From the NCBI GenBank assembly GCA_951406725.2, contig OX597815.1, positions 43,710,001 through 43,774,000 on the forward strand: a stretch of 64,000 nt of DNA, in the 5' to 3' direction. The position numbers and the translations under genes were made by a program. This DNA comes from Octopus vulgaris. Lineage: Eukaryota. The first letter of the stretch is position 1. Each line of letters opens with the position of its first letter. Of the stretch, positions 1 to 64,000 are shown one piece after another. The notes below the pieces were generated by a model. It did not search any database. It saw nothing but the letters and a program-made list of their open reading frames with translations, and was not told the DNA's origin.

Positions 1-278
1 ACGTCCTAGTATAATAATCTTTTCATTCATTTCTTCACTCGTTCGTTCTCTCTTTCGTCCTCTTCTCACATTAATTTCAAGCATAATTCATTAGCGTTGT
101 TATTTCTGTACACCAATCCTCTGTTCATTTATTTCGCGTTCTCTCTTTTCTATTTACCTCTGCCTACTTCCTTTCGCGTTTTCATTTCGTGTTTTCTCTC
201 ACCTTTGTTATTTACTTTTTCTCTTGATATTTAAGTTAACAGGACATTAATCTGAATATCAATAATGATGATGATAAT

Positions 279-678
279 TTAAAATTTTGGGAAAAGGCCA
301 ACAGTTTCGGGGATGATATAAGTCGATTACATAACAGCCAGTGTTCAACTGATACTTATTTTTTCGACCGCGAGAGGATAAAAGGCAAAGTCGACCTCGA
401 CGGAATTTGAACTCAGAGCGTAGCAGCAGACGATATACCTATTTCTTTACTACCCACAAGGGGCTAAACACAGAGAGAACAAACAAGGACAGACAAACAG
501 ATTAAGTCGATTATATCGACCCCAGTGTGTAACTGGTACTTAACTCGTATTTAATCGACCCCGAAAGGATGAAAGGCAAAGTCGACCTCGGCGGAATTTG
601 AACTTAGAACGTAGCGGCAGACGAAATACCGCAAAGCATTTCGCCCGGTGTGCTAACGATTCTGCCAGCTCGCCGCCT
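279..678 (-). mobile_element. tRNA-derived SINE family A, composite (complete young copy joined to the 3' part of an older copy)
   Basis: Reverse complement of the head ggcggcgagctggcagaa, B-box-like agttcaaattcc, core cctttcatcctttcggggtcgat and tail ccccttgtgggtagtaaagaaatag; a second core segment at 279-437. Same family recurs more than 15 times in the window. Confidence 0.85.
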
Positions 679-1039
679 AAACAACAACAACAACAACAAG
701 AGCAAAACAATGAAACAAAACTATGTCTTAATGTGAGACATCTCAGGACACTGAAAAATCTTTCTTATATAGAGTATATATATATACAAAAAATAGCTTC
801 TCCTAGATGCACTGCCACAGCACCATATGTATAAAAATGTAAACACTGCAGTATTTCTATACGGAAACTGCAAACATGTGAGTAAAATTTAAAATTTGAA
901 TTTAAAATTTCAGTAACATACACATCCATATTTATACAAGACCTCTATGTATATGTACATTTTTCTTTCTTCCCGGTCTCTCAGTGATGCATCAATAATG
1001 ATTATAACTACGAAAGAAACATCAACACATGTCCATGGG

Positions 1040-2316
1040 CGGTGTTCAGTTAAAAAAGTAAACGCTGTAAAAACGAACCCATAATAAAACCAACCAAAAG
1101 AGAAAGAACGTTGGACAGATAACCATAAATACTATGAAATAGTTCATTTATGATTTACACACACTACTATGCAACACTCCTCCAAAAACATACAGGAATA
1201 AATTCTACCGAGTAGAATAGAAGAGTGGTAACTGAACAAGTTAGGAAACACAAAATGCAAATCTTCCCTTGAAAAAAGATACCTAGTCAAAGAGAAGGAA
1301 TTTGGGACAGTAATAGAAGAGTTGAAACAGCGTATTATAGCAGGAGCAGGCAAGCTCTCCATATATCAGAAAAGAATAGATCAGTATCAACAGAACATAT
1401 TGAGACAGACCAAAGGAGATTTTATAAATAAATAAATAGTCGAGAACGAAGTACTGAAGATGAGAAACCTAATGTAGAAGAAGCTAAAAAGTTCTGGAGT
1501 AATATCTGGGATAAGTCAGTCAATCATAATGGAGATGCAGTATAGTTAAAGAAAGTGAGGGAAGAAATAGTGAGTGAAAATCAGCCAGACTAACTAATGC
1601 ATAAATGAGTAAAGTGTTGGGAAAAATGAACCCAGGGCCAGATTTAATTCAAAGATACTGACTAAAGAAATTTAGTATTCTGCATAGGAGGCTGAGGGAA
1701 GAACTTCAGGATTGCTATAATGAAGGAATAATACTAGAGCGGGGGTGGGGTCAATACTCATTATGAAAGATAAGAGCAAGGTTGATACAGCTAGCAACTA
1801 TAGACCAATTACTCGCTTACCACTAGTGTGGAAGCTGTTGACAGGACTGCTTTCAGAAATCATTTACGAGCACCTTGACAACCAAAATTTACTGTCAATA
1901 ATTCAGTGTGATCACCTGACCAAACATCGGAAACCGGACATTGTTGTGGTGAATAGAAAAGAAAGAACATGCATGATAATCGACATAGCAACAGGATCAA
2001 AAAGAAAGACGAAAAAATAAACAACTATAACGATTTGAAGTGGGAAATAGAGGATTGTGGTCAATGAGGAGAGTAGATGTGATACCAAGAGTAATTGACA
2101 CATTTGGAAGTATCAGCACTCATCTGTCAACATGGCTAAAAAAGAGTGATGCACGTGTGAAGGTTGAACACCTGCAAAAATCAGCATTGCTTGGAACTGC
2201 AAGAATTCTTCGCAGGGTTCTCGAAGTATAACCAGTAAACAAGTGTCACCTTAGACTGCTGGTTATGGACAGCTGACACTTTCCATCATACCCAGCAAAA
2301 TAAGCTGTGAGTTTTC

Positions 2317-2319
<3 letters not shown>
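1040..2319 (+). mobile_element. Decayed, internally deleted R4/Dong-like non-LTR retrotransposon (partial RT + restriction-like endonuclease)
   Basis: Translations give SNYRPITRLPLVWKLLTG (start of RT), RKPDIVV..CMIIDIA (REL PD..D motif) and LQKSALLGTARILRRVL (C-terminus typical of R4/Dong). A short 3' UTR is followed by (TAA)n. Stops and frameshifts throughout; 5' boundary approximate. Confidence 0.85.
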
Positions 2320-2376
<57 letters not shown>

Positions 2377-2395
2377 TGATGATGATGATGATGAT
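2320..2395 (+). repeat. (TAA)n then (TGA)n microsatellite at the 3' end of the Dong-like element
   Basis: Directly visible trinucleotide tract. Confidence 0.95.
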
Positions 2396-2754
2396 AATAT
2401 GTGATTATAGGAGTACTTGTAATGATACAAAAACGGAACTGAAAATTATTTGAGGATGACCCTTGGCTTACCATCTATGGAAGAAGGGCAAAAAATATTT
2501 TTAACTAGTACGTCATACGTATTTAGAAGACCATCGTTTCGTTCACGAGATTGTTTTCCAAAATTGAGGCGAAGACCTTTCTCCATGTGATCGGCTTGAA
2601 AAATTGTTAAATGCTTCCCTACTCTTCGTAACATGAAACCAATGGTAGCCTTAATTCAAAAATAAAGAAATTATATATATTCTTTTATACTTTTATACGT
2701 TTCATCCCTCATGCTGTGGCCATGCTGGGGCATATATACATACATATATATATG

Positions 2755-3099
2755 AGGAAACCCCTTCGGTCATGAATGACCATGGGATTGCACCTAGAAA
2801 GTTACCCTCCGAGGCACATGTTCTAGCAACGTTGTTTATAGAAGGCCTGCAGTCAACCATGCATACCAGTCACACCACTGATGTTATCTCCACACAACTG
2901 ATGTTATCCAAGGGAAAGGCAAAGGCCGATACAGCTTGGCACCAGTGATGTCGCAACTCATTTCTACAGCTGAGTTAACTGGAGCAACATGAAATAAAGT
3001 GTCTTGCTCGAGAACACAACACGCAGCCCAGTCCGGGAATCGAACTCACAACCTCACAATCGTAAGCTCGACGCTCTAACCACTGAGCCATGCGCCTTC
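2755..3099 (-). mobile_element. tRNA-derived SINE family D
   Basis: Minus strand starts gaaggcgcatggctcagtggttagagc (A box) ... gagttcgattcc (B box), then a CORE-like ttctcgagcaagacact. Related heads at about 4250-4535 (+), 30365-30665 (-) and 31397-31615 (+). Confidence 0.75.
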
Positions 3100-3117
3100 A
3101 CACACACACGCACACAT

Positions 3118-3154
<37 letters not shown>

Positions 3155-3896
3155 ATTTGATATACTCGGTATTTAGAAATACATTTCTAATAATTTCATG
3201 ATATAGAGACAATAATTCGGAAACTCTATATAAGATGGCATGTATTTCCAAGCGGTTTTTCAGGCCCAGTGCATACCGTTAGTCCTGTTTGAAAACCAGG
3301 ACGCTGGTATGTGAGAAAACATGAAGAAAGAACCGGAGGTAAAACGAGAACTTTGATGTAAAGTATGAAACGTGAAGAAAGAAGAGAAACATTAGAAAAC
3401 TAAGACCTGTGTTTCCTTTGTCTGTAGAAACCATACTTAATCTAGCTGTAACAGAATAATTCAACGGGGAGGAGGTCAAAGTTTGTGAGATAGCTACTCA
3501 ATCCGGAGAGACCTCACACTTTTTTGCATCAAGCTTCTTGTTTTCTTTTCTCATTGGTCAGCATCCTGGTTTTCAAATAGGCTGCTGCTCTATGAGAAAA
3601 CATCAGAAAAAAAAAATCTAGAAGAAAAACAATACAGGTGATGCAAAAAGTGCATGGACAAATTTTAAATAATGATATGCACTGAGCTTGAAGGATTTCT
3701 TGGAGGTACAAGGCATGTTATATAAATCTGCCAAATTATAGTGTCTTTATAGTATGAAACTATTTGTAGCTCTTTTCTTAATACCATGTGAATTAAATGA
3801 CATCTATCTCTCACTGTTGAGCTTACCTATAACGGAACAGTAAACTATATGTATATACATAAACTATATGTATATAAACTATATGTATATACATAA

Positions 3897-4128
3897 AGGC
3901 GGCGAGCTGGCAGAAACGTTAGCACACCGGGCGAAATGCGTTGCCGTATTTCGTCTGCTGTTACGTTCTGAGTTCAAATTCCGCCGAGGTCGACTTTACC
4001 TTTCATCCTTTCGGGGTCGATAAATTAAGTACCAGTTACGCACTGGGGTCGATGTAATCGACTTAATCCCTTTGTCTGTCCTTGTTTATCCCCTCTATGT
4101 TTAGCCCCTTGTGGGCAATAAAGAAATA
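3897..4128 (+). mobile_element. SINE family A, full-length copy
   Basis: aggcggcgagctggcagaaacgttagc...gagttcaaattcc...ccccttgtgggcaataaagaaata; near-identical to the copies at 4548-4780, 9146-9377, 20885-21117 and 28146-28379. Confidence 0.9.
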
Positions 4129-4547
4129 CATATGTATATACATGTGTGTGTGCGCGCGCATGTGTGTTTGTGTGCATGTGTGTATGTGGGTGCATGTGCG
4201 TGTGCGTCTGTGTGTGTATGTGTATTTGCGTGTGTGTTTGTTTATGTATGCAGGCGTATGTTCAAGTGGTTAGGGGCACTGCACTCACGATCCTGAGATC
4301 GTGATTTCGATTCCCAGACCGGCTGCACTTTATATTCTCGAGCAAATCACTTCATTTCAACTTGCACCAGTCCACTTAGCTGTAAACGAGTAACCCTGCG
4401 ACAGAATAGCCTTTCGATCAGGAGGAATATTGGCTTGCTCATCTAGCTAGTGGGATGGCATCATTCGAAAGCTACAACGATGTGAAGCGTATTGTGACCA
4501 GCGATGTATAACAACATCCGATAGTCTGGTTCATAAAGTAATGGTAA

Positions 4548-4780
4548 AGGCGGCGAGCTGGCAGAAACGTTAGCACGCCGGGCGAAATGCTTAGCAGTAT
4601 TTCGTCTGTATTTACGTTCTGAGTTCAAATTCCGCCGAGGCCGACTTTGCCTTCCATCCTTTCGGGGTCGATAAATTAAGTACCAGTTATTCACTGGGGT
4701 CGATATAATCGACTTTATCCGTTTGTCTGTCCTTGTTTGTCCTCTCTGTGTTTAGCCCCTTGTGGGTAGTAAAGAAATAG
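4548..4780 (+). mobile_element. SINE family A, full-length copy
   Basis: Same head, core and tail as 3897-4128. Confidence 0.9.
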
Positions 4781-5269
4781 GTAGCTGGCAAATTAAAATG
4801 TATGTACAACTTTTAGTCAAAATATAGATATCAGATTTGGATCATTAAATCAATAATAATCACTTCAACTAAAGAATTTGGTCAAACGTTTAGCTGCTAA
4901 TTTCTTCTCGTGAATGAGAAACTTTTCATTTATATTCAAGTTTCGCAAAACATATATCTCACATACAAAATACTAGCTAGACAAAAATTATATTTAGTTG
5001 TTAGACAGTTTTGTTCGGGCCAGCAGAGTATATAATTAATTTCCTCAATATGTATAAAGTTTGTTTTAAAATTCTACATGTAAGGAGAAACGAATGAGTT
5101 GACAAAAATATGCTAGCAATCACAACTGAAAAATACATAAAACCACAATCAATAATAATAATAAAGGGTAAGATTAATTAATTACCTAATTAATAATTAA
5201 TAATTTAACCTAGTAGTTCGGTATGTTAAAAGAAGCATTTTCGGTAAACTTAAACAATTTTTTTTTATA

Positions 5270-5451
5270 ATTATGAGTATAATTATAATTAGGGTTCAGC
5301 AAAAAATTTGCTTCACCACATACCGACATTTAGAAATAGCAGTTAAAACTAGCTATGGTAGAGAAATAGCTGGTCTTAACTGCTATTTCTAAATTTCGGT
5401 ATGTGGTGAAGCAAATCTTTGGCGAACCCTAACTATAATTATACTCATAAT
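5270..5451. repeat. Long imperfect inverted repeat (arms about 87 bp, 9-nt loop)
   Basis: attatgagtataattat..agggttc..atttgcttcaccacataccga..tttagaaatagcagttaa..agctat (5270-5356) is mirrored by 5366-5451. Confidence 0.9.
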
Positions 5452-5552
5452 AATAAAAGTTTTGTTTATAACCACAATCATCTAAACTTATGTATATATA
5501 TATATATATATATATAACAAAGTAGAGTTGTAAGGTACCGCACGATTGGAAT

Positions 5553-5702
5553 TATATACGAAAGAAGGTTTGAAAATGCAATTTTAACAACCTTTAATCG
5601 ATTTTCAAACCTTATTGGGTTCTTAGACGCCTCTGAGAAGAACCCAATAAGGTTTGAAAATCGATTAAGGTTGTTAAAATTGCATTTTCAAACCTTCTTT
5701 CG

Positions 5703-5708
<6 letters not shown>
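5553..5708. repeat. Near-perfect palindrome (arms about 72 bp, 13-nt loop)
   Basis: 5553-5624 is the reverse complement of 5638-5708 with one single-base indel; loop agacgcctctgag. Confidence 0.95.
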
Positions 5709-5746
<38 letters not shown>

Positions 5747-6784
5747 TATATATATATATATATATACGTACGTATGTATGTATGTATGTATGTATGTATG
5801 TATGTATGTATGTATGTGTGTGTGTGTGTGTGTAAACGCATACACAATATACAACTAAATATACGACCCTCCACAATGATAAAATATACGACGAGTAAAT
5901 GAAGTAACAAGTAAAGACATCTATAACCCCCCCTCTAAATAGAAATAGACAACAGTAACAACATCGTCAATTGTGAAATTTAAAGCTATGTACACAGATG
6001 TACATGCAAGTTAGTGCTTGTTGAGTCTGTATGTTATCTATAACCATGCGTTATCTGATGATAGACCCCAAACAAATCTACGCCTAGAAACATGATGTCC
6101 ATATCACAGTACAAAGATTGATAAAGGAAGATAACGATTAATGGGAAAAGAAAAGAAAAATATTGTTCCACTACATTATCACATTATGAATTTGACAGTA
6201 TTATTTCCAATATTCCCATAGTCAGGTGTAGATAAAAACTAAACCAAAAATATCTACTTGAGCTTTGTATTTTTGTTCAAATACATAATTTTATCACACA
6301 CATACCCCTACCATATTTTTTTTTTTTTTTTTTTTTGGGAAAAAAATATCTTTGTTCTGATGCTTGGCAAAATATTTAGGAGGGAGGGAAAGACTATTGT
6401 TACTGAAAACAAAGTTAGAGATTAGAAGCAGTGTCGTTACGGCAGGGTGCAGGTCATGGCGTATGGTGGAACCAGATGTTTCTTAGGATTCGACAACTAA
6501 TTGGCTATAGGATCCTGTGGGTAATTTTATCTGTTAATGTAATTGGTCTGGCTTACACGCCATTTGATACATCTCAACTGTAGTATCTGTCTATGGACCC
6601 ATGTTGTAAAGTTCAGTTAATCCCTTCATCAATCACAAGGATCCGCATGCCTGGCGTGGTGCTTAATTCTTATTATCACTCTGAAGGCCTAGCTTTTTAA
6701 AACCTTTTTTATTGCTCATGTTATTGTTATTGTTGTTGTCGTTTCTAATGGGAAACGTTACAAGAGCCTAAATAATAATCCCCA

Positions 6785-6925
6785 AGAATATACATAGCAC
6801 TCAGAAAATAACACTGCAAGATATTGTACACGTCTTACGTTGCGCACATTCATAACAGTAAAAATAACATCAAAAAAAACCACAGCTCGTACCTTAGGCG
6901 CACAGAGATGCAGAGAAAGCATCTA
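6785..6925 (+). mobile_element. 3' end relic of a second R4/Dong-like LINE family
   Basis: Translates to QKITLQDIVHVLR, resembling the QKxxLLGTAxILR terminus; a similar relic IQKIAS lies at about 780-820. Confidence 0.4.
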
Positions 6926-6939
6926 CTATAGACATAAGT

Positions 6940-7243
6940 GGAGGCACATGGCCTAGTGGTTAGAGCAGCAGACTCGCGGTCGAGGGATCGCGGGTTCGAA
7001 TCTCAGACCGGGTGATGTTTGTGTTTATGAGCGAAACACCTAAGCTCCCCGCAGCTCCGGCAGAAAGTAATGGCAAACTTCTGCTGACTCTTTCGCCACA
7101 ATTTTCTCTCACCCTTTCCTCCTGCATCTTGCTGCTCACCTGCGATGGACCGGTGTCCCATCCAGGTGGGGAACTTATACGGCAAGAAAACCGGGAAACC
7201 GGCCCTTATGAGCCAGGCATGGCTCGAGAAGGAACAAACAACG
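6940..7243 (+). mobile_element. tRNA-derived SINE family C, full length
   Basis: A box tggcctagtgg, B box ggttcgaatct, anticodon-like arm gactcgcggtc, short aac-rich tail, flanked by gacataag/gacacaag (possible TSD). Partial relative at about 43100-43257 (-). Confidence 0.8.
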
Positions 7244-7678
7244 ACACAAGACCTCAAATTTTGGGAGGTCTAGTTGATTACATCGACCTCAATGCTTGGC
7301 TGATACCCAATTCATCCACCCTAAAGGGACGAAAGGCAAAGTCGACCTCGGCGACATATGAACTTAGAACGTAAATAGCCGGAAGAAATGCATCTAATTA
7401 TTTTGTCCGGTGAGCAAACGATTCTGTCAGATCACTGCCTTCAATAGTAATAATATTTTCTACTAATGGGCACAAGGTCTGAAATTATGGGGCAGGGAAA
7501 TAGTCGATTACATAAACCCCAGAGTTTCACTGGTACTTAATCTATCGACCCCGAAAGGATGAAAGGCAAAGTCGACCTCGGCGGAATTTGAACTCAGAAC
7601 GTAAAGACGGACGAAATGCCACTAAGCATTTTGCCCGGCGTGCTGACATTTCAGCCAACTGGCCTTCAATACTAATAA

Positions 7679-7712
<34 letters not shown>

Positions 7713-7749
7713 TTATTACTATATTATATATATATACTATATTATATTA

Positions 7750-7820
<71 letters not shown>

Positions 7821-8301
7821 CTAACTGAGAATCAGATTAGTCTCTTAACCTTTCGCAGTCAGAAACCAAGATACCCGCCCAGTGCTAGTGCAACTCTCTG
7901 TCTGTTTGTCTGTCTGTCTCTCTCCCTCTCTCTCCCTTTCCTTCTGTTTGTCTGTCTGCCTCTCTTTCTCTCTCTCCATCCACACTCCCCCTCTCCGCTT
8001 TCTCTCTCCCTAGTTGTTTTATTCTGGATCTTCCTTTAGGTCAAGGATTTGATGGCCGAGATCTCCATGTCAGCTCGCAGTTACATAAGTAGTTAAAGCA
8101 ATTAATGAAAACATGTCAACGAGGTATTCTTGATTGCAAGTTATGTTCATAGAAATTAGATGAATAATATTTCCGTAATTTTCGGTTGTAATTAGATGAA
8201 TAATTCGTAATTATAACAAAATGGCTTCTTTCGTGCAAAATAGTTAGTGAGAGTTCAATAAGGGTTTCTTTTAAAAATCAGTTTTAGGTCAATGATATAC
8301 A

Positions 8302-8513
8302 CTTTTACTTGTTTCAGTCATTTGACTGTGGCCATGCTGGAGCACCGCCTTTAGTCGAGCAAATCGACCTCAGGACTTATTCTTTGTAATCCTAGTACTT
8401 ATTCTATCGGTCTCTTTTGCCGAACCGCTACGTTAAGGGGACGTAAACACACCAGCATCGGTTGTCAAGCGATGTTGGGGGGGACAAACACAGACACACA
8501 AACATACACACAC

Positions 8514-8556
<43 letters not shown>

Positions 8557-8710
8557 CGACGGGCTTCTTTCAGTTTCCGTCTACCAAATCCACTCACAAG
8601 GCTTTGGTCGGCCCGAGGCTATAGTAGAAGACACTCGCCCAATGTGCCACGCAAGGGACTGAACCCGGAACCATGTGGTTGGTAACTTACCACAACCACT
8701 CCTACGCCTA
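8302..8710 (-). mobile_element. SINE family B (tRNA head, CORE-like domain, internal microsatellite)
   Basis: Reverse complement of the family typified by 44682-45085. Confidence 0.9.
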
Positions 8711-9145
8711 CGACATCATAAATTTAAAAAGAATACTACTAAATACTATGAGACACAGGAAATACAAATTATGCATTCATTTCAATATGTTGCACGGTTT
8801 TGGTTGCAAATGTCTTTTTCGTAGTAGCTTAATTTTTCTTTTATAAGTGCAATTTTAGTGTATAAGCTTTGAATGAATTTGGGTATTTCGCAAAGAATCC
8901 TTACTGATCCAGGTACATTGCAGAATAACGCATGGACAAATAAAATATCCGTGTCCGATGTTCTTTCGCAGTAAAGTAAGGCGGAGTCGAAACAAAAAAA
9001 TGTCGTAGAAATGCTGAAAGCTTAATAGCGGGACGGTGGATGCGAAGAGAAACACAGACTGTTGAGAAGGAATAACAGTAAGAGGTAAGAATCGTTCTAA
9101 ACTATGTTGCTAGTTTTCCTTTCCTTCCTCACTCAGTCTTAATGT

Positions 9146-9377
9146 TATTCCTTTATTGCCCACAAAGAGTTAAACATAGAGGGGACAAACAAGGACAGAC
9201 AAAGGGATTAAGTCGATTGCATCGACCCCAGTGCGTGACTGGTACTTAATTTATCGACCACGAAAGGATGAAATGCAAAGTCGACCTAGGCGGAATTTGA
9301 ACTCAGAACATAGCGGTAGATGAAATACTGCCAAGCATTTCGCCCGGCGTGCTACCGATTCTGTCAGCACGCCGCCC
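9146..9377 (-). mobile_element. SINE family A copy
   Basis: Reverse complement of the 3897-4128 type sequence. Confidence 0.85.
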
Positions 9378-11097
9378 TACTTAATGTTATGCCTCAGTCT
9401 TAATGCTATGCTTTCTATCCCATTGTCTCTGTGTTTCTCATCTAGTCTTTTAGTCGTTTGTCCTTATCTTTTTAGCTATTCGTGCTCTTTTGATGTTTAC
9501 CTGCCTCTCTCCAGTTTCCTCTCAGTCTCATGCTCTTCCACTCTCTTTCTCTTCCCCACGCATCCTCACTCACTCACCTGCCATCCTTCTATACCACGAC
9601 CATCTATTCTTGTCAGGCGGCAACCTACAGCCTGCAGTTCTTTCCGAATGGCATGTCTAACGAAAAATTACATCAAAAGTTTAAATAGTGCGGCCCACCT
9701 GATGATGATCCCTGACACATGCAGTCCGCTTCTCGAAAAATATTACCCATTCTATTCTAACGACAATACCTATTTTCTGTCTTCTCATTTCGTCTACCCA
9801 CCGTACTGCGTCCGGCATCCTTCACCGAGAAGAATCTAGTCCAGAGAGACAACAGAGAGACAAATGCCATTTAGTAAGGGAGATAGGGAAGGTGAAAAGG
9901 GAGAGTGAAGTATAGTATCAGAATAAAACAGGCGACGCTAAGCTAAGAGAAGTTAAGAGAAGTTAGTATAAATGAAAGCACATGACAGAACAAAATGAAC
10001 AATTAAAAGAAAATAACAAGTGAGAAATGAAAATGATAAATTAAAAAACGAAATACACTACTAGCACATTATACTTATTTATTCTTATTTGCTCGTTTCA
10101 GTCATTTGACTGCGGTCATCCTGCATAAGGTGGGATGGGATAGCACTCCATCTATGAAATCCTCACATCTCCCTTCCTCATTACCCTTTGCCCTTACCAC
10201 TTTACATCTCTCTCCCGCTAATCCCCTCACACTGCATTCCCCTTCACTTATTCCACTCCTCACCCTATTCTTTATTCTCCACCTATTCTTTATTCTTTTA
10301 TTCTTTTACTTTTATCAAACTGCGACAATGCTGGAGCACCGCCTTAAAGGGTTTTAGACGAAGAAATCAACGCCAGGACTTATTCTTTGTAAGCCTAGTA
10401 CTTATTCTATGGGCTTCTTTTGCCGAACCACTAAGTTACGGGGATACAAACACACCAGTTATAACTACCCAAATTGTGATATTAGTTATGTAATAACATG
10501 AAATTAGTTACCAGATAGTAAGAATTCAAATAAAGTAGCCCCGAAAAGAGTATGAAGAACATAGAAGGAAATACTAATAAGGTATGTATACTAAAAGCGT
10601 GAAGCATGTTACGTAATAACAGGCTAATCACACATGAGATAATAACAATTCAAAGTAAATAACTCTGGAAAGGGTTTTTGTGCATTCCCAGAGTGTATTA
10701 CCCTCAGGGGCGCTAGTGTTTGGATATTCGTGAATAAGTCACTAACCGAAATAGGTGGAGCAATTGTTTAGGAAAATACTATTTACTTCTTTAATGGTTG
10801 TACTGGATAAGTTGAGAAAATAACAAACAGTTCAAATACTAAGAAATAAGCATACTCAATTTTATTTTAATACCGAAAAATTTAGGAAAATGAATGGGTT
10901 ATTTCCCTTGGTTATATATAAGGATCCCTTCCAAGGGTCCTTTTATCGATTATTTTCAACAATCTGAGTATGCCATGAGGTTTCCAGACATGATTTCTAC
11001 TCACGTGTCACGTTTCATCAAAATCGATAAAACGATGTAGGAGGAATTAGCTAACTCCACAAACACACCCACAAACAGAATTTCCCACAAATGTAGT

Positions 11098-11276
<179 letters not shown>

Positions 11277-11478
11277 CATGGAGGTGTTTGGGTGTGTGAG
11301 TGTAATATAAATCCAATATAGGTAGAATTTACCGAAATATACTCGATATATATATATTTGTGTGTGTGTCTGCGTGTGTGTGTGTGTGTGTGTATGTATA
11401 TGTATGTATGTATATGTATGTGTATGTGTGTGTACATGCTCAAACGTATTTAACTGCATATATACATATAGGATAGAC

Positions 11479-11532
<54 letters not shown>

Positions 11533-11629
11533 ATAGATATATAGATATTTCCTCCTATGCATATACATTTGTGTAGATATACAAACATCCTGATGCTTGT
11601 GAGTAGGTATGTACATATATGCGTTTGGT

Positions 11630-11665
<36 letters not shown>

Positions 11666-12284
11666 TGTGTGTATGTGAGTGTGTGTGTGTGTGTGTGTAT
11701 AAGTGTGCGGAAGCGCATGCATAAGCGTGTTCTGTAAATAATTACATAATGACATGAATCTAAAATAAAGGCATCACTTGGACAAGTATTCAGGACATGT
11801 GACATTCCTGGTATGTAAATAGCAATAAACATATTATGTACAACTAGGACAAATATAATACGATTATAAATGTCTTTTTTTTGTTTTGTTTTTTGTTCTA
11901 CGTTTTTTTTTCTTTTTCCTTATATTTGGAAGACTGTCTTGCTGTGCTCACTTATCTCTATACCATATATCCACTACGAAATTAATTAACACATTCAGAT
12001 CACATATGGTAATGACCCTGAAATGTTTAAGGCATAGAAATATGAAATAGTTATGATAACTAATAACCGAAACTGGGCCACAAAAAAACGCTTGTTCAAG
12101 AGTTTTTCTTTTTATTCATAAAGCATACGATTATATTCAGGAAATTATTTACATATGTGTGCCACACTCGCCTATCTATCTAGCTGTCTGTATCACTCTA
12201 TGTGTGTTTGTGTGTGTTTATGTATGTTATTATGTGTGCATACGTGGGCGTATGTGTATATATACATACATATATATATATATA

Positions 12285-12648
12285 TCTTTTACTCTTTTAC
12301 TCTTTTACTTGTTTCAGTCATTTGACTGCGGTCATGCTGGAGCACCGCCTTTAATCGAACAACTCGACCCCGGGACTTATTCTTTTGTAAGCCCAGTACT
12401 TATTCTATCGGTCTCTTTTGCCGAACCGCTCAGTAACGGGGACATAAACATACCGGCATCGGTTGTCAAGCAATGCTAGGGGGACAAACACAGACACACA
12501 AACACACACAAGCATACCAAATCCACTCACAAGGCTTTGGTCGGCCCGAGGCTATAGTAGAGAACACTTGCCCAAGGTGCCACGCAGTGGGACTGAACCC
12601 AGAACCATGTGGTTGGTAAACAAGCTACTTACCACACAGCCACTGCTG

Positions 12649-12650
<2 letters not shown>
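12285..12650 (-). mobile_element. SINE family B copy
   Basis: Same tail (cttttact)n, body and head as 44682-45085 in reverse, with a short internal deletion. Confidence 0.85.
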
Positions 12651-12729
<79 letters not shown>

Positions 12730-12799
12730 GAGAAAGAAAGAAAATGGAAAGTTTGAACACAGAAAAAATCAATTTATTTATATAATAGTCAATTTTATA

Positions 12800-12892
12800 T
12801 CGTCTACGTACGTTTCAATTTCTTACCTTCGTTCATATTTTACAATTAAGATTGCATTATGCATTTAAAATGTAAAAAATCTCTTCAGAGCA
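12800..12892 (-). ncRNA. Type I hammerhead ribozyme motif, long stem II, weak stem I
   Basis: Minus strand: CUGAAGA - gauuuuuuac...guaagaaauu (10 bp including 2 G.U) - GAA ACGUACGU A; palindromic stem III and GUA site. Stem I pairs poorly. Confidence 0.6.
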
Positions 12893-13296
12893 AAAAATTG
12901 ACAAATATTCATTCACATCCTAATGGACGGTGAGTTGCTTACCGACTTGAAGTAGTAGTATGCGCGCACACGCATGTGTGGCTTTTGAATTCCTTTCTAA
13001 AAATTACTTGAGGTTAAACTACGACTTCAGTGGACAATGGCTAGTTGCAGACCTGAGGAACTAGGTCATACTAAGTCATTCATCCTTAATGGAATTTAGA
13101 TCGGCTTTTTATTGAGGCTAGCTGCCATTCGTTTCTCTACTCACTCGTGAAAAAATATAAAATAAAGTATATATATTTGTATGTATGTATCCAAATCAAA
13201 ATATTTATTTAACTTCTGCTTATTTGATTATGAGAATTTCACTACATCCCAGTGAAAAAGCAACCTCTTTCCATTAGAAACTTCATAAACACTCGT

Positions 13297-13375
<79 letters not shown>

Positions 13376-13432
13376 AGAGAGAAACGAGAGAGAGAGAAAG
13401 ATACAGACAAGGATACAGGCAGACAGACAGAC

Positions 13433-13473
<41 letters not shown>

Positions 13474-13517
13474 GGCAAGGCAGACAGACAGACAGACAGA
13501 CAGATAGACAGACAGAC

Positions 13518-13600
<83 letters not shown>

Positions 13601-16600
13601 CTGCAGATAAATTGCAGACGGGATATTTCTTTTGTTCCTTTATTTTCAACCGGAAAGCTTTAAAATGGTGTAGGCAAAAAATTAGGCTGCAGACGTTATG
13701 ATGTCTCGATAAACTTTTCCCGTCGGTTTCTTGTATGATCATCTCAACTTTTAGACATTTTCGGCAATTTATAAAACTATTTAATGCAGATTAAATTTCC
13801 GTCATCTTTGAATTTTGGCTCTTTGAAGACTTTGATAATTTGAGGGTGTGGGCTTTATAATTGGGGTATATTTATTATATAAATGTTGATATTACATTTG
13901 CTGATTTTTTAAAAAGTATTTTTAAGTATTTCTAAAAGATTTACATCAATTTAAACAGTATATTATACAGATAAGATTATTCGAAGTACGATAACAGTAT
14001 AATAACAGTACGATAACGTTTCAAAATGGCACCAAATATGTTCAGATCGTAACACAAACTCAAAAGCTGGAGCCATCTGAATATCGCCAGTCTTCGAAAC
14101 TCTCGCACAGGATCACCCCGTAGGCTCTTACATTTCCCTTACTGGGCTGATCATTGATCACTTAGGTTGCAGCTGTAATTTAGAATTTTACTTTAAAATG
14201 TGGTAGTAAACAGTAAACTTTTGAATCGATTTGAAATTAAAATCAAATTTTGCTAAATTTTGCGCTGCACTATTAAGGTGGTTCAAGGACACTGTTGCGC
14301 ATCACTTGTTTTACATAGCTACAAATGATCCGCGGGAAATAGACGGTCCGTCATTGAATATTTCATGTTATAATTCTAAACTAGTTTTCAGGGTGAAGAA
14401 AAAAAGACATTATGTATTGTCAATTGTAGCATGGACATAAGACAATACATAAGACAATACATATACGATGACACTAATACGTAACATCTAACATATAGAA
14501 AAATCTAACTATAGAAAAATATATAGAAAAGGTAAACTTTAGATCTAATTAATGAAAGTATCATTTCCTGCGTTGTCTTTTGGTGTTGGAAAACTATTTT
14601 CATCATTTCGTAGCCCTTCATTATTTATTTTTAAAAATTAATCTTTTCAACAAGTAGATCAAGTCAAAACTTTTGCTATTTAAAAAAAAGTGTATATTAT
14701 CCATCTTGTGAAACACATCCAGTGACCCTTGATTTCTTCTAGGCTCTTTCATGAAATAGCAAGCTTGATCTACATCCATGTTCATCTTCAATTAGCTCCT
14801 TCTTTTTTCCATCTAAATTTTTGTATCTCTGCAACCTCAACAAAAAAAAAGAAAGAAAAAGAAAAACGTGAAGCTGATATTAGGTTTCTCGTTCGTTTTC
14901 ATAGTACTGTGTAACAAATTTTTTTTCATTTATATTTTTGCCTTTGGTCAGTAAATGTTATTTTTTATTTGCTTCTGTCTATAAATCAAAGGAAATGACT
15001 TATTATTCCCTTCAAACTTTGCTTTTGTGACCTGGACATCAATGTTTCGAAACTGACTTATTTTCCATTACATTTCAGACAGATTCAGCATTAAGATGCT
15101 AAAGCAGAAATATCATTATATCAAATATTCTGCTCAATACCACAGATTTGCTTGTCCGTTGCTTGACCTTAACCACCTCATCATGTCCCTTAGTAGCTAA
15201 CAATATGTGCATCTCTGATCACGACCAGGAGTAGTAAAGGAACATCGTAGCCATGTGTTGAGATGGATTCTTTGCAGTTTGGATAAGTGTAACAGAAACA
15301 CAGTTTGAAGAAAATATTAACCATTTTCCATACTTTCTAGGGGTAAGAAGAAAGAAAATAACAGTTGCTACCCAAGGACGAAAATTGTATTACACAGTAT
15401 TATATTTTGACTAATTGCATCGATTGTTTCAGCAGTCTAAAGTACATTTTATTCACAAATAATTGTATTACAAATATATTCTGTATTATCCTCTCGTACT
15501 TCACGCACTCGTTAATTGATACTGAGCGAATTATTTTATTATTTTCATTGATTTCCCAAATCTGAAATTTGAATTCTTCACAATAATACTTTCAAACGTT
15601 AAATCATGGTCATCAATAATAATAATTTCTAACTTATCCACCACATTTTGGAAATGGGATATTGTCGAATAGATCGATCCCACTTGCACAATTTTTTCTT
15701 TTTATATTTTATTCCCCCTCTGGGGGAATAAAAACCAATGCTCACCCAACCAGATTTGAAGTCAGAACTGAGAGACATACTATATATACAAAAATACTTC
15801 TGAATTGGTTTTACCTTTCAAATTCGGCTTCGATATCAAGAATACATAATCTATAGATAGGTGCAGACAATAAATTCATGTCTGCTTCTGATTTTTCAAA
15901 AATCACTCCGTCTACCTCTCTAGAAATCCTTTCACTCTATTGTCTTAATAGCAGCTATAATATATCAACAATTCAAACAAGTGTATCGCATTTTAAAGTT
16001 CATGACAACGTAGATAAAAAAAGTATGTTTAATGGATAACCTATTCAAAAGTTTACACGGTGTAAAATTCTTATAAAACAAGGCGAAACTTGTTATAAAA
16101 TACAATTTATTTCTTCTTTCCTATTTTCTCCGTACATAAGACCGGAAATATATCAGTAGAAAGTCAGGAAATTGTAAATTTTAAATATATGACCAGTTAT
16201 TTTGTTTCCTTGTTTTTAATCGATAAAAATTTTTTTAAGTATTGGTAAAAAAAAGATACTGGATGGCCCAAATAATCATATTATTAACAGTGATTTTGAA
16301 TGCTAAACACATGAGAGTGGGTACAAAGAGCAGGGCTGTTACACATGCAAATGGTATTCTGATCCACTGGGCGTAGCACCTTTTTATATGGGAGTAGGTT
16401 TGATCAGTATGCGACCTCAATAATGAAAATTAGGTCTTTACAGGCCATATAAAAACCGGCTAAGATGATGGTTAGAAAAATACTTCGGGATCAGTTACAA
16501 TTATTAAAGAATATATACTCTATGAATAATTGAAAAAAATATATTCATATCGGTTTTTGGTTGATGAAATATTACTTTTAAATTTCCCCGCAAATTAGAA

Positions 16601-17004
16601 TTTTGCAATGTGTGCACCCGTATGTGTGTTTATGCGTGCGTACGTAAATTTTTCGTACATAGATGTGCCAAATCTATTAATAGAAATGATAACATAATAA
16701 AAAAGTAGGTTGAAAATATCGTAACGTTCACGGCTTTCATAAGATAAATATTTGTAACCGAGTTTCGAAATTCCCCCCAGAGTGAATTTATGTCCCACAC
16801 CTCTCCTCCTTTGACATATGTCTCTAATATTAAATATCTCAATAGTTTACTACGCGTATGGATAAGTATTCACAACCAGCATCACTGGAATAACAACGTA
16901 AATACCTAACTGACGACAAACGAAATCTAAAGTGGTGTAATTATATAAAGAGCGCGATGTACAGAAAACATCTCTCTTCCACTCCATCTCTCTCCACCCT
17001 TCTA

Positions 17005-17990
<986 letters not shown>

Positions 17991-18699
17991 ACATGCGCCC
18001 ACACACGCGCCCACACACGCGCCCACATACACGGAATGATAGAACGGACGTTTGAAGAATATGAAGTATTAAATAGAATATTACACACAAACACACATTC
18101 ACACTCACACACAATACTTGTAATGAACAAAATACATATATTTAACGTTGACTCGTCCCTATAATCGAAATATATCCAGATATGTTGATAGGACTTTTCT
18201 TTCCTGAACCAATGCCTGCTTTCCTGTTTGTCACAAGTATCAGAAACTTTTCAACAGAAATTCTGCTGACTCTTATAGTGATAAAGCTATAAATAAAGAT
18301 GCATAAATATTGGGTTAAAAACACTTTTTTTTTTTAGAAAAAGTCGAGGGCTTACCAAGAGATTTAAACCCACGTCTCATTTAAACATGACAGGCGCTTT
18401 ACCATTGGACCAAAGTTATCATTCGAATACCTTTAGCTATTTAGAAACTTTATCCTCACCGGCGAGAATTGTATGTTGTTGATTTAAGATTGTATAGACT
18501 TTGAGAGTACGTGAAATAATTCATTTATAGAAATGGTGGATCCCGAAACAGACAGATCTATAAAAGTAGGTAAATACTAGGCTAAAAATTCTTGGATTGA
18601 AATGGTCGAAAGCTACCCGGGGAATTAGAACCGACATATCCTGTAAACATAACTACAAATGTATGTGTGTGTTTTCTATTCTGCTGCTATTATAGCAGT

Positions 18700-18801
<102 letters not shown>

Positions 18802-19081
18802 GCGTCAGTTTCTGCGCTTGAGGTGAGAGAATCACTTCTGAATTTCTCTAGTTTTAAGTCGGAAAGTTTGTTATTTTTTTTATACATATACATAAAGAAA
18901 GAGATAGAAAGAGAGAATAAAGTCAGGAAGTATGATAGGCGAAAATAATTTTTTCTCCATTGTATTCCCATGTGATTACAGCTGTTTCGTAATCTTCATT
19001 ATGCATTATCATTCATATCATTATTCAAAGTTATACCAGCATGTTTACATAATATATATGCCCAGTATTGTACAATACAAC

Positions 19082-19202
19082 TGTATATTCACAAATTGAG
19101 GAAAATAGAGAAAGCTAACTTATCATATCACCGGAACATGTGCCTATGATGTTCCGGTGATCAGAGATGTTAGCTTTATTTGCATAAATTTGTGAATATA
19201 CA
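19082..19202. repeat. Imperfect fold-back hairpin
   Basis: Three nested complementary blocks: tgtatattcacaaatt/aatttgtgaatataca, aaagctaac/gttagcttt, atcaccggaacat/atgttccggtgat. Confidence 0.85.
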
Positions 19203-19931
19203 ACTGGGTATTTATAGTCAAAAGTGAAAGGTTATATTGTTTTTCTATTACTTGTGGCTTCATAGTATAATATATAATTTCATATTCAACAAGCTGAAGA
19301 AAAATATTGTACAAAAACTGAAAAAATAGCAGTAGGGTGAGAAGAAAGATGAGGGCAAAGACATTTAGATGACTCACTGAGTAGTCGATACACATTATCA
19401 CATAACTAAAGGAAAACTAGACAAAATAGCCGACGACCAGTTAACATGAGAGAGACATTGTGATTTTGTTTGTAATCTATATTTCTATGGTATGTAAACT
19501 TTTAATTTATGGTAGTTCAAAAAGAAATTCAGAAAAACTATTCGGAAAGAAAAAGAAAAGTGTGTGTGTATGTGTTTGGGTGCGAGTGTCTCACAATCGA
19601 ATACGATGGGAGGGCAAGGCGTTTCCTCCGAGATGGGTTCCTATTCAAGATAAGTGAAACTTCATCATTGTAAGCTACTGGAGCTAATGTCAGTTTCTTA
19701 GTGTTTCGGTCGATTAAAGCGATAAGCTACACAGATAATCTGGTGTTACTTATTTAAACTGAGCGTTTGGATGTTCTATGCCTTGTCATGGGCATATAGC
19801 GTCGGTGATAAAGTAGGGATTGCCAACTATTTGTGTTGTGATTCAATTCTTATTAAAATTATTCTTCTTTCTTTGAAGACTCGAGACGTAATATGATACA
19901 TATCTATGTATACACATATGTATGTATTGTA

Positions 19932-19995
<64 letters not shown>

Positions 19996-20308
19996 ACACA
20001 CAGAGCTCTGCGTAACGTAATATAATAACATGTTCACCGACGATTCGATGTAGGTAAGTATCCAGTTGTACCTGCAACAACTAATGAAGAGTTGTAAACA
20101 ACCACAATGGTGAAACGTACGTATGAACAAGTGATATAAATTTGTGTTTCCCGTAATGTCTCCTATATACCATAACTAGTAATACTACTGAGTATAGTAT
20201 TAGCCAAATCACTACCTTGCAAGCCAACTGGACAATGGTAATCTAAATGGAGATCTAAACTCAACAATAACGTTCGTACATCTATTTATACACACAAGAT
20301 ATATATCT

Positions 20309-21117
20309 TATTTCTTTATTGCCCACAAGGGACTAAACATAAAGGGCAGAAAGACAGACTCCAGTGCGTAACTGGTACTTAATTTATCGACTCCGAAAGG
20401 ATGAAAGGCTAAGTCAACCTCGGCGGAATTTGAACTCAGAACATAAAGACAGACGAAATACCTATTTCTCTACTACCCACAAGGGGCTAAACACAGAGGG
20501 GACAAACAAGGACAGACAAACGGATTAAGTCGATTATATCGACCCCATTGCGTAACTGTTACTTATTTAATCGACCCCGAAAAGATGAAAAGCAAAGTCG
20601 ACCTGGGCGGAATTTGAACTCAGAACTGCTTACGATTTGCCAGCTTGTATCTTTAAGTGCACCTAATATTGGTTTCAAATTTTGGCAAAAGACCAACAAG
20701 TTCGGGGAAATGGTCAAGTTGATGACATCGACCTCAGTACCCACTTGGTACTTATTTTATCGACCCCAAAATGATGAAAAGCAAAGTCGACCACAATGCA
20801 ATTTGAACTTAGAATTGGCAGACGGACGAAAAGCCGCTAAACATTTTGCCTGGTATGCTAACGATTCTGCCAGCTAGGCGTATCTATTTCTTTATTACCC
20901 ACAAGGGGCTAAACATAGAGAGCACAAACAAGGACAGACAAAGAGATTAAGTCGATTACATCGACCCCAGTGCGTAACTGGTCCTTAATTTATCGACCCC
21001 GAAAGGATGAAAGGCAAAGTCCACCTCGGCGGAATTTGAACTCAGAACGCAGCGGCGGACGAAATACCGCAAAGCATTTTACTCGGCGTGCTAACGTTTC
21101 TGCCAGCTAGCCGCCTT
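20309..21117 (-). mobile_element. Cluster of four co-oriented SINE family A copies and fragments
   Basis: Family A core occurs four times; complete copy at 20885-21117. Confidence 0.85.
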
Positions 21118-21945
21118 AGGTGTATCTAATATTTGAAAGGAAATTCGTTAAGCCATAATGGAGTAAACTGCATATGAGACATAGCATATGTCTATTCCAG
21201 CCGATGTGTTTATTTTTTTCATCTCAAATTGTTGATTTCAGATGCTTTGCATATACATAACAAGAAACATCAAAGCCGTATTTTACACATGACGTAACAC
21301 ATTTCTGAAATGAATTTCAACAAACATCAAACTTGATCCAGAAATATTTTTCTTTCACCTATCCCACCTCTATCTATGTCTCTTTTACTCTCTCTCTACC
21401 CGCCTCTCTCGTTCCGTCACTTTCTCTTCTATTTCTATCTACTTTCTCTAACATTTCCTCTCGTCTATTTTTGACACCCCTGCTTATTATCTTACCAAGG
21501 CTTTCTAGTCTTTCATACATTTCAGTCACGACTTCTGATGATGTAAGCTTTTTTTATTAACGTATCTCGGTCACTTTCTCGGTCTCTTTCTTTCCACAGA
21601 TTCTCTCTACGTCTCACCGTATTCCAGTGCATATGTACGTCTTTTTAACTATCTTTATATCTCTCGTCTTTACCTCGACATATTTTTCATTTTTACCTTT
21701 TATTACCGGTTTTTAAACCTCTGTCTTCTACCACTGTAGCTTCAACTACATGTTATCGTATCATATACTCTTTACTCTTTTACTTGTTTTAGCCATTGGA
21801 CTGTGGCCATGCTGGAGCACCGCCAGGACTTATCTTTGTTAGCCTAGTCCTTTTTTGCCGAACCGCCAAGTTACAGGGACGTAAACACACCAGCATCGGT
21901 TGTCAAGCGATGTTGGGGGGACAAACACAGACACACAAACTTATG

Positions 21946-22005
<60 letters not shown>

Positions 22006-22319
22006 AATATATATATATACATATACATATACATATATACGACGGGCTTCTTTCAGCTTCCCTCAACTAATTTCTCTCACAAGGGTTTGGCTGGCCCGGG
22101 ATTACTGGAGAAGATACATGCCCAATGTTCCATGCAGTGGGACTGAACCCACAATCATATGGTTGGAAAGCAAGCGTCTTACCGCACAGCCGCGCCTGCG
22201 CCTTCACATATATCTATTTTCCTTTCTTTCATTTAACTTTTTTTCTTTTCATTTGTTTGTTCCTCCGCCTCCTTCTATCATGCAGTGTCTCCTCTTTGTG
22301 TTTTTTTTTATATATATAT

Positions 22320-22377
<58 letters not shown>

Positions 22378-22378
22378 G

Positions 22379-22421
<43 letters not shown>

Positions 22422-23529
22422 ATATATATATGTGTGTATTATATGTTGTGCGTGTGTTTGTGTGTCTGTGTTTGTCACCCCAACATCGCTTGACAACCGA
22501 TGCTGGTGTGTTTACGTCCCCGTAACTTAGCGGTTCGGCAAAAGACCCGATAGAATAAGTACTAGACTTACAAAGAATAAGTCCTGGGGTCGATTTGTTC
22601 GACAAAAGGCGGTGCTCCAGCATGGCCGCAGTCAAATGACTGAAACAAGTAAAAGAGTAAGAGAGTAAAAGAGTAAAGTAAATAAAATACAAAAAAATAA
22701 TTTTTTTACACACAGTAAATAAAACAAAATCACAAAGTAAGGATCGACTAGCTAGCGTGGAGTGCGCGCACCGGGACCACTCTTCTTAAATAGTACCCAA
22801 CAATAATATACTACAAATTACACCGATTGCTTTACAAGTCAATACAATGTCATACTCTGTTAGCAGTGCTATTAAATCACATTTTTAGGTTATCTCTACA
22901 GATTTCCGATAAAAATTATATCCAGCACTGATTTGCTACGACCTTTCATATACGGACGCGTCTATGTAAACAACGCGATCGAAGATAGAAAATAGGTAAT
23001 GGGTGTGTGTGTGCATATTTCAGGGGTTCTTGCTCTTTATTTAACAGTGAGGCGCGTCTGATGATAGGCGATATCTTATGCAGGCCACTTGTCGAAAAAG
23101 GTCACCCATGCCTCTTCTATATACTGTTGAGATCACTGTTATTAACGCTAACATCTACATACTGGTGAAGCCACCACAAAATAAATAGTCAAATAGTCAA
23201 ATAAATCGACCCCAGGACTTATTTTTAAAGCCTACTACTTATTCTATCGGTCTTTTTGCCGAAATGTTAAGTTACAGGGACGTAAACGCACCAACATCGG
23301 TTATGAAGCGATGATGGAGGACAAACATACTCACACATATACGTATATACATATATATATATATTTGCGGCGAACTTCTTTCAGTTTTCGTCTACCAAAT
23401 CCACACACAAGGCTTTGGTCGGCCCGAGGCTATAGTAGAAGACACTTGTCCAGAATGTCACGCAGTAGGCCTGAAGCAGGACCCACGTGGCTGGGAAGCA
23501 AGCTTCCTATCATACAGCCGCGTCTGCGC

Positions 23530-23574
<45 letters not shown>

Positions 23575-24360
23575 GCTTTCGCCGAAAGTACGCTAGGTAA
23601 ATAAAGAAGAAAATCCCATAAGAAAGAAGATGGATCCTCAAAAAAAGGCATCAAAACGCGGCAGTGTGACTTAAAAATATTTGCAGAGTAGTATTTAGTG
23701 GCGGACGATAATTATAAACATACAGACAACAGACTTTTAAAGAAGTGCTCGCTTACTGGTTTCAAATTTTGGCACAAGGCCAGCAATTTTGTGGGAGGAT
23801 ATAAGTCGATTACATCGAGACACCCTCACCCTCAGTGCTCGACTGGTACGTGTATTATCGACTCCGAAAGGCCGAAAGCAAAGTCGACCTCGGCGGAATT
23901 TGAACTCAGAGTGTAAATGACAAACGAATACCTATTTCTATTTCTTTACCACCCACAAACGGCTAAACATAGAGGAGACACACAAGGACAGACAGACGGA
24001 TTAAGTCGATTATATCGACCTCAGTGCGTTACTGGTACTTATTTAATCGACCCCGAAAGGGATGAAAGGCAAAGTCGACCTCGGCGGAATTTGAACTCAG
24101 AACGTAACGGCACACGAAATACGGCTACGCATTTCGCCTGACGTGCTAACGTTTCTGCCAGCAAAGTACTCTCTTATTATGAGTATTCAAGACAGCTGAG
24201 GCAGCATAGGTTATTCCTAACCTGCCAAACGCCAAAAGGAAAGGTAAACTGGTGCTCTGGGTACATCAGATGTCAGTACAAGAAGTAGCAGAGGGCAAAG
24301 TCGTGGGAAGTTCTGGTCCCCATATGGGGGGGGGGGGGGGAATTATGTTTTTGTTTTAAT

Positions 24361-24775
24361 TACTCTTTACTCTTTTACTCTTTTACTTGTTTCAGTCATT
24401 TGACTGCGGCCATGCTGGAGCACCGCCTTTAGTCGAGGAAATCGACCCCGGGACTTATTCTTTGTAATCCCAGTACTTATTCTATCGGTCTTTTTTGCCG
24501 AACCGCTAGGTTACGGGGACGTAAACACACCAGCATCGGTTGTCAAGCAATACTAGGGAGACAAACACAGACACACAAACACACACACATACATATATAC
24601 ATACATATATACGACAGGCTTCTTTCAGTTTCCGTCTACCAAATCCACTCACAAGGCATTGGTCGGCCCGGGGCTATAGCAGAAGACACTTGCCCAAGGT
24701 GCCACGCAGTGGGACTGAACCCGGAACCATGTGGTTGGTTAGCAAGCTACTTACCACACAGCCACTCCTGCGCCT
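24361..24775 (-). mobile_element. SINE family B, full-length young copy
   Basis: Nearly identical to 35795-36206, 44682-45085 and 50451-50888. Confidence 0.92.
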
Positions 24776-26036
24776 ATTTAATTACTGTATTTCTTTTTAC
24801 AAAATTTTGTGTTCCATGACTTTGGTCCATATTTTTAACCCTTTCCTCATGCTGACCCTTTTCCCTCGTTTTTATATAACTTTGTTTCTTCAGCTCTATA
24901 TTTATGTTACTCCCGCCCATAATTTTACCGTTTGCTGTACTGGATGTGCGAGTCCTTTGTAGCGTTTATTATTAACTCTTGATTTTACTTGGTCTAAAAT
25001 CAAACAAAAGTTTACTCCATTCGATCTGTTAACATTTAAAGATATGTGACAGAGAAAGAGAAGTGGAAGGGAAGCAAAAGAGCACACATACACAGAGAAA
25101 GAAAGAGAGAGAGAGAGAGAGAGACATTATAAGAGGGAATAGGTCAAACAATTACGCGATCTGGAAATGGTGTAAAAAAAGTAATTAACAAAACAGAAAT
25201 GTGATGGGAGTGGCTAATTTGTAATTCAATACAACTAGAGCATACTGCTGCTGGAAAAGTTAAGTGAGTTAAAGGAAAGTAGCGCTTAGATACTTGCAAT
25301 TACACACAATTTCATAAAGAGAAAATCCCAACAATTTAAGGTGAAACTTGTCAACGACCGACCTATTTTATTTTGATCTAAACTGCCGAATAATTAAATG
25401 TCCAAATATTTTATTTTTTGCATGTTTTCTAGGTTTATCATTTCACGTCGATTCTTAATTTTTTCCCAATATCATTAAGAGGGTGATTAAAAATATTACA
25501 TAGGTCATCTAAAAAGGATGTGGCAAACTTAATAAATCACTTCTCTCTCGTTTCAAGTATATCTACTTTCAAGCATTGTAAAGAGTATCTATCTGCAAAA
25601 CACAAAGTGTGATAGAGTCTTGCTCTTAATCAATTATTGGACCATCCACATTAGTAATGTTACTCAGTAAGACAGAGGGAGGATTCAATAAAGACCACGA
25701 AGTTCAGTATATTGGTTTCAAGTTTTGGCACAAGGCCAGCAATTTTAGTGGAAGAGGTAAGTCGATTATATCGACCTCAGTGTTCAACTGGTACGTATTT
25801 TATCGGCCCTGAAAGGGTGAAAAGTAAAGTCGACCTCGGCAGGATTTGAACTGAGGAAGTAAAGACGGATGAACTACTGCTGAACATTTCGCCCGGTGTG
25901 CTAACGATTCTGCTATCTCACCGCCTTATACGAAATTCAGTATATTCTTTCCTACTTTTTTTTCTACTCTAGGCACAAGGCCCTAAATTTGGGGGAGGGG
26001 GGCCAGTCGATTAGATCGACCCCAGGACGCAACTGG

Positions 26037-27560
26037 GACGCAGCTATACCAGATTTATCAATATCTCCTTGTGTCATAGCTTTGCGATATTCCTCTCCGC
26101 TCATTTTGAGGGAGCAGCATGTTTCACTTTGTATAACCTACCACAGCTGCATGGGAAGGAGTACACGCAGTCTTTGATCATATTCTCTCCTATTGGTGGT
26201 TTTACTCGAAGGAGATATTTGCGAAGTGTTGTATTACTCTTGAATGCTGTCCTGATGTCATATGGGCCGTATATCTTTTGCATCTTTTCGTAGAGGCCTT
26301 TCACATAGGGTAGACAGACTGTGGACAGTTTCATCCTCTCTTTTCTTCATAATTGGAGTGGATAGTATGTTTTTAGGATAGTTGTTGCTTAATAGATTGT
26401 TACTGAGCTTGATCACTTCTTCGTGGTGGGTATCACGATCGCTACTTATATTCTTTGCTCGATGTTTTAGGCACTGAGCAATCCCTCTCTTTACACTGTA
26501 TGGAAGTTGGGAATTGAAGTTGAGGTATCGTCCAGTGAAGGTTGGCTTGCGGTATACAGATGTCTTGAATCCATACTTGGTGCATGTTATTATACGTCCA
26601 GGAATGCTAGCTGATTGTCTTTTTCCTTTTCCATTGTGAACTATATGGTTGGCTTTGTTGAGTTCACATGATTTAACAGTACTTGGACAGAGTATAAAGG
26701 TGCCATCAATATATCGCAGCCATAGGATTAGTTTTAGTGGTGTTAGCCAAATTCTCAAAGTATTCCATGTATATATTCGCTATTATTGGTAATAATGGTG
26801 AACCCATAGCTAAACCCTCTTCTTGTCGATATATATCAGTATCCATTCTGAAGTAGGTAGTTTCTACACAGAAGGTCAACATTTCCATCAAGTTTCCTAT
26901 TGGTATACTAGATAAGTGTCTGTCACCAGTTTTTCTTGAATCACTGATAGTGCTTCATCATTTGGAACTTTGGTGAACAAACTTATCACATCTAGACTCA
27001 CCATCTGGTTGAATGCTATGGGGGTATCATTTCTGTGAAGTGGATGGAATTCTTCACGTACGATATTGACATTCTTGCTAATGGACTAATTATATTCACA
27101 AGGAAGCGGCTCAGTGGATGACATGATGAACCTCTACAGCTCACTATAGGTCTTAATGGAATACCATCCTTGTGAATCTTAGGAAGATCGTGTATGTGTG
27201 GTAGCTTACTGTGGTGTCCAGACAGTTGTCTGTACTTCATTGGTATAAAGTGATCCTTGTTCTTGATCAAGATCTGTGACAAATTCCTTTCTGTTTTCAG
27301 AGTTGGGTCTTTCTTTACTTTGCTTATGAGACTTTACTTATGAGACTTGCCAATTTTTCAGAATAGTCAGGCTTTTTCATTACCACAGGATTTCCCTTGT
27401 CCGCTGGAAGTATTATGGTGGAATTGTCACTCTGTAGTGCTTTGATAGCGAACTTTTCTTCCTTGGTGATGTTTGGTTTGGGAAGTTTCGTTTTTCTAGT
27501 CCCTGTATCACATTCCACCTTAGTTCATCTCCCCAAGCTTTTGGTATCTTTATGGTATTA
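26037..27560 (-). mobile_element. Decayed Penelope-like element (RT + GIY-YIG endonuclease pseudogene)
   Basis: Ordered minus-strand fragments IILPADKG, LPKIHKDGIPLRPIVS, GLAMGSPL..IANIYME, WLRYIDG (YxDD site, mutated), VYRKPTFTGRYLNFNS, LPYVKG, CVYSFPCSCGRLY (GIY-YIG with CxC). Multiple frameshifts; both ends truncated. Confidence 0.92.
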
Positions 27561-27617
27561 AAGGAAGGATAGGAAAATATTAGATTCATAAGCCTTAAAA
27601 TTCATTCCATAATTGTC

Positions 27618-27850
27618 CACCGGCATATGGCGTAGTGGTTAAGAGCGCAGGTTACTAACACCAAGATTCCGATTCCAGGTAGTGACCTGAATAATAGCAA
27701 TAATAATAATAACATCGGAAAAATACCTTAGGAATACCCAGGTTCAGAATCCCTCTTGATTAAGGCTTGAGAGTACATCAGCTGAAATGTGTTTTAACAA
27801 CAAACAAGATGTGGACAAATGTCCGTCAAAGGTAAATAATGTAAATAATT
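27618..27850 (+). mobile_element. tRNA-headed short element carrying a degenerate hammerhead
   Basis: A box tggcgtagtgg (27628-27638), eroded B box gattccgattcc, (aat)n linker, then ttgattaa-ggcttga gagtaca tcagct-gaaatgtg (27756-27791). Confidence 0.5.
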
Positions 27851-27998
27851 ATGATTTTATTCAAAATATTCCCCTTTCAGATCACACACTTATTACAGCG
27901 GCCCTTAAGTTCTAAGCCCAGTAAAGGAACTTTTCAGCATCCCTCGTATATATTTAATGTGTGTGTGTGCATATATATATATATATACACACACATAC

Positions 27999-28029
<31 letters not shown>

Positions 28030-28045
28030 TATACATATCAATTAC

Positions 28046-28094
<49 letters not shown>

Positions 28095-28145
28095 TGTATG
28101 TACACACCCAAACTCATACTTACACACTTACACAACATAACATAT

Positions 28146-28379
28146 ATATTTCTTTACTACCCACAAGGGGCCAAACACAGAGGGGCCAAACAAGGACAGA
28201 CAAACGGATTAAGTCGATTACATCGACCCCAGTGCGTAACTGGTACTTAATTTATCGACCCCGAAAGGATGAAAGGCAAAGTCGACCTCGGCGGAATTTG
28301 AACTCAGAACGTAACGGCAGACGAAATACGGCTACGCATTTCGCCCGGCGTGCTAACGTTTCTGCCAGCTCGCCGCCTT
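28146..28379 (-). mobile_element. SINE family A, full-length copy
   Basis: Reverse complement of the 3897-4128 type sequence. Confidence 0.9.
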
Positions 28380-29625
28380 ATATACGTTACAAACATAGGT
28401 AATACATGAATATATGTTATAGTTCCATTTATAATTATTTTAGTATGATTAAAAACATGCTTAAAAGAAGTTTCACTTATAACCATGCAAAGCCGTCTCG
28501 GGGTTGTCTAGAGTTTTGCAATTTCATTTTCCATTTTCATGTGGACATAGGTACTTATATACTTTGTTTACATAAGTAGAAAATAAATTAGTTCAGAAGA
28601 AACAGACCAGAGAATTCAACTCAAGTTGATAACAATATACGAATTAACATATTGACGTCATTCCTTAAGTATCTATTAACCCATTTAGACTACAACTCAA
28701 ATTATTTTTCTGTAAAACTAATTAAGCTCACTGATTGGGTTTTCTAAAAATAGTAAACTAATGAATACCTTTCAGTTTTATTCATTAGATGGGTTCCACT
28801 TCGAAGGACATTTAAAGATATACGTTTCTAAATTTCTTTACCGAAAGATATTTTTTCAATGTCACATATTAATTACCATTGCCAAGGGCCAGTATGTGAA
28901 TTTGTACAGTCATTCGAATCGCAAGAAATAGCAGCAAAATGTCTCACAAATTTCACCTTACTGTTACGACTCAACGGAATTTGAACTCAGAACGTAATGA
29001 CAAACGAAATACCTATTTCTTTACTACCCACAAGGGGCTAAACACAGAGGAGACGAACAAGGACAGACAAACGGATTAAGCCGATTACATCGACCCCAGT
29101 GCGTAACTGGTACTTATTTCATCGACTGCTAAGCATTTCGCCCGGCGTGCTAACGTTTCTGCCAGCTCGCCGCCCAACAACAGTAAGAATAATAATAACA
29201 ACAACAACAACAATGATAAAAATAATAATAGTTTCGAATTTTGCCACAAGGGCAGCAATTTTTGGCGGGAGGAGATGAGTCGATTACATCGACCCCAGTG
29301 TTCAACTGGTACTCATTTTATCGACGCTGAAGATGAAAGGCAAAGTTGACCTCGGAGGAATTTGAACTCAGAACATAGCGACGGGCGAAATTCCTATTTC
29401 TTTACTACCCACGAGGGGCTAAACACAGAGAGGACAAACAAGGAAAGACAAACGGATTAAGTTGATTATATCGACCCCAGTGCGTAACTGGTACTTATTT
29501 AAACGACCACGAAAGGATGAAAGGCAAAGTCGACCTCGGCGGAATTTGAACCCAGAACGTAGCGGCGGACGAAATACTGCTGAGCATTCCACTCGGAGTG
29601 CTAACGTTTCTGCCAGCTCGACACC

Positions 29626-29626
<1 letters not shown>

Positions 29627-29701
<75 letters not shown>

Positions 29702-29742
29702 TAATGAAAATAATGATAATAATGATAATAATGATAATAATG

Positions 29743-29807
<65 letters not shown>
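29627..29807 (+). repeat. (TAA)n microsatellite
   Basis: Directly visible; similar tracts at 46863-46963 and 55797-55933. Confidence 0.97.
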
Positions 29808-29808
<1 letters not shown>

Positions 29809-30322
29809 TATTTAATTCGGCCATCATTCTAAACGTGTGAGTACAGTCAATTAAATAAACTGAAGTTGTTTTGTAGTATTCATTGACCTGTAACAAAGTA
29901 TTGACACATCTAGTATGAACCAAAGCCATAACATTGAGTTATTGTCATGTAAGCTGTTATGCTTCGGCTGGTTATTAAAACACAAGCAAAGGCCACGAAA
30001 AAACAGAACCACTAAAATATCGTAATAAACATATGTGACGTTGATATATTGTACGAGACAACACCCTTCAGTTACTTAACCTTGTTTCATTAATATATTC
30101 GTCTTAGTGCTTTCTTTATCTACTATTCATCTAGAACCACCTGCAGCCCTAGTGATTATTAGTACCCATTGTACAGTATTTTTCCGTGCAAATAGGCGTA
30201 GAAGATAATAAACACTAATTTTTGTATTTGTGATATTGAGTTGTTTCTTATTATGGATTTACAGCAATCGGCTAATCAAAATCTCTCCCTTTACCTCTCC
30301 TCGCCTCTCTCTCTCTCTCTCT

Positions 30323-30366
<44 letters not shown>

Positions 30367-31830
30367 AACTGGCATTCCATCGGTTATGACTACATGACAA
30401 AGGTTCTTGTTGATCCGATCAACGGAACAGCCTGCTCGTGAAATTCTATAGACACGTGTACCCTTAGCATAGTTCTCATGGAGATTCAGCGTGACACAGG
30501 GTGTGACAATGATGGCCCTTTGAAATACTGGTACTACTCATTTTTGCTGAGTAGACTGGAACAACGTGAAATAAATTATCTTGCTGAAGGACACATCGTG
30601 TCACCGGGAATTGAACTCACGACCTTAAGCTCGTGAGCCATATACCCTAACCACTAAACCATGCAAATAAAACAGCTTTAAATTAAAATCGCTATCTATG
30701 AGATTTACTAAATTTGCGTACTCTAATGAAACGCATGATGTTTTCTATGAGAAAGTTTTTCTCGTTCATAAAAATCAAGTATTATTCCTATCAACGTTGT
30801 GTTTACATTTAGTAGACACACAGATGGTGATTTTAATTTAAACACCTTCTACTTAAAGCAATTTACGGATAAATGCTGGTGAATTTTAAAATTAAACCGT
30901 GCCGAAGAAAAAGTATCAAAATCTTATTTAATTCTGGTCAAAATAGGCTGGAATGACAACTCCGAAATTTTAATCAGTTGAAGTTAATTAAAAATGCAAA
31001 GTGGACAATATGAAAGGTAGTGACTCTCTGCACATGTTTCGATCTTGTTAGACCCCTTAGCTAGGTATATTCTTTACCAGAATATACCTAGGGCTGAAAA
31101 AAAAACGGAGAAATGGTACACAAATACAAATAACAGAACACGTGCTTTCAACTAAGGACGAATTAAATTAAGCTGGCAAGTGTGGAAGTAAAGCCTTACA
31201 GCAGGGACATAAGTTTTGACAGGCACAGGGAGGAATATATCTCGGACAAGTCTACTAAAACTTTTAAGGCGACGAAATTAAGAAGTCGGATAGTATACTT
31301 CATATTTTATACTAACTCTATGCTCCGATCTCAAATCTCGTTGAGGTCAAATTTACCTTTCATTTCGATAAAAGAAGTGCTGATCTAGAGCAATGTGAAG
31401 GCGCGTATTTTAGAGATTAGGGTGTTGCATTCATGATCTTAAGATTGTGTTTCGATTCTTGGACCAGCGATGCGTTGTGTTCTTTAGCAAAACACTTCCT
31501 TTTACGTTTCTCCAGTCAGCTCAGCAAGCAAAAATGTATAATCCTGCGATGGACCGGCGTCCCATCCAGGGGATGAAATATACGCCACAGAGTTCGGGAG
31601 AGCGACCTTCAGCCTATGGCTCAGTAGAACCTTCGATCCTTTTGATCTACGGCAGTTGACTGACAGAAGTTTTACAGCATAGGATGTGTTGACTTGTGAT
31701 ATACGTTCCGTTTGTTCTGAAGTCAATACCAGTAATGGCACTGGTTTCAAGTTGTATTGCATTTCTCTTTCCATCTTCTATCGGTAGCATGGAACCTGAA
31801 AGCTTGCATGCAAAGGCAACTGATTACTTT

Positions 31831-31877
<47 letters not shown>

Positions 31878-32068
31878 TCACACAAGTTTAGGACTTCCCA
31901 TGGAGTGCCATGACTTTCGGTCATAGCATAGATTTAGCTACATTGTTCGAATCCAAGTTGACAATGGATGTACAGCAATGCGCATCCATTCGTTATACAC
32001 AGACACTTTCTATTTTCTCCTCTTTCTTTCCATCACACCCTTCACTATCATTTGCTCTCTATCTAATA

Positions 32069-32607
32069 CGAGCAAAACACCCCCCACTCCGTCCAGTGAA
32101 TGGTGCTGAATCATATCTGCTGAATAAACAGCAATCAGTGTTTTCTTTTCATCAAAAAATAATTAAGCATGCTTTATTTCAATAAAATTTTTGGTTTTGT
32201 TAAACAAAGTTAAGGCAAAAAAAAACTTCTTGAGAAACCAAATAGTCTTTCCTTCCTTCATGCCAAGTTTGAAGAAAATATATCTCTTTTGCATCTTACA
32301 TTTTTGGTCTCTTAAATATACTGCATTTTGTGGCATTATTTCAAGCCAGCCGGCTTTTTTTGCGCAAACTGCAAGTGCATTTTTCTCGCGTACGCGTAGT
32401 ATCGATCGCAACAGCTGATGTACTTGCGCGTACAAATGCACGTTCCCACGGCTTTATCAATCACATTCTCACCTGGAATCGATTTTTGTAATTTTTTCAA
32501 GACTTATACACGCCCTGATACCGTCGGTATCTACATCAGATGCAGGATGCCCGAGATCCTAGAAGACACACACACACAGACAGACAAAACGGGTTTTATA
32601 TAATAGA
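32069..32607 (-). mobile_element. Old non-autonomous Helitron-like element
   Basis: Minus-strand 5' end a|TCtattatataaaacccgttttgtctgtctgtgtg resembles that of the element at 57186-57691; 3' end is degenerate (CTCG|t in place of CTAG|t, eroded hairpin). Confidence 0.5.
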
Positions 32608-33103
32608 TGTGGAATAAATAGAAAGTATAGCCTACTAAGATATAATCAAATATTTCAAACACCTCAAGATTAGAATTCACCCCTACTCGTCCAGTAGCAA
32701 AATTGAGATAGATGAACGGAGTCTCCGCTATGACGATGAGAACTTGAACGGGATGGGAGTTTCTCATTGTAGTCTTTATATTCACTGGAAGACTTGAACT
32801 CAGAACACTAAGATTAAGAAGAAATAAAAACAAATACATCGTACCCAGCTGTTTTTGGCCGTTATCTGTATTTGTCTATTTTTAGCAAGGGGGAACAGAA
32901 CAGCTAGAGCTGCGTGTCTTTGACTTGTGCATAGTGCACGCACCATATGGGCAACAGTATGACACCGTATAAATATCTCTTTTTCTAGTACACATACGTA
33001 CATTCACACATAAGCTCTCACACGTGCACAAACACGCGCGCACATATATATCTAACACATATGTATACACACATCACACATATATATACATACATATATA
33101 CAT

Positions 33104-33156
<53 letters not shown>

Positions 33157-33229
33157 GCATATATACGTGTGTATGTGTGTTTGTGTATGTATATATATAT
33201 ATGTATGCATACATATATACAGAGATATG

Positions 33230-33261
<32 letters not shown>

Positions 33262-33372
33262 CTTACATACGTGTATATATGTACGTGTGTGTGTTATATG
33301 ATATATATATATATGTATATATATATGTATACATATGTATATATATAATATATATATATTTATATTTTTATC

Positions 33373-33409
<37 letters not shown>

Positions 33410-33667
33410 GTATATATACATATGTATGTATGTTTGCATGCTGTGGACTGCTGAAAGATGCGTCGAGATGTCTTTATGGTACACGTTTTGCTTTGCTCAT
33501 TTTAAAGCTTCGAGCAACTTATCCCTTTCCAGATCTTGATACGGGCGATTTATCTCAGAAACGGGAGAGAGAGAGAGGAAGAGAGAGAGAGAAAGAAGTG
33601 CAGGAGTGGTACTTTATTTATCGTCTCCAAAATGAAATAATGAAAAGCAAAGTTGATCACGATTTCC

Positions 33668-33725
<58 letters not shown>

Positions 33726-34400
33726 GGAAATCGAGATCAACTTATATATTTATATTTAAATTTTGTACGACTCTATTATTCTTTCTATTCTTTCCTTCTT
33801 TCCTTCTTTCTATCAGCCCCTTCACACTTACTTCGTTCATTCCACTCTTCGTTCTTTCGTTCCCCTTCTCTCATATTTCCTGGCCTTCTCTTCATGCTCA
33901 CCTTCCTTCCTCTTTCGCTTCACTCTGTCCCTTTTTTCTCGCTCCTCCTTAATTCTTCTATCACTCTGCCTCTCCCTTTCTTTCTTCTCTCCCCACGTGA
34001 CCGGTGTTCGGCCAAACCTGACCTTTCTTTCTAGGTTCGACTACCATCCGTGCAACATCTTTATTCCTCCCTGTGCCCGTTAAACCTTATGTCGCTGCCG
34101 TAAGGCTTTACTTCCACACACTCCAGCTTAATTTAATTCGTCCTTAGTCGAAAGACACATGTTGTTAATGTTCTGTTATTTGTATTTGTGTACCATTTCT
34201 CCATTTTTTCCGCCCTTGTTTTCGTATACATTCGCTTGTTATCTTCCATGGAATCTAGTGCTATTAGCCTATTTTTTCCTTGGGGCTGGCCAGATTGGAA
34301 TAATCTGGAGTATAACCAGCCGAAATTGCAAAGATAATCTGGAACTCGACTGAGGAAAGAAAACTCTGAATGACCCGTTCTTGTCCCATTTTTGTATACA

Positions 34401-34516
<116 letters not shown>

Positions 34517-34687
34517 AGTGTACACATGTGCATCTGTGTCTTAAAAGCGATACCACGACGTCTACACATTTCTCACCTTGAACTTTCAACCTTGAACTTG
34601 TTCGCATAAACTGTCCCGTTTGTTATTCGTTAGCTACTGCACGCATTTTTTTCTCTCCTTCTTTCTGTGTTTTTCTCTCTCTGTGTA

Positions 34688-34725
34688 TCTTTCTGTTGAA
34701 GAGCGTAGGCTCGAAACGTTAAAGA
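34688..34725 (+). ncRNA. Minimal type I hammerhead motif (A6U variant), copy 1
   Basis: Stem I ucuuu/aaaga, core CUGUUGA, stem II gagc/gcuc, GAA, palindromic ACGU stem III, predicted cut after 34720. Confidence 0.65.
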
Positions 34726-35134
34726 CATGTTTTATTTATATTTCCTGAGCAGCCATACTAATACAATTGTTCGTTTGTTTTCCACCTGCCTTCGTCTTTT
34801 GTTTATTTTCATAAAGCTTCCCGTTATATATTATGCGCTCACGTGGTCTCACTTTCATCCTATATTCTACCAATACCACTATCAACACTTACCTCTACCT
34901 TGGATTTTCTTTACCTCTTGGATACTTACCATTGGCTGCACCTCTCTTTCGCGGATCAAAGTGACTTTGCATTGATGTGAAATCCTTAAAAAATATACCA
35001 CGACGTCTACACATTTCTCACGCTTGAACTTTCAACCTTGAACTTGTTCGCATAAACTGTCCCGTTTGTTATTCGTTAGCTACTGCACGCATTTTTTTTC
35101 TCTCCTTCTTTCTGTGTTTTTCTCTCTCTGTGTA

Positions 35135-35172
35135 TCTTTCTGTTGAAGAGCGTAGGCTCGAAACGTTAAAGA
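35135..35172 (+). ncRNA. Minimal type I hammerhead motif (A6U variant), copy 2
   Basis: Identical to 34688-34725; predicted cut after 35167. Confidence 0.65.
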
Positions 35173-35308
35173 CTTGTTTTATTTTATTTCCTGAGCGCCA
35201 TACTAATACAATTGTTCGTTTGTTTTCCACCTGCCTTCGTCTTTTGTTTATTTTCATAAAGCTGGGGCACCGCTTATGTAGACAGTATGTAATGTATGTA
35301 CATATGTA

Positions 35309-35343
<35 letters not shown>

Positions 35344-35653
35344 GTGTGTGTGAGTGTACACATGTGCATCTGTGTGCAAGAGAGAGGCGAGAGAAGGGGG
35401 TAGACAGAGATAACCGATGTGCCATAAAATAGAGAAAGATTGGTTGTACTTGTGAATTTCATGGGTTCTTCCTGACCATTAACAGGATCAATAAGAGCTT
35501 TATTTTTAACAACAGGACTTTCCTCATGATTTCACAATTATGAAAATTCCCTTATTTTTGGTCTACTACTTATAATTTTAACCATAGTTCAATGATGACG
35601 TGACATCATTCGAGAAAGTACATTTCAAGGCTTCCATACATCCAAAGTTAAAC

Positions 35654-36001
35654 CAGTGGTTCTCAACCATTTTGCCTATGGACCCCTTTGATTACTGTTT
35701 TATTCTGGTGGGCCCTCAGAGCCATTCGATGTTTAAAAACTAACTTCTTTAGATACTTTTTTCAAAATTCCTACTTTGTTTTTCAGTTATTCACTTACTC
35801 TTTTACTCTTTTTACTCTTTTACTTGTTTCAGTCATTTGACTGCGGCCATGCTGGAGCACCGCCTTTAGTCGAGCAAATCGACCCTGGGACTTATTCTTT
35901 GTAAGCCCAGTACTTATTCTATCGGTCTATTTTGCCGAACCGCTAAGTAACAGGGACGTAAACACACCAGCATCGGTTGTCAAGCAATGCTAGGGGAACA
36001 A

Positions 36002-36032
<31 letters not shown>

Positions 36033-36450
36033 TACATATATACGACAGGCTTCTTTCAGTTTCCGTCTACCAAATCCACTCACAAGGCATTGGTTGGCCC
36101 GGGGCTATAGCAGAAGACACTTGCCCAAGATGCCACGCAGTGGGACTGAACCCGGAACCATGTGGTTGGTTAGCAAGCTACTTACCACACAGCCACTCCT
36201 GCGCCTCCTTGTGTAAGTTTATAATAACACTCTATCAGAGAGTATGTTTCAGTAGTTGGAAACATATTGAACTACGTAAAGTGTTAGAGAAAGAACCCTA
36301 TCCGCTTCTTGCAATAAATACAAGCGAAGCCACATATTTTTGGAACCCTTAAATTACTACTGTAGATCCCCAATTTATTATTTTGCTTGTGTGGGCCCCC
36401 AAATATATATGGACCCCCGGGCTCATACGAAGCCCAATTCAGAATCACTG
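35654..36450. mobile_element. hAT/Charlie-like MITE interrupted by a family B SINE (35795-36206)
   Basis: Termini cagtggttctcaa ... ttcagaatcactg, with subterminal atggacccc at both ends; 8-bp TSD eroded. Confidence 0.6.
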
Positions 36451-36927
36451 ACTCAGGCGAACAAATCGACCCTCGTAATTATTGTTTTCAAAAGTTTGAC
36501 ATTTATTCCATTCGTGTCTTTTGCCGAACCGCTAAGTGCGGTGACATCTTGGAAAAAGTATCTTTTACGATAGTCTCGGGCTGACTAATACCTTGTGAGT
36601 GAATGTGATAGACTGAAACTGTGTGAAAGCCCGTTATAATATATCTGTGAGTGTTTGTGTTAATCTTCGTAACCACTCAACTCTTGAAAACCGGCGTTGC
36701 TTTGTGTATGTTGGGGTCTGTCGAACTGCTAAGGTGCGGTGAAACTTTGGGTAAGTGTCTTTTACTATAACCCTAGCCGACTAATACCTTAAGAATGATT
36801 TTCATAGACGGAAACTGTGCGGAATCCCATCGTAATGTGTGTGTGTGTCAATCTTTATTGCTTGACAACAATTAGAATATGAGTGACAAAGGTAGAGAGA
36901 TAACAAATGTTCACACACTGACACGTA

Positions 36928-36976
<49 letters not shown>

Positions 36977-37190
36977 ACTACACACCCATACATGCATACA
37001 TACATACATACATACATACATACATACATACATACATACATACACACACATACTTGCTTACGTTCGAACTTGCTAACTTCTGAAAGATAACGAATTACTT
37101 CTGAGAAATATACAGCCTGTAGATTGGGAAAGGAATATTTTAATAAGTGAGATAAAATAAAATTGATGAACATAATAAATTGATTTACAA

Positions 37191-37833
37191 AGAAGAAGAA
37201 GAAGAAGAAGAAGAAGAAGAAGAAGAAGAAGAAGAAGAAGAAGAAGAAGAAGAAAAAGAAGAAGAAAAAGAAGAAGAAGAAGAAGAAGAAGAAGAAGAGG
37301 GGGAAGCGGAAGAGGCGGGTAGTAGAAGAAGAAGAAGAAGAAGAAGAAGAAGAAGAAGAGGGGGAAGAGGAAGAGGCAGGTAGTAGAAGAAGAAGAAGAA
37401 GAAGAAGGGGGGAAGAGGAAGAGGAGGGTAGTAGAAGAAGAAGAAGAAGAAGAAGAAGAAGAAGAGGGGAAGAGGAAGAGGAGGGTAGTAGAAGAAGAAG
37501 AAGAGGAGGAGGAAGAGGAGGTGGAGGGGAAGAAGAAGAGGGTAAAAGAAGAAGAAGAAGAAGAAGAAGGGGAGGAGGAGGAGGGGAAGAATAAGAGGGG
37601 GTAGAAGAAGAAGAAGAAGAAGAATAAGAAGAAGAAGTGGAGGAGGGGAAGAAGAAGAGGGGGTAGAAGAAGAAGAAGAAGAAAAAAAAGAAGAGGAGGG
37701 GGAAGTGGAAGAGGGGGGTAGAAGAAGAAGAAGAGGGAGGAGGGGGAGGGGAAGAGGAAGAGGGGGAAGAGGAAGCGCAAGAAGAAGAAGAAGAAGAAGA
37801 AGAAGAAGAAAAAGAAGAAGACGACGACGACGA
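37191..37833 (+). repeat. Polypurine (GAA/GAG) cryptic satellite
   Basis: About 640 bp almost free of pyrimidines, built from (gaa)n runs and a recurring gggggaagaggaagaggagggtagta unit. Confidence 0.95.
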
Positions 37834-38082
37834 CCTTGCCGGTATGGTCGCACTTCAGTGACTGAAACTAGTACAACATAAAAGATAATGATTTTTCCCT
37901 GAAGAACGTAGCATCTGGAATATATAAGTATTTTCACTAGATTAATAAGTTTTATATCTGTCTAAAATAAGATTTAGTTGTTTTTACAAAACCTGTGTTT
38001 ATGAGAAAATGAAAATCTGTTATCGTCTTAGTGCATTCATAATAACCATGTTTTGGCGAGTTCAGACATTTTTTTACGATTT

Positions 38083-38241
38083 CAGGCGCAAGAGTGGATG
38101 TGTGGTAAGAAGCTTGCTTACCAACCACATGGTTCCGGCTTCAGTCCCACTGCGTGGCACCTTGGGCAAGTGTCTTTTCCTATAGCCACGGGCCGATCAA
38201 AGCCTTGTGAGTGGATTTGGTAGACGTAAACTGAAAGTCCG

Positions 38242-38306
<65 letters not shown>

Positions 38307-38478
38307 CGTGTGTTCCTCCACCATCGCTTGACAACCGTCTTCTAGCGCTTCGGCAAAAGAGACCGATAGAATAAGTACTTCGCTTACAAAGAATAAGTCC
38401 TGGGGTCGATTTGTTCGACTAAAGGCGGTGCTCCAGCATGGCCTCAGTCGAACGACTCATACAAGTAAAACAATAAAA
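38083..38478 (+). mobile_element. SINE family B copy
   Basis: Head aggcgcaagagtggatgtgtggtaag, CORE-like ccttgggcaagtgtctt, internal (tg)n, family tail. Confidence 0.85.
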
Positions 38479-39827
38479 GAAAATTAGCATGATTTCATTA
38501 TAATACATCTAAAAATCTATTTTAATACTTGAAAATATCAACTTGAATTTCTAAATTTCAGTTTACAACCCGACGCAGAATTTTAAGCAGTGAGCCAACA
38601 AGAGAATATCTACATAGTTATCTCTATCAGTCTTAAATGAACTGACAGAAATAGCAGCTAAATTTCCACTAAATCGCAACATTTTGTTTTAATAAATTGA
38701 AGTATACTTGAGATAATACAGTCCTTAGCATACAAAATTTATGATAGTTACCAATAAAAGGTTTTTAATGAATTACTTTAACCGAACAAAGATAGGCTGG
38801 GGCTAAACAATAAAATACCTAGCCGTCTTAATGAAGAGCACATAAACACATATCATCAACTCCAGAGTTTCAATACATAGCGGAAATATCCCACAATGCC
38901 ATACAAGAAGTGGTACTAAGATTTTGAATACTTGCTCGTGTTACAGAGAAATTTCGAGCCACTGATATTAAAACCTGCAAAACCCTCAACTGGATACACG
39001 CAAAAATAGTGACACTGATAGGCATCCTCGAAATAGAATGTAGGAAGACGGAGATTAACATTCATTAAAACGGCCTTATAATGTCGCATGCTATCACATA
39101 TCGCACAAAATTCGCTAAGTAACATAGAATAAAAACAAATACAAATGATCAAAAGTGAGACCAATATTCACATGTTAAGAGCGAACATCTTACGAGGCTC
39201 TCCCATCGACGTTTCATATCAGTAGAACACCTCGAGTAGGCAATGTAATTGATTAGCTCCCTTCCCCTAAAATTGCTGGTCTTTTGCCCAACTTTGAAAC
39301 GATTGTTTAGCTACAGGTCAAGCCTATAGCCAAAATTCTATCTGTGAACATACTATTTTTCTTATATGATGTATCTCAGATTACTTTATCTGATGTATTC
39401 TTCCCTTTTAAAGCTAGTAAGCATATCTTTGTATCTGTGACACGTTGTTTGTCTCTCGTAACCTAACAGTTTGGCAAAGGACACCGATAGAATAAGTACA
39501 AGATAAGGACCGGAGTCCTTATCTGGTATTTTAAATTTTGATGTTATTTAGTGGGTGGAACGACAATGTAGATATTTTCTTATTGGCTCGTCAATTAGGT
39601 TGTTACTATCAAAATTTTATGTGAGATAAAACTAAAATAAAACTGAGATTTTGAGACACGACTTTGACGTTATTTAATAGTCATTATTTACGGAGATGTA
39701 CTTGCATAGCGAGTGACTTGATCTGAGATCGTGTGCTGGAACGGAAACAATTGCAGCGTGGAAGGTGTTTATAAGCCATTTAAGAAATACACAAAACCGT
39801 TAGATTCACTTCAACATTTAAATTTAA

Positions 39828-39878
39828 TTTGTCAAAATATGTTCGTCGCTTTGAGACCGCGACCTGTTCACTGACAAA
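39828..39878 (-). ncRNA. Hammerhead-like motif with G3-C8 core, copy 1
   Basis: Minus strand uuuguca-GUGAACA-g-gucgc ggucucaaa gcgac-GAA-cauauu-u-ugacaaa; 7-bp stem I, 5-bp stem II; A15.1 is C in this copy. Confidence 0.6.
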
Positions 39879-41479
39879 ACTTCGTACAGGGAACCAATTC
39901 TAGTGATTATCTTTTATTTATTTCAGTCGTTGGACTGCAGGCATGTTTGAGGCGCCGCCTTGAAGAAATTTGGTCAAACAAATCGACCCCGGTCCTTATC
40001 TTGTACTTATTCTATCGGTGTCCTTTGCCAAACTGTTAAGTTACGAGAGACCAACACCGGTAGTCAACAAACAAGGTGTCACAGATACAAAGATATGCTC
40101 ATATATACACGGTGGGAGTCCGCACAATTTCTGTCAAACAAATTCACTAACAAGTCATTGATTGGCTGGTCGGGGGCTATAGTAGAAGACACTTGCCCAA
40201 GGTGCTGCACAGTGGGACTGAACCCAAAACCAAAAGCTTGCAAGCGAGCTTCTAAACCACACAGCCATGCCTGCGCCTAATAATACATTTTGACTGAATA
40301 CCACTGCGTATCCCCATTCTAAAATATTTTGGATCCCATTATTATTTATAAGAGTTCATCTCTGCCATCTTTGTCCATACAAAAGAGCTTCTACGTAGTC
40401 GCTCGACTCATTAGAAACGGCAGTCAAATCTCTTTCAAGGTACACATCAAGCGACTTACAGAGAATGCTCAAGGCAATCTCACTCAAAAGATAAAATGTC
40501 ACGACTGGAATAAGAATTGATAGACTTGCGGTTAAATAACAATAACAATAATAAAGTGGAATTAGTCTGCTTTTATTTCAACTAATTTTCAAAACAACAA
40601 ATTACAGTTGACAGGAAATTTTAGCAGAAGGTTTTAATTCAGATCACTTCAAAACAGGAAGTTTGTAGCACGGAACAAGGCGCGGTCGCTATCGAGTTGC
40701 TATCAAATGTATAACTGTGTTCACATACTAGTAGAGGCTAACTTCATTCTAGTTATGACCCTCCTGAGTTTATTAAGTGCATACTTTCTTTAAAATATCG
40801 AATTGAACTTTAGATCTCAAGATTAAACACAATAGAATATTATATCATTCAGTTATCAACAACATAAAAAAAAATCCTTAAAGTTCAAATATCAGTTATG
40901 TTAAATACTATAAGCAAATTAAGGCGGCAGGCTGGCAGAATCGTTAGCACGTATACCGTGCTAATGATTTCACGTTCTGAGTTCTAATTCCGCCCAGGCT
41001 GACTTTGCCTGCCTTTATCCTTTCGGGGTGAATAAACTAAGTATCAGTTGAATCCTGGGATCGCTGTAATCAGCTTACCCACTTCCTTGAAATTGCTGGC
41101 CTGTTACCCAAATTTAAAATCATTGTACAGCAAGCCAAGGCGGCAAAGTTGACAGGATTGTTAAAACGTCGGTAAAAATGCTTCATGGTATTTCGTGAGA
41201 TTCATTATGCTCTGAATTCAAATTTCGCCAAGGTTGATTTTATTTTTCATCTTAATCAATAAAATAAGTACCAGTCGAAGTAATCGACTAACCCTTTTCC
41301 CTTGTGTCAAAATTTGAAGCTATTGTATGCCAAACTAGAATAATTTATCACTAAGTCTCCGAAAGATAAACTATTTGTTCGTATGTTTTTAAAAAATAAC
41401 CTCATCTTTTGTCGTTTTAATTATGCATTTTAAACATGACATCGCTATGTTATTTGAATAAATAAATAAGTAAATAAAT

Positions 41480-41730
41480 AAAAGGTTTACTTCCTTAAAC
41501 CTTGTGTAAACTCGAAAAACCAGAAATGTTTTACTTCCGTAAACAGGAATATTTATCTTAAATCAAAACCAGAAACTAACTTTTCCGTGATGCAGCGAGC
41601 CAATCAGTAAATTTTTCAAATACAGCTGCCGTTTGAAAATAAAAAGGGTTGGAGTGACAGAAATATCAGAAAAAGACTTAAGAAAGCCGCCTTTTGGTTT
41701 CCGGCTTCAAGCGAAAAACCTTTCCGGTTA
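41480..41730 (+). promoter_or_regulatory. Candidate Pol II promoter (ETS-like, CCAAT, CHR-like motifs)
   Basis: Repeat-free segment with acttcc(g) and ttccgg motifs, agccaatcag (41598-41607), tttcaaa (41614-41620) and tttgaaa (41632-41638). Confidence 0.35.
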
Positions 41731-41857
41731 AGATTTACGGACGGAAATTTTATTTAAACAATTTATACCACTTGAATATTAACTTTTCTTATATTACTTT
41801 TACAGATTTTTCCTTCTCTTCCCTTTCCTTTCATTCACCTATTCCTCTTCCTTCTAG

Positions 41858-41961
41858 AACGGTAACAATAATAACCACAAGCAAAACAAACCGCTGAAAA
41901 GTATCTGCGCCGTTGCTCGACCAGCTACAACTAAGAGCCAAATTATTCTTCCGTTTGAAAC
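41858..41961 (+). other. Candidate 104-nt exon (UTR or unknown coding)
   Basis: Long polypyrimidine tract ending ttctag before 41858 and gtaagt donor after 41961; one frame is open (NGNNNNHKQNKPLKSICAVARPATTKSQIILPFE), no recognisable homology. Confidence 0.35.
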
Positions 41962-42039
41962 GTAAGTCTTGCAAAGGAATGAAAATATTAGATAATATAG
42001 TCCTAGATATACAATGTTCAACAACAACAATAACAACAA

Positions 42040-42074
<35 letters not shown>

Positions 42075-42195
42075 ACTGCTGCTGTTGTTGTTGTTCTTAA
42101 GCAACAAGACGGGTAAGGGTGATTAGGTGATGGTCTAGGACTTAGCGGCGGGAGACCCCAGACCTTAAAAAAAAAACTTTGGTCGTCTTGTAGTC

Positions 42196-42249
42196 GAGGG
42201 CTCTTCGTCGACGCCCGACACCACTGGGAGGTGGCCCTCGAAGTCGCTG
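42196..42249 (-). ncRNA. Degenerate HDV-like ribozyme fold
   Basis: Minus strand cgac-uuc-gagggcc-acc-UCCCAGU-ggu-gucg-GG-cgucga-CGAA-g(a)gcccuc gives P1 (only 4 bp), P2, P3, L3, P1.1 and J4/2 in the expected order. Confidence 0.4.
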
Positions 42250-42514
42250 GAAATGGAGATCTCCAGGTCCAAATTCTTGGACGGCTGCTGCTGCTGCTGT
42301 TGCTCGTCCCTTATACTAATCTTTTACGTGTTTCGGTAATTAGACTACAGCCTTGCTGAGGTACCGTCTTGAAGGGTTTAGTCGAACAAGTCGAATCGAA
42401 CAAAGCACTTATTTTTAAAATGCAGTACTCATTTTATCTATTCCTTTCGCCGAACCGCTTTGTTACGGGGACGTAAGCAAACAAACACGAGTCATCAAAC
42501 GGTGAACCAGTTGA

Positions 42515-42547
<33 letters not shown>

Positions 42548-43966
42548 CCGACTTCCGCACAGATTCTGTCTACCAAATTCATTCACGAGGTATTTGTCGG
42601 CCCGGAGCTATAGTAGAAGACACTTGCCGAAGGTGCCGCGCAGTGAGACGGAATACAAAATCACGGGATTGCAAAGCGAGTTTTCTATTTTTTAACTACA
42701 CAGCAATGCCTGCATAGGAACTTTTACTGTTTTCGTTGTCATTGTTGTTTTTTGCTGTTTTCTTCTTCTTCTTCTTCTTCTTCTTCTTCTTCTTCTTCTT
42801 CTTCTTCTTCTTCTTCTTCTTCTTCCAATCAGGACTCACGCCCTATTAGTCACAAAGAATAATCTCTAATTCGAGCCTACTCTAAGCTACTAAGAATGCG
42901 TGTGGCGACTTAAAGATCCACCCACCACACGCGAAAGTCTGGTGGTTGCACGGGCGCGAAAGCTACATTGGTTATTCTCATTCCGTAAACGGTGGCTTTT
43001 TAACGGGTGGTACAGAGGATTTGCAATCTAGATTAGGATCTGAAAGTTTACCACACCATAGTGGGTTACACTATGGTTCTTCTGCTTTGTGGCAAAAGTA
43101 GGAAGAAAGCGTGAGAGAAAGTTGTGGTGAAAGAGTACAGCGGGGTTCACCACCCTTCCCCGCCAGAGCCTTGTGGAGCTTAGGTGTTTTTGCTCAATAA
43201 ACACTCACAATGCCCGGTCTGGGAATCGAAACCGCGTTCTTGGCTATTGCGCCTCCACTTTTGCTGTTGTTGTTTAGCTCCCCGAGTTGTCTCTGATCGA
43301 GCAGACTATGATCCAAGACATTCCACACCTCTGCTTTTCCTTTTTCTTTCAACATCATTATCAAGTCATACTATATTTAAGAAATCCAGTATCAGAGAAA
43401 TCCAAACTGTTAAGTTACGTGAAAATACAAAGACACGCGGATTCGACGGGATTTCGCACATTTGTACAACGATATTATATAAGACGATAATGAATCTGTA
43501 ACTTTTTTTTTAACGATGAGAGATATCAGGGAAAATAGCAATTATTTCTAAACAAGTCGAGCAAGATCACGGATATCACAGTGTCCTGTTATCGTCATAT
43601 TAATTTTCGAGCAATCATAAAGGTAGATTTTATCAGAGAGCATTGTATCTAAGTGGCAATTTATAACTGTGTTGATTTATAGACTTGGCTTCCTTCTCAA
43701 AATAGAAAACTGTTCAGCTGTTCAATTAATGAATATATAAGTTGGTTAACAATCACTTGTAAGTGCATTCCATACACCGCATTCCATACAAGTTACGTTC
43801 TTAAAAGACAGTCAGGTCCGTAATTTTGGAAAGTAAAACGTGAAAATGTTATTAGCAGGTCTGTCTGTGTTAGTTATTAGGTGAAATTAATTGTTGTAAA
43901 CATATTTAAATGCGCATACGCACACACACTCAAGTGAATATCGACTCACGCACAGCTAGAAAGAGC

Positions 43967-44008
<42 letters not shown>

Positions 44009-44141
44009 GAGGGAGAGAAGGTGAGAGAGTAAACGTACATATTCATTGAACACGAGGAGAGATCATTTGTACTTTTAGCTTTATACTCGCACAAATCTAT
44101 ATAATCATACATTTATATATACCTATGTAAGCTTATATATG

Positions 44142-44253
<112 letters not shown>

Positions 44254-44269
44254 GTATATATGTAATATA

Positions 44270-44331
<62 letters not shown>

Positions 44332-44681
44332 TGTATGTATGTATGTATGTATATACAATTTAAAAATAGGATAAAATATTTAAAAGAATTTATCAAGTAC
44401 CGTGAAAAAAACCTCAAAAGGGGAAATTTTTTTTATTATTCCCTTTGAATATATTTATTTATATTAAGGGCATACATTAAGGGCATACATAAATGCCTCA
44501 CGTTACGAGAGACTCTTAACATCAAAACTACTATAATAAACACAATGTACCAAACGCGAGGGAATGCAACTCTCGAAGCGAGCTCATTAAAAAGTAATGC
44601 CCGTAATATAAATAAATATATATGTATATATGTATGTATGTATGTATATAAGTATGTATATATATATATATATATATATAT

Positions 44682-45085
44682 AGGCGCAGGAGTGGCTGTG
44701 TGGTAAGTAGCTTGCTTACCAACCACATGGTGCCGGGTTCAGTCCCACTGCGTGGCATCTTGGGCAAGTGTCTTCTGCTATAGCCCCGGGCCGACCAATG
44801 CCTTGTGAGTGGATTTGGTAGACGGAAACTGAAAGAAGCCTGTCGTATATATGTATATATGTGTATGTGTGTGTGTTTGTGTGTCTGTGTCTGTCCCCCT
44901 AGCATTGCTTGACAACCGATGCTGGTGTGTTTGCGTCCCCGTCACTTAGCGGTTCGGCAAAAGAGACCGATAGAATAAGTACTGGGCTTCCAAAGAATAA
45001 GTCCCGGGGTCGATTTGCTCGACTGAAGGCGGTGCTCCAGCATGGCCGCAGTCAAATGACTGAAACAAGTAAAAGAGTAAAAGAG
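44682..45085 (+). mobile_element. SINE family B, full-length reference copy
   Basis: A box tggctgtgtgg, B box ggttcagtccc, CORE-like cttgggcaagtgtctt, internal TA/TG microsatellite, tail (agtaaaag)n; about 20 copies or fragments in the window. Confidence 0.92.
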
Positions 45086-45845
45086 AGAGTGTATATATAT
45101 ATATATATATATATATATTGTGTTATATATTGTGGTTTCGATTCCTGGACTGGGCTATGCGTTGTTTTCTTGCGCAAAACACTTCATTTCACGTTGCTCC
45201 GGTCCACTCAGCTGGCGAAAATGAGTAATCCTACGACGGATCGGCGTTCCGTCCTGGTTGGAAATTTGTACGTCATGGAAACTGGGGAAACTGGTCTTAT
45301 TACTCGGGAAGGAACTTTACTGCATATAATAATACTTAGTCATTTCACACTGATTTGGAACAATAATTGAGTTCACATAAAATTAGAACGACTAATTAAG
45401 CATTTATCCATTTAATGTGTAATATCTAATATGGTTCTTATTGCTGTTGCTGGTAGCAGTGGTTTAGCAACAGCTACATGGTATATATTATTGCTGTCAC
45501 TATAGAAAAATATATTGTGGTTGGCCTTAAGCAATATTCGAGACATAGGAAACCGTTCGGATAGGGTTACATTTATGTAGGAACAACATATGCAGTATAC
45601 ATTACAAATTATTATAATTTGTAACTACAAAAGTTCGTAAAGTAAAATTATGTATATATATATATGAAGTGAGAGAGGGGGAAAGCGCAGGTGTGAGTGT
45701 ATGGTAAGAAGTTTACTTCCTACCTACATCGTTCCGGGTTCAGTCCCACTGCGTGGCACATTGGGCAAGTGACTTCTACTATAGCCTTCGGCCGACCAAA
45801 GCCCTGTAAGTGGATATGGTAGAAGGAAACAGAAAGAATCCCGAC

Positions 45846-45892
<47 letters not shown>

Positions 45893-45930
45893 CATACATA
45901 TGTGTGTGTATATATAAATATATATATATA

Positions 45931-46172
45931 TATGGCTTATAGGTTAAATGAGGCATGCTTGCCCTTATTGCCGAAACAGCTGTCAGATATGATATAATTA
46001 CATATTATATTTTATATTTTATATTTCTATTTCCTTGTCTAATTATATTTACAATATATTTTGTATAATGCCTTTACTGTTATGTAATGGTGTAATAAAG
46101 TATTGTTTGGGTATCATCTGATGGTTGATGTTTGATTGATTTAAGTATGTTTCTCCATTTTCTAATTTTGTA
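45931..46172 (+). mobile_element. 5'-truncated copy of the hammerhead-bearing repeat at 57693-58024
   Basis: About 240 bp closely matching 57783-58024; keeps only the 3' half of the HHR (gccgaaacagctgtcaga); flanked by (TA)n. Confidence 0.8.
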
Positions 46173-46481
46173 GTATTATATATATATATATATATATCTG
46201 TGTGTGCGCGCGCGTGTATAATAATAATATGAGGGAATATTATTCCAAACTTACAGGGAAAAATTCAATTTAGAAATATTAAATCAAATTTCACAAAATA
46301 TAATACATATATATAAATTAGAAAAAAAAAACACCTTTTATCAATTCAATAATGAAGAATTAAATTATACCATTTAGAAAAATTATATATTATAGAAAGA
46401 TTAAATATAAGATAATGTGCAAAATATATTAAATATAAGTAATGTGCAAAATAATAAATAAAACATATATATTTGGTAGAA

Positions 46482-46585
46482 TAACGACACGTGTTTCGTG
46501 GCTATATTTAAGAAGTGATAATAGTAAAAATAATAGTAGTAGTAGTAAAATCACTTCAATATAAATATAGCCACTCTTCAGGTTA
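46482..46585 (-). ncRNA. Type I hammerhead ribozyme with canonical core and long stem II
   Basis: Minus strand uaac-CUGAAGA-guggcuauauuua...uaaauauagccac-GAA-ACACGUGU-C-guua; 13-bp perfect stem II base plus inner gaagugau/aucacuuc; GUC site, cut between 46486 and 46485. Confidence 0.85.
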
Positions 46586-46860
46586 AAGATAATAACAATA
46601 ATAAAATAATTAATTAGATAAATTAATAAATATACGTAAATAATCTTGTAAAATACGAAATATCTTAACAAATATATTCTTGATTAAGCCCTCGTAACCT
46701 AGCGGTTCGGCAAAAGAGACCGATGGAATGATATTATTTTAAAAATAAGTACTAGGATTGACAAAAATTCTTCAAGGCGTTGCCATAGCATGGCCGAAGT
46801 CTAATGACTGGAAAAAGCAAAAGATTAAAGATCTGTGTGTGTGTAATACAAATATGTATA

Positions 46861-46965
<105 letters not shown>

Positions 46966-49789
46966 TTGGCTTAATTATATAAATCATAATAATTTGGTGT
47001 TAAAACTCAATATAGATATACATCAAGAAAAGGCGTCACTCGAGTACAGAACAGTAATAAGAAATTAAACAAATGACAAGGGGATACGAAATTATATGCA
47101 ATTCACTCGTAATCGAGTGCTTGTGTATCACGTTCTAACTTCATCGGAGCTTTAGAATGTTTTCAAAATACTTGTTTGTATACTAAGTTGTATACTAAGC
47201 AACCATAACAAAATCAGAGGATATTGGAATGAATTATTTCGGTGTAACTTAAAAAAAAAAGAGTTTCTTTTAATATCTACTGTCATTTCAGGCCAAGGAT
47301 CAGGGAAAATTTCACATCTTTCGTTTTCTTACAATTTGTCTCAAAACTCAGGAACCAGTGACTCCTTATGTCCTCCAATAACATGGAATATTGCCAACAG
47401 AAAAAAACAGAACCTTTCCATAAATACACGGAATTATTGTTGTCATTGCCCAATCAGAAAAGGTCATGCATACGTGACCTATCCATATTTACAACAGCCT
47501 GCGATATCTCTTAATCGGAGGTCATGAAACCTTTCCAGCCTTCGATGAGTTACAACACAAATATCGTTTTCAACCTGTTTCCACCAGTTATGCGGAATAA
47601 TTGTTTTTCATTGTGATAAACTTGAGTTGATTTGCCACTCTCTTTCTACACTATAGAGGCTTAAACAAGAGGAATTCTGCCATCTGTAACTCTGCAAGGA
47701 ATGAAATCAACATTATAATTTGTCTTTGGTTACCCAAAATTATAAACGCTATCCACTTATTTTCTGACTGATCACTTTGCGTGCATGGGTGAAACTGTCA
47801 GTAAAAAAATTCCGATAAATAAACTCAGTTTCATCTATCAAGTTGTTTTCTTTCGCTATCATACACAACACATACATATATACGCACAAAGACACACACA
47901 CACACATAAAAGAGACAGATTGCCGACATTCCATATTGCCTATCCAATTGCAATCGCTTAATGCATGTATATGGTTGTGTTTAAACATATACGAGCATAT
48001 ACATATGTTAAATATAGATGCCTTTACTGTATATGTTCATGCAAGTATATATGTATGAGAGTATCTAATGTATTCATGTAGTAGATATCTGTAGATTTAT
48101 CTGGGTTTCTGTGTGTGCAGGAAGCTACAATGAGGCCAAAAAATATCAACCCCGTTCGAATTCGTGTGCATTGCTGACATTTTTAGATGGTTATCTCTAT
48201 TTGCGTCATTATGACAAGAGTTGCAGATATATATAATGTCCTGAGTAGTAACCGAATACAGTGTGTTGGTGTCAAATAAAGATGAGAACGTTACTGAAAG
48301 TTTGTCATTTAATTTTTCAACTGAAACTATCTGAAAAAGAAATGCAGTTTTGGAGGTGGCAAGTTACTTGGATTAATGTCATTTCTGGAAAATGAAACAA
48401 TTTCATCATGACAGTTATTTTAAAAATGCATATAACTTCTAGTTCATCTTTTTACTTTGTAACATAAGTTTTTTAAAGGCGGTGAGCAGGCAAAATCGTT
48501 ACAGCGCCGGGTAATGTTCTTAGCAGCATTTCGTCCGTCTTTACGTTCTGAATTCAAATTCTGCCGAGGTCGACTTTGTCTTTTAGCCTTTCGGAGGTGA
48601 TAATGGTGTGAGTGTGTGTGGGGGGTGTAAAATAAGTGCCAGTTGAAAACTGGAGTCGGTGTAAATGACTTAGGCCCTTCCTCGAAATTACTAACCTTGT
48701 GCTAAAATTTTAAACTAATATAGTAATATATTTTTCTTTATCTTTTATTCGGGAGACAATGTGGTACCCATGACCCTTTACAGGGCCACCGAGTGGTGAA
48801 AAGAAGGTTTCCTCAAGCAAAAGACCTTGTCCGAATGCTTGCAGCAGAGAGGTTCGCAAAACGCACCGAAGGTTCCAGCTAGTGGTATTAAACCTGGCTA
48901 CGGATTAGGTCTACCTCCAGAAATGTGTTATTACGCCTCAAAATATTTCCCTCTATATCTACATATATTCCACTCTATATTTTTGTAATTAGCAGAACAT
49001 CAATTTTCTCCTGTAAACTGGCCCAGTTAATGAACATTTATCAAGTGAAATCTTTCAGCGTAGAGCAGTTACAGTTTTAAAAATATTTTCTTTGAATGTC
49101 AATGATTTAAAATAATATTTATTTTTGCATATAAATAAAACCGCACCTAGTTTCTGACAGCTACGATCTCGTAGTCTCGCTATTTTGTTAGTTTAAAGAT
49201 AGTCGCAAGTGTTGGCCAACAGAATCGATAACTTGGCATACCATACAAAAAAGTATGTTAAATCTATTTTTCACTTCAAAGAAGTCTCTAGTTTGGTACC
49301 TATATATAAACATAGACTGCGACACAAATCCGGTTGAAAATGTTCTTTTTCAAAAGTATTACGGCATGTTCCGGTGGCCGAATATATCCATGTTCTTCTG
49401 GGCTGGGAATTTCGGCTGATCTAGAATACAATAGGCATTTAATTTTACATGCCTAAAAATTCATCCCTAACCACGAAATAAAAATTTCATTTCCCACAAT
49501 CACAGATCCTCCATGTATGTCTTAGCAACTGAATATTCAGGTGCCAACGTAAGTAATGCAAATATTTTGTACGTAAATATTTGTTTAACGTAACTTTTTA
49601 TAAAAATAGAGGAACATATTTTTCCTGCTATCACAATGCGTTGGAAAACAAAAATAATATATACACCTCTGAGCTCGGTTTTTAGATCCACAAATATACC
49701 TAGCAACTATCAGTCCTTGTTCTGTCACAAGTTGATTTCATTCTATCTTGTTTTTGGTTCTGCTGATATATATATATATCGTTATCATT

Positions 49790-49993
49790 TATCTTTTACA
49801 TGTCTCACTCATTTGACTGCGGCCATGAAAGGGCACCACCTTGGAGGGTTTTAGTCGAACAAATAGACCCCAGGACTATGTTTTTAAAGCCTAGTACTTA
49901 TTCTATCGGTCTCTTTTCTCGAGCCGGTAAGTTATGGCGACGTAAACACACCAGCACCGGTTATCACATGGTAGTGGGGGACAAACACAGATA

Positions 49994-50078
<85 letters not shown>

Positions 50079-50697
50079 GACAGGCTTTTTTCAGTTTTGA
50101 CCTACCATATCCATTCACAAGACTATAGTCAGCCCGAGACTACAGTAGGAGACACTAGCCTGAGTTGCCACGCAATGGGACTGAACCGAGAGCTATGTGG
50201 TTGAGAAACAAGCTTTTTACCACACAGCCACGCCTGCGCCTATATTTATTAACAAAGTATTCCAAATGCAATAAGGATCACTATTGTGGTTGTAAGGAAG
50301 ACTCAGAGTAATTCCGCTGAGGTCAGCTTTGCCTTTCTCATTTTCGGGGTCGATGAAATAAATACCAGTTTATCACTTGGGTCGATGAAATCGTCGTAAT
50401 CCCTCCTCCACACTTGCTGGCCTTGTGCCAAAATTTGAAACAAATTATATACTCCTTTACTCCTTACTCCTTTACTCCTTTACTTGTTTCAGTCATTTGA
50501 CTGCGGCCATGCTGGAGCACCACCTTTAGTCGAGCAACTCGACCCCGGGATTTATTCTTTTTGTAAGCCCAGTACTTATTCTATCGGTCTCTTTTAGCCG
50601 AACCGCTAAGTGACGGGGACGTAAACACACCAGCATCGGTTGTCAAGCAATGCTAGGGGAACAAACACAGACACACAAACACACACACATACATACA

Positions 50698-50732
<35 letters not shown>

Positions 50733-51526
50733 GACAGGCTTCTTTCAGTTTCCGTCTACCAAATCCACTCACAAGGCATTGGTCGGCCCGGGGCTATAGC
50801 AGAAGACACTTGCCCAAGATGCCACGCAGTGGGACGGAACCATATGGCTGGTTAGCAAGCTACTTACCACACAGCCACTCCTGCGCCTATAATGTAAATT
50901 CAATTTGATTTACTAAATTTGTCTGTGGTTATTTCTTCACATTCTGTTTGCTGACTAGAAGCCTCTAACCTGTGTTGCACATTCTGTTAAGGAATGCATG
51001 TATGTCACAAATTCCAGTTCCAGCTCATGAAATAAATTATGCGAACACAAAGAACGAAGAAATTATCTCCGACTGATTTATAACTGATATTAATAATAGT
51101 AATAATAACCAAGGAGTGGCTGTGTGGTAAGTGGCTTGCTTATCAACTACATGGTTCCGGATTCAGTCCCACTGCGTGGCACCTTGGGCAAATGTCTTCT
51201 ACTATAGCCTCAGGCCGACCAACGCATTGTGAATGGATTTGGTAGACGGAACCTGAAAGAAGCGCGTCGTGTATATGTATATATATATGTGTGTGTGTGT
51301 GTGTTTGTGTGTCTGTGTTTGTCCCCCAACATCGCTTGACAACCGATGCTGGTGTGTTTGCGTCCCTGTAACTTAGCGGTTCAGCAAAAAAAAGCCGATA
51401 GAATAAGTACTATGATTGCAAAGAATAAGTCCTGGGATCGGTTTCTTCGACTAAAGGCGGTGCTCCAGCATGGCCGCAGTCAGATGGCTGAAACAAGTAA
51501 AGAGTAAGAGTATATATATATATACG

Positions 51527-51561
<35 letters not shown>

Positions 51562-52162
51562 TTGTCCCCCAACATCGCTTGACAACCGATACTGGTGTGT
51601 TTACGATCCCAGTAACTTAGCGGTTCCGCAAAAGATACCGATAGAATAAGTACTAGTCTTACAAAGAATAAGTCCTGGGGTCGATTTGCTCGTCTAAAAG
51701 CGGTGCTCCAGTATGGCCGCTGTCAAATGACTGAAACAAGTAAAAGTTTAAAAGAAAAATATCCCGAACCAAACTGGACGTAGATAACAACAGAAATCAC
51801 TTAAGTAAATTGGAAGCCATCTGGTGTTGATAAAATGCCAAATGTCTGTTTGAAGTGGGCGTAAACAAAGGCTTACAAAGAAATGCCCAGTGAGACGGAA
51901 ATAAGTTCGAAACTATTCATTAATTTTACTATACAAACTGTATATTTCCAATAAATAGTTTAATGACAACTAAAACAAGAACAAACAATGTATATATATA
52001 ACAATTGCAGCGGGGAAGGTGTTTATAAGCCATTTGAGAAACACACAAAAACCGTTAGATTCACTTCAACATTTAAATTTAATTTGTCAAAATATTTTCG
52101 TCGCTTTGAGACCGTGACCTGTTCACTGACAAAGCTTCAAGTACATCTCCGTAATATATATA

Positions 52163-52210
<48 letters not shown>

Positions 52211-52427
52211 CATACTCTTTTACTTGTTTCAGTCATTTGACTGCGGCCATGCTGGAGCACCGCCTTTAGTCGAACAAAGCGACCCCGGGACTTATTCTTT
52301 GTAAGCCTAGTACTTATTCTATCAGTCTCTTTTGCTGAACCGCTAAGTGACGGGGACGTAAACACACCAGCATCGGTTGTCAAGCAATGCTAGAGGGACA
52401 AACACAGACACTCAAACATATACACAC

Positions 52428-52460
<33 letters not shown>

Positions 52461-52624
52461 CATACATATATACGACATTTCGCTTTCAGTTTCCGTCTAC
52501 CAAATCCACTCACAAGGCTTTGGTCGGCCCGATGCTATAGCAGAAGACACTTGCCCAAGATGCCACGCAGTGGGACTGAACCCGGAACCATGTGGTTGGT
52601 TAGCAAGCTACTTACCACACAGCC

Positions 52625-52655
<31 letters not shown>

Positions 52656-53097
52656 TGTATGTATGTATGTATGTATGTATGCATGTATTACATGCTTGAC
52701 TGCGGCTGTACTGGAGCACCGCCTTGAAGGATTTTAGTCGAGCAAGCCGATCCCGGGATTCATTTTTTAAAAGCCTAGTACTTATTCTATCGGTCGTTTT
52801 TGCTGAGCAGCTAAGTTACAGGGACGTAAAGACACCAACAACAGTTGTCAAGCGGAGGAGGGGAACAAATACTGATATAATCACACACACACACATATAT
52901 ACACCCGATAGGCTTCTTTCAGTTTCCGTGTACCGAATCCACTCACAAGGATTTAGTCGGCGCGTAGCTATAGTAGAATAAACTTGCTCAAGGTGCCACG
53001 CAGAGAGACTGGACCAAGACCCATGTGGTTGGGAGGCAAGATTCTTATCACACAGCCACACCTGCGCCTATACATACATACATACATACATACATAC

Positions 53098-53135
<38 letters not shown>

Positions 53136-53177
53136 AGTTTCAGCTCAGAGCTGTGTCCATGCTGGTGTACTGCCGTT

Positions 53178-53208
<31 letters not shown>

Positions 53209-53655
53209 CTTTTATCATTTGCCTTTTACTTATGTCAGTCATTCGACTGCGGCCATACTGGGGCACCGCCTTGAAGAATTTTTAGTCGAATGGATTGACT
53301 CCTGTACTTTTTATATTTTTAAAATCCTGGTACTTATTCTATCGCTCTTTTTAGTCCAACCGCTTATTTAGGGCAATATAGACACACGAACAACAGTTAT
53401 CAAGTGGTGATAAAATATAAACACAGACTCAAACACACACACACACACACACACACACTACATGGTTCCTGATTCAGTCCCACTGCGTTGTACCTTGGGC
53501 AAGTGTCTTCTACTATAGCTTCGGGCCGACTAAAGCCTTGTGAGTGGATTTGGTAGACAGAAACTGAAAGAAGCGTGTCGTGTATATGTATATATATATA
53601 TATGTGCGTCTATATGTTTGTGTGTCTGTGTTTGTCCCCTAACATCGCTTGACAA
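49790..53655. mobile_element. Dense cluster of about eight family B SINE copies in both orientations
   Basis: Copies at about 49790-50241 (-), 50451-50888 (-), 51111-51510 (+), 51540-51755 (+), 52214-52625 (-), 52696-53069 (-), 53225-53430 (-) and 53460-53655 (+). Confidence 0.85.
52083..52133 (-). ncRNA. Hammerhead-like motif with G3-C8 core, copy 2
   Basis: Minus strand uuuguca-GUGAACA-g-gucac ggucucaaa gcgac-GAA-AAUAUU-U-ugacaaa; palindromic stem III intact, one mismatch in stem II. Confidence 0.65.
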
Positions 53656-54711
53656 CTGAATATTCAGGTGTCAACATAAGTAATGCAAATATTATTTTGT
53701 ACATAAATATTTGTAACTTGTTATAACTGATATTTGTTTTAAGTAACTTGTTATAAGTGATAAACTGGTACTTATTTCATCGACCCCGAAATGGAGAAAG
53801 GTGGAATTTGAACTAAGAATGTAAAGACGGGCGAAATGCCGCTAAACATTTTGGCTGACATGCTAACGATTCTGCCAGCTCACCGCCTTATATCAGTATA
53901 TTATTGCTAAATATTTTATTCAACCCAAGTATTGAACCTAAATATTTTTTTTAAACTAAAGTTCATCCCACCATGATTTCAATACTGATTAGTGAAGCAC
54001 CGAACCAATTACTTAAATATGTACTCCATATATGCAAACCCTGTGAGTATAAGCCGCAAACTCCGAAAGCATTAACCGCAAACCCTGAGAATATAAGACT
54101 GCCATCTGACTGCACAGATAAACAGCAGCTGTTTGCTCTTCTCATTCAATACAATTCGTTTGATAGTGAAACATTTTAACAGATAATGTCTAGAAATTAT
54201 CAAATGCAAAGCATATATGTGTGTGTGTGTGTATGTGTGTGTGTGTGTATGTGTGTGTGTGTACTTATTTTACGAAAGAGATAGATAAAAGAAATTGACA
54301 TACATATGAGACAGGAGGAATAATCTCACACAAAAATATATTTACAAATATTCACAACTGTAAATACAGAGATAAAACACAGCGACCGAAATTACAACCA
54401 CGACAACAAACACACACAGCTACATGTACAAGGGCCCGGAAACAGGGGATGCAGGTGGTGCGCTTGCACACCCTAAATTCTTTCGAGGGTTGGGCTGAAA
54501 AATAAAATTTTACACCCTTTACATACCTTTACCAGGTTTAGAAAATAGTGTCTAAAAATTGATCTGTAAAAAGTTGCTTAAAGTTAGGTTTCATCTCAAT
54601 ACAAGAACAAAGGACAAAAATGAATAAATAAAAAAGTTCGAAATATTTATTGATGAAGATGATCATAAAATTCCCAAGGGAATTCCCTAGAAAGATATAT
54701 TACTGAACTAA

Positions 54712-55290
54712 TGCATCGTCAACATCAGAAGCATAATGCTACGTATGCGAGGCCAACCTGTTGTCACCCACTTCAACACTGCGAATCATTCTATTGCAGA
54801 TTTATCAGTGTGTGGTATGGCTTTGCATCACGGACCCCATTTATCTAGGAAACGAAAGGAGCAACGTCTCATATTTGATCTTGGCACTATGTCCTCAACT
54901 GGTATGAATGAACGTTTTTCCTTTCATCCTTTCACCTTTTCTTAGTTCATTTTTACCCTTTTTTATCCTCTTTCCACACTCTCTCTGCAACATTCCAGTA
55001 TTTACTTACCTCAACTCTCATCATTATCCTTTTCCTTCTCCTTTCTGCGTGCCGTCTCTTATAACTTCTGTTTCATGTTAGCAGCCCGTTTTATTCTGCG
55101 TCCATTATCAGTTGCAGCCAGTTTTCCAAGTTGAGAGGATGTAAACTCTGTTTGACTTTTTCTCTTTATCTTCTCCTTTTCTCTGCCCCCTGGCGAAGGA
55201 TTGAATCCGAAACGTTGGATACTCCACTCCTCACAAGTTCACTGTACTCCTCACAACAAGTTCACTGTACTCCTTTCACTCGTCAATACT
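54712..55290 (+). mobile_element. 3' end of a second Penelope-like element (GIY-YIG C-terminus, pyrimidine-rich UTR, hammerhead)
   Basis: ORF 54736-54945 QPVVTHFN..NHSIADLSVCG..RKRKEQRLIFDLGT...GMNERFSF resembles PLE endonuclease C-termini; HHR follows at 55186-55220. Confidence 0.8.
55186..55220 (+). ncRNA. Minimal hammerhead motif (A6G) in a PLE 3' region
   Basis: cc-CUGGCGA-a-ggau uga aucc-GAA-ACGU-U-gg. Confidence 0.6.
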
Positions 55291-55796
55291 GGCACAATTG
55301 ATGCCCTTTAAACCCCACAATCAACAACCCTTCACAGTCGAGCTATCCACATTCCTCATTTTCTCTGAATACTACAACTGACCCATCATCATATTCTGCT
55401 GCTAGTACCCTTACGTCAATAAAACGACATGATTTGTAGCCATAGCCACTCCTCAATACTGTTCAACAACACAGTCCCTAGCTCTTCACAATCAGGCTGT
55501 TCTCTAAGGATTAGACAAGAGATCCATTATCGCTTACTCTACTACTACTATTACAACCTAGACCACTACTACTACTACTTTAATTAGTGAAGAATCACGC
55601 CTTTCTCCCCCCACACTGTCCACCTCAATCTGAATGTATACCTCACAGCTCCATTATGAATCTGCCAACAAGCAAAATCTATGATCACCTGAATCCCAAA
55701 ATATGCCGGTGTGTGTGTGTGTGTGTAATATTTGAAAACAAACCCGAAGGCTTTGTACGTTAGGGAGATAGAGCGACTATGGAAATCTTTTAGTAC

Positions 55797-55936
<140 letters not shown>

Positions 55937-56129
55937 ACTCCAATTCATAGCGACATTTCTTATATTTACGATTGACTGAGAAATTATGAGCTAACCCAGA
56001 CCAGAATCGAACTCACATATCAACGCTAACATGGTTCCATGCGCATCCGATTGGCTCTGACCGGGTAGAGTATTATTTGCTCAATAAATAACAAGTTGGT
56101 GTGGTTGAGCAGGGACGTTGTTGGCTTTT

Positions 56130-56400
56130 ATTCAAGCCGTATAATTCTTGAGAGAAAGTGGCCTTCAAGTATCTTACACTGGGAAGGTTGAAGTCTCCCA
56201 TAACAAATACACTGATAGGGCGATCCAGTTTTGTTTCTATATCCCCTGCTTTTTTGTGAGGCAGTTTTCAAACTTATCCTGTTATTTAGCGCATCGGATG
56301 GGCAGCATGCTACATTTATAACTAACTCGACTTGTGATATATGTACAATTGGTGAGTCAACTATACACAATTTGAATATAATACCAGCAGAGCACAGAGC
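56130..56400 (-). mobile_element. APE-endonuclease relic of a LINE (CR1/L2-like)
   Basis: Minus-strand frame reads [18 protein letters not shown] (GDFN motif), preceded by a degenerate YRPP-like segment; frameshifted. Confidence 0.6.
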
Positions 56401-56420
56401 AGAGTGTTTGTGTGTGTATA

Positions 56421-56506
<86 letters not shown>

Positions 56507-56601
56507 TATATATACATATATACATACATATATATATTATTACATATACATATATATATACATACATATATATATATATACATATACATATACATACACA
56601 T

Positions 56602-56650
<49 letters not shown>

Positions 56651-56665
56651 CATATACATACACAT

Positions 56666-56723
<58 letters not shown>

Positions 56724-56882
56724 GAGGCAATAAACAATGTCCAGATATGCTCCAAACGATCATGCGCACTTAATCTCATCAACATTGTTAAATAAAACAA
56801 CCTAATTTTATATACCAAAGTTTCAGGATCTGGTGGACCCGGCGTATTTATGTGTGTGTATGTGTGTGAATGTGTGTGTATG

Positions 56883-56913
<31 letters not shown>

Positions 56914-57185
56914 TTGTAGGGTTATAATTTTATGAACTGAATTGTGTGTTTTTTTATTATTTTTTATGTATATATGTCTGATTTAAATTTAAATGTGAGT
57001 GTGCATATATTTTCCTTGAGGTTAGTTATGGAACTAGGAGTCCAATATGTAGAATAACTGTGTTTGTTAATGTATATTGATATATTTTGTTTATTTTGTA
57101 TTATTGTATTAATGAGTATATATATATGTGTAGTATTATGAGTGTCTATGCACACATTTTTATATTTTATATTTTTATATTTATA

Positions 57186-57691
57186 CTAGCAGTATCGCCC
57201 GGCGTTGCTCGGGTTTGTTAGGGAAATAACTATATAAGCATTTTTAGAGAGTTACTTCCCTTATAAATTCGGGCTTTCTTAGCCATTTTTGTTTTGGTGT
57301 CTTCAAGCCATGAAGTCGTTGTTCTAAAAGAACGCTGGTCTCCTTCACAACGCATTACGACGTTGATTTCTTTACACTCCCTTCCCCACAGCTTCACGAG
57401 GGAGGGAAGGGGGAGAAGCAAACAGGTGCAGCTGTGAGCGTGGACGCCAACTCCGCCGCCATCGACACACGATGCATTTTATGCATTAAAATGGAATAAA
57501 AAATGATGTTAAATTATTTTTAAAATCGTAGACTCATCGTTGACGCGCGCTAATAGTCAGACGGGCTCGATATGAATCACGACTATAAGATACCCGAATT
57601 TGGTTAAACTGCACCGCAAAATGTGGGAGGAGTTAGGAATCTAAATCGAAGGGGACAGACACTCACACAACTAGAGTTTTATATATATAGA
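57186..57691 (-). mobile_element. Non-autonomous Helitron (506 bp)
   Basis: Minus strand begins TC, ends with hairpin cccgagcaacgccggg followed by CTAG, sits between A and T, no TSD. Confidence 0.85.
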
Positions 57692-57728
57692 TGTATAAAA
57701 ATTTTTTCACACTTATATTAAATTAAAT

Positions 57729-57839
57729 TCTCTGAAGCGGCCGTGGGACATCCTTGTTAATGTCTCATTTATACCTGCCTTATATGGCTTATAGGTTAAA
57801 TGAGGCATACTTGTCCTCACGGCCGAAACAGCTGTCAGA
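57729..57839 (+). ncRNA. Type I hammerhead motif with about 86-nt stem II (A9C)
   Basis: ucu-CUGAAGC-ggccgugggaca..cucauuua..accu gcc uuauau ggc..aggu uaaaugag..uguccucacggcc-GAA-ACAGCUGU-C-aga; GUC site at 57836. Confidence 0.75.
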
Positions 57840-58020
57840 TATGATATAATTATATATTATATTTTATATTTTATATTTCTATTTCCTTGTCTAATTATAT
57901 TTACAATATATTTTGTATAATGCCTTTGCTGTTATGTAATGGTGTAATAAAGTATTGATTGGGTATCATCTGATGGTTGATGTTTGATTGATTTAAGTAT
58001 GTTTCTCCATTTTCTAATTT

Positions 58021-58063
<43 letters not shown>

Positions 58064-58099
58064 GGGGTGTGTGAATGCGTGTGTATGTATATATATATA

Positions 58100-58977
58100 C
58101 GGGGTGGGTACTCAAGCAACCGACAACGCTCTTTGTAGGACAAGCTCGTTGTAGTTCAGCCTTCTGCCACTAGAAGCGACTTGATGCGACCCTCAGGCAT
58201 CAGTATGCCGACCGGCTTCACCGAGTGTAGTCCTACTGCCACGTGGTGGCGTCTTTGCTTTGCAGTGTTTCTCCCTTGTCGTCGATTTTTGTTATGGCTG
58301 AAACGAATGAACAGCGTGCTTCCATGAAATAATGTTTTCTGCTGGGGAAAACGGCAGCCAAAACAGTTACCATGCTTCAAATAGCTTACAAGGATGCTGC
58401 CACGAGCAGAACACAAGTTTACGAGTGATTTTCAAGCTCTAGGAAAGGCCACTTGTTGCTTGAAGGCCAACCTCGTTCAGGGTGTCTGTCAACCTCCTGA
58501 ATGAATGAAAACATGAAAATTCATGAACTGATTTTGTATAACAATTGACGAAAATATTGATATGACTGGTGTATACGGGAGTCCTACCAGCGAATTTTGA
58601 ACGACGGGTTGCGAATGAAAAGAGTTGCTGTAAAAATATGTGCCCCGCTTACTCTCGGAAGATCGAAAGCAATCACAATTAAAAGCTTGCCATGGATTGA
58701 GAGAACAGCTGGATGTTCATCTGGACCTTTTATCGAAGGTCAACACTGGTGATGAAAACTGGTGCAACACACTTTGCACAAGTAGAAGAGGTGAAGAAAG
58801 AAACCGTGGACGCGTTAAATGGCATCACTTTCCAAGACTTCCAGGGACAGCTTCGAACTTTGGAAAACGAGCCTGGGACGATGCATTGCTTCATCTGGAG
58901 AATAATTTCAAGGCGACAAAAGTGTAAAGTCACTAAAATAATATCGCAAAATTCCAGTTCATTTTGGGCATCCTTCG
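58100..58977 (+). mobile_element. Internally deleted mariner-like transposon (transposase pseudogene)
   Basis: From 58294: MAETNEQRASMK*CFLLGKTAAKT..QVYE*F..QPRSG (HTH region), VPRLL, VNTGDENWC (first catalytic D), then a jump to the C-terminus; TA at both ends, eroded TIRs. Confidence 0.85.
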
Positions 58978-59054
58978 TATATGTATATATATTCTCAATT
59001 TAAATTAAATGCTTTTCGAGTGACACCAAATGCTTCGTTTTTTTCATTTTCTAG

Positions 59055-59134
59055 TTCTATCTATCTATTTATCTATCTATCTACTAGCTATCTATCTATC
59101 TATCTATCTACCTATCCATATATATATATATATC

Positions 59135-59226
<92 letters not shown>

Positions 59227-59689
59227 GGGTGTGTATATGTATGTATGTTTGTTGTACGTATATATATATGATGTGTATATGAATATAAGTATAAATGTAT
59301 GTATATGTATATTACATATGGGAAGGGGCAGAGCTCATTATCTTGCAGAGCCTCCAATACGCACACACACACACACACACATATGTCTCACTGTGCATAC
59401 ATACGTGCGTATGTGTGTTTGTTTATAAGCCAAGAGCAACTATGGAAAAAAAAAACACGGCACGTGTCATTTTGTATACAATATAATGGGTAGAATTTTT
59501 GAAAGACGATAAAAGAAAGACAGACTAAAACTGACTTGGGGGAGGGAGAGATAAAATTAATGGGCAGACTAAGATTGGGGAAAGGTGCAGTCCTTAGAAA
59601 ACAAGTCGTGTGCGGTGCGTGTCTTACAAGCTGGTTGTGTACTTGTAGCTTATATATGTATTTGTGTGTGTATGTATGTATGTATACAT

Positions 59690-59764
<75 letters not shown>

Positions 59765-59863
59765 TATACATATACATATATATGTATTTATATATATTTA
59801 TATATCTGTATTTATATGCATTATATATATGTATGTATTTATATGTATTTATATAGATGTATG

Positions 59864-59909
<46 letters not shown>

Positions 59910-60145
59910 AATAAATATATATATAAATATATATATAAATATATACAAATACCTATATATATACATATATACATATACACACACACATATATATATATCT
60001 ATAAATATATATATATGAATACATATATACACATACATGTATAAATAGATATACGTATATATACACACAAACATAAATATATAAATATATGTATATATAT
60101 ATATACATGCACTCACTTATATGTAAATACATAAATATATGAATG

Positions 60146-60176
<31 letters not shown>

Positions 60177-60251
60177 CCACACGTGTATATGCATATATAT
60201 ATATAGATAGATATAGATATATATATATGCATATATGTATACACACATTTG

Positions 60252-60305
<54 letters not shown>

Positions 60306-60418
60306 CATATATCTAACCACACAAATATATACACATATATATATATACATATATATAAATACATATATATATATACACACATATCTATGTAGACACAAAC
60401 AGACGCACACACATTTCT

Positions 60419-60459
<41 letters not shown>

Positions 60460-60630
60460 TAGTGTTTATGTTAATACGTTTATGTGTGTGTTTATGTAAT
60501 ATATATGAATATCTAATACATAAACCTATAAATAAATGTTTAAGTGTGTTTGCCTGCGCATGTGATTGAGTATGTGTGTGCGTGTGTTGTGTGTGTGTAT
60601 TTGTGTGCGCGCGTGTGCGTGCGTGCATGC
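59055..60630. repeat. Extended (TA)-rich microsatellite field
   Basis: Directly visible. Confidence 0.95.
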
Positions 60631-62539
60631 GTATGTTCTCTCTTTGTTTCCGTTTGTTTCTAAGCAGTCTTTTGTTTCGGGGTGTCAACAGGCTTCTAGT
60701 TCGTACATTCAATAAATTTGAACTCAGTGGTTTTATTTATATTTTTTTTTTCCTTAAGGTGTTCCCCATTAATCGATGAAAGAAAGAAAGAGAGAGAGAG
60801 GGGGGAAGGAGAGAGAGAGAGAGAAAGGCAGAGACGGATTGTTTGTACTTTTTTTCTGTTTTTTTTTAACTTCGATAATGAAAACTATATTCAATACGCA
60901 GTGAAATATATGCATTTATTCGACTAAAAGACTTGAAGGCGGTACCCCAGCATGGCCGCAGTCAGCTGACTGAAACAAGTAAAAGATAAAGGCTAAAAGG
61001 TCTGCAAAATGTAAATAGAAATTTATGCTATTGACCGAGCAAGGGCGGCAACAAAAGAAAACCGTGGTTGTTTGATCCTCTAAAAGTAACGGCCGACTCT
61101 CTTTTTAATCAAACCATACCATTTGGAAAAAGAAAAGACTCATTGGGTAGTATAAACGTTACGACATTATGTCTGAAGAAAAACTTGATGGTCACAGCTG
61201 GAACGTCACTGATCCTAGGTTTTTGAGTTACAAAAAAAAGCATTAATTCTTGTTATCGATTTCTCACATTCACTATAGGAAATTTCTAGGAAATATGGGA
61301 TAGTGTCACAGGTATTTGCAATCTTGTGTTTTTACTTTCTGAGTTCAAACTCTACCGTGGTCGACTTTGCCTTTTATTCTTTCGGGGTCGATAAAATAAG
61401 TACCAGCTGAACACTAGGGTCGATGTAATCGACTTATCCCTTCCCCCACAACTTGCTGGCCTTGTGCCAAAATGTGAAGCCAATGCTTAACTGATAGTAA
61501 GGCGGCAAGCTGGCAAAACCTTTAAGACACCAGGCAAAACAGCGGCATTTCATCCGTATTTGAGAACGCAGTTCAAATTGCGCCAAGGTGGACTTTGCCT
61601 TTGATCCTTTCAAAGACGATAAACTAAGTACCAGTAGAGCATTGGGTTCGATGTAGTGCCAAAATTTCAAACCAATACTTTTTGTTGACCCTGGTACAAT
61701 TAAGGTCAGGTTAACTTCCGTGAAATTTGAATTGAGATCGTAACTAATTATGACGAGCCGGCTGAATCATTAGCATGCCGGACGCTTCTCGTCTTACGTG
61801 CAGAGTTCAAATTCCACCTAGGTCGACTTTGCCCTTCATCCTTTCAAGGACAATAAATTAGCAGTCAAGCACCTAACAAACACACACACACACACACACA
61901 CACACCACACACATACACACACACACACAAAATTTTAGACCTTGTGCCTATAGTGGAAAGATTTACTTCGTGCACTTTCTATGACATTCTACAGTTTCTG
62001 TTACATATTACCCTTCAAACTTTAATGTTGCACTTTAGCAGTATCCTCGCGAGATTAGGCGTAATAAACCATTTTTCTGTGCCGATGACCGATTAGACAC
62101 TCGGTTGTTGACATTTTATTTACGTCATGGAGAAAGACAATACCATTGCAGATTTTATTTCTCATTTCTGAAAAAACACAGAGCATTGTTCCTAATTAAA
62201 TAAATGAATATTATATATATGACTGCTAGTATCATAACAGTGAAAGCTTGATCATCGGATACAATGCCACTTCGTATTTTTTCAGCTCTTTCCGGAATGA
62301 ATTCAAGTTCCGCCGTGGCTAATTTACTTTTCATTCTTTCAGTGTTGAAAAATTAAAGTACCAGTCGAATCCTGGACCTCTCTATGTGCGTATTATTATT
62401 AAAAGCAAATTTCGAAAGCAGGAAAGCTGCGAAAACAGCCTAGAAAACTGGTTGAACACCCTTCATTTCCACAGCTATCCCACATTCAAAATTTACATTA
62501 TTTTTTGTAAAATACAAACCTACTGTGTGTGTGTGTTAT

Positions 62540-62705
62540 ACAGGATGATCAGCTAGTTATAATTTTATTCAACATATATTTCCCTCCCTGATTTACACGC
62601 TTGTTACAGCGGTTCTTCAGCTTTTCTAAGCCCTATAAAGAACGCGGAAGATTGGGCTCCAACCAGGCATTTCGCGATATCCTTAAGACCAGGAACTTTT
62701 TAGAG
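62540..62705. mobile_element. Mariner-derived MITE fragment
   Basis: Shares attttattcaa.ata.ttccc...acac.ctt.ttacagcgg...ttctaagccc..taaa with 27853-27947, which ends in aacttttcagcatccctcg-ta. Confidence 0.5.
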
Positions 62706-62709
62706 TTAT

Positions 62710-62760
<51 letters not shown>

Positions 62761-62787
62761 TTGTTATATATGTATATATATTGTTAT

Positions 62788-63109
62788 ACTCTTTTACTTG
62801 TTTCAGTCATTTGACTGTGGCCATGCAAGAGCACCGCCTTTAGTCGAGCAACTCGACCCCAGGACTTATTCTTTGTATGCCTAGTACTTATTCTATCGGT
62901 CTCTTTTGCCGAACCACTAGGTTACCGGGATGTCAAGCGATGTTGGGGGGGGGGGGGGACAAACACACACACACACATATATACATATACATATATACGA
63001 CGGGTTTCTTTCAGTTTCCGTCTACCAAATCCAAGGTGCCGCGCATTGAAACTGAACCCGGAACCATGTGGTTGGTAAGCAAGCTACTTACCACCCAGCC
63101 ACTCCTGCG
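62788..63109 (-). mobile_element. SINE family B copy with internal deletions
   Basis: Matches tail, body and head of 44682-45085 in reverse. Confidence 0.85.
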
Positions 63110-64000
63110 TATATATATATATATATATAGTGTTATAAATTTTTATATTGTTATAAGAATTTATAAAGATCGAGAGAACGTGAAATAATTGTTTAGAATT
63201 GTGTACCTCGAAGTAGACAAAGCAATAGATAACAGCTTGTAAATATTGGCTTAAAGGCTTGAACTCACATCTCCAGGAAATATTACAGGCGTTTTACCAT
63301 TATTGGACCCATTTGTTTCAGAATCAGTCACGTTGCGCTGCCCGGAGGTTCACAGGTCTTGAATGAAAAAAAGAAGGACCGCGTGAGTGGTAAACAATTT
63401 CTTTTCGTTGGTACTAGAAACATTCAAAGATCGAAAGGAAACAGAAATACAGAGGAAAGAAACTCGTCACATTGGCGTCGCTTTAGAGCAAGTACGAAAC
63501 TTTACGATAGTCATTGTTTTTAGCTACGTATTTTCATTGTTCGAATCTGACAGACAGAATAACAGAAAAAAAAAAGAGTTTTTAACTTAATCTGGTAGAT
63601 GAAATAAACTCTATCCTATTGTAAAAGAATCCTGTAGCTAAACAAAAGGGAAAATATTACTTGTAGAACAATAGAAACGATACTTTATTGAATCTGGTTT
63701 GACAAACCTTTATCATCTCAGATCTAATCAGTACCAGCTTTCATTTTTCATCCTTTAAGGTAAGTAGTATTGAGAAATGGGGTGATTTGGGCACAACATG
63801 AAGCTAACGAACTTTCCGGCCAATATTCATTGCCCATACTGTCAACTTATACCTAATTAAACGTGGGTGTTGAGGGCAATTAATGGTGCATTGCTTTCTC
63901 TTTCTCAAGGATACAATGCATTGTTGGTGACGATGCACTAACTGCAGTTTTTGCAGCCCATAAAATTACACCCCTCTGAGTAGAACAGCTGCGAACTCCC

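Follow-up and report, generated by a model that had tools for sequence, protein, structure and literature searches.

The window, that is, the whole 64,000-nucleotide stretch of Octopus vulgaris DNA analysed here, contains two copies of a dispersed repeat, each of which carries a hammerhead motif on the minus strand (52083..52133 in copy 1 and 39828..39878 in copy 2). Read from 5' to 3', stem I (7 bp) is followed in both motifs by GUGAACA, a single additional G and stem II (5 bp, closing pair G10.1-C11.1), then by GAA, the palindrome AAUAUU and U17. Direct reading of the letters bears out the minus-strand layout that an earlier note had proposed for both copies, as well as its observation that core positions 3 and 8 are exchanged in each of them, with G3 and C8 at 52126 and 52121 in copy 1 and at 39871 and 39866 in copy 2. 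The palindrome of copy 1 spans 52096-52091, with the predicted cut between 52090 and 52089; the predicted cut in copy 2 lies between 39835 and 39834. Each motif also carries one defect, an A-C mismatch in stem II of copy 1 (52115/52103) and the substitution A15.1C in copy 2 (39841). Both defects had been described as private to one copy, which holds for A15.1C (1 of 182 copies of the repeat) but not for the stem II mismatch, a recurrent variant (32/182) that was counted in 33/200 copies compared with 9-15/200 for neighbouring CpG transitions.

Both window copies belong to a G3-C8 repeat of about 207 bp, hereafter family G. They have 146 bp in common at 94% identity, in agreement with the shared repeat of about 145 bp reported earlier, but the full element is longer than that estimate. 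The body of copy 1 (52000..52138, minus strand) is tail-less and terminates at the first of two alternative 3' ends. Its 5' side is abutted by an inverted 16-nt piece of the end of the element's 3' tail (52139..52154, plus strand), an inverted arm of the type seen in Penelope-like elements (PLEs), and next to the copy lies a (TA)n microsatellite (52155..52214, no strand assigned), the likely insertion target. Copy 2 (39688..39885, minus strand) bears the optional 3' tail of about 55 nt (39688..39745, minus strand), which is homologous to the tails of two PLE families, S and Y, described below. Microsatellites and several SINE-like dispersed repeats of about 240 bp crowd the window (51500-52600 and elsewhere), and both hammerhead copies adjoin such repeats.

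The nucleotide G8 is treated as an invariant part of the catalytic core, and hammerhead searches fix CUGANGA, at most adding UUGANAA. As the earlier note had anticipated, the CUGANGA pattern cannot match the family G core, and Rfam also misses the motif: the window has no match that reaches the gathering score, and an intact copy matched none of the hammerhead families at E <= 10. A strict descriptor that allows any Watson-Crick 3-8 pair matches an intact copy (L011) but none of the 20,000 sequences obtained from that copy by dinucleotide shuffling, and yields no match in 60 shuffled windows; it misses both window copies because each carries one defect. Folding z-scores are modest (-0.5 for copy 1, -2.2 for copy 2 and -2.5 for an intact copy). 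These scores and the lack of an Rfam match would fit an accidental resemblance, with a chance hairpin in a MITE- or SINE-like element, and a six-base similarity between the element ends, together with the TA flanks, could mimic terminal inverted repeats. We regard this reading as extremely improbable: it is opposed by the shuffled-sequence result, by the occurrence of two different 3' ends and of inverted arms truncated to varying extents, and by the homology presented below.

Family G is abundant in the genome. Exact 20-mer searches with C or G allowed at positions 3 and 8 returned 6,523 matches in 2.8 Gb (227 contigs; control 0), and among the first 100 matches listed, 97 were G3/C8, two G3/G8, one C3/C8 and none C3/G8. 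Sequences with both positions changed had only 46 matches in the genome (control 5), three of which belong to the different family S. A C3/G8 subfamily within family G was not found; of seven C3/G8 matches, two were fetched and both are family S. From the fetched loci we extracted 272 arms, out of many thousands in the genome, in a sample enriched for the tail. Among the 75 arms that span the motif in loci picked by the 3' tail rather than by the hammerhead, G3/C8 is found in 66, the complete set of 11 core nucleotides in 54 and U17 in all 75, and 36 satisfy a structural test that covers the core, the stems and the palindrome. The literal core C3-U-G-A-N-G8-A is not matched by family G, the majority state being G3/C8, but the majority base at every other core column fits a hammerhead (U4, G5, A6, A9, G12-A14, A15.1-U16.1, H17), and stems I and II, G10.1-C11.1, the extra nucleotide after A9 and a short palindromic stem III are all present. 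The majority sequence of the genome copies therefore has the complete hammerhead fold, with G3-C8, as proposed earlier for the family consensus; copies diverge from it by a median of 4.8% (213 arms). Twenty listed sequencing runs under four organism labels contain 75-88% of sampled family G words, and the family is therefore common to related species.

Within family G, loop II is variable at 6 of 9 positions compared with 2 of 42 in the core and stems (p = 1e-4). However, conservation of the core and stems does not exceed that of the downstream sequence (2/42 against 9/137 variable positions; p = 0.73, computed on 10/137). G3/G8 copies make up 5 of the 75 arms and occupy different haplotypes of the family, which leaves a distinct G3/G8 subfamily, as an evolutionary intermediate, unsupported. 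The underlying change, C8G, recurs in about 6% of copies and is commoner than other transversions (L005, L014, L031, L100, L110, L177, L195, L196).

The anatomy of the element is that of a PLE. The 3' ends cluster at positions 151-153 (76/272 arms) and 205-207 (136/272, in a tail-enriched sample), and these two ends, about 55 nt apart, delimit an optional 3' tail. Copies are found on both strands in 49 of 69 tail-selected loci, usually as a near-complete arm placed head-to-head with an inverted arm that is truncated to a variable extent, flanked by (TA)n or AT-rich sequence. Tails, inverted arms and a microsatellite bias have been described for PLEs (PMC8557442), and the tail of an Anolis element marks two internal start sites of reverse transcription (PMC11167929). 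The 5' ends of the family G copies cluster upstream of the hammerhead, with 35 of the 71 copies that bear a tail beginning at positions 1-12 and none at the predicted cut site (position 63). From this distribution we infer that the template was uncut RNA.

Tandem arrays are represented by one locus among 30, the remainder being solo insertions or inverted pairs. This locus (L029:650-2357) is a head-to-tail array of about seven element units of about 170 bp, split by (TA)n, which would put hammerheads in tandem on one transcript. Such an array would be in accord with a non-LTR retrozyme that spreads via tandem units and circular RNA after double self-cleavage. We consider this reading very improbable, given that solo insertions and head-to-head inverted pairs, with PLE tails, account for most of the family and that copies are not permuted at the cut site.

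Among the fetched loci (272 arms), no ORF-bearing copy that could represent an autonomous G3-C8 parent was found. Several leads to a parent were rejected: 16 copies with G/C after the tail have unrelated flanks, except for one duplicated pair; five copies in longer open frames have frames that run into microsatellite or flank; GIY-YIG loci carry other hammerheads; and the RT-positive loci examined in the homologous clade have S- or Y-type ends. A 30-codon frame at the 3' end of the element has no Pfam match, and we attach no meaning to it.

The search for relatives of family G led to elements with coding capacity. Family S (2,607 first-look candidates) has the motif CUGAAGA, with the same extra G, an A-U pair in stem II as opposed to G-C in family G, and the near-palindrome AGAUUU; upstream of its pseudo-LTR lies a decayed RT and GIY-YIG-like frame. 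The family S protein retrieved the young family Y, which has open frames of up to 1,199 aa. The upstream ORFs of family Y show weak matches to RVT_1 and GIY-YIG (E about 9e-4, below curated cut-offs), and its protein matches a Neptune-type PLE protein at E 7e-12. Family G aligns to the S and Y pseudo-LTRs with scores above 500 of 500 shuffles, whether the full length is aligned or only the part that follows the hammerhead. Under stricter scoring, the score is reached by 0/500 shuffles for a tail-bearing S copy and by 5 and 18 of 500 for Y copies, and that for a tail-less S copy is not significant. With Neptune-type pseudo-LTRs as negative homology controls, 227/500 and 7/500 shuffles reach the scores, the second value being borderline. 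Through S and Y, family G is accordingly homologous to the pseudo-LTR of an element encoding RT and GIY-YIG, with weaker evidence for Y under strict scoring. Since both families carry canonical hammerheads, this homology largely refutes the accidental resemblance discussed above.

With anchors that avoid positions 3 and 8, the 3-8 pair is C-G in 21 of 25 family S copies and in 22 of 23 family Y copies. Position 17 is mostly C in family S. In the young family Y, 22 of 23 copies carry C9, which indicates that the clade tolerates core changes; one older copy (L302, among L274-L309) retains A9. An older G3-C8 family, G2, came to light with a short-loop pattern that itself required G3 and C8. By our count, N7 is other than A in 46 of 78 matches to this pattern, most of them with a different loop, and the shorter palindrome AAUU is followed by U17 in 8 of 14 matches; 5 of 6 fetched G2 copies are homologous downstream of the hammerhead. 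Because family G has G3-C8 while related repeats keep C3-G8, the G3-C8 motif is likely, judging from these sequences, to be a natural variant of the hammerhead core that is missed by standard searches.

A separate feature of these families is that the RT and GIY-YIG frames are offset by -1 at an A-rich stretch in 16 of 16 scored Y loci (for example, L297:983-3357, minus strand); two of three family S loci also show a frame offset between the two domains. This offset is possibly a programmed frameshift or a mutation shared through the master copy.

We examined covariation in an alignment of 16 motifs (7 from family G, 6 from S and 3 from Y), which represent three lineages rather than 16 independent rows. 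Eight of 14 pairs change on both sides, namely 3-8, one pair in stem II, four in stem I and two in the palindrome, as opposed to 0-4 in slid controls, and none of 500 shuffles reaches this count; with only three lineages, the count is not a formal significance test. To this extent the helices covary. The 3-8 pair is Watson-Crick in all 16 rows, G-C in family G and C-G in the homologous families, in accord with the claim that the G3-C8 swap is compensatory relative to S and Y. In family S the register of stem I pairing is shifted, and 76% of the stem I cells are paired. Stem II is nearly invariant across the families, and G5, A6, G12-A14 and U16.1 are invariant in the alignment.

Covarying pairs could also be expected without chemistry, if the hammerhead fold were retained as a non-catalytic structure, for instance, as a binding site or folding signal for the PLE protein. 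The near-invariance of stem II, its stability (pairing probability 0.9) and the uncut templates would fit such a role. However, in established hammerhead structures the 3-8 pair is a feature of the catalytically active conformation (PMC3884650), and the covariation at 3-8 therefore points to the active fold; the invariant G5, A6, G12-A14 and U16.1 speak in the same direction. We consider retention as a purely structural signal distinctly unlikely.

Changes of the 3-8 pair extend beyond the clade of family G. In the same genome, an unrelated Neptune-type PLE family has U3-A8 in 25 of 25 copies, and a further family, with a weaker motif and a 2-bp stem II, has A3-U8 in 20 of 20; a Watson-Crick 3-8 pair is the majority state in every family examined. 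The U3-A8 family (L067-L075, L137, L156) has intact RT and GIY-YIG ORFs of 781 aa and a long upstream frame, and its hammerhead, with the palindrome ACAUGU, lies near the 3' end. The A3-U8 motif, with the palindrome ACCGGU, C17 and a 2-bp stem II, is located in the 3' UTR of a Neptune-type PLE family with 1,431 first-look candidates (L081:2047-2085, plus strand; L207-L231). No natural A3-U8 hammerhead was found in the literature searched. Canonical C3-G8 minimal hammerheads with ACGU or AGUACU palindromes occur in other families (L139, minus; L142, plus; L277, minus; L064, plus).

We further considered whether family G RNA could cleave. In the energy model, two monomers have -26.4 kcal/mol and a double-hammerhead fold -27.0, and the value falls to -28.8 when stem III is open; by this measure the dimer helix, suggested earlier as a possible route to cleavage, is marginal and brings no gain. 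The pairing probability of stem I in the whole element is about 0.4, and an additional wobble pair, G3-U17, is present in the fold of the short motif. Three RNA-seq runs under a related species label (about 6% of each run sampled) yielded 1,098-1,448 reads on both strands, with no pile-up of read ends anywhere on the element, including the predicted cut site; because the libraries were fragmented and the sample is this small, the reads are uninformative about cleavage. Joints in these reads are mostly between opposite strands. No RNA run containing family G words was among the sequencing runs listed. On the intact element (L011:1470-1715), A>G and T>C are the commonest read differences, seen in one run at 23 and 19 places. 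Edited double-stranded RNA of inverted pairs would give this pattern; differences between copies or species are the alternative.

The presence of U17 could be viewed as an adaptation that avoids a G3-C17 pair, and an unshown result mentioned in one study holds that G3-C8 works better without C17 (PMC3884650). This suggestion is plausible but we do not count it, because U17 is common in PLE hammerheads, where it occurs in about 24 of the 56 rows of a published alignment by our own count (PMC4209133), and is present in family Y.

Nucleotide 8 is reported to act through its 2'-OH, held in place by the 3-8 pair (PMC8495972, PMC3884650). Family G shares its swap with the engineered double mutant C3G/G8C, for which partial rescue of cleavage or strong positive epistasis has been described (PMC11167929, PMC9901934, PMC8495972, PMC3884650): the rescue is partial in PMC8495972 and PMC3884650, as it is for a PLE hammerhead that requires protein (PMC11167929), and in a deep scan C3G/G8C is the only double mutant that rescues the core (PMC9901934). 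Those are laboratory mutants, whereas the swap in family G is the natural majority state of thousands of copies. Minimal PLE hammerheads are themselves described as cleaving weakly and as dimers (PMC4209133, PMC6765202).

An inactive hammerhead has to be weighed against these considerations. The motif of family G could be a dead relic, homologous to the ribozymes of related families, in which the swap became fixed, either in a master copy long ago or through drift, and is now carried along passively, since PLEs can be copied without cleavage. Several observations are in line with this possibility: the copies trace back to an uncut template, variants with G3/G8 or with the stem II mismatch recur, young family Y carries A9C, the motif is not conserved in excess within family G, and hammerhead mutants are reported not to impair insertion in vitro (PMC11167929). 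On the other hand, two transversions restore exactly the 3-8 pair, which persisted in G2 and G as other features (N7, loop II, length of the palindrome) changed, and a Watson-Crick pair prevails at these positions in all the families examined. On balance, we deem the relic rather unlikely.

Taken together, the results suggest that family G is probably a short element of high copy number, likely non-autonomous and related by homology to the pseudo-LTR of a PLE clade, which carries the minimal type I hammerhead of this clade swapped to G3-C8 and is predicted to be a slow ribozyme dependent on a dimer or on protein. Under this model, the RT-endonuclease of a PLE would act in trans and nick AT-rich DNA, and reverse transcription would start at one of two internal sites about 55 nt apart, giving rise to the two 3' ends. 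Uncut RNA would be copied as far as a constant 5' boundary located 10-18 nt before stem I, and cleavage would not be required for making a copy. The swap would have arisen once in an ancestral master and been retained through at least two families, G2 and then G. By preserving the tertiary pair through which the 2'-OH of nucleotide 8 is held in position, G3-C8 may permit slow cleavage after UUU, either by two RNAs paired via AAUAUU or with the help of a PLE protein.

On sequence homology, the motif belongs to the PLE-associated minimal type I hammerheads, a connection that the earlier note had missed. This is a described class (PMC4209133), of which an extra nucleotide and a palindromic stem III are typical features within pseudo-LTRs (PMC4209133). 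Family G resembles the members described by Cervera and de la Pena in 2014 in its pseudo-LTR location, the extra nucleotide between A9 and G10.1, the G10.1-C11.1 pair, the short palindromic stem III, the commonness of U17 and the predominance of solitary copies and head-to-head pairs, but differs in its core, GUGAACA (PMC4209133). By our count, the 56-row PLE alignment in that work has 53 C3-G8, two U3-A8, one U3-G8 and no G3-C8 rows (PMC4209133). The U3-A8 pair, reported by Perreault et al. in 2011 (PMC3088659) and present in a Schistosoma PLE family (PMC4209133), is likewise a natural compensatory 3-8 change; however, it involves two transitions and keeps a purine at position 8, whereas G3-C8 involves two transversions and places a pyrimidine there. 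The Anolis Poseidon element PAc is similar to family G in its two 3' ends that define a tail, AT-rich targets, uncut RNA template and pseudo-LTR hammerhead, but is described as autonomous, with a canonical core and a tail of 30-40 nt, in contrast to the tail of about 55 nt and the lack of an ORF-bearing copy among those of family G that were fetched (PMC11167929). Non-LTR retrozymes are also short, non-coding, PLE-derived and hammerhead-bearing, but are defined as tandem units (bioRxiv 10.64898/2026.07.22.740005), whereas family G consists mainly of solo or inverted-pair insertions. In the full-text literature searched, we found G3-C8 hammerheads only as engineered variants and none that is natural.

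A natural G3-C8 family with thousands of copies, found beside homologous C3-G8 families, is evolutionary evidence that the pair is conserved rather than the bases, and implies that whole families are missed by ribozyme censuses. More tentatively, and with some doubt on our part, the comparison of these families raises the prospect that G3-C8 is an active natural hammerhead and that the PLE hammerheads of a single animal genome use all four Watson-Crick 3-8 pairs (C-G, U-A, G-C and A-U). If true, descriptors that fix the core would systematically undercount genomic hammerheads, and some of the PLE clades reported to be without hammerheads may carry swapped cores. The natural series of C-G, G-C, U-A and A-U pairs, together with the A9C core of family Y, provides material to ask whether cleavage maintains PLE hammerheads.
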